From positions 1 through 45,478 of the forward strand of contig CAJWHW010000015.1 in the NCBI GenBank assembly GCA_913040915.1: a DNA stretch of 45,478 bases, in the 5' to 3' direction. Position 1 is the stretch's first letter, and each line of letters opens with the position of its first letter. Shown one piece after another: positions 1 to 45,478 of the stretch. The stretch is from an uncultured Fidelibacterota bacterium (GTDB lineage: Bacteria > Fidelibacterota > Marinisomatia > Marinisomatales > UBA1611). The position numbers and the translations under genes are program-made. Below the pieces are notes generated by a model. That model was not told where the DNA came from and did not search any database. It saw only the letters and a list, made by a program, of their open reading frames with translations.

Positions 1-71
1 CCCGGACAGGATTCGAACCTGTGACCCTCTGCTTAGAAGGCAGATGCTCTATCCAGCTGAGCTACCGGGGC
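1..71 (-). tRNA. tRNA-Arg(UCU), 3' end cut by window edge
   Basis: Reverse complement reads GCCCCGG-TA-GCTC(AGCTGGATA)GAGC-A-TCTGC(CT TCT AA)GCAGA-GGGTC-ACAGG(TTCGAAT)CCTGT-CCGGG: a cloverleaf with anticodon TCT. Confidence 0.96.
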
Positions 72-163
72 ATATTTAATAAAATTAATGTAAAAATAGT
101 GGAGTGGAACTTACCCTGATAAGGGAAATCATTCTGATAAAAAAGAGTTGAAAATAGTTATTT

Positions 164-232
164 TTTCTCGTCGAGTGACCGACGAGAAATTTCTTGACAT
201 CTACTCTGAGAAGCCGTACGTTTCTCGTCGAG
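164..232 (+). promoter_or_regulatory. Sigma70-type promoter with three copies of an operator-like 10-mer
   Basis: TTGACA (194-199), 17 bp, TACGTT (217-222). TTTCTCGTCG at 164-173, its inverse CGACGAGAAA at 180-189, and a third copy at 221-230. Confidence 0.65.
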
Positions 233-297
233 ATGGTGAGATATTTCTCTCTATCCACTACCAAAAAATAAACCAAACAATAAAATTGGAGGCTTAA

Positions 298-525
298 ATG
301 GCTGAAGTTGTTGCCAATACTGGCGTATCAAAAGATAAAGGTTATCTCTATTACCTGGGTAAAGATGGAAATGTATGGCGTTCACAAATGGCCCGTGCAG
401 GGAAAGGCGGAGGAAATGCAGAAAAAGTTGCTGATGCGGGTGTAACTCGTGAATCAGGTTTTCTTTATTTCATTGATAAAAATGGGAATGTTTCTCGTTC
501 TCCCATGGCCAGAGGACGCAAATAG
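298..525 (+). CDS. Small basic protein made of two ~35-aa tandem repeats, function unknown
   Basis: GGAGG Shine-Dalgarno, upstream promoter and downstream terminator. Repeats AEVVANTGV..GYLYYLGKDGNVWRSQMAR and AEKVADAGV..GFLYFIDKNGNVSRSPMAR. Confidence 0.85.
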   Translation: MAEVVANTGVSKDKGYLYYLGKDGNVWRSQMARAGKGGGNAEKVADAGVTRESGFLYFIDKNGNVSRSPMARGRK

Positions 526-545
526 AGCATAAATATCAAGAAAAC

Positions 546-582
546 AAAAAAAGGCTCTCTTTTTTTGAGAGCCTTTTTTTTT
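546..582 (+). terminator. Intrinsic terminator (potentially bidirectional)
   Basis: A7-GGCTCTC-T7 loop-GAGAGCC-T9, just after the 75-aa ORF. Confidence 0.85.
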
Positions 583-670
583 ACTAAACATTGTATTAAG
601 TTCCGTAAATTACAATGGTTGTTTGTTGCAATAAATCCGAGGTAACACTGCTTCCTTAAAGAGAATAGTT

Positions 671-1444
671 ATGAAAAAGGTTATTATATTCATACTTGCA
701 ATAGTGGTTCTTGACCCTGTCTCAGGGCGTGAATTGCAATTGTTTGGTGGTAAAAAGAATGCTGCCAAAACAGAAAATAAAGGTGAAAAGGGTGAAATGA
801 TTATAGATCAATCACCTACCACAATTACGACACGGAAAAGTATTGAATCTGTGATCCCGGTAAAGCGTATACCTGATGGCTGGGTATTTCGTGATGAATT
901 ACTGGCATCATGGGAGTCTAATCTGCCAGCTGTATTGTCCATTATTCCGGATACTACAGTAGAAGTGGTTTATCATGATGATAACCGTACGACAAAAGAA
1001 GGATTCGTACTCCCCATCAAGCGTGCATCCGTTGAATTTCAGTATACATCCAGGTTGACACATGAGCAGATACGTCTCGAATTTGTTAATGTGGATTTTA
1101 TTTACAGTACAACGAATAATAATGATTCACATTTCATTCTTGAAGGCATAACCAAAAAAGTTAAACTGAAAGACACTGGTTTTCCCCAATTGGTTTCAAG
1201 TGACATTATTAAACATAAAGTATTAATGGAATACGGTACACCTAAAGAATTTGACGGTGTATGGCATATTTATGAAGACGTCAATTCTACCTATAAAGTT
1301 CGGGAATTGGATGAGCGTAATATCAAGGTTGAAATGACAAGCTTTAAAGTGAATGAAAAACTTGAAAAAGCTATTGACGATACCTATTCTAAACAGGGAA
1401 TTGAATATAAAAAACGCCTGATGGTTCAAGGTATTGACATTTAG
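671..1444 (+). CDS. Hypothetical exported protein
   Basis: 257-aa ORF with an N-terminal signal-like segment MKKVIIFILAIVVL. No family recognised. Confidence 0.7.
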   Translation: MKKVIIFILAIVVLDPVSGRELQLFGGKKNAAKTENKGEKGEMIIDQSPTTITTRKSIESVIPVKRIPDGWVFRDELLASWESNLPAVLSIIPDTTVEVVYHDDNRTTKEGFVLPIKRASVEFQYTSRLTHEQIRLEFVNVDFIYSTTNNNDSHFILEGITKKVKLKDTGFPQLVSSDIIKHKVLMEYGTPKEFDGVWHIYEDVNSTYKVRELDERNIKVEMTSFKVNEKLEKAIDDTYSKQGIEYKKRLMVQGIDI

Positions 1445-2747
1445 TCCTAAAGAATTCATTAATAGAAAAAGGCCTTATACAGGCCTTTTTTTATTTCCTT
1501 TTGTACTATTGTCCATCTTACAGGGAATGGCCTTTCATCCAAGAATTACAGCCATTGAAATCAAAGGGAATGAAAAGACTTTAGATTATATAATAGAGAG
1601 AGAAATTCAACACCGCATAGGAGTTCCATTAGATAGCACTATGGCAAAAGCAGACCGGAATCGATTGGAAAATTTAGGTATTTTTAGTGATGTAGAATGG
1701 TTTGCCATTCCATTGGAGGATGGAACAGCAATTTTATCATTTAGGATAATGGAATCGATTCAAAGAACACCTCCCGGTGTATTGCCTACTTACGAAGAAG
1801 ACACTGGTTGGTCCTTAGTTGGTGGATGGATCATCAAAAATTTTCGAGGAAGAAATCAAACTCTGCAACTTGGCGGCAGCATCGGTGGGAAAGATACCTA
1901 TGGCCTGAATTTCGTGGATCCATGGATTTTTGGAAACCATATATCATTTGCCTTGAACTTGGGACGGTCAATTTATAATCATAATTTTTTAGAGCGTATC
2001 ATTTCTATTAATTCCTTTAAGTTAGGATTAGGTAAATGGTTTGGAAATAATATAAAAACATCAACTGGATTAAAATATGAAAGGAAAACCTTCTCGAATG
2101 ATTACAATTCCAGTTCGTTTCTTTATTTTGTTCCAGATTTCTCAATAACCTATGATACGAGAGATATTTACTGGAATCCTTCGAGAGGGGTAAGGTTTTC
2201 TCAATATGTTTATCATATGGAGGGGATTCAACCACAGAATTATTCGCTCACATTTTGGCGTCAATCCTATTCTGGTTTTATCAAATTGAACTCTAAAGAT
2301 GAAAAGCTGATTTTTGCCGTAAACACATCAATAAATAGGAAATGGGGAGACAAGGATGAATTCTGGTTAAATTATTTTGGAGATTCATTTACAATTAGAG
2401 GTTGGTTACTTCCAACAAAAAACCTTTATTCATCTTTAAAAGAATCGTGGCGATTTGGTCATGAATCCATCCATGCAACTGTTGAATTAAGGAAAGATAT
2501 CATTCCCAAATACGTTACATCATATGGCACGGAATTTGGGTTAGGTGTTGTTGCTTTTTATGATATAGGAAAAATTGCTAATGACTGGCAAAAATTAATG
2601 GAAATTTCTCCTATGTCTGGTGCTGGATTCGGAATACGAATCCCATTTCCTATGATTGATGTTTTGAGGTTTGATTATGGCTGGGGTTACCGAAATGGGG
2701 AATGGAATTCCGGTGCTTTCCACTGGGGAATACAGCAAAAATTTTAA
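1434..2747 (+). CDS. Omp85 (BamA/TamA-like) outer-membrane beta-barrel with one POTRA domain; start uncertain
   Basis: POTRA motif ITAIEIKGNEKT..IIEREI..RLENLGIFSDV, NFRGRNQ barrel start, IRGW lid-loop-like motif, C-terminal beta-signal FHWGIQQKF. Confidence 0.8.
   Translation: MTFSPKEFINRKRPYTGLFLFPFVLLSILQGMAFHPRITAIEIKGNEKTLDYIIEREIQHRIGVPLDSTMAKADRNRLENLGIFSDVEWFAIPLEDGTAILSFRIMESIQRTPPGVLPTYEEDTGWSLVGGWIIKNFRGRNQTLQLGGSIGGKDTYGLNFVDPWIFGNHISFALNLGRSIYNHNFLERIISINSFKLGLGKWFGNNIKTSTGLKYERKTFSNDYNSSSFLYFVPDFSITYDTRDIYWNPSRGVRFSQYVYHMEGIQPQNYSLTFWRQSYSGFIKLNSKDEKLIFAVNTSINRKWGDKDEFWLNYFGDSFTIRGWLLPTKNLYSSLKESWRFGHESIHATVELRKDIIPKYVTSYGTEFGLGVVAFYDIGKIANDWQKLMEISPMSGAGFGIRIPFPMIDVLRFDYGWGYRNGEWNSGAFHWGIQQKF
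1466..1492 (+). terminator. Terminator-like hairpin after ORF 671-1444
   Basis: AAAAAGGCCT-TATAC-AGGCCTTTTTTT. It lies within the predicted 5' end of the Omp85 ORF. Confidence 0.55.
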
Positions 2748-3409
2748 GATTTCTTTTTCAAAATCATCGCTTTTTCAAAACGGTTTTCTTTACCAGACCT
2801 AAGCCGGGTGATATTTGAACGGTGGGTATAAATCACAAAAAAAGGTACGAGTAGACTAAAAACCAATAGTGACAATTCTGCTGGTTCAATTCCAAAGACA
2901 GGTAAAACCAATATGATAACAGGCAGAGAAACGCTGGCAATGATAGAACCGACAGAAACATATCCTGTTAATATTAATGTAATTGTGAATGCTAAAATGC
3001 ATAGAGGGAATGCTAAGGGAAATATTGCAACCAGCATTCCTCCTAAAGTTCCAACACCTTTTCCACCTTTAAACCCGGCAAAGATTGTATATGTATGCCC
3101 TAAAACTGCAAAGAATCCACACAGAATTTGTAATAGTCCCTGATCTGGAATTGCTGTTAGCTCATAGAATGCTTGTGCATAATAGTATGCAGGAAGCCAA
3201 CCCTTAAATATATCCACTGTAATAACGACAAGAGCAGGTTTCCAGCCTAGAACTCGAAATACATTCGTTCCGCCAGCATTTCCGCTGCCATGTTCCCGAA
3301 TATCAATGCCTCGAGTGATTTTTCCTATAATAATACTTGTAGGGAATGAGCCAGTGACATAACTAGAAAATAGGAGCAGAATTAAGATAAGGATCTGATT
3401 ATCCAACAA
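2744..3409 (-). CDS. plsY: Acyl-phosphate:glycerol-3-phosphate acyltransferase
   Basis: Motifs SYVTGSFP, DIREHGSGNAGGTNVFR, DIFKG, FKGGKGV and HRSNITRL..GKE. Confidence 0.95.
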   Translation of the reverse strand: MLDNQILILILLLFSSYVTGSFPTSIIIGKITRGIDIREHGSGNAGGTNVFRVLGWKPALVVITVDIFKGWLPAYYYAQAFYELTAIPDQGLLQILCGFFAVLGHTYTIFAGFKGGKGVGTLGGMLVAIFPLAFPLCILAFTITLILTGYVSVGSIIASVSLPVIILVLPVFGIEPAELSLLVFSLLVPFFVIYTHRSNITRLRSGKENRFEKAMILKKKS

Positions 3410-5183
3410 GTCTGTCCTTTAAAGACTGGATCGCAATCACCAAAGAATCTGGACCGGCATGTACTCCCAAGGCAGGTCCTATTTCAGTTGTAACAACTTT
3501 TTCAGCGCCTAATTCTTCAAAATGAATTCTTGCTTTTTCAGCAATATCTGGTGCATTTCCATGTGCCAACCCTACTCTGAATGGTCCATCTGGAATTTTA
3601 TTTGTGACAAATTTAACTAATTTTTCTGTCTTATAATTAGAACCAAATGTTTTTCCTATGGTATTGATACCATTTTTTGCAAATGACAAAATTGGATTAA
3701 TACGAAGTAAATTAGCAATCTTCTTTTTGTTAGCTGAAACTCGGCCACCCTTTACAACATAATCCAAAGTATTCAAACCTATATAGACAGTTGTAGATTC
3801 CACAGCAAGATGCACGATTTGTAAAATCTCATCTTTGTCGAACCCCTGTTGAACAGCTTCTGCGGCTCTAAGAGCAATCAATCCAATACCTACGGAACCA
3901 TTATGTGAGTCTACCAAATCAACCGGGAGTCCTTTTGTGTCATCAGCCGCTAGAATTGCCGATTGCATCGTGCCACTAACAGAAGCTGGCAGGTGAATGG
4001 AAATTGCATTTTTGTAATGCCCCGTTAAAAATTGGTATTGTCGACGAAAATCACCTTGAGTAGGTTGAGAAGTCTGTGGGTGGATCGGATTCGTTTTTAG
4101 CTGGTGCCAAAACTCTTCGGGTGTAATTGTGACTTTATCCACATGATGTTCGTCGCCAAAGTTGAGCCGAACTGGGACCATATGAATATTAAATTCTTCT
4201 AAAATTTCTTCAGGTAAGTCACAACCAGAATCAACGATAATGGCAATTTTTTTATGGCTTCCATGTGCGTCTTTCTGTTGTTTGAGCATATCATCTGCTT
4301 TTTCACCTGTTACAATACCATATTCGTTACAAAGAGTAAAAATTGCTTGAGGATCATTGGTGTGAATGTGAATTTTTGCTTTTTTCTTGGAACCGGCAAG
4401 AACAATACTGCTGCCCAAATTTATGAGTTGTTCCTTGAGTTTGATTCGGTTAATATCATCTCCTGCGACAAGACATTCTGTGCAGAAGCGATAATCATCA
4501 TTAATATCCACTTCAAAATTTTCAACTGGTTCTGCAATTGCAGAAGTGTCTACATCATCGACCTCACCATTTTCAATAAAATGTTTAATCCCTTCAAGAA
4601 AATCAACAAAGCCCTGAGCACCTGCATCTACAACACCAGATTTTTTTAAAATGGCTAATTTTTCAGGGGTTTTCCTTAAAGATTCTTTAGCCTCCTCAAA
4701 AGCAAAATCTAGAATTTTTACAAAATCATCATGTTTTTCATGGATATTTTTAATGGAATCAGCCCAGTCTGAAATAACAGATAAAATGGTTCCTTCTTTA
4801 GGCTCGGATAAGGCATCATAGGAATAATTTTTGGCAGTCCTAATTGCTTGGGAAAATCTCTTGGGTGTAAGTTTTTGTAATTGGCTTACCCCATCAGCAA
4901 AACCAACAAAAAATTGTGCCAGGATTGACCCTGAATTTCCCCGTGCACCATTTAATGATGCATCAGCAATTGCATCTGCGACCTTCGAAACCTGTTTATT
5001 ATTATTTGATTTGGTCTCTTCAGAAATTGTGGCCAAGGTAAAAGCCATGTTAGTTCCTGTGTCTCCGTCTGGAACTGGGAACACATTAATTTTATTTAAG
5101 TAATCTTTTCGGGTTATTACATGGTTAATACCAGCTTGGATTGCGCGTTGAAGTCTGAAGCCGTCAATGTACTTGATTTTCAT
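3399..5183 (-). CDS. Fatty-acid kinase FakA (DAK2) fused to FakB (DegV)
   Basis: N-terminal LNKINVFPVPDGDTGTNM, GARGNSG, GVVDAGAQG and CTE..KIHIHT. C-terminal DegV motifs IIVDSGCDLP, TSQPT, SVSGT, GGR and GVHAGP. Confidence 0.9.
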   Translation of the reverse strand: MKIKYIDGFRLQRAIQAGINHVITRKDYLNKINVFPVPDGDTGTNMAFTLATISEETKSNNNKQVSKVADAIADASLNGARGNSGSILAQFFVGFADGVSQLQKLTPKRFSQAIRTAKNYSYDALSEPKEGTILSVISDWADSIKNIHEKHDDFVKILDFAFEEAKESLRKTPEKLAILKKSGVVDAGAQGFVDFLEGIKHFIENGEVDDVDTSAIAEPVENFEVDINDDYRFCTECLVAGDDINRIKLKEQLINLGSSIVLAGSKKKAKIHIHTNDPQAIFTLCNEYGIVTGEKADDMLKQQKDAHGSHKKIAIIVDSGCDLPEEILEEFNIHMVPVRLNFGDEHHVDKVTITPEEFWHQLKTNPIHPQTSQPTQGDFRRQYQFLTGHYKNAISIHLPASVSGTMQSAILAADDTKGLPVDLVDSHNGSVGIGLIALRAAEAVQQGFDKDEILQIVHLAVESTTVYIGLNTLDYVVKGGRVSANKKKIANLLRINPILSFAKNGINTIGKTFGSNYKTEKLVKFVTNKIPDGPFRVGLAHGNAPDIAEKARIHFEELGAEKVVTTEIGPALGVHAGPDSLVIAIQSLKDRLVG

Positions 5184-5186
5184 GTA

Positions 5187-5780
5187 CTATGGTAATGGAT
5201 TTTCTTCTGGTGCAAGCAGACCACCAGAAATAATTGTCTTCAAACCTTCTTCTACGCTCATGCCTGTTGGCCGTGCATCTGCTTGAGGAATCATTAAAAA
5301 AAAGCCAGAAGTGGGATTAGGTGTTGTAGGCACAAATAAATGGTAATAGGGAATCCCATCTTTTGACTTTGATTCACCGCTGATAAAGGCCATGGTCCAT
5401 AACCCTTGTCTTGGATATTCAATATATACAGCTCCTTCAAAGGCTTCAGTTGTTCCTTTTGTGAAAGTTTCGGTGATCTGTTTTAAAGTAGAATAAACAG
5501 TATTCACTATAGGGACTTTGGTGACGAATCTTTCCCCTATAGCAAAAATTTTTCTACCTAGGAAATTGGTTACAATTACACCCAAAATAAAAATAAAAAC
5601 AATGGTAAGTACTATTCCTAAACCTGGAATCTCCAATCCTATATTTTTAAGCATGGGGGCAGACATACGTTCCAAAGTTTCAAACAAGAACCTGAGGATA
5701 AAAAATGTCAGATAAAGAGGGAGGAGAGCAGCAATGCCCGCAAAAAGTTTAGATCGAAAATTCTGTATAATTGAATTCAT
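5187..5780 (-). CDS. DUF502 family membrane protein
   Basis: Two N-terminal TM helices, then VPIVNTVYSTLKQI, IEYPRQG, FVPTTPNPTSGF and MSVEEGLKTIISGG. Confidence 0.88.
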   Translation of the reverse strand: MNSIIQNFRSKLFAGIAALLPLYLTFFILRFLFETLERMSAPMLKNIGLEIPGLGIVLTIVFIFILGVIVTNFLGRKIFAIGERFVTKVPIVNTVYSTLKQITETFTKGTTEAFEGAVYIEYPRQGLWTMAFISGESKSKDGIPYYHLFVPTTPNPTSGFFLMIPQADARPTGMSVEEGLKTIISGGLLAPEENPLP

Positions 5781-5846
5781 AAGAAGATAAAATTAATTTA
5801 TGTAAAATTAGAAAAAAAAAAAGACAAGTGTAAGTATGTTTTCATT

Positions 5847-6329
5847 TTATAAATTCAAATTTATACCTTCATGTCTCAGAAGAATCATTTTTTTATCCAA
5901 TCCACCTCCATATCCACCTAAAGTTCCATCTGATGCTAAAATACGGTGACAGGGAATAAACACGGCAATTGGATTATTGGCATTAGCAGATCCCACAGCT
6001 CTACAGGCTTTTTCATTACCCACACGTTTGGCTATTTCTTTATATGAAACAGTTTCACCAAATGGAACCTTGGCCACTTCCAACAAAACTTTTTTATAAA
6101 ATCGTGGTATTTCTAGTTCTAATGGAACATTGAAGGATTTTTTTTCTCCTTCAAAATATTCCTTTAGTTCATTTAATGCATTTTGAAGAATAAAAGATCG
6201 TTTATTTTCAGGTGTCTCTTTTTTATTTTTATCGACTTTGTTTTCTAAATATAATCTATATACACCTTTCTCATTTGTTTGTATACCAAGAGTGCCAATG
6301 AGTGTATTAATTCTGGCGAATTCTTTCAT
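5847..6329 (-). CDS. ogt: Methylated-DNA--protein-cysteine methyltransferase
   Basis: VPFGETVSY, RAVGSANANNP, active-site PCHR and LGGYGGGL. Confidence 0.93.
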   Translation of the reverse strand: MKEFARINTLIGTLGIQTNEKGVYRLYLENKVDKNKKETPENKRSFILQNALNELKEYFEGEKKSFNVPLELEIPRFYKKVLLEVAKVPFGETVSYKEIAKRVGNEKACRAVGSANANNPIAVFIPCHRILASDGTLGGYGGGLDKKMILLRHEGINLNL

Positions 6330-6408
6330 TTAAATTTACCAGAATTGTGCCAATAGTGAAGAGTACTACTCTAAATAATGTAACCAATTATAGAACCTTC
6401 TATTTTAT

Positions 6409-6456
6409 AAAAAGATCGCCCTAAATCTTGAGATTATCAAAAGATAGGGCGATCTT
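6409..6456 (-). terminator. Intrinsic terminator of secDF
   Basis: 12-bp inverted repeat AAGATCGCCCTA / TAGGGCGATCTT, followed by a T run on the minus strand. Confidence 0.65.
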
Positions 6457-6485
6457 AAATTTGTTGTTTTTTTGACTAATTAGTT

Positions 6486-7403
6486 TCAGGAATCCATTTT
6501 TATCACCACTGGACTCGCAACAAAGATGCTGGAATAGGTCCCGACAATAACTCCAATTATCATTGCAAATGCAAAAGTATGAATTACTTCACCTCCAACT
6601 AGAAATAGAATTAAAACGACCATAAACGTTGTTAGGGATGTAATGATTGTCCTGCTCAAAGACTGGTTAATACTGTCATTGATTACAGAAGATAGAGCAG
6701 AATTTTTACCACTTTTTACATTTTCTCTTACACGATCAAATATTACGATAGTATCATTCAATGAGTAACCAACAATGGTAAGAAATGCTGCAATAACAGC
6801 CAAGGATACTTCATATCCAAGGATAGAAAAAATACCAAGTGTAATAAATACATCATGGGTTAGGGCTGCAATAGCACCCAAAGCATATTTAAATTCGAAA
6901 CGAATAGAAATGTAAATCAGAATTAAGGCCAATGAACTAATGATAGCCATAATAGCATCACCGCTCAATTCTGCTCCAATCTTGGGTCCAACTTTTTCAA
7001 TGGATAAAATAAACTCTGTCTTATTATCCGGCACTAATGATGGGAATGCACCAGCCATTTTCTCCACAAATTTTTGAGAAAACTGTTCCGGTTCATCAGC
7101 CATGCTGGGAATCCGAACAGCTACGTTAGATTTATCGCCAAAATGTTTTATTTCTGCTTTACTAAAATCGAAAGTTTGGCCATCAATAGTGATCTGATTC
7201 AAGGAATTCCTAACTACATTGATATCTACTGGTTCAGTGTAATTAACAGCAATCAATGTTCCACCTTTAAAATCAATACTCAATTTAGGGCCGCCATTGA
7301 TCACCATTGATGTAATACCTGCAATGATCAGGAAGGCAGACAATATTCCGGCAATACCTGTCTTACTCATAAAATCAATACGGGTTTCTTTAATAATTCT
7401 CAT
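6486..7403 (-). CDS. secF: Protein translocase subunit SecF
   Basis: IDFKGGT, VGPKIG, HDVFI, GYSLNDTIVIFDRVRE, RTIITS and GTYSSIFVA. Confidence 0.96.
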   Translation of the reverse strand: MRIIKETRIDFMSKTGIAGILSAFLIIAGITSMVINGGPKLSIDFKGGTLIAVNYTEPVDINVVRNSLNQITIDGQTFDFSKAEIKHFGDKSNVAVRIPSMADEPEQFSQKFVEKMAGAFPSLVPDNKTEFILSIEKVGPKIGAELSGDAIMAIISSLALILIYISIRFEFKYALGAIAALTHDVFITLGIFSILGYEVSLAVIAAFLTIVGYSLNDTIVIFDRVRENVKSGKNSALSSVINDSINQSLSRTIITSLTTFMVVLILFLVGGEVIHTFAFAMIIGVIVGTYSSIFVASPVVIKMDS

Positions 7404-7404
7404 C

Positions 7405-9312
7405 TTAAATACTCAAAGTTGTAAGACCCTTACGGGATGTGTAAGAATTAAAAATTGTTCGTGTAATAAAAACAGCTGTGAACATAGAAATTAAAATTCC
7501 CCAAAATAATACCGTTGCAAATCCTTTAATAGGTCCTGTTCCAAACTGATAAAGAACAAGTGATGCAATTAGAGTTGTTACATTGGCATCAATAATCGTT
7601 GTTAACGCTCGGTCATAACCGGCATCGATGGCTGCTTTTGGCGTTTTTCCTTTTCGAAGTTCTTCCCTGACACGTTCAAAAATAATCACGTTGGCATCTA
7701 TGGACATACCTACAGTTAGGATTAAACCTGCGATTCCTGGAAGAGTTAAGGTAGCTTGTAATGATGCTAATACCGCCAACACAAGGAGAATATTCCAAAT
7801 CAAGGCAAAATCAGCAACTGTTCCCGCCAACTTGTAATAAACCAGCATGAAAACCAGGACTAAAGTCAGTCCCAAAATAACAGCTTGCGTTCCTTGGGAA
7901 ATCGAATCAGCTCCAAGGCTTGGGCCAACAATCCTTTCTTCAATAATATTAACTGGAGCAGGTAAGGCACCAGCCCGCAGAATAATGGCAATATCCTTTG
8001 CTTCATTCATATTCGAAAAGCCTTCAATCTGAGTTCGTCCGCCTGGTATTTTTTCACGAATTGATGGCGCCATATGTACTTTTTTATCTAAAACTATAGC
8101 TATCCGTTCACCTACATTTGCACCAGTGACGCGAGCCCATGTGCGAGAACCGTCACTATTCATAGTCAAAGAGACAACGGGCTGACCTGCGGAGCCTCCA
8201 CCCAAAGCCCCTAGATCTGCTCTTGCCTCATCTACAACACCACCTGTTAGTTCTGCTGTTTTTTCCAAATAGTATAATCTGTAAAACTTGTTTTGAGTTG
8301 TTGCACCTTGAAGGGGCTCAGACCCATCACTGAAAAGAAATTGTCCATTTGCACTTTTCAATTTGGATTGGACTTCAGGTTTCTCAAGTAATTTTTTTAA
8401 TGCATAAAGATTTTTTTCCTGTATACCTAAATCATTACCAAGAGATGTAATAAATCCTGAAAAAGGTGCTTCACCAAAAATTTCCGAGGTGACATTTTCT
8501 AAAGTATCGTTAGGGTCAGCATCCGTTTCACCAAAAAGTTCTGATACTGTTTTTATTCCATTATCGCCTTTTGTTGTATCTGCTTGTTTTTCCTTTTCAG
8601 TTTTTCCTGCGTTAGCAAGTTCCTTTAATTCTGTTTCATCAGTGGTTTCTTTTAAAACATCATCTAATTGAGAAATTATTTCATTGGTAACTGCAATATT
8701 TTTTACTAGATAAAATTCAAGCAGTGCTGTACTCTGGAGCAAGGCTCGCGCACGTTCTGAATCCTGAATACCAGCCAATTCGACAACAATTCGATGTTTG
8801 CCTTGTTTCTGGATTGTTGGCTCAGAAACACCGAATTGATCTACACGATTTTGGAGAATTTCCAAGACGCGGTTAATCGCATCATCTGCCTCTTCTTTCA
8901 GGGAGATTATAATATCATTTAGGGATGCACCATATTGGTGATAATATCTGGAGAGTTTGATACCATCTATCTTCACTTCCTGCTCAAAAACTGCAAAAAA
9001 GTCCAAATCAGGTAAAGTAGATTTTTCTTTAGCAGATTTAAGGATGCCTATCAAACGCTCATCCTTCATATCGGCAAGGTTTTCCATCAAGGTCGGTATA
9101 TCTGCTTCTAGGACAATATACATACCACCTTTCAAGTCTAAACCCTGGCGAATGATACGAGATTCAATTTGTTCAAGATCCCCGGTTGTCCGGAGTTCTT
9201 CTTTTTCATCGGCGGACAAATTTTGGAATTGCCAGGTTGGCAATAGAGAGTAAATCGCCCAGGCGAGTATGACGCCAATGATTAAAAATCTAGGAGTTGA
9301 ATTGCTTTGCAT
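7405..9312 (-). CDS. secD: Protein translocase subunit SecD
   Basis: GLDLKGG, RVDQFGVSEP, LRAGALPAP, TLTLPGIAG and DANVIIFERVREE. ATG at 9312 preferred as start. Confidence 0.96.
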   Translation of the reverse strand: MQSNSTPRFLIIGVILAWAIYSLLPTWQFQNLSADEKEELRTTGDLEQIESRIIRQGLDLKGGMYIVLEADIPTLMENLADMKDERLIGILKSAKEKSTLPDLDFFAVFEQEVKIDGIKLSRYYHQYGASLNDIIISLKEEADDAINRVLEILQNRVDQFGVSEPTIQKQGKHRIVVELAGIQDSERARALLQSTALLEFYLVKNIAVTNEIISQLDDVLKETTDETELKELANAGKTEKEKQADTTKGDNGIKTVSELFGETDADPNDTLENVTSEIFGEAPFSGFITSLGNDLGIQEKNLYALKKLLEKPEVQSKLKSANGQFLFSDGSEPLQGATTQNKFYRLYYLEKTAELTGGVVDEARADLGALGGGSAGQPVVSLTMNSDGSRTWARVTGANVGERIAIVLDKKVHMAPSIREKIPGGRTQIEGFSNMNEAKDIAIILRAGALPAPVNIIEERIVGPSLGADSISQGTQAVILGLTLVLVFMLVYYKLAGTVADFALIWNILLVLAVLASLQATLTLPGIAGLILTVGMSIDANVIIFERVREELRKGKTPKAAIDAGYDRALTTIIDANVTTLIASLVLYQFGTGPIKGFATVLFWGILISMFTAVFITRTIFNSYTSRKGLTTLSI

Positions 9313-9398
9313 TTTAAATATCAATTATCATTTTAAAAAAAGCCGGTGAATATAACCTTTGGCTTCTCACTGGGGCAAGGATAGAGGATTAGATTCAT

Positions 9399-10586
9399 TT
9401 AATCAATTAATCCTAACTTTTTACCCACCTTCGTGAATTTACCAACTGCTTCGTCTAAATGTTCTTTTTTCATAGCCGCTGAAATTTGAACTCGTATTCT
9501 GGCTTGTCCTTTGGGTACAACGGGGAAATAAAATCCAACCACATAAATTCCTTCTTTCAACATTTCAGTTGCCATTTTCTGAGCTAATATGGCATCATAG
9601 AGCATGATAGGAACAATGGGGTGAATTCCATGCAGAATATTAAACCCTCTTTCAGACATCTGTTTTCGAAAATAAATTGTATTTTCTTCCAATTTATCTC
9701 TTAGCTCTGTTGTGGATGATAACATAGTGAACACTTTATTTCCTGCCGCGACGATAGCAGGTGCAACCGTATTTGAAAAAAGATAGGGACGTGATCGTTG
9801 ACGCAATAAATCAATAATCTCCTGACGCCCTGTTGTAAAACCACCGGAAGCGCCTCCGAGGGCTTTACCCATGGTTGAAGTAATTATATCGACTTTTTCC
9901 ATTACACCAAAATATTCAGCTGATCCACGGCCTGTTTTTCCAATCAAACCAGTAGCGTGACTATCATCCACCATTACCATTGCGCTATATTTTTCCGCCA
10001 ATTCAGTTATTTTATCTAACTTTGCAATATAGCCATCCATAGAAAAAACACCATCTGTAGCAATCATCTTAAGCCGTGCTCCCCTTGCTTCTTCCAATTT
10101 AGCTTCCAGATCTGTCATGTCGCTGTTTTTATAGCGGTATAGTTTTGCTTTACAGAGCCTTATTCCATCAATAATGGAAGCATGATTCAATTCATCAGAG
10201 ATCACTGCATCTTCCGGTCCCATAATTGTTTCAAATAACCCACCATTGGCATCAAAACAGGATGTATAAAGGATAGTATCATCTGTTTCAAAATATTCTG
10301 AAATTTTTTGTTCCAACTTTTTATGCAAATCTTGTGTCCCGCAGATGAATCGAACTGAGGCCATCCCAAATCCATAGTCATCCATGGCAGTTTTTGCAGC
10401 GGAAATAAGGTCTGGATGGCTGGCAAGACCAAGATAATTGTTTGCACAAAAATTTAGAACTTCACCGGCTTGCTTTGTTGAGATGTCCACTCCTTGGGGT
10501 GTGGTAATGGTTCGTTCTTTTTTAAAGAGTCCTTCTGCATCAATTTGGTTAAGAATATCTGTAAAATATTTTTTTGTATCATTCAT
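9399..10586 (-). CDS. kbl: 2-amino-3-ketobutyrate CoA ligase (glycine C-acetyltransferase)
   Basis: [27 protein letters not shown] and PLP-lysine motif [12 protein letters not shown]. Adjacent to tdh. Confidence 0.95.
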
Positions 10587-10653
10587 CTTAATCAAGCAAT
10601 GATTTCAAGACTAATTTTATAATTATTTAACAATTTATTATCCTTTTTTAGGA

Positions 10654-11676
10654 TTACCATTCCAACAGAACTTTTCCGGAATTCCCAGATTCCATAATTT
10701 CAAATCCTTTTTGGAAATCATTAACTGGTAACTGATGCGTTAGAACTTTAGATATATCCAGTCCGCTTCTCAACATTTGAGTCATCTTGTACCAGGTCTC
10801 ATACATTTCCCGGCCATAAATCCCTTTTATTTGGAGTCCTTTAAATATGATGTCATCCCAGGAAATTTGTGTTGATTCAGGAAGGAGACCCAGAAGAGCG
10901 ATTTTACCACCATGATACATATTATTGAGCATACTTTTAAATGCTGTAGGATTACCTGACATTTCAAGCCCTATATCAAATCCGTTGGACATATTTAATT
11001 CATTAAATACATCAGATATTTTTTGTTTATTTACATTCACTACCTTTGATGCACCTATTTTTTTAGCCAGTTCAAGCCGGTAATCATTCACATCAGTAAT
11101 CACCACATGTCTTGCTCCAACAAAATTACAAATAGCTACAGCCATAATTCCAATAGGGCCTGCACCTGTGATAAGAACATCTTCACCTACCATTTCAAAT
11201 GATAGAGCGGTATGTATAGCATTGCCGTAAGGATCAAAAAATGCTGCAATTTCTGAAGGTATATCCTTATGAATCGGCCATACATTTGACTCCGGAATAA
11301 CCAAATATTCTGCGAAAGCACCGTTCATCTGGATGCCAATGCCCACGGTTCGATGACATAGATGCCTTTTCCCGGCGCGACAATTTCGGCAATAACCACA
11401 AGTAATGTGGCCTTCACCAGAAACACGATCTCCAGGTTTGTAGTGAGTTACACCATTGCCAACCTCTACTACAATCCCGCAAAATTCATGACCTGTAACT
11501 AGAGGAAGCTCTAGTGTGCGCTGAGCCCAGTCATCCCATTTAAAAATATGGAGGTCCGTACCGCAAATCGCCGTATGAGTGATTTTGATTTTTACATGAT
11601 TTGTTTTACACACTGGTTCTGGAATATCAACCATCCACATTCCACGTTCAGGAGATTTCTTAATAAGTGCTTTCAT
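10654..11676 (-). CDS. tdh: L-threonine 3-dehydrogenase
   Basis: Starts MKALIK at 11676. Motifs [12 protein letters not shown], the zinc motif CGYCRNC..HLC, GAGPIG and [14 protein letters not shown]. Confidence 0.95.
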
Positions 11677-11847
11677 TTTTATTAGTCTAATTAACTTAGA
11701 TTTGAATTTAAAATTTAAGATATTAATTGGAATGAATTTACGTTTAACATTATCCTTCATCAGGTGTATAGTAAACCGTAAAAATATCTCAATCAAATCT
11801 TAATCCTAGCCTAAATTCCATTCCCAAATTTTTTTTATTTTCATTCG

Positions 11848-12612
11848 ATGGCTACAGTTTTAGCATTTACAAATCAAAAAGGAGGTGTGGGTAAAACCAC
11901 ATCTGCAGTTAATGTTGCATTGAGTCTTGCAGTATCAGAAGTAAATACTTTATTGATTGATCTGGATCCGCAGGCTAATGCAACAACTGGCTTGTCGGAC
12001 CTTTTCGAAAGTTCAGATGGATCTATTTATGATGTATTGTTAAAAGGTGATGGTATGGAGGAAGCAATCATTAAAACTACCTTCACACATTTAGATATTA
12101 TTCCTTCAACTAATGATCTTGTTGGTGCGGAGATTGAATTAGTGAGCGTGATGGCAAGAGAATATCAACTCCAAAAATCTCTTAAAAAGATCAAAAAAAA
12201 ATACGATATTATTATCATTGACTGCCCACCATCGCTAGGGCTTCTAACTATCAATGCTTTAACGGCATCTAACGCTCTTGTAATTCCGATTCAATGTGAA
12301 TATTATGCTCTTGAAGGTTTGGGCCAGCTACTAAACACGGTTAGACTTGTCCAAAGGCATCTAAACAAGAAATTAGAGATAGCAGGAATTTTGATGACGA
12401 TGTATGATAGTCGTCTAAATTTATCGAAACAGGTTGTTGAAGAAGTAGATGGATTTTTTAAGGATAAATTGTTTAAAACATTGATTCATCGTAATGTTCG
12501 ATTAAGCGAGGCTCCAAGTTTTGGAAAACCAGCTTTGCTTTATGATGCTAATTCAACAGGAGCAAGAAATTATATGAGTTTGACAGAGGAGATTCTCCAA
12601 CGTGTCACCTAA
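11848..12612 (+). CDS. parA: Chromosome partitioning ATPase ParA/Soj
   Basis: NQKGGVGKTT, DLDPQANAT, IDCPPSLG, QCEYYALEG and RNVRLSEAPSFG. Confidence 0.96.
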   Translation: MATVLAFTNQKGGVGKTTSAVNVALSLAVSEVNTLLIDLDPQANATTGLSDLFESSDGSIYDVLLKGDGMEEAIIKTTFTHLDIIPSTNDLVGAEIELVSVMAREYQLQKSLKKIKKKYDIIIIDCPPSLGLLTINALTASNALVIPIQCEYYALEGLGQLLNTVRLVQRHLNKKLEIAGILMTMYDSRLNLSKQVVEEVDGFFKDKLFKTLIHRNVRLSEAPSFGKPALLYDANSTGARNYMSLTEEILQRVT

Positions 12613-13483
12613 TAGATTAGGAAAAGGGCTTGAAGCTCTTATTCGTCCGAAAAAAGAGCGAAAGAAAAAACCTCTAAAAAGTACTGTTTCTGCAAAGCCA
12701 GGCGTAACTGAGATCCCACTAAAAAATATCCTACCAAATCCAAAACAACCTAGGCAGGATTTTGATCCAGCTGCTTTGGAAGAACTTGCAGCATCTATCA
12801 AAGAAAAAGGTGTACTGACACCAATCACGGTACGTGAGGCTGATGATCATTATCAAATTATCGCAGGCGAAAGGCGTTGGAGAGCATCAAAAATATGCCG
12901 AAAGAGAACCATCCCTGCTTATCTTATTTCCGTAAAAGACGAAGCAGAAATGATGGAAGTAGCGTTGATTGAGAATATTCAACGTGAAGATCTTAATCCA
13001 TTGGATGAATCAGAAGCTTACGCAGTTTTAAATTCGAAATTTGAGATGTCTCATGAAGCAATAGCTAAAGCGGTAGGTAAAAAACGTGTAACTATTTCTA
13101 ATTCATTACGCTTATTAAAACTGCCACTCGAAATTCGAGAAAGTTTACGGACTAGAGAAATATCTGCCGGACATGCGAGAACAATCTTACAGGCAAAAAC
13201 TGGTCCTGCAATGCATAAGATATGGAGAAAAATTTTAAAAAATAATTTGAGTGTCCGCGGTGCAGAAGCACTGGTGAAAACTTTAACAAAAGCTGGGAAA
13301 AATAAAAAAGTAAAGATCATAAAAAACCCACCGCAAGTTCAGGCTTTGGAAAATCAATTAATAGAAATTTTAGGTACAAAAGTAAAATTGAGGCTGGGTA
13401 AAAAAGGTGGCTTTATTGAAATTTCTTATTTCTCTGATGATGATTTAGAACGAATTTTAGAATTAATTCAAACAATTCAATAA
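12602..13483 (+). CDS. parB: Chromosome partitioning protein ParB/Spo0J
   Basis: LGKGLEALI, PNPKQPR, IIAGERRWRA, ENIQREDL and an HTH region. Confidence 0.96.
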   Translation: MSPNRLGKGLEALIRPKKERKKKPLKSTVSAKPGVTEIPLKNILPNPKQPRQDFDPAALEELAASIKEKGVLTPITVREADDHYQIIAGERRWRASKICRKRTIPAYLISVKDEAEMMEVALIENIQREDLNPLDESEAYAVLNSKFEMSHEAIAKAVGKKRVTISNSLRLLKLPLEIRESLRTREISAGHARTILQAKTGPAMHKIWRKILKNNLSVRGAEALVKTLTKAGKNKKVKIIKNPPQVQALENQLIEILGTKVKLRLGKKGGFIEISYFSDDDLERILELIQTIQ

Positions 13484-13489
13484 AGACTC

Positions 13490-14278
13490 ATGAAAACAGA
13501 TAAATATACTATTATGTTTATTCCAGATGATGAATCTAAATCAAGATCAATTCATGTCTCGAGAAATATTATTAAATCGGCAATATGGATTGGTGGAATT
13601 TTATTTTTAGTTTTTTCTGCATCCCTTTACATTTATTTCACGCAATTAACAGAATTTGTAGAGATAAAGAAACGTCACGATAAATTCGTTGAAGAAAGAA
13701 TTAAAGTTTTTGATCTAACACGTGATTTGGAGCGACTCAGTCAAATGGATCAGATGGTGCGTCATACGCTTGGTACCAAACTGGATATTGATAATAAGCC
13801 TGTTATTTCAGATAGCTTAATCGGATCAATCATAGATATAAATAATCAGATTTCATTTATTGAAAACATTCCATCGGTTGCACCTATACAGGGTTATGTG
13901 AGCCAAAGGTCAGGAAAGGCTGGACTCTTTATAACAAAAACACATCACGGAATTGATATTGTGGCAAAAGAGGGTGAGCCTATTTTGGCATCAGCTTCAG
14001 GCGTTGTAGTTTTTTCAGGCTGGACATATGAATTTGGAAACTTAATTATCATTTATCATGGTGATGATTATTTCACTCATTATGGACATAACCAAAATAA
14101 TTTGAAAAAACAATTGGATATAGTAACCCGTGGCGAAGTTATTGGACTAGTAGGTAATACTGGTGTGTCATCTGGTCCACATTTACATTTTGAAGTATGG
14201 AAAGAATTTACTGCAATGGATCCTTTGGTCTTTTTTCCAGAATACCGTGCAGTGGATTTAACTTCTCTAGATGAGTAA
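13490..14278 (+). CDS. Membrane-anchored M23 family peptidase
   Basis: N-terminal TM helix and short coiled coil, zinc motifs HHGID and GPHLHFE. Confidence 0.9.
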   Translation: MKTDKYTIMFIPDDESKSRSIHVSRNIIKSAIWIGGILFLVFSASLYIYFTQLTEFVEIKKRHDKFVEERIKVFDLTRDLERLSQMDQMVRHTLGTKLDIDNKPVISDSLIGSIIDINNQISFIENIPSVAPIQGYVSQRSGKAGLFITKTHHGIDIVAKEGEPILASASGVVVFSGWTYEFGNLIIIYHGDDYFTHYGHNQNNLKKQLDIVTRGEVIGLVGNTGVSSGPHLHFEVWKEFTAMDPLVFFPEYRAVDLTSLDE

Positions 14279-14633
14279 GATTAATTTTCAAAATGTGCAT
14301 ACCATGATTGGCGCTGATGCAAAGATTGTTGGTCCGGTTGATCTTAAGGAAGGTATTATTATTTATGGACAAATCTATGGTGATGTGACTACTGATGGGC
14401 CTGTTCGTGTTGCTCAAAATGCTGTGGTACAGGGAAATATCATTGGGAAACATATCCGTATCGGTGGAACGGTTCTTGGAAATATTCATTCAGATGGACA
14501 AGTTATTCTTGGTAAAAAATGTGTTTTAAAGGGTGATATAATCTACAGAAAACTGTTGATCGAAGATGGGGCGCTTTTTGAAGGGAAATGCGATTTACTT
14601 AATATAAAAGAGAGTACCGAAACATCTGAATAA
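14271..14633 (+). CDS. Bactofilin (CcmA-like polymer-forming cytoskeletal protein)
   Basis: Beta-helix pattern TMIGADAKIVG..IYGQIYGDV..VQGNI..LKGDI..LLIEDGALFEGKC. Confidence 0.9.
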   Translation: MSKINFQNVHTMIGADAKIVGPVDLKEGIIIYGQIYGDVTTDGPVRVAQNAVVQGNIIGKHIRIGGTVLGNIHSDGQVILGKKCVLKGDIIYRKLLIEDGALFEGKCDLLNIKESTETSE

Positions 14634-14636
14634 AAA

Positions 14637-14891
14637 ATGTCCGATACAAATAGTCCAAATAATTTTGATTGGGGTAAATCATTTACATATTTCCAAAAAA
14701 TAGTCAAAGAAGCAGGTCCCGCTGCCACGGCATCATATACTTTAACTGTTTCAATCATAATCTTTATTCTTCTTGGATGGTATATTGATTTATCTACAGA
14801 CTCATCACCTTGGGGTGTAATTATTGGTTTGCTTTTTGGGCTTATGACAGGCTTTTATCATCTTGCTAAGACTATCTGGAAAGAAGACTAA
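14637..14891 (+). CDS. AtpZ/AtpI family membrane protein
   Basis: Two TM helices with LGWYID..SPWGVIIGLLFG; first gene of the atp cluster. Confidence 0.8.
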   Translation: MSDTNSPNNFDWGKSFTYFQKIVKEAGPAATASYTLTVSIIIFILLGWYIDLSTDSSPWGVIIGLLFGLMTGFYHLAKTIWKED

Positions 14892-14893
14892 TA

Positions 14894-15238
14894 ATGAAAT
14901 TGATTATTTATGGACTCATATTCTCTGCAGGTATTCTTGGGCTGACTATTGGAATTTACCCACAGTATTTATTTGAGCTATTTCTGGGATGGTTTATTCC
15001 AGCTGTCGCAGGGTTTGCGACAATTTATTTTGTTATGGATGCAGCCAAAAAAGATGCTCAACTAGTTACGAAAGTACTCACAAAAGGTTTCGTTATAAAG
15101 ATGATCTATTACGGTATAATAATACTAATTTCTTATAAACTTTATGCTTTTGAACCAGTTCCTTTTATCATTAGCTTCACTGGCTTTTTTCTAGTGCTTC
15201 ATGCACTGGAAGCAGTGATTATAAAAGACATTTCATAG
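14894..15238 (+). CDS. Probable ATP synthase protein I (four TM helices)
   Basis: Hydrophobic 114-aa ORF immediately before atpB; assignment is mainly positional. Confidence 0.65.
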   Translation: MKLIIYGLIFSAGILGLTIGIYPQYLFELFLGWFIPAVAGFATIYFVMDAAKKDAQLVTKVLTKGFVIKMIYYGIIILISYKLYAFEPVPFIISFTGFFLVLHALEAVIIKDIS

Positions 15239-15273
15239 TAAAATAACTCTTAACTTTAAAAATTAAAAACAGC

Positions 15274-16203
15274 ATGACTGTAGCTGAAGCTGGTCACGGT
15301 TCGAAGAGTGTAATGGGGCAGGTTGGACCAAATATTATCCACCATGTTTCTAATTCTGATTTATCTCACCCTATCATATCAATACCAACCCTTTTAGGTA
15401 TAGATTTTTCCGTAACAAAACATGTATTCATGCTTTGGTTGGTAGCTGTTTTAGTTGGCATATCTATCATTGTGCCTGTAAGGAGATTCCTTGCCAGTAG
15501 TCTTGAAGTCCCAAAAGGATGGGTGAATGCAGTTGAAGCTATTGTACAATTTATCAGGGATACAATTGTTAAACCAAATGTAGGTCCCAAATGGGTTCTC
15601 ACTTGGACTCCGCTGATGCTTACATTTTTCTTTTTTATTCTTTTTGCAAATGGTATTGGCATGGTACCAATATTTGATATTTTAGGTGCTATTAACCGAT
15701 TTGTATTGGGTGTGCCAGGAAGTGATTCTCACAATGTAATTAATGGAATGCTTCACGGTGGTGTAACAGCCACCGGTAATTTTAATGTGACTGCAGGGTT
15801 GGCAACAATTACATTCTTTGCAATTATTGTAGGCGGCACTTTAGCTCATGGTTTTATTCAGCATTGGAAAAATTTAGTGCCTCATGGATTAGCATGGCCC
15901 GTTTATATCATTTTAATTCCTATTGAAATTATGGGACTTTTAGTAAAACCGTTCGCCCTGACCATGCGTTTAGCTGCCAACATGACTGGAGGACACATTG
16001 CAATTCTAGCACTTCTTTCTCTTATGGCTATTTTTGGCGAAATGTTTCATAGCACAATTGCAGGAGTGGGTGTGGCTTTTATATCTGTCCCTATGGCTGT
16101 GGCTATATCAGGTTTAGAAATTATTGTTGTCTTGGTACAGGCTTATGTTTTCACACTTTTAACATCTGTCTTTATCGGAATGGCAATTAATGTTCATCAT
16201 TAA
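15274..16203 (+). CDS. atpB: ATP synthase Fo subunit a
   Basis: TATGNFNVT, PIEIMGLLVKPFALTMRLAANMTGGH (essential Arg) and VQAYVFTLLT. Confidence 0.96.
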   Translation: MTVAEAGHGSKSVMGQVGPNIIHHVSNSDLSHPIISIPTLLGIDFSVTKHVFMLWLVAVLVGISIIVPVRRFLASSLEVPKGWVNAVEAIVQFIRDTIVKPNVGPKWVLTWTPLMLTFFFFILFANGIGMVPIFDILGAINRFVLGVPGSDSHNVINGMLHGGVTATGNFNVTAGLATITFFAIIVGGTLAHGFIQHWKNLVPHGLAWPVYIILIPIEIMGLLVKPFALTMRLAANMTGGHIAILALLSLMAIFGEMFHSTIAGVGVAFISVPMAVAISGLEIIVVLVQAYVFTLLTSVFIGMAINVHH

Positions 16204-16229
16204 TGAATAACAAAAGGAAATAAATAACT

Positions 16230-16445
16230 ATGGAAGCAACTACATTTCTCCCTATAGGTATGGGATTAATCGTGATCGGTGCTGGCCTTGGAATTGGTCG
16301 TTTTGCAGCTGCAGCTGCAGAAAGTATTGCACGCCAACCAGAAGCTGCCGATAAGATTACTGGTGCTGTAAACTTGCCACTATTCCTTCTCGAAGGTGTT
16401 GCAATTCTTGCAGAAGTTTTTACTTTTTTAATGCTGATTCTTTAA
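16230..16445 (+). CDS. atpE: ATP synthase Fo subunit c
   Basis: GAGLGIG, RQPEA loop and ion-binding Glu55 (LLEGVA). Confidence 0.95.
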   Translation: MEATTFLPIGMGLIVIGAGLGIGRFAAAAAESIARQPEAADKITGAVNLPLFLLEGVAILAEVFTFLMLIL

Positions 16446-16465
16446 TCAGAAAATCATAAAACACT

Positions 16466-17041
16466 ATGGATCAATTTTGGGTAATACCTGGAGAGTCTGA
16501 CCTCCATGAATCTACGCAAATTCATAACGGCGTAAATGCTCCCAACCCATTAGTTCAATTAGACCCAGGCTTGTTCATTTGGACAATCCTGACCTTCTTG
16601 ATTCTATTTATTGTATTGGCAAAATTTGCCTGGAGGCCATTGCTGACTGCATTGGAATCGAGAGAAAATACAATCAAATCTTCATTGGAAGATGCTGAGA
16701 AGGCTAAGTTAGAACTAGAACGTCTTAATACAGAATCGGAAGAAATTATAGCCAAAGCCAGGTCCGAAGCTCAATCTATTCGTACTGAAGCAAAAGCTAC
16801 AGCAGAAAAAATTAAAGCAGATGGGATGGTCCAGGCTAGTGAAGATGCAAAAAAGTTAAGAGAAGAAGCTGAAAAACAGATCCAAGTTGAAAAGAATAAA
16901 GCAATCAATGAAATTCGCAGTGAAGTTGTAGATCTCACTATGAGTGTAGCAGAGAAGATCATTAAAAAAAATCTGTCTAAAGAAGATAATCAATCATTGA
17001 TTGAAGATTCTATTAGAAACCTAAAAGGCTATGATGCATAA
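16466..17041 (+). CDS. atpF: ATP synthase Fo subunit b
   Basis: PGLFIWTILTF..KFAWRP..LESRE followed by a coiled coil; ~25-aa N-terminal extension. Confidence 0.93.
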   Translation: MDQFWVIPGESDLHESTQIHNGVNAPNPLVQLDPGLFIWTILTFLILFIVLAKFAWRPLLTALESRENTIKSSLEDAEKAKLELERLNTESEEIIAKARSEAQSIRTEAKATAEKIKADGMVQASEDAKKLREEAEKQIQVEKNKAINEIRSEVVDLTMSVAEKIIKKNLSKEDNQSLIEDSIRNLKGYDA

Positions 17042-17570
17042 AAAATCTGCAAAGCACCTTGCTGATGCTTTATATGCTACAGCAGAACAGAATTCTCTTC
17101 TGGACGTCGTATACAATGTCTTGAATCACTTAAATAACTTAGTGAAAACTGAGTCTCAATTTCGAGCCTTTGTTCAGTCCAAAAGAATCAAAAGAGAGGA
17201 AAAGGCAAAAATCCTGAATAAAGTAATGGGAGATGATGGGTATCGATTAGTTGCAGAATTAATCTCCCATTTTCATGGAAGCCAAGCTAGAACAGTTTTG
17301 AGCCAAGTGGTAGAATTATTTAATCAGCGATATAAGTCTGGTAGAAATATTATGTCTGTTATCGGTACGATTTCCCACGAACTTGGTGAAGAGCAACAAT
17401 CTTCTTTGAAATCAAATCTAGAGCTAATACTTGGTAAGAATACAGATCTATACTTGGAAGTAGATGAATCTTTGATTGGAGGAATTAAGCTCCGAATTGA
17501 AAACACTTTTCTGGATGCAACCATCCAGAATCAATTGCGAAACTTCCATTCTGAGTTAACGCAATCATAA
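17031..17570 (+). CDS. atpH: ATP synthase F1 subunit delta
   Basis: Position between atpF and atpA; VDESLIGGIKLRIENTFLDATI. Confidence 0.92.
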   Translation: MMHKKSAKHLADALYATAEQNSLLDVVYNVLNHLNNLVKTESQFRAFVQSKRIKREEKAKILNKVMGDDGYRLVAELISHFHGSQARTVLSQVVELFNQRYKSGRNIMSVIGTISHELGEEQQSSLKSNLELILGKNTDLYLEVDESLIGGIKLRIENTFLDATIQNQLRNFHSELTQS

Positions 17571-17584
17571 TAAATTAGGAAATC

Positions 17585-19108
17585 ATGGAAATAAATACTG
17601 ATCAATTAACACAGTTACTTCGCGAACAAATTGAAAAATTCGATGGTTCAGTTGATGTAGCAGAAGTTGGCGAAGTTATAGAAGTGGGTGACGGTGTTGC
17701 CCGTGTATCTGGTCTTGAAAATGTGATGAGCTCTGAGCTTGTCGAGCTTTCCAACGGTGTATTCGGCATGGCATTAAATCTTGAGGAGGATAATGTCGGT
17801 CTTGTGCTCTTTGGTGAATCTCGATTGGTTAAAGAAGGTGATTTAGCAAAGCGTACCGGTCGCGTAGTAGAGGTTCCTGTTGGTAATGCTATGCTGGGAC
17901 GTGTTGTGAATCCTTTGGGACAACCTATAGATGGTAAAGGTACCATTGATACACCTCATACACTCCCAATCGAACGAAAGGCACTGGGCGTAATGGCTCG
18001 TCAACCAGTAACAGAACCTCTTCAAACAGGAATTAAGGCCGTTGATAGCATGATCCCCATTGGTCGTGGACAGCGTGAGCTAATTATTGGTGACCGTCAA
18101 ACAGGTAAAACTGCCGTAGCAATTGATGCAATTATCAATCAGAAATACACTCATAAAACAGATAAACCTGTTTACTGTATTTATGTTGCAATCGGACAAA
18201 AGGCATCCACTGTTGCTGCACTAGTCAAAGAATTAGAAGCTAATGGTGCCATGGAATACACTACTGTTGTTGCAGCAAATGCTTCTGACCCTGCTCCGAT
18301 GCAATACATCTCACCTTATGCAGGTGCTGCTATGGGTGAACATTTTCGCGATAATGGTAAACATGCCCTAATAGTATATGATGATCTTTCAAAACAGGCT
18401 GTAGCTTACCGCCAGATGTCACTGGTACTTCGCCGTCCACCAGGCAGGGAAGCTTTTCCTGGAGACGTTTTCTATCTTCATAGTCGATTGTTGGAACGTG
18501 CATCAAAATTATCTGATGATTTAGGTGGAGGTTCATTAACAGCTTTGCCAATCATTGAAACTCAGGAAGGTGATGTTTCAGCTTATATTCCTACTAATGT
18601 GATTTCCATCACAGATGGACAAATTTATCTTGAAACTAATTTATTTAATTCAGGAATTCGTCCCGCAATTGATGTAGGTTTGTCTGTCTCTCGTGTAGGT
18701 GGTAATGCACAGATTAAGGCAATGAAATCTGTTGCAGGTACCTTACGATTAGATTTAGCGCAATATCGTGAACTAGAAGCATTTGCAAAATTTGGTTCCG
18801 ATTTAGATAAAGCGACCTTGGCACAATTAACTCGCGGTGAAAGGATGGTAGAAATCCTAAAACAGAATCAATATGTTCCCATGGATGTTGAAAAACAGGT
18901 AGCGATTATTTTTGCTGCTTCAAAAGGTCATCTGGATGACCTCCCGGTAGATAATGTTGCTGATTTTGAATCTGGGTTATTTGAATATTTAGATGCTAAT
19001 GTTGCTAATACTTTAGCCACTATTGTCAGTGAAGGTAAAATTTCTGATGAAACAGCTGAAACATTAGAAAAAGCGATTATGGATTATAAAGTAGGGTTTA
19101 ACGCCTAA
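17585..19108 (+). CDS. atpA: ATP synthase F1 subunit alpha
   Basis: [16 protein letters not shown] and [21 protein letters not shown]. Confidence 0.99.
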
Positions 19109-19114
19109 AATTCA

Positions 19115-19963
19115 ATGGCGAACCTAAAGGATATCCGGAATCGCATTAAGTCGGTCAAAAGTATTCAGAAAGTAACTAAGGCTATGAAAATGGTTGCTGC
19201 TGCCAAAATGCGAAAAGCTCAGGAACGCATGGAACAGTCACGTCCTTACAGCAAGTCGTTAACAGAAGTGATTCAACATTTGCTACCAGATGTAGATAGA
19301 GAGATGCTCCCTTTATTAAACATCCGTGACATTAAAAGAAAAGCTTATGTTGTGGTTTCTGCAGACCGTGGATTGGCTGGTGCTTTTAATACTAATTTAA
19401 TCAAAATTGCTCAAAAAGAGATTGATGAGTTTGGAAAAGAAAACGTTGATTTATTCTGCATTGGTAAAAAAGCACGAGATCATTTTAAGCGTAGAAATTA
19501 TAATATTATTGAAAATCATATTGATTTCTGGAATGAGATGGAATTTGACTCAGCAATGATGATTGGAAGAAGTATTATTGATCATTTTACTAGCTGTAAG
19601 GTGGATGAGATTCATGTGGTCTACAATTATTTTGTGAATGTCGCTCAACAAGAAGTGAAATCTGAAGTGCTACTTCCATTAATCTATGAAGAAGACAATC
19701 CTATTGCACATGATAGACTATATGAACCATCCAAAGAAGTTTTAGCACAGACAATAATTCCCCGGCATCTTAATGTACAGATGTGGAAATATTTACTTGA
19801 ATCATATGCCAGTGAGCAAGCTGCTCGAATGTTATCCATGGAAAATGCTACTTCAAATGCTCAGGATATGATTAAAAGCTTAACATTAGAATTCAATAAG
19901 GCAAGGCAAGCTGCAATTACAACAGAAATGTTGGAAATCGTAAGTGGAGCCGAAGCTTTATAA
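19115..19963 (+). CDS. atpG: ATP synthase F1 subunit gamma
   Basis: KVTKAMKMVAAAK, DRGLAGAFN and NKARQAAITTEMLEIVSGAEAL. Confidence 0.98.
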   Translation: MANLKDIRNRIKSVKSIQKVTKAMKMVAAAKMRKAQERMEQSRPYSKSLTEVIQHLLPDVDREMLPLLNIRDIKRKAYVVVSADRGLAGAFNTNLIKIAQKEIDEFGKENVDLFCIGKKARDHFKRRNYNIIENHIDFWNEMEFDSAMMIGRSIIDHFTSCKVDEIHVVYNYFVNVAQQEVKSEVLLPLIYEEDNPIAHDRLYEPSKEVLAQTIIPRHLNVQMWKYLLESYASEQAARMLSMENATSNAQDMIKSLTLEFNKARQAAITTEMLEIVSGAEAL

Positions 19964-19974
19964 GGTTAACCTAA

Positions 19975-21387
<1,413 letters not shown>

Positions 21388-21389
21388 AT

Positions 21390-21788
21390 ATGAGTTCATT
21401 TAATCTAGAAATTGTAACACCAATTCGTGACTATAATTTGGAAGATGTAAGCTATGTACGTTGCCCTGGCTTGGATGGATTATTTGGTATCATGCATCAA
21501 CATCGTGAGGGAATTATTGCATTAATTGTTGGTGAAATCAAGGTAACACAACGTGGAAAACATGAATATTATGCAACCGGTGGTGGTTTTGCAGAAATCT
21601 TAAGTGATGGAGTTAAACTCTTAGTCGAATCATTAGAAAAATCATCGGAAATTGATGCAGGTCGAGCACAGCAGTCTCTGGATCGGGCCAAACAAAGAAA
21701 ATCTGACAAAAATACTGAATTGGATGATGCAAGAATAGATGCTTCTCTTACTAGAGCATTAAATCGTCTAAGAATTTCAAAACGATAA
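21390..21788 (+). CDS. atpC: ATP synthase F1 subunit epsilon
   Basis: FNLEIVTP, GLFGIM..H, GGFAEI and a C-terminal helical hairpin. Confidence 0.95.
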   Translation: MSSFNLEIVTPIRDYNLEDVSYVRCPGLDGLFGIMHQHREGIIALIVGEIKVTQRGKHEYYATGGGFAEILSDGVKLLVESLEKSSEIDAGRAQQSLDRAKQRKSDKNTELDDARIDASLTRALNRLRISKR

Positions 21789-21804
21789 TACTAGGTAAAA
21801 TTTG

Positions 21805-21848
21805 AAACAAAAAAACTCGAAACTTTATTTGTTTCGAGTTTTTTGTTT
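21805..21848 (+). terminator. Intrinsic terminator of the atp operon
   Basis: AAACAAAAAAACTCGAAAC-TTTATTT-GTTTCGAGTTTTTTGTTT. Confidence 0.85.
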
Positions 21849-21884
21849 ATAAACTAATTCAATAAAATTCTAATAAATTCAAAT

Positions 21885-23645
21885 ATGTTAAAGCGAACAC
21901 ATACGAATGGAGAACTACGAAAATCTCATGTTGGGAAGGTAGTAAATTTAAATGGTTGGGTTAATACTGTCCGTCTTCATGGACAAGTAGTCTTTGTCGA
22001 CCTTCGAGATAGGTATGGAAAAACGCAAATTATATTTGATGCAGATATTTTTCCAGATGATTTAGAAGCTGTAAAAAAATTATCTATGGAAGATGTTCTG
22101 TCAGTGACAGGCACTGTACATGCTCGTTCTAAATCAGCTATGAATCCTAACATGGGAACCGGTGAAATTGAAGTTCTTGTGACGGATTATACTATGCTAA
22201 ATGAGGCGGCACCCTTACCTTTTGTTTTATCTGATCGGGACAAAGCTGAAGAAAATCTTCGTTTGAAATACCGCTATTTAGAATTAAGAATGGAGGAACT
22301 GCAAAAGAATATTCTAATCCGTCATAATACTTACCAAGCAACTCGCTCTTATTTATCTGAAAAAAAATTTGTTGAGGTTGAAACACCTTTTTTAATGCAA
22401 TCTACTCCGGAGGGTGCTCGAGATTATTTGGTACCTAGCCGTATTCATCAAGGCAAATTTTATGCCTTGCCACAATCACCCCAGATTTACAAACAAATAT
22501 TAATGATTTCCGGATATGATCGTTATTTCCAAATCGTAAAATGTTTTCGTGATGAAGATCTTAGAGCAGACCGTCAGCCTGAGTTTACTCAAATCGATAT
22601 TGAAATGTCCTTTGTGGATGAAGAAGATGTTTTCAAAAACATAGAAGGATTAACAGGGCATTTATTTAAAAAAATCCGAAATATAGATTTGCTCCAACCA
22701 TTTCACAGGCTCACTTATGCTGAAGCTATGGAAACTTATGGATCTGATAAACCAGATCTTCGCTATAATCTTAAATTAAAGGACGTGAAAGAATTCACGG
22801 ATGCATCAGATTTTAACGCATTCAAATCTGCTGAAAAAGTGAAAGGATTGGTGGTATCTGGTGGTGGCAAATATTCTCGAAAAACAATTGATGATTTTAC
22901 CGATTTTGTTAAAACACATAAGGCAAAAGGATTAGCTTGGATGAAAGGCGAAAATGGTCAATTTGAAGGTGGAATTTCCAAGTTTTTTCATGAAGGTCTT
23001 CAAAAACAAATGTTTGCCGACTTAGATGTAAATAATGGAGATATTTTATTCATGATTGGAGATTCTTCGGATATCACACTTAATGCATTGGGGCATCTCC
23101 GAACTAAAATTGCTAAACATGAAAGTTTGGCTGATCAAAATGAATTTAAGCCAGTTTGGGTGACAGAATTTCCCATGTTTGAATATGATGAAGATGCTGA
23201 GCGGTTTATCGCTATGCACCATCCATTCACTGCACCACGGCAACAAGATATCTCTTTGTTAGAGTCTGATCCATCCAATGCATTAAGCCGTGGATACGAT
23301 TTAACTATGAATGGTTATGAAATCGCGGGAGGATCAATTCGAATTCATTCACCAAAAGTGCAGGAAAAAGTATTTTCATTACTTGGATTAAGCCATGATG
23401 AAGCGGTGGAAAAGTTTGGATTTTTAGTGGAGGCATTAACCTATGGTGCCCCTCCTCATGGTGGCATCGCATTTGGATTTGATCGATTGGTTATGCTGTT
23501 AGCGGGGACAGAAAATATACGTGATGTAATTGCATTTCCTAAAACAACGACAGCAACATCAATCATGGACAAAAGCCCAAGCAATGTTTCTGAAGTTCAA
23601 TTAGATGAATTAGGAATTAAAATAAAAGGGAATGAAGAAAGATAA
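21885..23645 (+). CDS. aspS: Aspartate--tRNA ligase (possibly non-discriminating)
   Basis: STPEGARDYLVPSR, FRDEDLRADRQPEFTQ and GAPPHGGIAFGFDR. His in RLHGQ sits at a position associated with non-discriminating enzymes. Confidence 0.97.
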   Translation: MLKRTHTNGELRKSHVGKVVNLNGWVNTVRLHGQVVFVDLRDRYGKTQIIFDADIFPDDLEAVKKLSMEDVLSVTGTVHARSKSAMNPNMGTGEIEVLVTDYTMLNEAAPLPFVLSDRDKAEENLRLKYRYLELRMEELQKNILIRHNTYQATRSYLSEKKFVEVETPFLMQSTPEGARDYLVPSRIHQGKFYALPQSPQIYKQILMISGYDRYFQIVKCFRDEDLRADRQPEFTQIDIEMSFVDEEDVFKNIEGLTGHLFKKIRNIDLLQPFHRLTYAEAMETYGSDKPDLRYNLKLKDVKEFTDASDFNAFKSAEKVKGLVVSGGGKYSRKTIDDFTDFVKTHKAKGLAWMKGENGQFEGGISKFFHEGLQKQMFADLDVNNGDILFMIGDSSDITLNALGHLRTKIAKHESLADQNEFKPVWVTEFPMFEYDEDAERFIAMHHPFTAPRQQDISLLESDPSNALSRGYDLTMNGYEIAGGSIRIHSPKVQEKVFSLLGLSHDEAVEKFGFLVEALTYGAPPHGGIAFGFDRLVMLLAGTENIRDVIAFPKTTTATSIMDKSPSNVSEVQLDELGIKIKGNEER

Positions 23646-23655
23646 TAAGAAGTTA

Positions 23656-24120
23656 TCACATTTTTTCTGTTTGGTAATTTTCTAAACCAATTCTTTTGAT
23701 AAGATCCAACTGGGTCTCTAGCCAGTCAACATGCACTTCTTCATCTTCTAAAATTTTTTGAAATAAATCACGGGAAACATAATCATTTTTGGTTTCAGCA
23801 TATTCAACAGCTTCTTTCAAAAAAGGTATAGCGATCATTTCCAAGGCTAAATCACATTCCAATATTTCTTTCGTATCTTCTCCAATACGAAGATGACCTA
23901 TATCTTGTAAATTCGGAAGACCTTCTAAAAATAATATACGATTAATTACTTCATCTGCATGTTTCATTTCGTCAATTGATTCTTTATAAACTGCCGAATG
24001 AAGCTCTTTAAGTCCCCAGTTCTCAAACATTTTTGCATGACAGAAATACTGGTTAATCGCTGTAAGTTCATTTTTTAAAACACCATTAAGGTATTCAATT
24101 ACTTTTGGATCACCTTTCAT
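23656..24120 (-). CDS. bfr: Bacterioferritin
   Basis: Starts MKGDPKVI at 24120. [19 protein letters not shown] (heme Met and ferroxidase ligands) and [10 protein letters not shown]. Confidence 0.96.
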
Positions 24121-24210
24121 AATTATCTCTATTGTAGTTAAAAATTTAACTAAATATAGGCTATTCAAGATGCAGGAAGCAACCGTAAGTTAAGTAATAT
24201 CAATACATAC

Positions 24211-24229
24211 GATAATGAGAATCAATTGC
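24211..24229. promoter_or_regulatory. Fur-box-like site upstream of bfr
   Basis: GATAATGAGAATCAATTGC matches 15/19 of GATAATGATAATCATTATC. Confidence 0.65.
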
Positions 24230-24250
24230 ATTTATTGCAATTAATCAAGT

Positions 24251-24466
24251 TTATTTTTTGGTAGTTCCTATTTTATTATATGAAAATTTTAGTAATTCTA
24301 CTGGATGTGTTTCTTCTAGGATAACTTTTTGTGCAGGTCCAATGCATTGTCCACATTTGTTCCCTAAACCAAAGTTTTTCTTTAAATCCGATAAGGAACC
24401 GCGACCGCATCGAGTTTCCTTACGAATGGTTTTATCATTTACACCATAGCATATACAAATATACAT
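24251..24466 (-). CDS. bfd: Bacterioferritin-associated [2Fe-2S] ferredoxin
   Basis: MYICICYGV...GNKCGQC; adjacent to bfr. Confidence 0.92.
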   Translation of the reverse strand: MYICICYGVNDKTIRKETRCGRGSLSDLKKNFGLGNKCGQCIGPAQKVILEETHPVELLKFSYNKIGTTKK

Positions 24467-24480
24467 AATCTAATATTAAT

Positions 24481-24499
24481 GCTAATGAGAATGAGTATC
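24481..24499. promoter_or_regulatory. Fur-box-like site upstream of bfd
   Basis: GCTAATGAGAATGAGTATC matches 15/19 of the Fur consensus, 15 bp from the bfd start. Confidence 0.7.
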
Positions 24500-24510
24500 A
24501 ATAATGATTA

Positions 24511-25227
24511 TTATTGTTCTGCTTTTATCTGTGATTTAATTAAATATAAAAACAATGCAGTTGAAATGCCAACAGCGCTGTATAGCATACACATAACCAT
24601 GATTTGATAGCGTACCGCAATTAAAGGTGAAACACCTGAAATAATTTGTCCTGTCATCATTCCTGGTAAAGATACCAGACCAACAGCAAATAAAGAATTA
24701 GTGATTGGGATCAATGCAGTACGAAGCGCAATTCCACGTGAACTAAAATAAGTACCACCTCGATCAATCTCTGAATGGAGTCTTTCCGCTGCTAAACTTA
24801 CTCCATTCATAGAACTGGCAAAGATCATCCCCGCCAAAGGGATCATATATTCAGGTAAAAACCATGGATTTAAATTTAACACAAATTGTGTTACGAGCAT
24901 TAATGTTAAGCTTCCTCCAACAAAAATTGAAATAAAAACATATTGGTAAATAGAATGTCTTTTTAAAGGTATTATCCTTAGGGCTATCCAACTGGCAGCA
25001 AAAATCATAATTGTTAAAATTCCAATTGTAACAATTGCATTTTCTGATTCAAAAATATAGGTGAGACAATAACCTATAAGGAGAAGTTGTAATAACATCC
25101 TTGCCATGGCATAAATAGCATTTTTCCAATCTAAAGACCAACTATATAATAGTCGAATTACTAAGCAGACTGGAATAAAAATGATGCTAAGTTGTATTAG
25201 CGATATATTTGTGATTGGTTCAGCCAT
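24511..25227 (-). CDS. fetB: UPF0014/FetB (YbbM)-like membrane permease
   Basis: RMLLQLLLIGY, YMIPLAGMI, VGLVSLPGMMTGQIISGVSP and AVRYQIMVM. Confidence 0.8.
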   Translation of the reverse strand: MAEPITNISLIQLSIIFIPVCLVIRLLYSWSLDWKNAIYAMARMLLQLLLIGYCLTYIFESENAIVTIGILTIMIFAASWIALRIIPLKRHSIYQYVFISIFVGGSLTLMLVTQFVLNLNPWFLPEYMIPLAGMIFASSMNGVSLAAERLHSEIDRGGTYFSSRGIALRTALIPITNSLFAVGLVSLPGMMTGQIISGVSPLIAVRYQIMVMCMLYSAVGISTALFLYLIKSQIKAEQ

Positions 25228-25260
25228 ACCTATAAAGAAAACGGATAAATTCTGGTTTAA

Positions 25261-25611
25261 TTATAATTTGATGCCAAATTTTCCCAAAATTATAATCATG
25301 ATCCAATAGCACCCCATCGTAATCAAAATAGAAATACCCATACTAATAAAAAAGTTGATTCCTGATTTTATAAGGATTGGTAAAACTATAAATAAAGTCA
25401 GAGATGGAATAATTAACCATAAAATACTTGTAGAAAGAGCGCTGACATTTTCAACATTTTTTGTTTCTAAGTATAGCCAAACCATTGAGAGTACTGAAAC
25501 CAGTGGAATGGATACAATTATTCCTCCCATTAATGTATCTTTTTTTGAAATTTCAGATACAATTATAATAATACCTGATGATATTAATAGTTTAATTAAA
25601 AATTGAATCAT
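25261..25611 (-). CDS. DUF3147-like small membrane protein
   Basis: KLLISSGIIIIVSEISKK..GGIIVSIPLVSVLSMVWLY; four TM helices. Confidence 0.72.
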   Translation of the reverse strand: MIQFLIKLLISSGIIIIVSEISKKDTLMGGIIVSIPLVSVLSMVWLYLETKNVENVSALSTSILWLIIPSLTLFIVLPILIKSGINFFISMGISILITMGCYWIMIIILGKFGIKL

Positions 25612-25649
25612 ATTTAGACTAACATATAAAAAAGGGCAATTTTAGATAA

Positions 25650-26270
25650 TTATTTGAATAATTTTCTCAATTGGCTCAAGCTATTTCGAACACAGATTTC
25701 AGTTGTTCTCTGTAGTTCAAGTCCACTATACCAATAAGAATTGTACCAGACAAGACTTCCGGAATCCTTTTCCTTCATTTTTAAAATGATTCCAACTCTG
25801 GCTTGTGTGTAATCAATCCTAGAACCCTCTCTTACAGAGCCTCCATCAGTTGTAGTTGATGTAGAAGTGGATGTTTCTGCTTTTTCCGTCGATATATCAG
25901 CATCAGTTGATTGGCTAATAGTTGTTTTTGATGATCCACGATCTACAATACGATAAGGAACTACAATAACTTCAGAATCAGTAAATTCTGTAATGATGCA
26001 GGATAATTCTAGTATACGAGGTTTTTGTCCTATATGAATCTCCGTATAACCTAAATCAGATTCGACAACATTAAATCCATTTTTTAAAAAATTATAGGTG
26101 ATAGTCGATTGAACTGTTTCCCCTGACCTAGGCGCGTAAGCATGATCTACAACATTTGTAAGTTCAATTATACCAACTTGCGAAAAATCAAAATACTCGT
26201 TTACAGCAGGTCCACGAGAACAGCTTACAAAAATTATAATAAAAAATAAAAATAAAATGAGTTTTTTCAA
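25650..26270 (-). CDS. Hypothetical lipoprotein
   Basis: MKKLILFLFFIIIFVSC lipoprotein signal; internal Ser/Thr-rich segment. Confidence 0.7.
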   Translation of the reverse strand: MKKLILFLFFIIIFVSCSRGPAVNEYFDFSQVGIIELTNVVDHAYAPRSGETVQSTITYNFLKNGFNVVESDLGYTEIHIGQKPRILELSCIITEFTDSEVIVVPYRIVDRGSSKTTISQSTDADISTEKAETSTSTSTTTDGGSVREGSRIDYTQARVGIILKMKEKDSGSLVWYNSYWYSGLELQRTTEICVRNSLSQLRKLFK

Positions 26271-26569
26271 TCAGAACTCAAGCTTTGAATATGAATCTTT
26301 GCTTCGCTGGATAATGATTCATCCACAGAATATTTCAGGCAGTTTTTCCAAGCAATAATTGCTTTGTCATTTTCATTTAAGGCTTCGTGTAGCAGTGCCT
26401 TTAGACGATAAATTTCAGGACTAGAACTATGAGTACTTTCTACATCCTTAAGATGTATCAGGGCTTCTTTATACATTCCAGCTTTCATAGCCGCAGATGC
26501 TTTTGCCATTTTATCTGGGTGCTCAGCAATAATAATAGAGAAAAAGATAAAAAGAATTAAAAATTTCAT
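26267..26569 (-). CDS. Small exported TPR-like protein
   Basis: Signal peptide; TPR-like helices (GMYKEALIHL, ENDKAIIAWKNCL). Confidence 0.65.
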   Translation of the reverse strand: MKFLILFIFFSIIIAEHPDKMAKASAAMKAGMYKEALIHLKDVESTHSSSPEIYRLKALLHEALNENDKAIIAWKNCLKYSVDESLSSEAKIHIQSLSSD

Positions 26570-26571
26570 GA

Positions 26572-26979
26572 TTAATGGCCTTCTTTTGACAATTGGTCAA
26601 TAGCACGGAGAACATCACGACGGCTAATTTGTCCAACTAGTTTCCTTCCCTTTGTTATTGGAAATCTCCGAAAACGAGATTTCATAAAACGATCTGCAAC
26701 ATTTGACAATGTTTCATTTATATCAATTGTAATTATTTTTCTTGACATATATTCTTTCACATGTCCACCAAGATTATTATAATACGAAGCTTCTATCAAC
26801 GTTCTCATGCAATCTTTTTCAGATAGGATACCCACTAATTCACCCTCTTCATCAACAACAGGAGCACCAGATATTTTGTTAGAAAGAAAAGATTCAATCG
26901 CAGTTTCAATTGGGGTATCAGGATTAAAAGTGATAAGGTTTTTAGCCATAAAATCATTGATGGAATATTGTATTTTCAT
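26572..26979 (-). CDS. CBS-pair domain protein
   Basis: ISGAPVVDEEGELVGILSEKD and FRRFPI..LVGQISRRDVL. Confidence 0.9.
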   Translation of the reverse strand: MKIQYSINDFMAKNLITFNPDTPIETAIESFLSNKISGAPVVDEEGELVGILSEKDCMRTLIEASYYNNLGGHVKEYMSRKIITIDINETLSNVADRFMKSRFRRFPITKGRKLVGQISRRDVLRAIDQLSKEGH

Positions 26980-27112
26980 TGGTGTTATCCTAAACAGCTT
27001 GAGTGAAAGTTAATTGCATGAATATCTAAAAACAAATGGCGTAAATACATGTATCCATTTGGAAGATTAAACGGAAATCTATTTTCTTTTCCTCAATTTT
27101 TATTGCAAATAA

Positions 27113-27976
27113 TTATTCAAACAATGAAGGCTCTTTTTCCAAGAGCATTTTCGCACGCTTCTTATAAAATAAGTTTTCAGATAATAATTCTGGATTCTTC
27201 ATTAAGTCCGTTTCTAGTACCGTTTTAAGTATTTTATGGAATTGTTCTCTGTTGCCTGCTTTTTGGTGATAAAATTCAGCCATGTGAACAGCGTTACCTA
27301 AAAATTCAGGATGGGATACCATTGCTTGTTTAAAATAGGTCTCGGATTGGGATAGCTCTACCCCTGGAATTCGGGTATACATGGAACCAAAAAATCGATA
27401 CGGTCCACTATAATAATATCCTGGGTCTAAAGAAATGATTCGGTGCATTATCACTTCAATTAATTCTCTATAGTTCATTCTTTCTAGGGCTGGTTTTGTA
27501 TTAAGATGGCGAACTAGATTTGTGGCCCACCAAAATAATCCAGGGACAACTGATTTAGGCGATTCAGCTAATGCGGAAATTAATTTAAAGGTGCTGTCTC
27601 CCTGAGAATGATTATAGATGGGTATAAAATCTGGGTGATTTAAAACTGCTTTCCTACAAACCTTCAAACCTTTTACGAATAATTCATCTTGTACTTTTTC
27701 ATCTATTTCAATGAACAAACCCTGTGTATATAAAATACGACTATAAAGTACTGATAATTCAAAATTATCGGGTCGTTGTTCATGTGCAAGGCTAATAAAA
27801 TGTTCTGCGTTGTCCAATGAGATTGAATCAGAGCGTTGTTCCCAATACTTTTTTCCTTTATCAATAAGATAATCAATATTTTGTTCCTTACTGGCACTAG
27901 GTATTCTAGTACCGCTACAGTCCAAAGAAAAAATCCCAGCGGAAATAATTATAAAACTAAATAATTTTTGTTTCAA
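27113..27976 (-). CDS. TatT-like (TPAT/TRAP-associated) helical probable lipoprotein
   Basis: Signal with Cys from TTG at 27976 (alternative start 28006). LFWWA, LDPGYYYSGPYRFFGSMYTRIPG, MAEFY and ENLFYKKRAKMLL resemble the TatT family. Confidence 0.6.
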   Translation of the reverse strand: MKQKLFSFIIISAGIFSLDCSGTRIPSASKEQNIDYLIDKGKKYWEQRSDSISLDNAEHFISLAHEQRPDNFELSVLYSRILYTQGLFIEIDEKVQDELFVKGLKVCRKAVLNHPDFIPIYNHSQGDSTFKLISALAESPKSVVPGLFWWATNLVRHLNTKPALERMNYRELIEVIMHRIISLDPGYYYSGPYRFFGSMYTRIPGVELSQSETYFKQAMVSHPEFLGNAVHMAEFYHQKAGNREQFHKILKTVLETDLMKNPELLSENLFYKKRAKMLLEKEPSLFE

Positions 27977-28034
27977 TTTAAAATGCTTCCTGTACCCTAA
28001 ATTCAACCAATGAAATTACAAATGACAAAATAAT

Positions 28035-29003
28035 ATGGAAAAGACCATTGAGCTAAAAATAATTGAACCTGCTGTATTACTGGGTGTGGCAGATTTAAAC
28101 GTAAAATTAATTGAGGCAGCAATTCCTGTTACAATTATTGTCAGAGGTGAAATGATCAAAATTCAAGGTGATAGTTTAGATGTAAAAAATGCCCATGAGG
28201 TTTTCCATGAAATGATGGAAACCTTAATGGCTAAAGGAAGTCTGACGACTAGAGATGTGCAAAATTTGATCACATTAGTCCTTTCTGATAATGGAAAGTC
28301 TACCACTGTAAACCATGTACCAGAAATTGTGATCCATTATGGGAGAAAAGGCGCTATAGTTCCTAAAACAAAAGGTCAGGAATCATATGTAAAGATGGTT
28401 CGCAACAATGATGTTGTTTTTAGTATAGGTCCGGCTGGGACTGGTAAAACATTTCTTGGTGTTGCATTTGCGGTTGCAGCATTGGAAAATCATGAAGTAG
28501 ATCGAATCATACTTTGCAGACCAGCTGTAGAAGCCGGAGAGAGTTTGGGGTTCCTACCTGGAGATTTAAAAGAAAAAGTAGATCCTTATCTAGCACCTCT
28601 TTATGATTCACTTGGAACAATGGTCGCAGAAAATAAACTGAAACAACTAATAGATAAAAAAATTATTGAGGTAATCCCTTTAGCTTACATGAGAGGGCGG
28701 ACTTTAGATAATTCCTATATGATCTTAGATGAAGCACAAAATGCTACTGTTATGCAGATGAAAATGTTTTTAACGCGTCTGGGAATTGGATCAAGGGCAA
28801 TTATTACAGGAGACATTACCCAGATTGATCTACAAAAACGTACAGATTCTGGATTAGTTCAGGTTACTCATATACTAAAAAATGTAGAAGGCATTGGTTT
28901 TGCAACTTTGGATTATAAAGATGTGGTACGTCATCCACTTGTGATGAAAATTATCAAGGCATATGATCAAAAAATCCAGAGCAAAGAAAAAAACCTTGAA
29001 TAA
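28035..29003 (+). CDS. phoH: PhoH family ATPase
   Basis: GPAGTGKT, RPAVEAGESLGFLPG, YMRGRT, LDEAQN and DVVRHPLV. Confidence 0.95.
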   Translation: MEKTIELKIIEPAVLLGVADLNVKLIEAAIPVTIIVRGEMIKIQGDSLDVKNAHEVFHEMMETLMAKGSLTTRDVQNLITLVLSDNGKSTTVNHVPEIVIHYGRKGAIVPKTKGQESYVKMVRNNDVVFSIGPAGTGKTFLGVAFAVAALENHEVDRIILCRPAVEAGESLGFLPGDLKEKVDPYLAPLYDSLGTMVAENKLKQLIDKKIIEVIPLAYMRGRTLDNSYMILDEAQNATVMQMKMFLTRLGIGSRAIITGDITQIDLQKRTDSGLVQVTHILKNVEGIGFATLDYKDVVRHPLVMKIIKAYDQKIQSKEKNLE

Positions 29004-29108
29004 ACAAAAGGTTTGATTGTAAAAATAACTTTTATCTAATGTCGGTAAATCTAAGATTTATTGCCTAATTTCTATTCTATTTTATAAAAGCTTTTTTTAA
29101 GGAAAACA

Positions 29109-30296
29109 ATGCAACAACAAACAGTAATTGTTGCGGCGAAACGGACTCCCGTCGGCGCATTTCAAGGTTGCTTATCTACTTTATCAGCTCCACATCTTGG
29201 AGCAGTTGCAATCAAAGCTGTTTTAAATGAAACAAATATAGATCTGGAAGAAGTAGATGAAGTTATCTTAGGTAATGTGTTATCTGCAGGGTTGGGCCAG
29301 GCACCGGCTAGACAGGCTGCCATTTATAGTGGTTTACCAAATAGTGTTGAAACTACCACAGTTAATAAAATGTGTGGTTCAGGTTTGAAAGCAGTTATGC
29401 TCGCGGATCAATCTATTCGAGGGTGTGATTCTCATATCGTAATAGCTGGTGGTATGGAAAGTATGTCTAATGCTCCTTATTTATTACCAAATGCACGTGG
29501 TGGTCAAAGATTAGGTCATGGAAAGATGATTGATAGTATGATCCATGATGGACTTTGGGATGCTTATAACAACAAACATATGGGGAATTGTGCAGAAATG
29601 TTGTGTTTGGATAGAAATTATACACGTGAATCTCAAGATGAATTTGCAATTACTTCATACAATCGAGCACTAACTGCATTAGAAGATGGGGTATTCATAA
29701 ATGAGATTACAACAATTGAAATTCCTCAGAAAAAAGGTGACTCTGTTATGATTTCTGAAGATGAAGAGCCTAGAAAAGTACGTTTTGAAAAAATCCCAAC
29801 TTTATTACCTGCTTTTGAAAAAAAAGGCGTTATTACTGCAGCCAATGCTTCTAAACTAAATGATGGTGCTGCAGTAGTTTTGGCTATGAGTGCTGAAAAA
29901 GCAAAAGAATTAGGGATCAAACCCTTAGTGAAAATTGTTGCACATGCTTCAGCAGCACATGAACCTGAATGGTTTGCCACTGCACCGGGAAAAGCAATAG
30001 ATAAAGTTCTAATCAAAGCTAATCTTAATGTCGACGACATTGACATTTGGGAAATCAATGAAGCATTTGCTGCAGTAACTATGGCTGCAATTGATGATTA
30101 TAACATTGATCCCGGAAAGGTAAATATTTACGGCGGCTCTATAGCAATTGGACACCCAATTGGTGCTTCTGGTGCAAGGGTTTTAACCACACTTATTAAT
30201 GGCCTGACAAGAAATCATAATTCAAAATACGGTTTGGCCACATTGTGTATTGGTGGAGGTGAAGCTTCAGCAATTATTGTGAAAAAATATGATTGA
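29109..30296 (+). CDS. Acetyl-CoA C-acyltransferase (thiolase)
   Basis: NKMCGSG, NEAF, GHPIGASG and CIGGGE. Confidence 0.95.
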   Translation: MQQQTVIVAAKRTPVGAFQGCLSTLSAPHLGAVAIKAVLNETNIDLEEVDEVILGNVLSAGLGQAPARQAAIYSGLPNSVETTTVNKMCGSGLKAVMLADQSIRGCDSHIVIAGGMESMSNAPYLLPNARGGQRLGHGKMIDSMIHDGLWDAYNNKHMGNCAEMLCLDRNYTRESQDEFAITSYNRALTALEDGVFINEITTIEIPQKKGDSVMISEDEEPRKVRFEKIPTLLPAFEKKGVITAANASKLNDGAAVVLAMSAEKAKELGIKPLVKIVAHASAAHEPEWFATAPGKAIDKVLIKANLNVDDIDIWEINEAFAAVTMAAIDDYNIDPGKVNIYGGSIAIGHPIGASGARVLTTLINGLTRNHNSKYGLATLCIGGGEASAIIVKKYD

Positions 30297-31431
30297 ATTT
30301 TCACTCACAAATGAACAGGAACTTATCCAAAAAATTTCACGGGAATTTTCCCAAGAACATTTGTTACCTGGTGTTATTGAACGGGATGAAAAAGCTATTT
30401 TCCCAATTGAGCAAGTAAAAATAATGGGTGAATTAGGATTTATGGGTATGATGGTTCCTGAGAAATGGGGAGGGTCTCAATTAGATACATTATCTTATGT
30501 TATCGCTATTGAAGAAATTGCTGCAGTAGAGTTAGCCACATCTACAGTAATGTCTGTAAATAATTCATTGGTTTGTCAATTGTTTATGGATTACGGAACA
30601 AAAGAACAGAAAGAGAAATATTTAAAACCTTTAGCCTATGGGAAAAAATTAGGTGCTTATAGCCTGAGTGAACCACAATCTGGTTCTGATGCAAGTAATA
30701 TGAAAACCTATGCGAAAAAAGAAGGTAATTATTATATTATTAATGGTACCAAAAACTGGGTTACCAATGGAATCAATAGTGATATAGTTATAATGTTCTG
30801 TATGACTAAAAAAGATATTGGTTATAAAGGAGTTACGGCTTTTGTTATAGAAAAAGATACACCGGGGCTTACCGTAGGTAGGAAGGAGGACAAATTGGGT
30901 ATCCGCGCTACTGATACCTGTGAACTTTATTTCGAGAATTGTAAAATTCCCCATAAAAACAGGATTGGGGGAGAAGGGCAAGGATTTAAAATTGCCATGA
31001 AGGTGTTGGGTGGTGGACGAATTGGTATAGCTGCCCAGGCCGTGGGATTAAGCAGAGCTGCATTAGATGCATCGGTATCTTTTGCAAAAGAAAGAAAACA
31101 ATTCGGTCAAACTATTGGTGAATTTGGTGCCATACAGAATAAATTGGCGAATATGGCCGTTGAGGTTGATGCTGCTCGGTTGTTAGTATGGCGAGCGGCG
31201 AAATTAAAGGATCAAGGAAAGGATTATCTACGTGAAAGTTCCATGGCAAAACTTTATGCATCTTCTACGGCAATGAAATGTGCCACCGATTGTGTTCAAA
31301 TTCATGGTGGGTATGGTTATATGCGAGAGTATGGTGTTGAACGACTTATGAGGGATGCAAAGATTACACAAATCTATGAGGGGACATCCGAAATCCAACA
31401 ACTTGTTATTGGAAGAGATTTATTAAAGTGA
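30289..31431 (+). CDS. Short/branched-chain acyl-CoA dehydrogenase
   Basis: LSEPQSGSDA, NGTKNWVTNG, RKQFG, QIHGGYGY and IYEGTSEIQ. Confidence 0.93.
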   Translation: MIEFSLTNEQELIQKISREFSQEHLLPGVIERDEKAIFPIEQVKIMGELGFMGMMVPEKWGGSQLDTLSYVIAIEEIAAVELATSTVMSVNNSLVCQLFMDYGTKEQKEKYLKPLAYGKKLGAYSLSEPQSGSDASNMKTYAKKEGNYYIINGTKNWVTNGINSDIVIMFCMTKKDIGYKGVTAFVIEKDTPGLTVGRKEDKLGIRATDTCELYFENCKIPHKNRIGGEGQGFKIAMKVLGGGRIGIAAQAVGLSRAALDASVSFAKERKQFGQTIGEFGAIQNKLANMAVEVDAARLLVWRAAKLKDQGKDYLRESSMAKLYASSTAMKCATDCVQIHGGYGYMREYGVERLMRDAKITQIYEGTSEIQQLVIGRDLLK

Positions 31432-32459
31432 GTTTAAATATAAAACCAAATATCGATTGGGATTCCCTGGGCTTTAATGTTACAAAAACAAAAAGTATGT
31501 TTCACTCTACTTGTGCCTTGGGTGAGAGATGGTCTGGTGGTGGTTTAATTCCTTATAGTAATATTTCTCTATCTCCTTTTGCAGGTGTCCTAAATTATGG
31601 ACAGGGTGTATTTGAGGGGGTCAAAGCATTTCACTCATTGAAAGGGAATGTGGTTCTTTTTCGGGCCGATATGAATGGAAAAAGAATGGCTTTTTCAACT
31701 AAACGAATTTGTATGCCAAAAATGGATCCAGATTATTTTCTGGAAGCTATTATAAAAACAGTCAAAGATAATATTGATTATGTTCCGCCTTATGGAAAAG
31801 GAAGTCTTTATATTCGTCCTGTTGTTTGGGGGACAGCGCCTATTCTAGGTGTAAGTCCAACATCCGAATATACTTTTATGGTTATCGTTACACCAGTGGG
31901 CCCTTATTTTAAAGGAGGCATTAAACCGCTTAATATAAAAGTGAATACCGATTACCATCGTGCAGCACCTAAAGGAATTGGAAATGCAAAAGCAATTGGA
32001 AATTACTCTGCATCTCTTTTCCCTCTTATGGAGGCAAAGACAGAAGGGTTTGATGAAAATATTTTTTTAGATGCAAAAGATGAAAAGTTTGTGGAAGAAT
32101 TAGGATCTGCAAATGTGTTTATTTATAAGGATGGAGTATTGATAACACCTGCCTTGAATGGATCAATCCTAGGTGGAATTACAAGACAATCAGTATGCCA
32201 GGTGGCATCAGATATTCTAGGAATTAAAGTTAAGGAAACCGAAATCACAATTGATGACCTTTTAAGTGCAGATGAAGTTTTTTGTACAGGCACAGCTGTA
32301 GTTATTACCCCAGTTGGAAAAATAACCTATCAAGGAACGACTACTGAGATTAATCAAAATCAAATGGGACCAATAGCAAAGAAAATAAGGGAAATGTTGG
32401 TAGGAATTCAGCGACAAGAGATTGAAGATCCATTCGGATGGGTTCTCCCTGTTAAATAA
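31428..32459 (+). CDS. ilvE: Branched-chain amino acid aminotransferase
   Basis: LNYGQGVFEGVKA, SLYIRP, AKAIGNY, ILGGITR and EVFCTGTA; GTG start. Confidence 0.93.
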   Translation: MSLNIKPNIDWDSLGFNVTKTKSMFHSTCALGERWSGGGLIPYSNISLSPFAGVLNYGQGVFEGVKAFHSLKGNVVLFRADMNGKRMAFSTKRICMPKMDPDYFLEAIIKTVKDNIDYVPPYGKGSLYIRPVVWGTAPILGVSPTSEYTFMVIVTPVGPYFKGGIKPLNIKVNTDYHRAAPKGIGNAKAIGNYSASLFPLMEAKTEGFDENIFLDAKDEKFVEELGSANVFIYKDGVLITPALNGSILGGITRQSVCQVASDILGIKVKETEITIDDLLSADEVFCTGTAVVITPVGKITYQGTTTEINQNQMGPIAKKIREMLVGIQRQEIEDPFGWVLPVK

Positions 32460-32467
32460 TAAGATCA

Positions 32468-32905
32468 ATGATAAGTTCAAAAACACATCCACGAAGATTC
32501 GCACGTGAGGGTGTATTGAAAGCTTTATACGCCCAACAGTTTTCTGATGATGAGTCTGAAATTGTTTTAAATAGAATAATGGCTTTATATCCTGAAAAGA
32601 ATAAAAATTCCGAATTTATTTCTTCACTTTTTCAGTGTGTATTGGATCATAAGGATTGGGCAGATGAAATTATTAAAAGTCACCTCCAAAATTGGGAATT
32701 TGATAGAGTGGCTCAAATAGATCAGATTTTATTAAGAATGGGCATCTGCGAAATATTTTATATGGATGAAATACCACCCAAAGTTTCTATTAGCGAAATG
32801 GTGGAAATTTCTAAAGTATATAGCACAGATGAAAGTTCAGGATTCATCAATGGGATTCTGGATGCGGTTTTTAAAGAATTTCAACAAAAAACAAGCATTA
32901 ACTAA
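32468..32905 (+). CDS. nusB: Transcription antitermination factor NusB
   Basis: RRFARE..LY, NWEFDR, IPPKVSISE and FINGILD. Confidence 0.95.
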   Translation: MISSKTHPRRFAREGVLKALYAQQFSDDESEIVLNRIMALYPEKNKNSEFISSLFQCVLDHKDWADEIIKSHLQNWEFDRVAQIDQILLRMGICEIFYMDEIPPKVSISEMVEISKVYSTDESSGFINGILDAVFKEFQQKTSIN

Positions 32906-32906
32906 A

Positions 32907-35900
32907 ATGATACTAACAAAATTATTTGGAACAAAATCTGATAGGGAGATCAAAAAACTTCGTCCTACACTAGAGAAAATCAACCAATTTTATGGATCAT
33001 TAAAAGATAAGTCAGATGATGAGTTGAGAGAGAAAACTGAAAGATTAAGGGAATTTGTTATCCATTCCAGGAAAGAAAAATTAGATTCTCTGTCAGTTGA
33101 TATAGATCGACAAGAGCGTGAAGCTGCTATTCTGAAATCAGAACAGGGTGCTTTGGATCTTATTATGGTAGAAGCATTTGCCATTGTGAAAGAAACATGT
33201 CGTAGGCTTTGTGGCTCCTCATGGCGTGTTTCCGGCCATGATACACTTTGGGAAATGATCCCTTATGATGTACAATTATTTGGTGCTATTGTTCTTCATT
33301 CAGGGAAAGTGGCAGAAATGAAAACTGGTGAAGGCAAGACTTTGGTCTCAACAATGCCAATTTTTTTAAATGCATTAACCGGTCGTGGTGTCCATGTAAT
33401 CACAGTTAATGATTATTTAGCTCAGCGTGATGCGGAATGGATGGGTGAGGTTTATAAACGACTTGGTTTAACCGTTGGATTTATTTTGAATTCAATGGAT
33501 AATACTCAAAGACGTGAGATGTATAACCGGGATATCACCTACGGAACAAATAATGAATTTGGGTTTGATTATCTTAGAGATAACATGGCACTCCAAAAGG
33601 AAGATAAAGTTCAGCGTGGTCATGCCTTTGCTGTGGTGGATGAAGTTGACAGTGTTCTAATTGATGAAGCACGGACACCTTTAATTATTTCTGGAGCTGT
33701 TGACGCACCAGTTGATGAAACTTTTACCACTTTGAAGCCTGGAGTTCAGCAACTAGTAAAAAAACAAACTTCTCTTGTTTCACAATTAGTCAGAGAAGCT
33801 CAAAAATTATTGGATGATGATGAAGATACAGCAGGATTGAAACTACTTCAAGCTCAGCGAGGGATGCCTAAACATCCCCAGGTAATGAAAATTTTCCAGG
33901 AATCTGGTATGCTAAAATTGGCTCAAAATATTGAATCTATCTATACACGTGATAAAAAAATGCATGAAGTTGACCAAGAACTCTATTTTGCAATTGAAGA
34001 AAAAAGCCATGTCATGGATATCACTGAAAAAGGTAGAAATTTATTGGCTCCAGATAACCCGGAAACTTTTGTAATTCCTGATTTAGGTGAGATGCTTCTT
34101 GAAATAGATGAGAGAGATGATTTTAGTCCAATTGAGAAAGAACAGAAAAAAGAAAAGGCTCATCAACTTCATGCGCAGAGAAGTGGGACAATACACAATT
34201 TCAATCAATTACTTCGAGCCTATACATTGTATGAAAAAGATGTAGAATATGTAATTCAGGATGGAAAAGTGATGATTGTAGATGAATTCACCGGGCGTGT
34301 TCTTCCTGGACGCCGTTACTCAGATGGGCTCCATCAGGCACTGGAAGCAAAGGAAAATGTTCGGATCGAGCGTGAAACACAGACACTGGCAACTATTACT
34401 ATTCAAAATTATTTCCGCCTATATGATAAATTATCTGGTATGACAGGAACTGCAGAGACAGAAGCAGAAGAATTGGGCTCTATCTACGGTTTAGATGTTA
34501 CGGTGGTACCGACTCATAGACTTATTTCCCGAGAAGACCATAATGATTTAGTTTATAAAACGAAGCGGGAAAAATATAATGCTGCAATAGATGAAATCAC
34601 AGAATGTCATCACCATGGGCAACCTGTACTGGTTGGGACTATTTCTGTGGAAGTATCTGAACTCCTTTCAAGGATGCTTAAACGCAATAATATTCCTCAT
34701 AATGTCCTAAATGCAAAACAGCATAAAAGTGAAGCAGAGATCGTCGCTCGTGCAGGACAAAAAGGTGCTGTGACTATTGCAACTAATATGGCTGGTCGAG
34801 GGACAGATATTAAGCTAGGGGATGGTGTAAAAGAATTGGGAGGACTCCATATTATTGGTACTGAACGCCATGAATCCCGAAGAATAGATTTACAATTAAG
34901 AGGAAGAAGCGGTCGTCAAGGCGATCCCGGTTCGTCGCGTTTCTATTTATCACTTGAAGATGATTTAATGCGACTTTTCAGCTCTGATCGGGTAGCATCT
35001 ATAATGGATCGTATGGGGATTGAAGAAGGTGAAGTGATTTCTGCAAAAATGGTTACGCGAGCAATTTCTAATGCACAGAAAAAAGTAGAAGTTCGAAATT
35101 TTGGTATCAGAAAGCATCTATTGGAATACGATGATGTAATGAATCAGCAGAGGCAAGTGGTTTACGATATTAGAAATCAGGCGTTATCTGGTAATGATAT
35201 GCAGGAAACAGTTACACAGATTATAGATGATTATATTATGGATGAAATTGAATTACAATCAAATAGCGGAGATCCAGATTTCTGGGATTGGGATCAATTA
35301 AAACAGTCCTTTGCATCCCATTTAATGGTAGATGCTTCTCTAGAAGGTATACAAAAGGAATTAGGTAAATCAGATTTAACTTCTGATGAAGTTGCAGACT
35401 GGGTGGTGGAAGAAGCTAAATCTGTTTATAAAGCTCGTGAGTCCTTATTGCCAGATGATGTCATGCGAGGATTTGAGAGATTCGTGATTTTGAGAACAAT
35501 TGATGATAAATGGAAAGACCATCTTTATGCTATGGATCAGTTGCGGGAAGGTATCAATCTTCGTGCTTATGGTCAAAAAAATCCACTGTTAGAGTACAAA
35601 TCAGAAGGATTCAAAATGTTTCAGGAGATGATGGCCGATATGAATTCTGTCACTGTTGAAAGGCTGTTTAGAACACAGATTCAAGGAATGGAACAACAGC
35701 AAGGTATCGAACAGAGATCAGTTCGGAATATGCAGACATCTCATCAGGACACTACCGGGATGGGATTTCAGGGCCAGACCCGAGGATCACAGCAGGCTAA
35801 TCAGCCCCAACAAGTTCGAACTCCGGTTGTTGCGGGGCAAAAGCATGGTAGAAATGAGAAGATCTTAGTTAAAGGACCAGATGGAAAACAGATAGAAATA

Positions 35901-35954
35901 AAATATAAAAAGCTTCAAAATTATTTAAATAAAGGCTACACCCAAGTTTCCTAA
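32907..35954 (+). CDS. secA: Protein translocase ATPase SecA
   Basis: Probable start MILTKLFG at 32907. EMKTGEGKT, VDEVDSVLIDEARTPLIISG, ATNMAGRGTDI and RGRSGRQGDPG. Confidence 0.97.
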   Translation: MILTKLFGTKSDREIKKLRPTLEKINQFYGSLKDKSDDELREKTERLREFVIHSRKEKLDSLSVDIDRQEREAAILKSEQGALDLIMVEAFAIVKETCRRLCGSSWRVSGHDTLWEMIPYDVQLFGAIVLHSGKVAEMKTGEGKTLVSTMPIFLNALTGRGVHVITVNDYLAQRDAEWMGEVYKRLGLTVGFILNSMDNTQRREMYNRDITYGTNNEFGFDYLRDNMALQKEDKVQRGHAFAVVDEVDSVLIDEARTPLIISGAVDAPVDETFTTLKPGVQQLVKKQTSLVSQLVREAQKLLDDDEDTAGLKLLQAQRGMPKHPQVMKIFQESGMLKLAQNIESIYTRDKKMHEVDQELYFAIEEKSHVMDITEKGRNLLAPDNPETFVIPDLGEMLLEIDERDDFSPIEKEQKKEKAHQLHAQRSGTIHNFNQLLRAYTLYEKDVEYVIQDGKVMIVDEFTGRVLPGRRYSDGLHQALEAKENVRIERETQTLATITIQNYFRLYDKLSGMTGTAETEAEELGSIYGLDVTVVPTHRLISREDHNDLVYKTKREKYNAAIDEITECHHHGQPVLVGTISVEVSELLSRMLKRNNIPHNVLNAKQHKSEAEIVARAGQKGAVTIATNMAGRGTDIKLGDGVKELGGLHIIGTERHESRRIDLQLRGRSGRQGDPGSSRFYLSLEDDLMRLFSSDRVASIMDRMGIEEGEVISAKMVTRAISNAQKKVEVRNFGIRKHLLEYDDVMNQQRQVVYDIRNQALSGNDMQETVTQIIDDYIMDEIELQSNSGDPDFWDWDQLKQSFASHLMVDASLEGIQKELGKSDLTSDEVADWVVEEAKSVYKARESLLPDDVMRGFERFVILRTIDDKWKDHLYAMDQLREGINLRAYGQKNPLLEYKSEGFKMFQEMMADMNSVTVERLFRTQIQGMEQQQGIEQRSVRNMQTSHQDTTGMGFQGQTRGSQQANQPQQVRTPVVAGQKHGRNEKILVKGPDGKQIEIKYKKLQNYLNKGYTQVS

Positions 35955-37117
35955 TGCCAAATAAAAATAGATTTGAAACAAAAGCGATTCATGTTGGGAA
36001 TAAACCTGATCAAGAATCTGGTGCAGTTTCTCCTCCCATCATGCTTTCTTCGACTTATGAGCAAATGGCTGTGGGAGACCATAAGGGTTTTGATTATTCC
36101 AGGGCCGTTAATCCCACTCGGACACGTTATGAAGAAAATATTGCATCTCTTGAAAAAGCAAATTTTGCTATTTCTTTTTCAAGCGGTATGGCTGCAATTA
36201 CTGCCCTTTTCCAAACCTTAAAAAAAGGGGACCATGTCATTATAGGTAAAAATGTTTATGGAGGCACCTACCGGATAGCGGTTACAGTATTAAAGACTCA
36301 TGGGTTCAAGTTTGATTTTGTAGATACTAAAAATATAGATTATCTTGAAAATGCTATCCAATCCAATACGAAATGGATATTTGTTGAAACTCCAACAAAT
36401 CCACTTCTCGAACTTTGTGATTTAGAAGCAACAGTAAATCTATGTAAAACAAAAAATGTTAAATTAGCAGTAGATAACACATTTATGAGTCCTTATGGCC
36501 AGTCACCCCTAACTTTGGGTGCGGATATTGTAATGCATAGTGCCACTAAGTTCATTGGTGGACATAGTGATATCCTTGGTGGTGTTTTAATTACAAATGA
36601 CAATAATTTAGCTGAAAGGTTATTTTTTATACAAAAGTCTGGCGGTGCAGTACCGAGCCCATTTGATTGTTGGCTGTTGCTTAGAAGTACAAAAACCATG
36701 GCACTGAGGGTTCAAAGACAATCTGATAATGCCCTTGAACTTGCAAATCGATTGAAATCCCATCCAAAAATCAAATCTTTAGTGTACCCTGGTCTCAAAA
36801 CGCACCCCCAATTCGAATTAGCAAAAAGACAGCAATTAAATCCTGTTGGTGATCCAATCTTTGGTAGTATGATTTCTTTATACTTGCAATCAATAAAACA
36901 AAGAGACCTATTTCTAAATAGAATCGAACTCTTTACCTTGGCTGAAAGTCTTGGTGGGGTAGAAAGTCTAGTTTGTATCCCCTATGAAATGACCCACGGT
37001 TCAGTTCCGCAAAATATGAAGGATGAAATTGGGTTATCTAAAAGTTTAATTCGATTATCAGTGGGGATTGAAAATGTGGATGATTTATTTGATGATTTAG
37101 CACACGCTCTAGATTAA
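35954..37117 (+). CDS. PLP-dependent transsulfuration enzyme (cystathionine gamma-synthase/lyase family)
   Basis: YSRAVNPTR, FSSGMAA, ETPTNP, VDNTF, HSATKFIGGHSD and AESLGGVESL. Confidence 0.92.
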   Translation: MPNKNRFETKAIHVGNKPDQESGAVSPPIMLSSTYEQMAVGDHKGFDYSRAVNPTRTRYEENIASLEKANFAISFSSGMAAITALFQTLKKGDHVIIGKNVYGGTYRIAVTVLKTHGFKFDFVDTKNIDYLENAIQSNTKWIFVETPTNPLLELCDLEATVNLCKTKNVKLAVDNTFMSPYGQSPLTLGADIVMHSATKFIGGHSDILGGVLITNDNNLAERLFFIQKSGGAVPSPFDCWLLLRSTKTMALRVQRQSDNALELANRLKSHPKIKSLVYPGLKTHPQFELAKRQQLNPVGDPIFGSMISLYLQSIKQRDLFLNRIELFTLAESLGGVESLVCIPYEMTHGSVPQNMKDEIGLSKSLIRLSVGIENVDDLFDDLAHALD

Positions 37118-37242
37118 TAAATTGTGAGTGAATTATCGGTAGAAAATCGTTATTTTTAATAAAGAAAAATGACTTTATCCTCTGGAGTAACCTTGGATTT
37201 TTGTCTAATTCAATATTTAGTATTTATGAGTCGGAGAACAAG

Positions 37243-40200
37243 ATGGCATTAAAGAGAACCAGTATTAAGAATATTTTTATTTCTTTTTTGCTTGCTGGAT
37301 TGGTATTTGCAAATGTAACTATTTCTTTAAGTGATGTTGAAGTTGATGGATATACAGAGAATATTGTAGTACCAGTCCACCTCAGTAATCCAATTAATGA
37401 TGTAGGTGGTTTTCAATTTGATATTATTTCCTTGCCCACATTCGTTGAACTTTCTGGTGTAACACCCATTGATGCTGAAAATTTTAATACAGACTATACT
37501 GTTTTTGATAATGGATCCGGTCGAGTAGTATTTTATTCCAATGACGGTAATGGCATAATTGCAGGAGGTGATAATGTTGTACTAAACCTCCATTTTTATG
37601 GCTCCGATGTTTTGTCAGCATTACTGGATTTAGATATGTACAATTTGGTTGTTAGTAATGAAGATGGTGACCTACTGGAAGGAACTGCTGAGAATGGATC
37701 TATCACTATTGGTCATATGGTATATTTAAGTGCTTCAACAGATACCGGAGATGTGAATGAGGAAGTATATCTTGATATTTATTTAGATAATCCTGGTATA
37801 GTGGGTGGTCTTCAGTTTGATATTTTTGATGCCCCTAATTATTTAGATGTAACCGATTTTGCAACCACGGACCGTTCAAATGGTTTTAGTGTTGATTTTA
37901 CGGAAATGGATAATGGGATGACGCGTGTCCTAATGTATAATGCTAACAATGAAAATATTCAAGCTGGTGATGGTTCAATTCTAAATATGACCATGACCGT
38001 ACACGAAAATGCATATAATTCCAACGTTGCTTTAAATTTTAAAAATGTGATCGTAACAGATGATATGGGTGGAACCTATTGGATAGCTGCTGCAGATTCT
38101 GGGACAGTAATAGTTACCCCTGGATACATTGAAGAGCCTCACAACTTGATTGCTCTTGATGGGGAGGATGCTCAGGTTGAATTAAACTGGAGTCCTCCAC
38201 AAGGCCCTGCATTTGTTTTCTTGGATGAAACATTTGATGAAGGATTATCAGATTCATGGACTATTGTGGATGGAGGAGATCAGGGGTTTACATGGGAATG
38301 GATAGAATCTTATGAATCTTTTTATGGTGCATCTACATTGGATGGGACTCCTTTTTTATATTGTGATGCAGATGCCGCTGGTTCTGGGTCTTGGTTTGAT
38401 GATGAGTTGGTTTCCCCAGTATTTCCTACATCAGGAGAATTATTTTTATCCTTTGATCACTTTTATGTTGATTATGCTTCTGATAATGTTGCCTCAATTG
38501 CTAATGTTGATGTATGGAATGGTACACAATGGGTGAATGTTTATCAGGTTTCAGAAAATGGACTTACCTTAGGTGCCTGGGATACACCAGATCAACAAAT
38601 ATTGGATATTTCTAGTCATTCTAATGGTCAATTCAAACTTCGTTTCCATTATATTACAGATCCAACTTCTTGGGAATATTATTGGGCAATTGATAATATC
38701 CGTCTTGCAAATTATTTGCGAGACGGCCGTTACTCTGCTGTTTATGAATTGAGTCCTAGAGGCTGGAGTTTAATTAACCAAGGTACTCGTGAAGAAATGA
38801 AAAATGTCTTCAGTTCTGGAAATTGGCCCTATGCTTATTCCGATCCTGAGACCTTTGAAATAGTGGATAATTCTTTGTCGATAGAAAACCAAAATTCTCG
38901 TCCTATTGATATTGATGCATATAAAGTTTATCGTTCACTCAATGAAGCTGCTGGTTTTGAAGAAATTGCCGAAGTAGATGGTGGAATAACAACCTATCTT
39001 GATGATAATGTAGTTAATAGCACTACTTATTACTATTATGTCACTGCGATATATCCTGATGGCTCTGAATCTGGACCAACGAATACAGTTTCAGCTACAC
39101 CCGTAGAGTGGGTCGAATTATGGATGGATGACGGTGCATCCCTAACAGGTCAGATGGATACATTGGATTTTTATATTAATAATGAATCTGATCTCGGGCT
39201 ATTTTATTTTGAGATTTTAGATTATCCAGATGTAATAAATAGTATAAATATTTTCCCAACTGAAAGAACTTCAAATTGGTCCATTGAAATTTCCGACCAG
39301 GGTAATGGTACGATTGCCATCACTGGGTTAAGCTTAGGTCCAGCCCTAACCTCGGGAGACGGAGCAGTATGCAGTGCAGTTTTATATCCTGATGCAGCGG
39401 AAGCAATGACTGTTTCATTATCCTATACCAGCTCAACGGCTGTACAGGATATGAATTATATCGATTTGAATTGGTACCCGGAAAGTGCCACTTATGATGT
39501 GGGCATTGAAACTCAATACTTACATTTTACTGGTGGTGCAGGTGAAGGTGGAAGCGAATTTTTATCATCAATTATTTTGGATAACACACAGCCAGTTTAT
39601 GCGATCCAATTAGATATTTCTGCTGACCCACCATTGATGATCGGGACAAATGTCATTCCCAGTAGTTCGCATGATTTCTCTAACTGGGATATTTCAGGTA
39701 CTGTGATTGGTAATTTTTACCGTTTAGTCATGATAGATAATTCTCAAACATCGCCTATTAATCCTGGCATGTCGCACATTGCAGATCTAACATTTGAAAT
39801 TGATGAAGGTGCGCCAGTGGATATGGATGTTGTCTTAGATATGATCGATGGTGAAATTTCAGATATTAATGGTTTACCAATGCATATGGAGTCAATACCA
39901 GGCCATGTTCATATGGGATTACCTGAGGTGATGTTTACAATTCAAAATGCTTCTGGAGTATTGGAGCCAGGCGGGGTGGGAACTTTTGAAGTCCATATGG
40001 ACAATACTGAATTAGTAGGTACTTTACAGTTTACATTAGCAGAAATGCCGGAAAATATTACAGTAACAAATGTATCTCAGGTTGACCGCTTTGCTGACGG
40101 TATCATTGACGGAAGTTCTGAGGAACAAGAAGATGGGACTTATTATTTCTTAGGTTTTGACTTCTCGACAGGAATTGAAGCTGGATCTGGACCCATACTT

Positions 40201-40644
40201 GAATTTGAAGTGCAATTTCCCGAAAATTTGAATAATTCTTCTATTTTTATGGTTCTAGACCCAGTAGCTGCTGGTGATGCAGGTGCAAACCCTCTAACAA
40301 CAATTTTCCACCACATTGGTCAATTTACTGGTTTCTTATCTCTAGATAATTCAGCTACAGTTCCGAATGAGTTTGCATTATATCCAAATTTCCCAAACCC
40401 ATTCAATCCAGCAACCATGATCACTTACGATCTTCCAAAAGATATAGATGTTCGAATTGAGATTTATGATATTATGGGTAGAAATATCAATACCTTAGTC
40501 AATCAAAATATGTCAGCGGGTCGTCATTTCATACCTTGGAATGCCACAGATATTTTAGGCAATCAAGTTAGTGGAGGAATTTATCTTTACAGATTGCAAG
40601 CTGGAGAGAATGTATTGACTAGAAAAATGATTTTAATGAAATAA
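37243..40644 (+). CDS. Large acidic secreted protein: five cohesin-like modules, a split FN3 with an inserted beta-sandwich, and a C-terminal FlgD-Ig/T9SS-type sorting-like domain
   Basis: GGAGA Shine-Dalgarno before ATG 37243 and a signal peptide ending LVFA. Recurrent N...VGG[FL]QFDI...P and I.AG.G.IL motifs. C-terminus NFPNPFNP...IYDIMGR...GIYLYRL...TRKMILMK. Confidence 0.8.
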   Translation: MALKRTSIKNIFISFLLAGLVFANVTISLSDVEVDGYTENIVVPVHLSNPINDVGGFQFDIISLPTFVELSGVTPIDAENFNTDYTVFDNGSGRVVFYSNDGNGIIAGGDNVVLNLHFYGSDVLSALLDLDMYNLVVSNEDGDLLEGTAENGSITIGHMVYLSASTDTGDVNEEVYLDIYLDNPGIVGGLQFDIFDAPNYLDVTDFATTDRSNGFSVDFTEMDNGMTRVLMYNANNENIQAGDGSILNMTMTVHENAYNSNVALNFKNVIVTDDMGGTYWIAAADSGTVIVTPGYIEEPHNLIALDGEDAQVELNWSPPQGPAFVFLDETFDEGLSDSWTIVDGGDQGFTWEWIESYESFYGASTLDGTPFLYCDADAAGSGSWFDDELVSPVFPTSGELFLSFDHFYVDYASDNVASIANVDVWNGTQWVNVYQVSENGLTLGAWDTPDQQILDISSHSNGQFKLRFHYITDPTSWEYYWAIDNIRLANYLRDGRYSAVYELSPRGWSLINQGTREEMKNVFSSGNWPYAYSDPETFEIVDNSLSIENQNSRPIDIDAYKVYRSLNEAAGFEEIAEVDGGITTYLDDNVVNSTTYYYYVTAIYPDGSESGPTNTVSATPVEWVELWMDDGASLTGQMDTLDFYINNESDLGLFYFEILDYPDVINSINIFPTERTSNWSIEISDQGNGTIAITGLSLGPALTSGDGAVCSAVLYPDAAEAMTVSLSYTSSTAVQDMNYIDLNWYPESATYDVGIETQYLHFTGGAGEGGSEFLSSIILDNTQPVYAIQLDISADPPLMIGTNVIPSSSHDFSNWDISGTVIGNFYRLVMIDNSQTSPINPGMSHIADLTFEIDEGAPVDMDVVLDMIDGEISDINGLPMHMESIPGHVHMGLPEVMFTIQNASGVLEPGGVGTFEVHMDNTELVGTLQFTLAEMPENITVTNVSQVDRFADGIIDGSSEEQEDGTYYFLGFDFSTGIEAGSGPILEFEVQFPENLNNSSIFMVLDPVAAGDAGANPLTTIFHHIGQFTGFLSLDNSATVPNEFALYPNFPNPFNPATMITYDLPKDIDVRIEIYDIMGRNINTLVNQNMSAGRHFIPWNATDILGNQVSGGIYLYRLQAGENVLTRKMILMK

Positions 40645-40665
40645 AATTATGATTACTCATACTTA

Positions 40666-40696
40666 AATAAAGCCCTACATAATGTGGGGCTTTATT
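40666..40696 (+). terminator. Intrinsic terminator
   Basis: AATAAAGCCCTACA-TAA-TGTGGGGCTTTATT, after the large secreted-protein gene. Confidence 0.75.
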
Positions 40697-40733
40697 ATTG
40701 TAACAATATTTAAGTTTGTGATAGAAAATTAAT

Positions 40734-40816
40734 GCCGCGGTGGTGGAATTGGTAGACACGCCAGATTTAGGATCTGGTGCACTTTGTGCGTGAAGGTTCG
40801 AGCCCTTTCCGCGGTA
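40734..40816 (+). tRNA. tRNA-Leu(UAG)
   Basis: GCCGCGG acceptor, GGAATTGGTAGAC D-arm, CCAGA(TT TAG GA)TCTGG anticodon arm, long variable arm and GGTTCGAG T-loop. CCA is not encoded. Confidence 0.96.
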
Positions 40817-41002
40817 CTTTGATACAATATTATTTTAATTTTGTTTGAATAAAGTGTTAAGAAAGGCAGATTTGATTAATTGGCGATGTAGTACTTTATA
40901 TAAATTTGAAAAATACTTAAGTCAGATAATTAAGAAGGTGTGCCAATTTTTATTCATGATGAAAAATGGTTAGATAATTATTATTTATGTAAAATTTTAC
41001 CA

Positions 41003-41181
41003 TATAATTTTGTTAATTTTATGCGTGGAATTTTCTTAACCAAATTAAAAGGAGGTGATCAGTTGTCTATTTTAAATAATTTGCTGACCTCCAAAGTTTC
41101 AGCAAAATAAATCCACGATGCTGTCTTTAGAGGTCAGCTTCAAAATATAAAAAAGCGCACAGATTAAGTGCGCTTTTTTAT
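41003..41181 (+). ncRNA. Putative small structured transcript containing a 29-codon ORF (41021-41110)
   Basis: TATAAT at 41003-41008, AAAGGAGGTGATC at 41048-41060, a 13/14 inverted repeat at 41083-41096 / 41125-41138, and a terminator at the 3' end. Confidence 0.5.
41147..41181 (+). terminator. Intrinsic terminator
   Basis: ATAAAAAAGCGCAC-AGATTAA-GTGCGCTTTTTTAT, a perfect 14-bp inverted repeat. Confidence 0.85.
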
Positions 41182-41224
41182 TTATTTATGTATTTAGCAT
41201 AAAAATTAATCATGGTACAATGTT

Positions 41225-42448
41225 ATGATGCAAATGCCTTCAATAATTGATACAATCATCATTGGAGCTGGGCCATCAGGACTGGCCTGCGCAATTCAGT
41301 GTCAGAAAAATAATATACCTTTTCTATTAGTTGAACAATCCGAAAGAGTTGGGGGTAGAGTCGGTTCTGTAGAAATAGATGGTTATATTTTTGATCTTGG
41401 TTTTCAGGTTTATAATACTGCCTATGAAATGACTAATATGTTATTGAATCTGGATGAAATAAAGCTCAATCATTTTAAACCAGGTGCAATGATTTATGAT
41501 GGAAATACATTCAAAAGAATATCAGACCCACTCAGAGATTTTAAACATATTTTTTCCACCATACTCTCTGATATCCCCACTTTTCACGATAAATTGAAAA
41601 TATTAAAACTTAAATTTATTCTCAGGGGTTATAAAATAAATCACGATACTAGTTCTGATATTTCCACTTATGAATATCTATTATCTCAAGGGTTTTCAAA
41701 TAGGATCATTGAGATGTTTTTCAAGCCGTTTTTTGCAGGTATTTATTTAGAGAATAAGCTTAAAACATCATCAAAATTTTTTAAATATGTTTTTTCAAAA
41801 TTGAATATCGGTCTGGCATCTTTGCCTGAAAAAGGTATGCAAGCAATACCTGATGATTTATCCAATAAGATAAATGCAAAAAATATAATCATTGGTAAAA
41901 AAGCAGTTAATATTATTGATCAACAAAGTATTAGTTTTGATGATGGCAATATTGTTAATGCAAAAAATGTAGTGCTTACAGGAGAAAGCAGCCACTTGGT
42001 TACTGGTAGGCCTAATCGATATAACTCTATAATAACATTATATTTTTCAACGAATCTTACTCTGTTGCACGGGAAATATATTCATCTTTATCCTTATGAT
42101 GAATTGATAAATAATATCGCTTTTCCCACATCCATATCATCGTCATATTCAAAGGATGGTAAAAATTTGATTTCAGTTAATGTTAAAGAAAACAATATCC
42201 AGAAAAAAGACATCATCAAACATGTACAAAGTAGATTAGCGAAATATTACGGTGGTGAAGTACAACATTATCAATTTTTAAAATCCTTTGAAATAAAAAA
42301 TGGAACTTTTATCCAACTTCCTGGCCATTTTGATCAATTAGAAAAACAAAAAAGAAGTCCTTATATTATTGGTGAAACTCAAATAGTTGGTAGTATTGAA
42401 GGTGCAGTACAATCAGGATTAGAAATGGCAGATAGTCTTATAAATTAA
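41225..42448 (+). CDS. FAD-dependent oxidoreductase (amine oxidase / phytoene desaturase / HemY-like superfamily)
   Basis: IIGAGPSGLACA, E..RVGGRV, FDLGFQVYNTAY, FFKPFFAGIYLE and SIEGAVQSG. Confidence 0.85.
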   Translation: MMQMPSIIDTIIIGAGPSGLACAIQCQKNNIPFLLVEQSERVGGRVGSVEIDGYIFDLGFQVYNTAYEMTNMLLNLDEIKLNHFKPGAMIYDGNTFKRISDPLRDFKHIFSTILSDIPTFHDKLKILKLKFILRGYKINHDTSSDISTYEYLLSQGFSNRIIEMFFKPFFAGIYLENKLKTSSKFFKYVFSKLNIGLASLPEKGMQAIPDDLSNKINAKNIIIGKKAVNIIDQQSISFDDGNIVNAKNVVLTGESSHLVTGRPNRYNSIITLYFSTNLTLLHGKYIHLYPYDELINNIAFPTSISSSYSKDGKNLISVNVKENNIQKKDIIKHVQSRLAKYYGGEVQHYQFLKSFEIKNGTFIQLPGHFDQLEKQKRSPYIIGETQIVGSIEGAVQSGLEMADSLIN

Positions 42449-42536
42449 TTTTGGTTATATGCAGTATCAGAAAAAAACTAAGCCAGGAAAGAATAAATTA
42501 AATCCCGCATTCATGTGTCTTTATATACCAATCAAT

Positions 42537-42567
42537 AAAAAAAGCCCCATTCATTGAAAGGGGCTTT
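42537..42567 (-). terminator. Intrinsic terminator of the oxidase operon
   Basis: AAAGCCCC...GGGGCTTT stem; the A7 run becomes a U tract on the minus strand. Confidence 0.75.
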
Positions 42568-42593
42568 CAAATAATACTTAGCTCCAATATTTC

Positions 42594-43436
42594 CTACCAG
42601 TCATCGTCATCGCCCCAGTCATCATCGTCTCCGGAATCTTCTTCCAGATATTCAGCCTGTTCATCCAACCAGGCTTGATAACCTTCATCATCGTGAACAG
42701 TGAAGAAACCCCGCATCCTGTAATGCCCTAAACCACAAAGCTGGGCGCAGGCAATTTCTAATGATTTTCCTTCCCTTTTTGTTCCAATAGTCGTTTTTAA
42801 GAATTCTTCCGATGTCATGGTTGCAGTAAAATGAACAGGAATAGACATCCCGGGGATAGCATCCTGTGATACTCTTAACTCAGGCAACTTAAAATTATGG
42901 ATCACATCTTTAGAAGTTAAATCAATCCGTATCTTTTTATTGACCGGAATATGGAGTTGGTTAATAGTATAAAAGTCATCTGATGCATTTTCACTGCTAC
43001 GATCTAAACCAATTGGATTTTCCTGCTCATCAACCAGATTAGCTCGGACATCACCAAACTTCCCGTCAGGGCCAGGATAATGAACGTTCCATGCAAATTG
43101 CTGTGCAATTACACGAATATGTTCTGCTTCACTGGGTGCTGGGACATCAGTAACACGGTCAGCCCAAATTGGAAATGCAAAGCCAAAAAGGATAACAATT
43201 TCAATCACTGCAACAGCTGCTTCAGCTAAAGAAGAAAAATGTGATTTAACACCAACATAATCTGATTTCGTATTCTTAGAAGATCGAAACTTGACAAGGC
43301 TAACAATAAAAAATGTTCCCCAGCCTACAAACAATACCAGCATAAGCCAGTGTACTATAGCATTGATTTCATCAATACGTGCGCCTTGCACAGACATATT
43401 AACGGGTAAACCTAAATTATGCAGAATATCAACCAA
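42594..43436 (-). CDS. coxB: Cytochrome c oxidase subunit II (CuA)
   Basis: Two TM helices, QQFAWNVHYPG, SKDVIHNF, DAIPG and CuA motif CAQLCGLGHYRM; TTG start. Confidence 0.92.
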   Translation of the reverse strand: MVDILHNLGLPVNMSVQGARIDEINAIVHWLMLVLFVGWGTFFIVSLVKFRSSKNTKSDYVGVKSHFSSLAEAAVAVIEIVILFGFAFPIWADRVTDVPAPSEAEHIRVIAQQFAWNVHYPGPDGKFGDVRANLVDEQENPIGLDRSSENASDDFYTINQLHIPVNKKIRIDLTSKDVIHNFKLPELRVSQDAIPGMSIPVHFTATMTSEEFLKTTIGTKREGKSLEIACAQLCGLGHYRMRGFFTVHDDEGYQAWLDEQAEYLEEDSGDDDDWGDDDDW

Positions 43437-43450
43437 TAAAAGATCCTCTA

Positions 43451-43681
43451 CTATTTATTCATAATGTTAAATTTTTTTGCTTTTCTACTGATGGATATGA
43501 TTGTGCCAATTACACCACCTAATACACCGCCGGTCACGCCCAGTAATGTAATAATCGCCCAATTCATTCCATTAGATGCGGGAGCACTTGGGTCACCGAA
43601 GCAGGTAGCACATGCATAGACTTGATCCGGAATTGCCAACATCAAAAACAAAAAAATAAAGAATTGTAAGACTCTTTCCAA
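43451..43681 (-). CDS. Small membrane protein with CxxC right after a signal-like segment
   Basis: Hydrophobic N-terminus, VYA-CATCFGDP, one further TM helix and a basic tail; inside the cox operon. Confidence 0.75.
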   Translation of the reverse strand: MERVLQFFIFLFLMLAIPDQVYACATCFGDPSAPASNGMNWAIITLLGVTGGVLGGVIGTIISISRKAKKFNIMNK

Positions 43682-43684
43682 TTA

Positions 43685-43882
43685 TTAAACCTGTTTAAAT
43701 TTTTTAAGCATAGATAATCCGTAGACAATCAATCCAGTAGTCACTAAAAATGAAAAACCAGAAAGGAGCACAGAAGTCATTCCCGGGGTGGTTGGATTTG
43801 TTATTTCAAAATATCCATAATATGCTGTAATGAGAATGGAAACAACGATGAAAAAGAGATGGAATTGTTTTAGTGAAATCAT
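43685..43882 (-). CDS. Small two-TM hypothetical protein in the cox operon
   Basis: MISLKQFHLFFI...; ATGA overlap with the subunit IV gene. Confidence 0.7.
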   Translation of the reverse strand: MISLKQFHLFFIVVSILITAYYGYFEITNPTTPGMTSVLLSGFSFLVTTGLIVYGLSMLKKFKQV

Positions 43883-44184
43883 GACATTCTAGCGTGGTCC
43901 GTTTCAGTGATTATTGGTAAAAACATACAAATAAGAAAGAATACGAATGTGAGACATAGGATCCAGACAATTGTTTGTTTTTCATCAATAAGATGCATGA
44001 AGTAGCCTGCCACGAGACTGGCTTTCACAGTAGCTATGACAAGTGCCAGAAATATGGCTTCTGTTTCTGAAACATTTAAATATGATGCTGCAACTGTTAA
44101 TACCGTTAAAACACCCAAAGCACCAAATATAGTTAAATAAACTTTAATGTGCTCTTCCCAATGTCCGTGATCTTGATCGCTCAT
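43879..44184 (-). CDS. coxD: Prokaryotic cytochrome c oxidase subunit IV (CtaF-like)
   Basis: Starts MSDQDHGH at 44184. YLTIFGALGVLTVLTV and IATVKASLVAGYFMHL. Confidence 0.88.
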   Translation of the reverse strand: MSDQDHGHWEEHIKVYLTIFGALGVLTVLTVAASYLNVSETEAIFLALVIATVKASLVAGYFMHLIDEKQTIVWILCLTFVFFLICMFLPIITETDHARMS

Positions 44185-44192
44185 TTGGTCCT

Positions 44193-44792
44193 CTAGAGTA
44201 GGTAAAGGATCGGGAATAGAAATATCCAAACCAGGTCCACAAAGTGCCAGTATAATCCGGCAACTTCAATTCTATTTGTAAATTGTTCAGGTTCCGTGTG
44301 CCACATTTTATTTCCTGCAGGAAGCCAAAAATAAGCCATGACAAACATACCGCCCACAATATGAAGTCCATGTAATCCAGTAAGAGTAAAATAAATTCCC
44401 ATAAAAGTACTGGATGAAGGGTAGATTCCATGGTGAAACTTTCCAGTGTACTCAAAATATTTTATAACCAAAAATATCAGTGCACATAGTAATGTAAGCC
44501 CCATATAAAGTTTATATTTCTCAAAATCTTTAATTTTTAAGGAGACCCATGACATTATAACAGTCACACTGGAAGAGATTAAAACCAATGTATTTATAGT
44601 TGCTAATGGGACACTCAACTTTGAACCCCAGTAAGCAAAATCACCTACAGGTGCTGCCATTCTAAGAAAGACATATGCAGAGAAAAGACCTCCAAAAAGC
44701 ATAATTTCAGAAGCCAGGAACACCCAGATTCCCAGTTTGGAATTATTTAGACCAGTATCTGGTCTTTCTTCAATAGTATATGGTATTTGCAC
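44193..44792 (-). CDS. coxC: Cytochrome c oxidase subunit III (short five-TM type)
   Basis: KLGIWVFLASEIMLFGGLF, LTGLHGLHI and GLYWHFVDLVWIFLFP. Confidence 0.93.
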   Translation of the reverse strand: MQIPYTIEERPDTGLNNSKLGIWVFLASEIMLFGGLFSAYVFLRMAAPVGDFAYWGSKLSVPLATINTLVLISSSVTVIMSWVSLKIKDFEKYKLYMGLTLLCALIFLVIKYFEYTGKFHHGIYPSSSTFMGIYFTLTGLHGLHIVGGMFVMAYFWLPAGNKMWHTEPEQFTNRIEVAGLYWHFVDLVWIFLFPILYLL

Positions 44793-44804
44793 CGTCAGAT
44801 CCTT

Positions 44805-45478
44805 TTATTTTTCTGTTTGCGGTGAGAAATCTTTTTCAGCACCAGGAACGCTGTATTCATAAGGGCCGCGATATACTTTTAATTCGCCTTCAAAATTTGC
44901 ATGAGGAACGGGTGGTGAAGGTGCCGACCATTCGATTGTGGTTGCTTCCCATGGATTGCGGTCAACTTTTTCTCCATTAAAAATAGATAGAAAAAAGTTA
45001 ACGAAGAACGGAATTTGAGCTGCAGCCAGACAAAAGGCAGAAATAGACATAAATTCATTCCACTGTAACACATCCTGCGCATGTGCATAGAGTTGCCCGC
45101 CATCATATAGGCGACGGGATACACCTGCCAATCCTTGAATAAACATGGGCATAAAAATACCATTCATAAAAATTAAGGAAGGCCAAAAATGAAGTTTACC
45201 TAGTGATTCACTCATTTTTTTCCCGGTAGCTTTTGGAAACCAATAATAAATTCCTGCAAATAACGCAAAAATTGTTCCCGGGGCCACCACATAGTGAAAA
45301 TGTCCAATAACGTAATATGTATCATGCAGATGAATATCTGAAGCACCAACACCCAGAGGCAGTCCTGTTAGGCCACCAATGCCAAACATAGGTAAAAATG
45401 CCAATGCAAATAACATGGGTGTGGTAAAGCGGATAGAAGCCCCCCAGAGTGAAATAAAAAATGCAGTCAGAATAACAA
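44805..45478 (-). CDS. coxA: Heme-copper oxidase subunit I, 5' part outside the window
   Basis: Frame is open to the window edge. GGLTG, HLHDTYYVIGHFHYV (Mg and heme ligands), GVSRR and NPWEATTIEW. Confidence 0.93.
   Translation of the reverse strand, partial: VILTAFFISLWGASIRFTTPMLFALAFLPMFGIGGLTGLPLGVGASDIHLHDTYYVIGHFHYVVAPGTIFALFAGIYYWFPKATGKKMSESLGKLHFWPSLIFMNGIFMPMFIQGLAGVSRRLYDGGQLYAHAQDVLQWNEFMSISAFCLAAAQIPFFVNFFLSIFNGEKVDRNPWEATTIEWSAPSPPVPHANFEGELKVYRGPYEYSVPGAEKDFSPQTEK

Follow-up and report, generated by a model that had tools for sequence, protein, structure and literature searches.

In erm and cat attenuation, the distal codons of a short leader frame, itself preceded by a good SD, pair with a downstream SD-like segment, which a ribosome in the frame frees. 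The STAB-SD of the Bacillus cryIIIA mRNA is a near-perfect SD lying close to the 5' end of the transcript without a used start codon, and SgrS/SgrT and SR1/SR1P are dual-function small RNAs (sRNAs) that also carry a small ORF. The closest parallel to the element described here is found in rpsU, the gene for bS21. In Bacteroidia, rpsU carries an extended SD and is autoregulated via ribosomes that lack bS21 (PMC9976891; PMC13000453). According to the published extended-SD analysis, which spans Bacteroidia and Chlorobia, rpsU is set apart by SD-ASD helices of 9-13 bp, which mediate its control by bS21-less ribosomes (PMC9976891).

The locus analyzed here belongs to an uncultured member of the Marinisomatales and lies in a stretch of 45,478 nt, hereafter the window. 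Like rpsU of Bacteroidia, it offers 9-13 consecutive SD-ASD pairs, far beyond what the other genes of the genome offer, and it occurs in an FCB-group lineage in which SD use is generally weak; its short ORF (sORF) also resembles the rpsU initiation region of the present genome in spacing and in having a non-AUG start. What follows the extended SD is, however, not rpsU as in Bacteroidia: it is a frame of 15 codons on an RNA of its own, and the unit further contains an internal anti-SD mimic as well as a hairpin. Sequestration of the 16S tail would be hypothetical in Marinimicrobia. With erm and cat the unit shares a short frame, a good SD, and distal codons that pair with an SD-like downstream segment, but in this case the segment is followed directly by a terminator, with neither a second cistron nor a conserved start codon after it, and an antibiotic-related context is absent. 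As in the STAB-SD, a near-perfect SD near the RNA 5' end is predicted to surpass ordinary initiation sites in its affinity for the 16S tail, yet here it is accompanied by a conserved start and a frame of fixed length. Finally, like SgrS/SgrT and SR1/SR1P, it appears as a small terminator-ended RNA combining a short frame with a conserved pairing segment, although the assembly yielded no trans target, and the segment that pairs is an rRNA mimic located within the frame.

A conserved unit in the Marinisomatales

The original prediction, made from the letters of the window, had proposed an unannotated small RNA/sORF unit with a palindrome and a TATAAT box. Direct reading confirmed all of its motifs at their positions (the palindrome, TATAAT, an ATG at 41021, SD1, TTG, and TAA). 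The features of the locus are the following:

40989-41000, + strand: palindrome GTAAAATTTTAC, outside the conserved unit
41003-41008, + strand: TATAAT, outside the conserved unit
41025-41047, + strand: A/U-rich 5' leader at the inferred RNA 5' end, with GUGGA at 41025-41029 and containing UUAAC
41048-41060, + strand: SD1, AAAGGAGGTGATC, complement of the whole single-stranded 16S 3' tail
41063-41110, + strand: sORF MSILNNLLTSKVSAK, 15 codons, with a TTG start and a TAA stop (41108-41110)
41080-41106, + strand: alternative local hairpin UUUGCUGA/UCAGCAAA, predicted to display CCUCC in an 11-nt loop
41083-41092, + strand: anti-SD mimic GCUGACCUCC, codons 7/8-10, 5' strand of helix P1 or, alternatively, partner of SD1
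41093-41096/41125-41128, + strand: helix P1b, AAAG/CUUU, in MFE and centroid structures
41100-41104/41119-41123, + strand: helix P2, CAGCA/UGCUG, in MFE and centroid structures
41105-41118, + strand: apical loop containing the stop codon, in MFE and centroid structures
41130-41138, + strand: 3' strand of P1, GAGGUCAGC, SD-like, pairing with the mimic
41147-41181, both strands: intrinsic terminator of 14 pairs, also reading as a terminator on the minus strand

We found that positions 41025-41181 form a conserved family. BLAST recovered the unit in 31 of the 53 other genomes of the same taxonomic family (32/54 with the window's own), and a covariance model (R1) in 33 of the 151 genomes of the order Marinisomatales, where it is present in four families (f1, 17/27; f9, 3/26; f10, 4/4; f16, 8/10). 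It was not found in any of 121 genomes from other orders of the phylum. The single further genome covered for the same genus (92% completeness) likewise gave no match. Among species-level genomes, 50 of 72 pattern matches score at least 73 bits; where the organism of these matches is named it is Marinimicrobia, the rest being unclassified, except for one 4.7-kb contig labelled Winogradskyella. Moreover, at least 75 marine metagenome contigs carry the motif together with the whole unit. As far as searched, the family is limited to the Marinisomatales (SAR406/Marinimicrobia). The feature counts given below refer to a pooled set of 106 distinct copies.

Consistent with an unannotated element, a search of Rfam 15 with positions 40300-41600 (both strands, E up to 10) returned only the tRNA above its gathering threshold, the next-best match being Thr_leader with 32.4 bits against a cut-off of 55. 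We also did not find the element described in the literature on Marinimicrobia/SAR406 small RNAs, extended SDs and anti-SD mimics.

Homology among relatives begins at around 41025. The palindrome and the TATAAT box, although present, are thus not part of the conserved unit, and may possibly represent a promoter in the present genome only. The near-leaderless 29-aa frame starting at ATG 41021, which had first been taken as the coding part, is likewise specific to the present genome and lies at the edge of the conserved part. Further upstream, near tRNA-Leu, a T9SS-type protein and the tRNA itself are common to relatives, and homology stops at 40817-40824; synteny at the tRNA-Leu locus gives no clue to the origin of the unit's present location.

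SD1 and its pairing with the 16S tail

Five genomes of the same family show GGATCACCTCCTTT as the 3' end of the 16S rRNA. SD1 is complementary to the tail GAUCACCUCCUUU at 13/13 positions, as had been predicted, and the resulting duplex has a predicted energy of -22.6 kcal/mol, versus -16.9 kcal/mol for rpsU. The spacing from GGAGGU to UUG is 6 nt. When G.U pairs are allowed, all 106 copies present 9-13 consecutive pairs with the 16S tail at SD distance, and the sole substitutions observed in SD1 are A to G, with retention of the rRNA pairing. The three leading A's of SD1 have no partner in the internal mimic and still change only to G, keeping G.U pairs with 16S UUU and U, which argues that SD1 pairs with rRNA and not with the mimic alone.

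The 11-13-mer of SD1 occurs a single time in the 1.86-Mb assembly. In a chance test allowing up to one mismatch, one match or more arose in 13 of 100 shuffled versions of the window, and chance is not negligible for a single site alone; the motif rises above chance because motif and whole unit recur in the 50 species-level genomes and the metagenome contigs. That the 13-mer is the reverse complement of the 16S 3' end might also be explained by a decayed 16S fragment, or else by the leftover RBS of a deleted gene, two origins that the original prediction had named as fatal to it. However, identity to the true 16S-end complement ends after these 13 bases, and frame, hairpin, promoter and terminator are conserved together in more than 100 distinct copies. 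With the conserved 15-codon frame and hairpin excluding such remnants, we hold this origin to be extremely improbable.

SD use is otherwise weak in this genome, where GGAGG precedes about 1% of 1155 long ORFs. An SD peak at -13 to -9 is visible genome-wide, and suggests that ordinary ribosomes have the 16S tail available at least in part. The next-longest SD found before a recognised gene is that of rpsU (G000, contig C7), which has 9 nt (GGAGGTGAT) and precedes a GTG start; the 10-mer GGAGGTGATC is also present on contig C4. Across the order, rpsU has an SD of 6-12 nt, reaching at least 9 nt in 39 of 60 genomes, and starts mostly with GTG or TTG. A comparison of the presence of the element with rpsU SD length or start codon in 60 genomes gave no clean pattern. 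The E. coli bS21 gives a better alignment with that of the present genome (E = 7.5e-13) than does the F. johnsoniae chain 7jil_z (E = 5e-7), a result that is uninformative on tail sequestration. Concerning possible full-SD analogues in the families devoid of the element, three of 20 inspected 12-mer places correspond to 16S gene ends, and the rest of these 20 appear coding-like or lack a short conserved frame.

A conserved frame of 15 codons

The in-frame TTG at 41063, already pointed out in the original prediction, is the conserved start of the sORF. All 50 distinct genomic copies have this TTG and a stop at codon 16, and among 80 metagenome loci the TTG is found in 77 and the codon-16 stop in 75. 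The stops of the 106 pooled copies comprise 97 TAA, 7 TAG and 2 TGA, and only 49 of these copies have an in-frame start upstream of the TTG. An open frame with a conserved start and stop in diverged copies is what would be expected of a translated sORF, and the sORF is probably translated. Even read most plainly, the unit is a conserved gene of 15 codons that is overlooked by annotation pipelines.

The encoded peptide is variable, with 35 distinct versions among 51 distinct genomic sequences (one of the 51 being a chance match in KSB1) and 47 among the 80 metagenome loci. About 5 of the 15 residues are conserved, and their codons are fixed even at synonymous sites: codons 8-10 (CUGACCUCC) are invariant at the nucleotide level, CTG ACC TCC being unchanged in 49 of 50 copies and one copy having TCT.

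These data bear on the possibility that the unit is simply the gene for a functional peptide of 15 residues, M-S-(N/K)-x4-L-T-S-x-(G)-x3, in which the strong SD would ensure high output and the structure would only tune translation or stability. The perfectly kept frame length and stop, with three stop codons in use, would fit such a gene, as would the conservation of M-S at the start and of L-T-S in mid-peptide, the hydrophilic composition throughout, and some synonymous variation at codons 6, 12, and 14. However, 10 of the 15 positions are free to vary, and the synonymous sites of the L-T-S codons are invariant, likewise the non-coding strand with which they pair, indicating a constraint at the RNA level. 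Moreover, a weak UUG in every copy would be odd under selection for high output, and genes for modification, export or a receptor are not linked to the unit, whose context varies by clade. We therefore consider a peptide gene rather unlikely.

Alternative pairings of the anti-SD mimic

The CCUCC segment had been proposed to pair in three ways that exclude one another, and all three exist in the sequence: the strands TTTGCTGA/TCAGCAAA (41080-87/41099-106) and GCTGACCTCCAAAG/CTTTAGAGGTCAGC (41083-96/41125-38) are present, and the two main pairings use nucleotides that are invariant in the family. The first of these joins the mimic to GGAGG..UCAGU of SD1 and the start, with -13.9 kcal/mol, and appears in the fold of the nascent transcript. 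The second is P1, where GAGGUCAGC and GCUGACCUC form 9/9 pairs (G:U allowed) in 94 of the 106 copies and 8/9 in the remaining 12, changes within the 3' strand leading mostly to wobble pairs. The third is the local hairpin, whose 3' half, UCAGC or UCAGU at codons 13-14, is found in 84/106 copies.

The fold of positions 41018-41185 has a z-score of -5.9 versus shuffles, and the competing conformers differ by 3.4 kcal/mol. GUGGA in the 5' leader has a pairing partner in UCCAC at 41112-41116, and GUGUGU/ACACAC takes its place in two other clades; this pairing between 5' end and loop is weak, 29% of arm swaps being equally good. Other clades retain a hairpin with different inner-helix sequences. 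As MAFFT misaligns the 3' arm between clades, arm-swap energies were used in place of a formal covariation count, and gave -27.3 kcal/mol for native arms versus -23.6 kcal/mol for chimeras, a moderate effect with 21% of 1526 chimeras no less stable than the natives. Compensatory changes support neither P1 nor the SD1:mimic helix, because both are invariant.

A display of CCUCC in the 11-nt loop of the GCUGA/UCAGC hairpin would be well suited to a trans-acting RNA, and the 3' half of this hairpin is indeed kept in most copies. Such an RNA could be an anti-SD sRNA whose CCUCC, exposed by the loop or by translation, would mask strong SDs, for example that of rpsU, or a 30S decoy acting via the 13-bp helix, with the sORF serving only to switch it. 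Since its predicted duplex with the 16S tail is stronger than that of rpsU, the RNA would outcompete rpsU mRNA for free tails, and given the rarity of strong SDs in the genome, an anti-SD RNA would have few targets. However, a search for an extended target on which the mimic could act in trans found none in the assembly, where matches to TTGGAGGTCAGC with up to one mismatch are either the element itself or located away from starts. A sequence comparison across clades revealed no co-variation of the mimic flanks with the rpsU SD flanks, and a pure decoy or sRNA would leave the codon-16 stop unexplained. A purely trans-acting role thus appears unlikely.

Promoter, terminator and genomic context

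A promoter scan gave no + strand site at 40989-41008. At the promoter position, relatives have mostly TTGACT-17/18-TAAGAT/TAAAAT, which is not homologous to the 40989-41008 region; promoter-like sites are present in 68/106 copies versus 11/106 in a reversed-sequence control, and the copy of the present genome is without the site of its relatives. The 14-bp terminator of the original prediction was recovered with all of its pairs, and a hairpin followed by a T-run is found after P1 in 91/106 copies.

A 181-nt contig of a marine metatranscriptome (depth 8) covers 41047-41158 with 13 differences and 2 indels, and hence represents a relative's copy; it could come from contaminating DNA, such contigs showing neither ends nor strand. 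The 21 sequencing runs with window sequence share at most 0.09 of it each, mostly the tRNA-Leu part. Four runs were inspected as contigs only, and three of them have no sequence over the element, which is not evidence of absence. Taken as a whole, the unit is probably an independently transcribed RNA of ~165 nt, for which we infer transcription from the predicted start.

The first ORF of at least 80 codons past the terminator is convergent in 18 of the 27 relatives' loci, and the remaining loci differ from one another. A Pfam analysis of 15 flanking ORFs from 6 loci identified a carotenoid-synthesis protein and a sulfotransferase, or a HAD hydrolase. In the window, the unit is followed on the same strand by an FAD-dependent oxidoreductase (41225-42448), and the original prediction had considered that the unit may be a leader peptide or attenuator of this gene, with which the sub-threshold Rfam matches to Thr and Trp leaders (32 bits against 55) would agree. 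Much of their score comes from the terminator, and a stretch of the other strand containing only the terminator scores about equally. Moreover, the oxidoreductase has a promoter-like site of its own (41194-41221), no antiterminator was seen in MFE or constrained folds, and none of the 35 and 47 peptide variants contains a run of regulatory amino-acid codons. Attenuation of the oxidoreductase is contradicted by the convergent and clade-dependent downstream genes, and we judge it very improbable.

An amino-acid operon leader (Thr, Trp or Phe) was also tried as a candidate and rejected: a same-strand biosynthetic operon was not found, the next ORF being convergent in the 18/27 loci mentioned above.

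A putative translation-coupled riboregulator

We propose that the unit is a translated regulatory sRNA, a riboregulator coupled to translation which 30S subunits would engage when their 16S tail is free, following the logic of extended-SD control of rpsU in Bacteroidia. To this reading we would give a probability of roughly 0.4. It draws on the conservation of the unit, the constraint on its frame, its pairings, and its autonomy from neighbouring genes. The SD in the 5' part would pair with all 13 bases of the 16S tail, ahead of the UUG start, and ribosomes would translate the 15 codons, selection acting on the length of the frame and its position relative to the RNA structure, and not on the peptide. 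Codons 8-10 would function as an anti-SD look-alike, which in the nascent RNA may tie up the SD as well as the start codon's first base. In the finished RNA, the downstream SD-like strand would capture the look-alike to make the base of a long hairpin, with the stop codon in its apical loop, and this hairpin would have to be melted by translation. The unit may sense tail availability, and its candidate outputs would be its own stability, competition with rpsU mRNA, and exposure of the SD-like or anti-SD segments.

A more specific version of the riboregulator, which we advance as speculative and rather doubtful, is a stand-alone reader of ribosome state. In this scheme, only 30S subunits with an exposed tail, for example without bS21 or immature, would be able to seize the 13-nt SD. 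Through retaining these subunits and being translated by them, the RNA would compete with rpsU mRNA and thereby set the bS21 content of the ribosome pool, and the mimic would serve as a gate. Were this the case, the bS21/anti-SD circuit would gain a second arm, based on RNA, which would also be the first found outside Bacteroidota.

An extreme SD, described as the hallmark of rpsU in Bacteroidia, where it allows some of the ribosomes to control their own make-up, is present here on a different, tiny and widely conserved unit, together with a copy of the rRNA tail. Among uncultured lineages, SAR406 is one of the most abundant in the dark ocean. Should the unit respond to ribosome state, control through ribosome heterogeneity would extend beyond Bacteroidota, and the unit would provide a compact natural switch.

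Distribution of the element

The source genome is metagenome-assembled and 85% complete, and the window is its contig C15. By DNA search, positions 41025-41184 were matched at 74-88% identity in 31 of the 53 other genomes of the family, where the element is nearly always single-copy and lies on a different contig from the one bearing tRNA-Leu. Related genomes carry the record titles Candidatus Marinimicrobia/Neomarinimicrobiota, order Marinisomatales. Of 151 genomes sampled across the order, 33 contain the element according to a covariance model built from 27 copies, with matches in families f1 (17/27), f9 (3/26), f10 (4/4) and f16 (8/10), and none in the remaining twelve families of this sample. 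None of 121 genomes in the phylum's other orders yielded it (0/121), nor did the one other same-genus genome searched (92% complete) or genera g2 (0/4) and g12 (0/9).

Across 185,579 species genomes, 72 loci matched a sequence pattern of the element, and 50 of these score at least 73 bits with the covariance model; the 50 belong to Marinimicrobia wherever titles name the organism, the others being unclassified. One further locus (L136), a full copy scoring 82 bits, sits on a 4.7-kb contig binned as Winogradskyella sp. (CAXRJK010000051.1), most likely a mis-binned Marinimicrobia contig. Metagenomes contributed at least 120 stretches, and among the 80 listed all but one have marine record names. 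The homologue collection called for by the original prediction hence recovers a conserved family in genomes and marine metagenomes, and no Rfam 15 family matches it.

Architecture and genomic context

The main features in and around the unit are:

37201-40644, + strand: 1147-aa ORF encoding cohesin domains and, at its C terminus, a Por/T9SS sorting domain
40734-40817: tRNA-Leu(TAG) gene, just upstream of the element
41025-41181, + strand: the element
41194-41221, + strand: promoter-like site TTAGCA-16-TACAAT with upstream TG, directly 5' of the FAD protein gene
41225-42448: amine-oxidase-family FAD protein gene, downstream of the element

The palindrome (40989-41000) and TATAAT (41003-41008) that had been assigned to the unit are both present, but are specific to this genome, since homology begins only at about 41025. 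Likewise, the ATG at 41021 and its in-frame TAA (41108-41110) exist, but the longer frame they delimit is not conserved: an in-frame start 5' of the TTG occurs in only 49 of the 106 distinct genomic and metagenomic copies on which the anatomy described here is based. A sigma-70-like promoter site was identified in 68/106 copies, against 11/106 in a reversed-sequence control, most commonly as TTGACT-17/18-TAAGAT or TAAAAT; the window's own copy lacks this site. The leader is A/U-rich and about 25-30 nt long, and a terminator-like hairpin with a T-run lies downstream in 91/106 copies. In the window, the proposed 14-pair terminator was confirmed at 41147-41181, and reads as a terminator on the opposite strand too.

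The element follows tRNA-Leu in the window, at the point where synteny with relatives breaks. The shared synteny comprises the large T9SS-sorted cohesin-domain protein, whose ORF is closed by a terminator-like hairpin near 40670-40695, and tRNA-Leu(TAG); it ends exactly at the tRNA 3' end (40817-40824), and all sequence 3' of it, element included, differs between genomes. Beyond the terminator, the first ORF of 80 codons or more is convergent in 18 of the 27 loci inspected in relatives. At 6 of these loci, 15 flanking ORFs were compared with Pfam, and the genes differ between clades. In the main f1 clade (including L036, L035 and L038) a convergent pair coding for a carotenoid-synthesis-family protein (PF04240) and a sulfotransferase (PF19798) is always 3' of the element. 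A HAD hydrolase gene flanks it in genus g13, an outer-membrane beta-barrel protein gene lies upstream in g15, and an MFS transporter gene follows on the same strand in g6. Gene neighbourhoods, whose inspection had also been proposed earlier, show no common downstream gene across these clades. Some loose tie to pigment genes is conceivable. The window flavoprotein is itself amine-oxidase/desaturase-like.

The promoter-like site at 41194-41221 suggests that the FAD protein gene may be transcribed on its own. Given this site and the convergent or variable neighbours, we regard the element as autonomous. The idea that it is an attenuator of the downstream oxidoreductase fails on these grounds, its context differing between clades, and is very improbable.

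An extended Shine-Dalgarno sequence

The predicted AAAGGAGGTGATC is present at 41048-41060. Five genomes of the same family have GGATCACCTCCTTT as their 16S 3' end, and the 13-mer therefore complements the whole single-stranded tail. A single 13-mer site alone is not beyond chance, as 13 of 100 window shuffles give a match when one mismatch is allowed; without mismatches, the 11-13-mer occurs once in the assembly of 1.86 Mb. Among the 106 copies we found AAAGGAGGTGATC in 77, AAAGGGGGTGATC in 19, AAGGGAGGTGATC in 7, and three singletons. All changes are A to G and leave a G.U pair with the 16S tail, where each faces a U; some lie in the initial AAA, for which the anti-SD look-alike (the mimic) inside the reading frame offers no partner. 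This pattern is the best evidence that the rRNA is the selected partner of the 13-mer. Least probable of all readings is that the element is a remnant of a 16S gene or of the ribosome-binding site of a lost gene.

The predicted SD:16S duplex reaches -22.6 kcal/mol, versus -16.9 for rpsU of the same genome; an ordinary SD of five bases gives about -7 to -8. Among 1155 long ORFs of this genome, 18.5% have a 4-mer SD core at -20 to -4, compared with 5% for a control interval, and about 1% have GGAGG. The 13-nt SD of the element is an extreme outlier. As far as found, the next longest SD before a recognised gene is that of rpsU (bS21; contig C7:63020-63265, - strand, L173), GGAGGTGAT followed by a GTG start; a 10-mer, GGAGGTGATC, lies on contig C4. 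For 60 further rpsU starts from the order (L174-L233), mostly GTG or TTG, the complementary run is at least 9 bases long in 39 genomes and at least 6 bases long in 56, with a maximum of 12 nt. Family f12, whose genomes are roughly 1 Mb in size, lacks an extended rpsU SD.

In Bacteroidia, McNutt et al. describe SD-ASD helices of 9-13 bp as distinctive of rpsU, which bS21-lacking ribosomes, with their tail free, translate via the extended SD (PMC9976891); a 2026 paper from the same group reports that ASD ablation mainly harms rpsU translation (PMC13000453). The Marinisomatales rpsU SD resembles this autoregulatory signal of Bacteroidia, but belongs to a different phylum. The bS21 of the source genome aligns better with that of E. 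coli than with that of F. johnsoniae, and across the 60 genomes rpsU features show no relation to whether the element is present.

Reading frame and alternative pairings

The SD is followed by AG and then by the anticipated TTG (41063), an invariant start in 50/50 distinct genomic copies, all with a frame of exactly 15 codons. Among the 80 metagenome loci, TTG is present in 77, the other three being taken as chance matches, and a stop at codon 16 in 75; three others have no stop before the locus end and two have an early TGA. The stop is TAA in 97 of the 106 copies, TAG in 7 and TGA in 2. The peptide follows the pattern M-(S)-(N/K/S)-x4-L-T-S-x-(G)-x3, with 35 variants among 51 distinct genomic sequences (one a KSB1 chance match) and 47 among the 80 metagenome loci. 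By contrast, codons 8-10 (CTG ACC TCC) are invariant even synonymously, with a single TCT exception.

With the preceding G, these codons form the mimic, GCUGACCUC, which pairs with a downstream GAGGUCAGC at 9/9 positions (G:U allowed) in 94/106 copies and at 8/9 in the other 12. The resulting helix, P1, closes a long, imperfect hairpin at its base; its 5' arm is the last eight codons of the frame, and its apical loop contains the stop codon. The hairpin base lies a constant 18 nt from the start. Inner helices are clade-specific (CAGCA/UGCUG in the window, CUCAUU/AAUGAG in f16), and g13 copies have a UAAGAG/CUCUUA side hairpin. When arms were exchanged between clades, the chimeras folded less stably than native combinations, by a mean of 3.7 kcal/mol, but 21% of 1526 chimeras were as stable.

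The three mutually exclusive partners foreseen for the CCUCC segment exist in the window: the 3' strand, whose duplex (P1) is put at -19.8 kcal/mol; the SD region, at -13.9 kcal/mol; and a local stem, GCUGA/UCAGC, that would show CCUCC in its loop and whose 3' half is present in 84/106 copies. The pairing with the SD had been drawn too short: to GGAGG/CCUCC is added UCAGU/GCUGA, which takes in the first base of UUG. In predicted folds, the SD:mimic helix forms when the transcript stops short of the 3' strand, whereas the full-length minimum has P1 formed and the SD free, a forced SD:mimic conformer lying only 3.4 kcal/mol higher. A pairing between the inferred 5' end, GUGGA (41025-41029), and UCCAC (41112-41116), loop bases just 3' of the stop, is possible; the corresponding sites in g13 and f16 are GUGUGU and ACACAC, and a swap test is weak (-7.9 vs -6.1 kcal/mol, 29% of swaps as good). 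It would make a pseudoknot, opened by a terminating ribosome.

The codon-16 stop is fixed using all three stop codons, an invariant weak start precedes a variable peptide, the pairing segments are nucleotide-invariant, and the hairpin base keeps its distance from the start; together these features point to translation that matters through its effect on the RNA. Less likely than this reading is a true gene for a 15-residue micropeptide, and a trans-acting anti-SD RNA or 30S decoy is somewhat more doubtful still, no extended target having been found in the assembly.

Expression and possible function

We know of no cultured member of these bacteria. Four marine RNA libraries were compared with the region, and one contained a 181-nt contig (depth 8) over 41047-41158, with 13 differences and two indels relative to the window, and therefore a relative's copy. 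Its size fits the predicted RNA, proposed earlier at about 165 nt, but contigs reveal neither ends nor strand and DNA carry-over is possible; this is only a hint that the element is transcribed.

Extended SDs, SD sequestration and leader-type short ORFs are already known ingredients; as far as our searches of the literature reach, a stand-alone, widely conserved unit combining them with an internal mimic of the rRNA tail is undescribed. Our preferred reading, tentatively held at a probability of about 0.4, is that the element may be a translation-coupled riboregulator, whose RNA 30S subunits would engage when their 16S tail is free.
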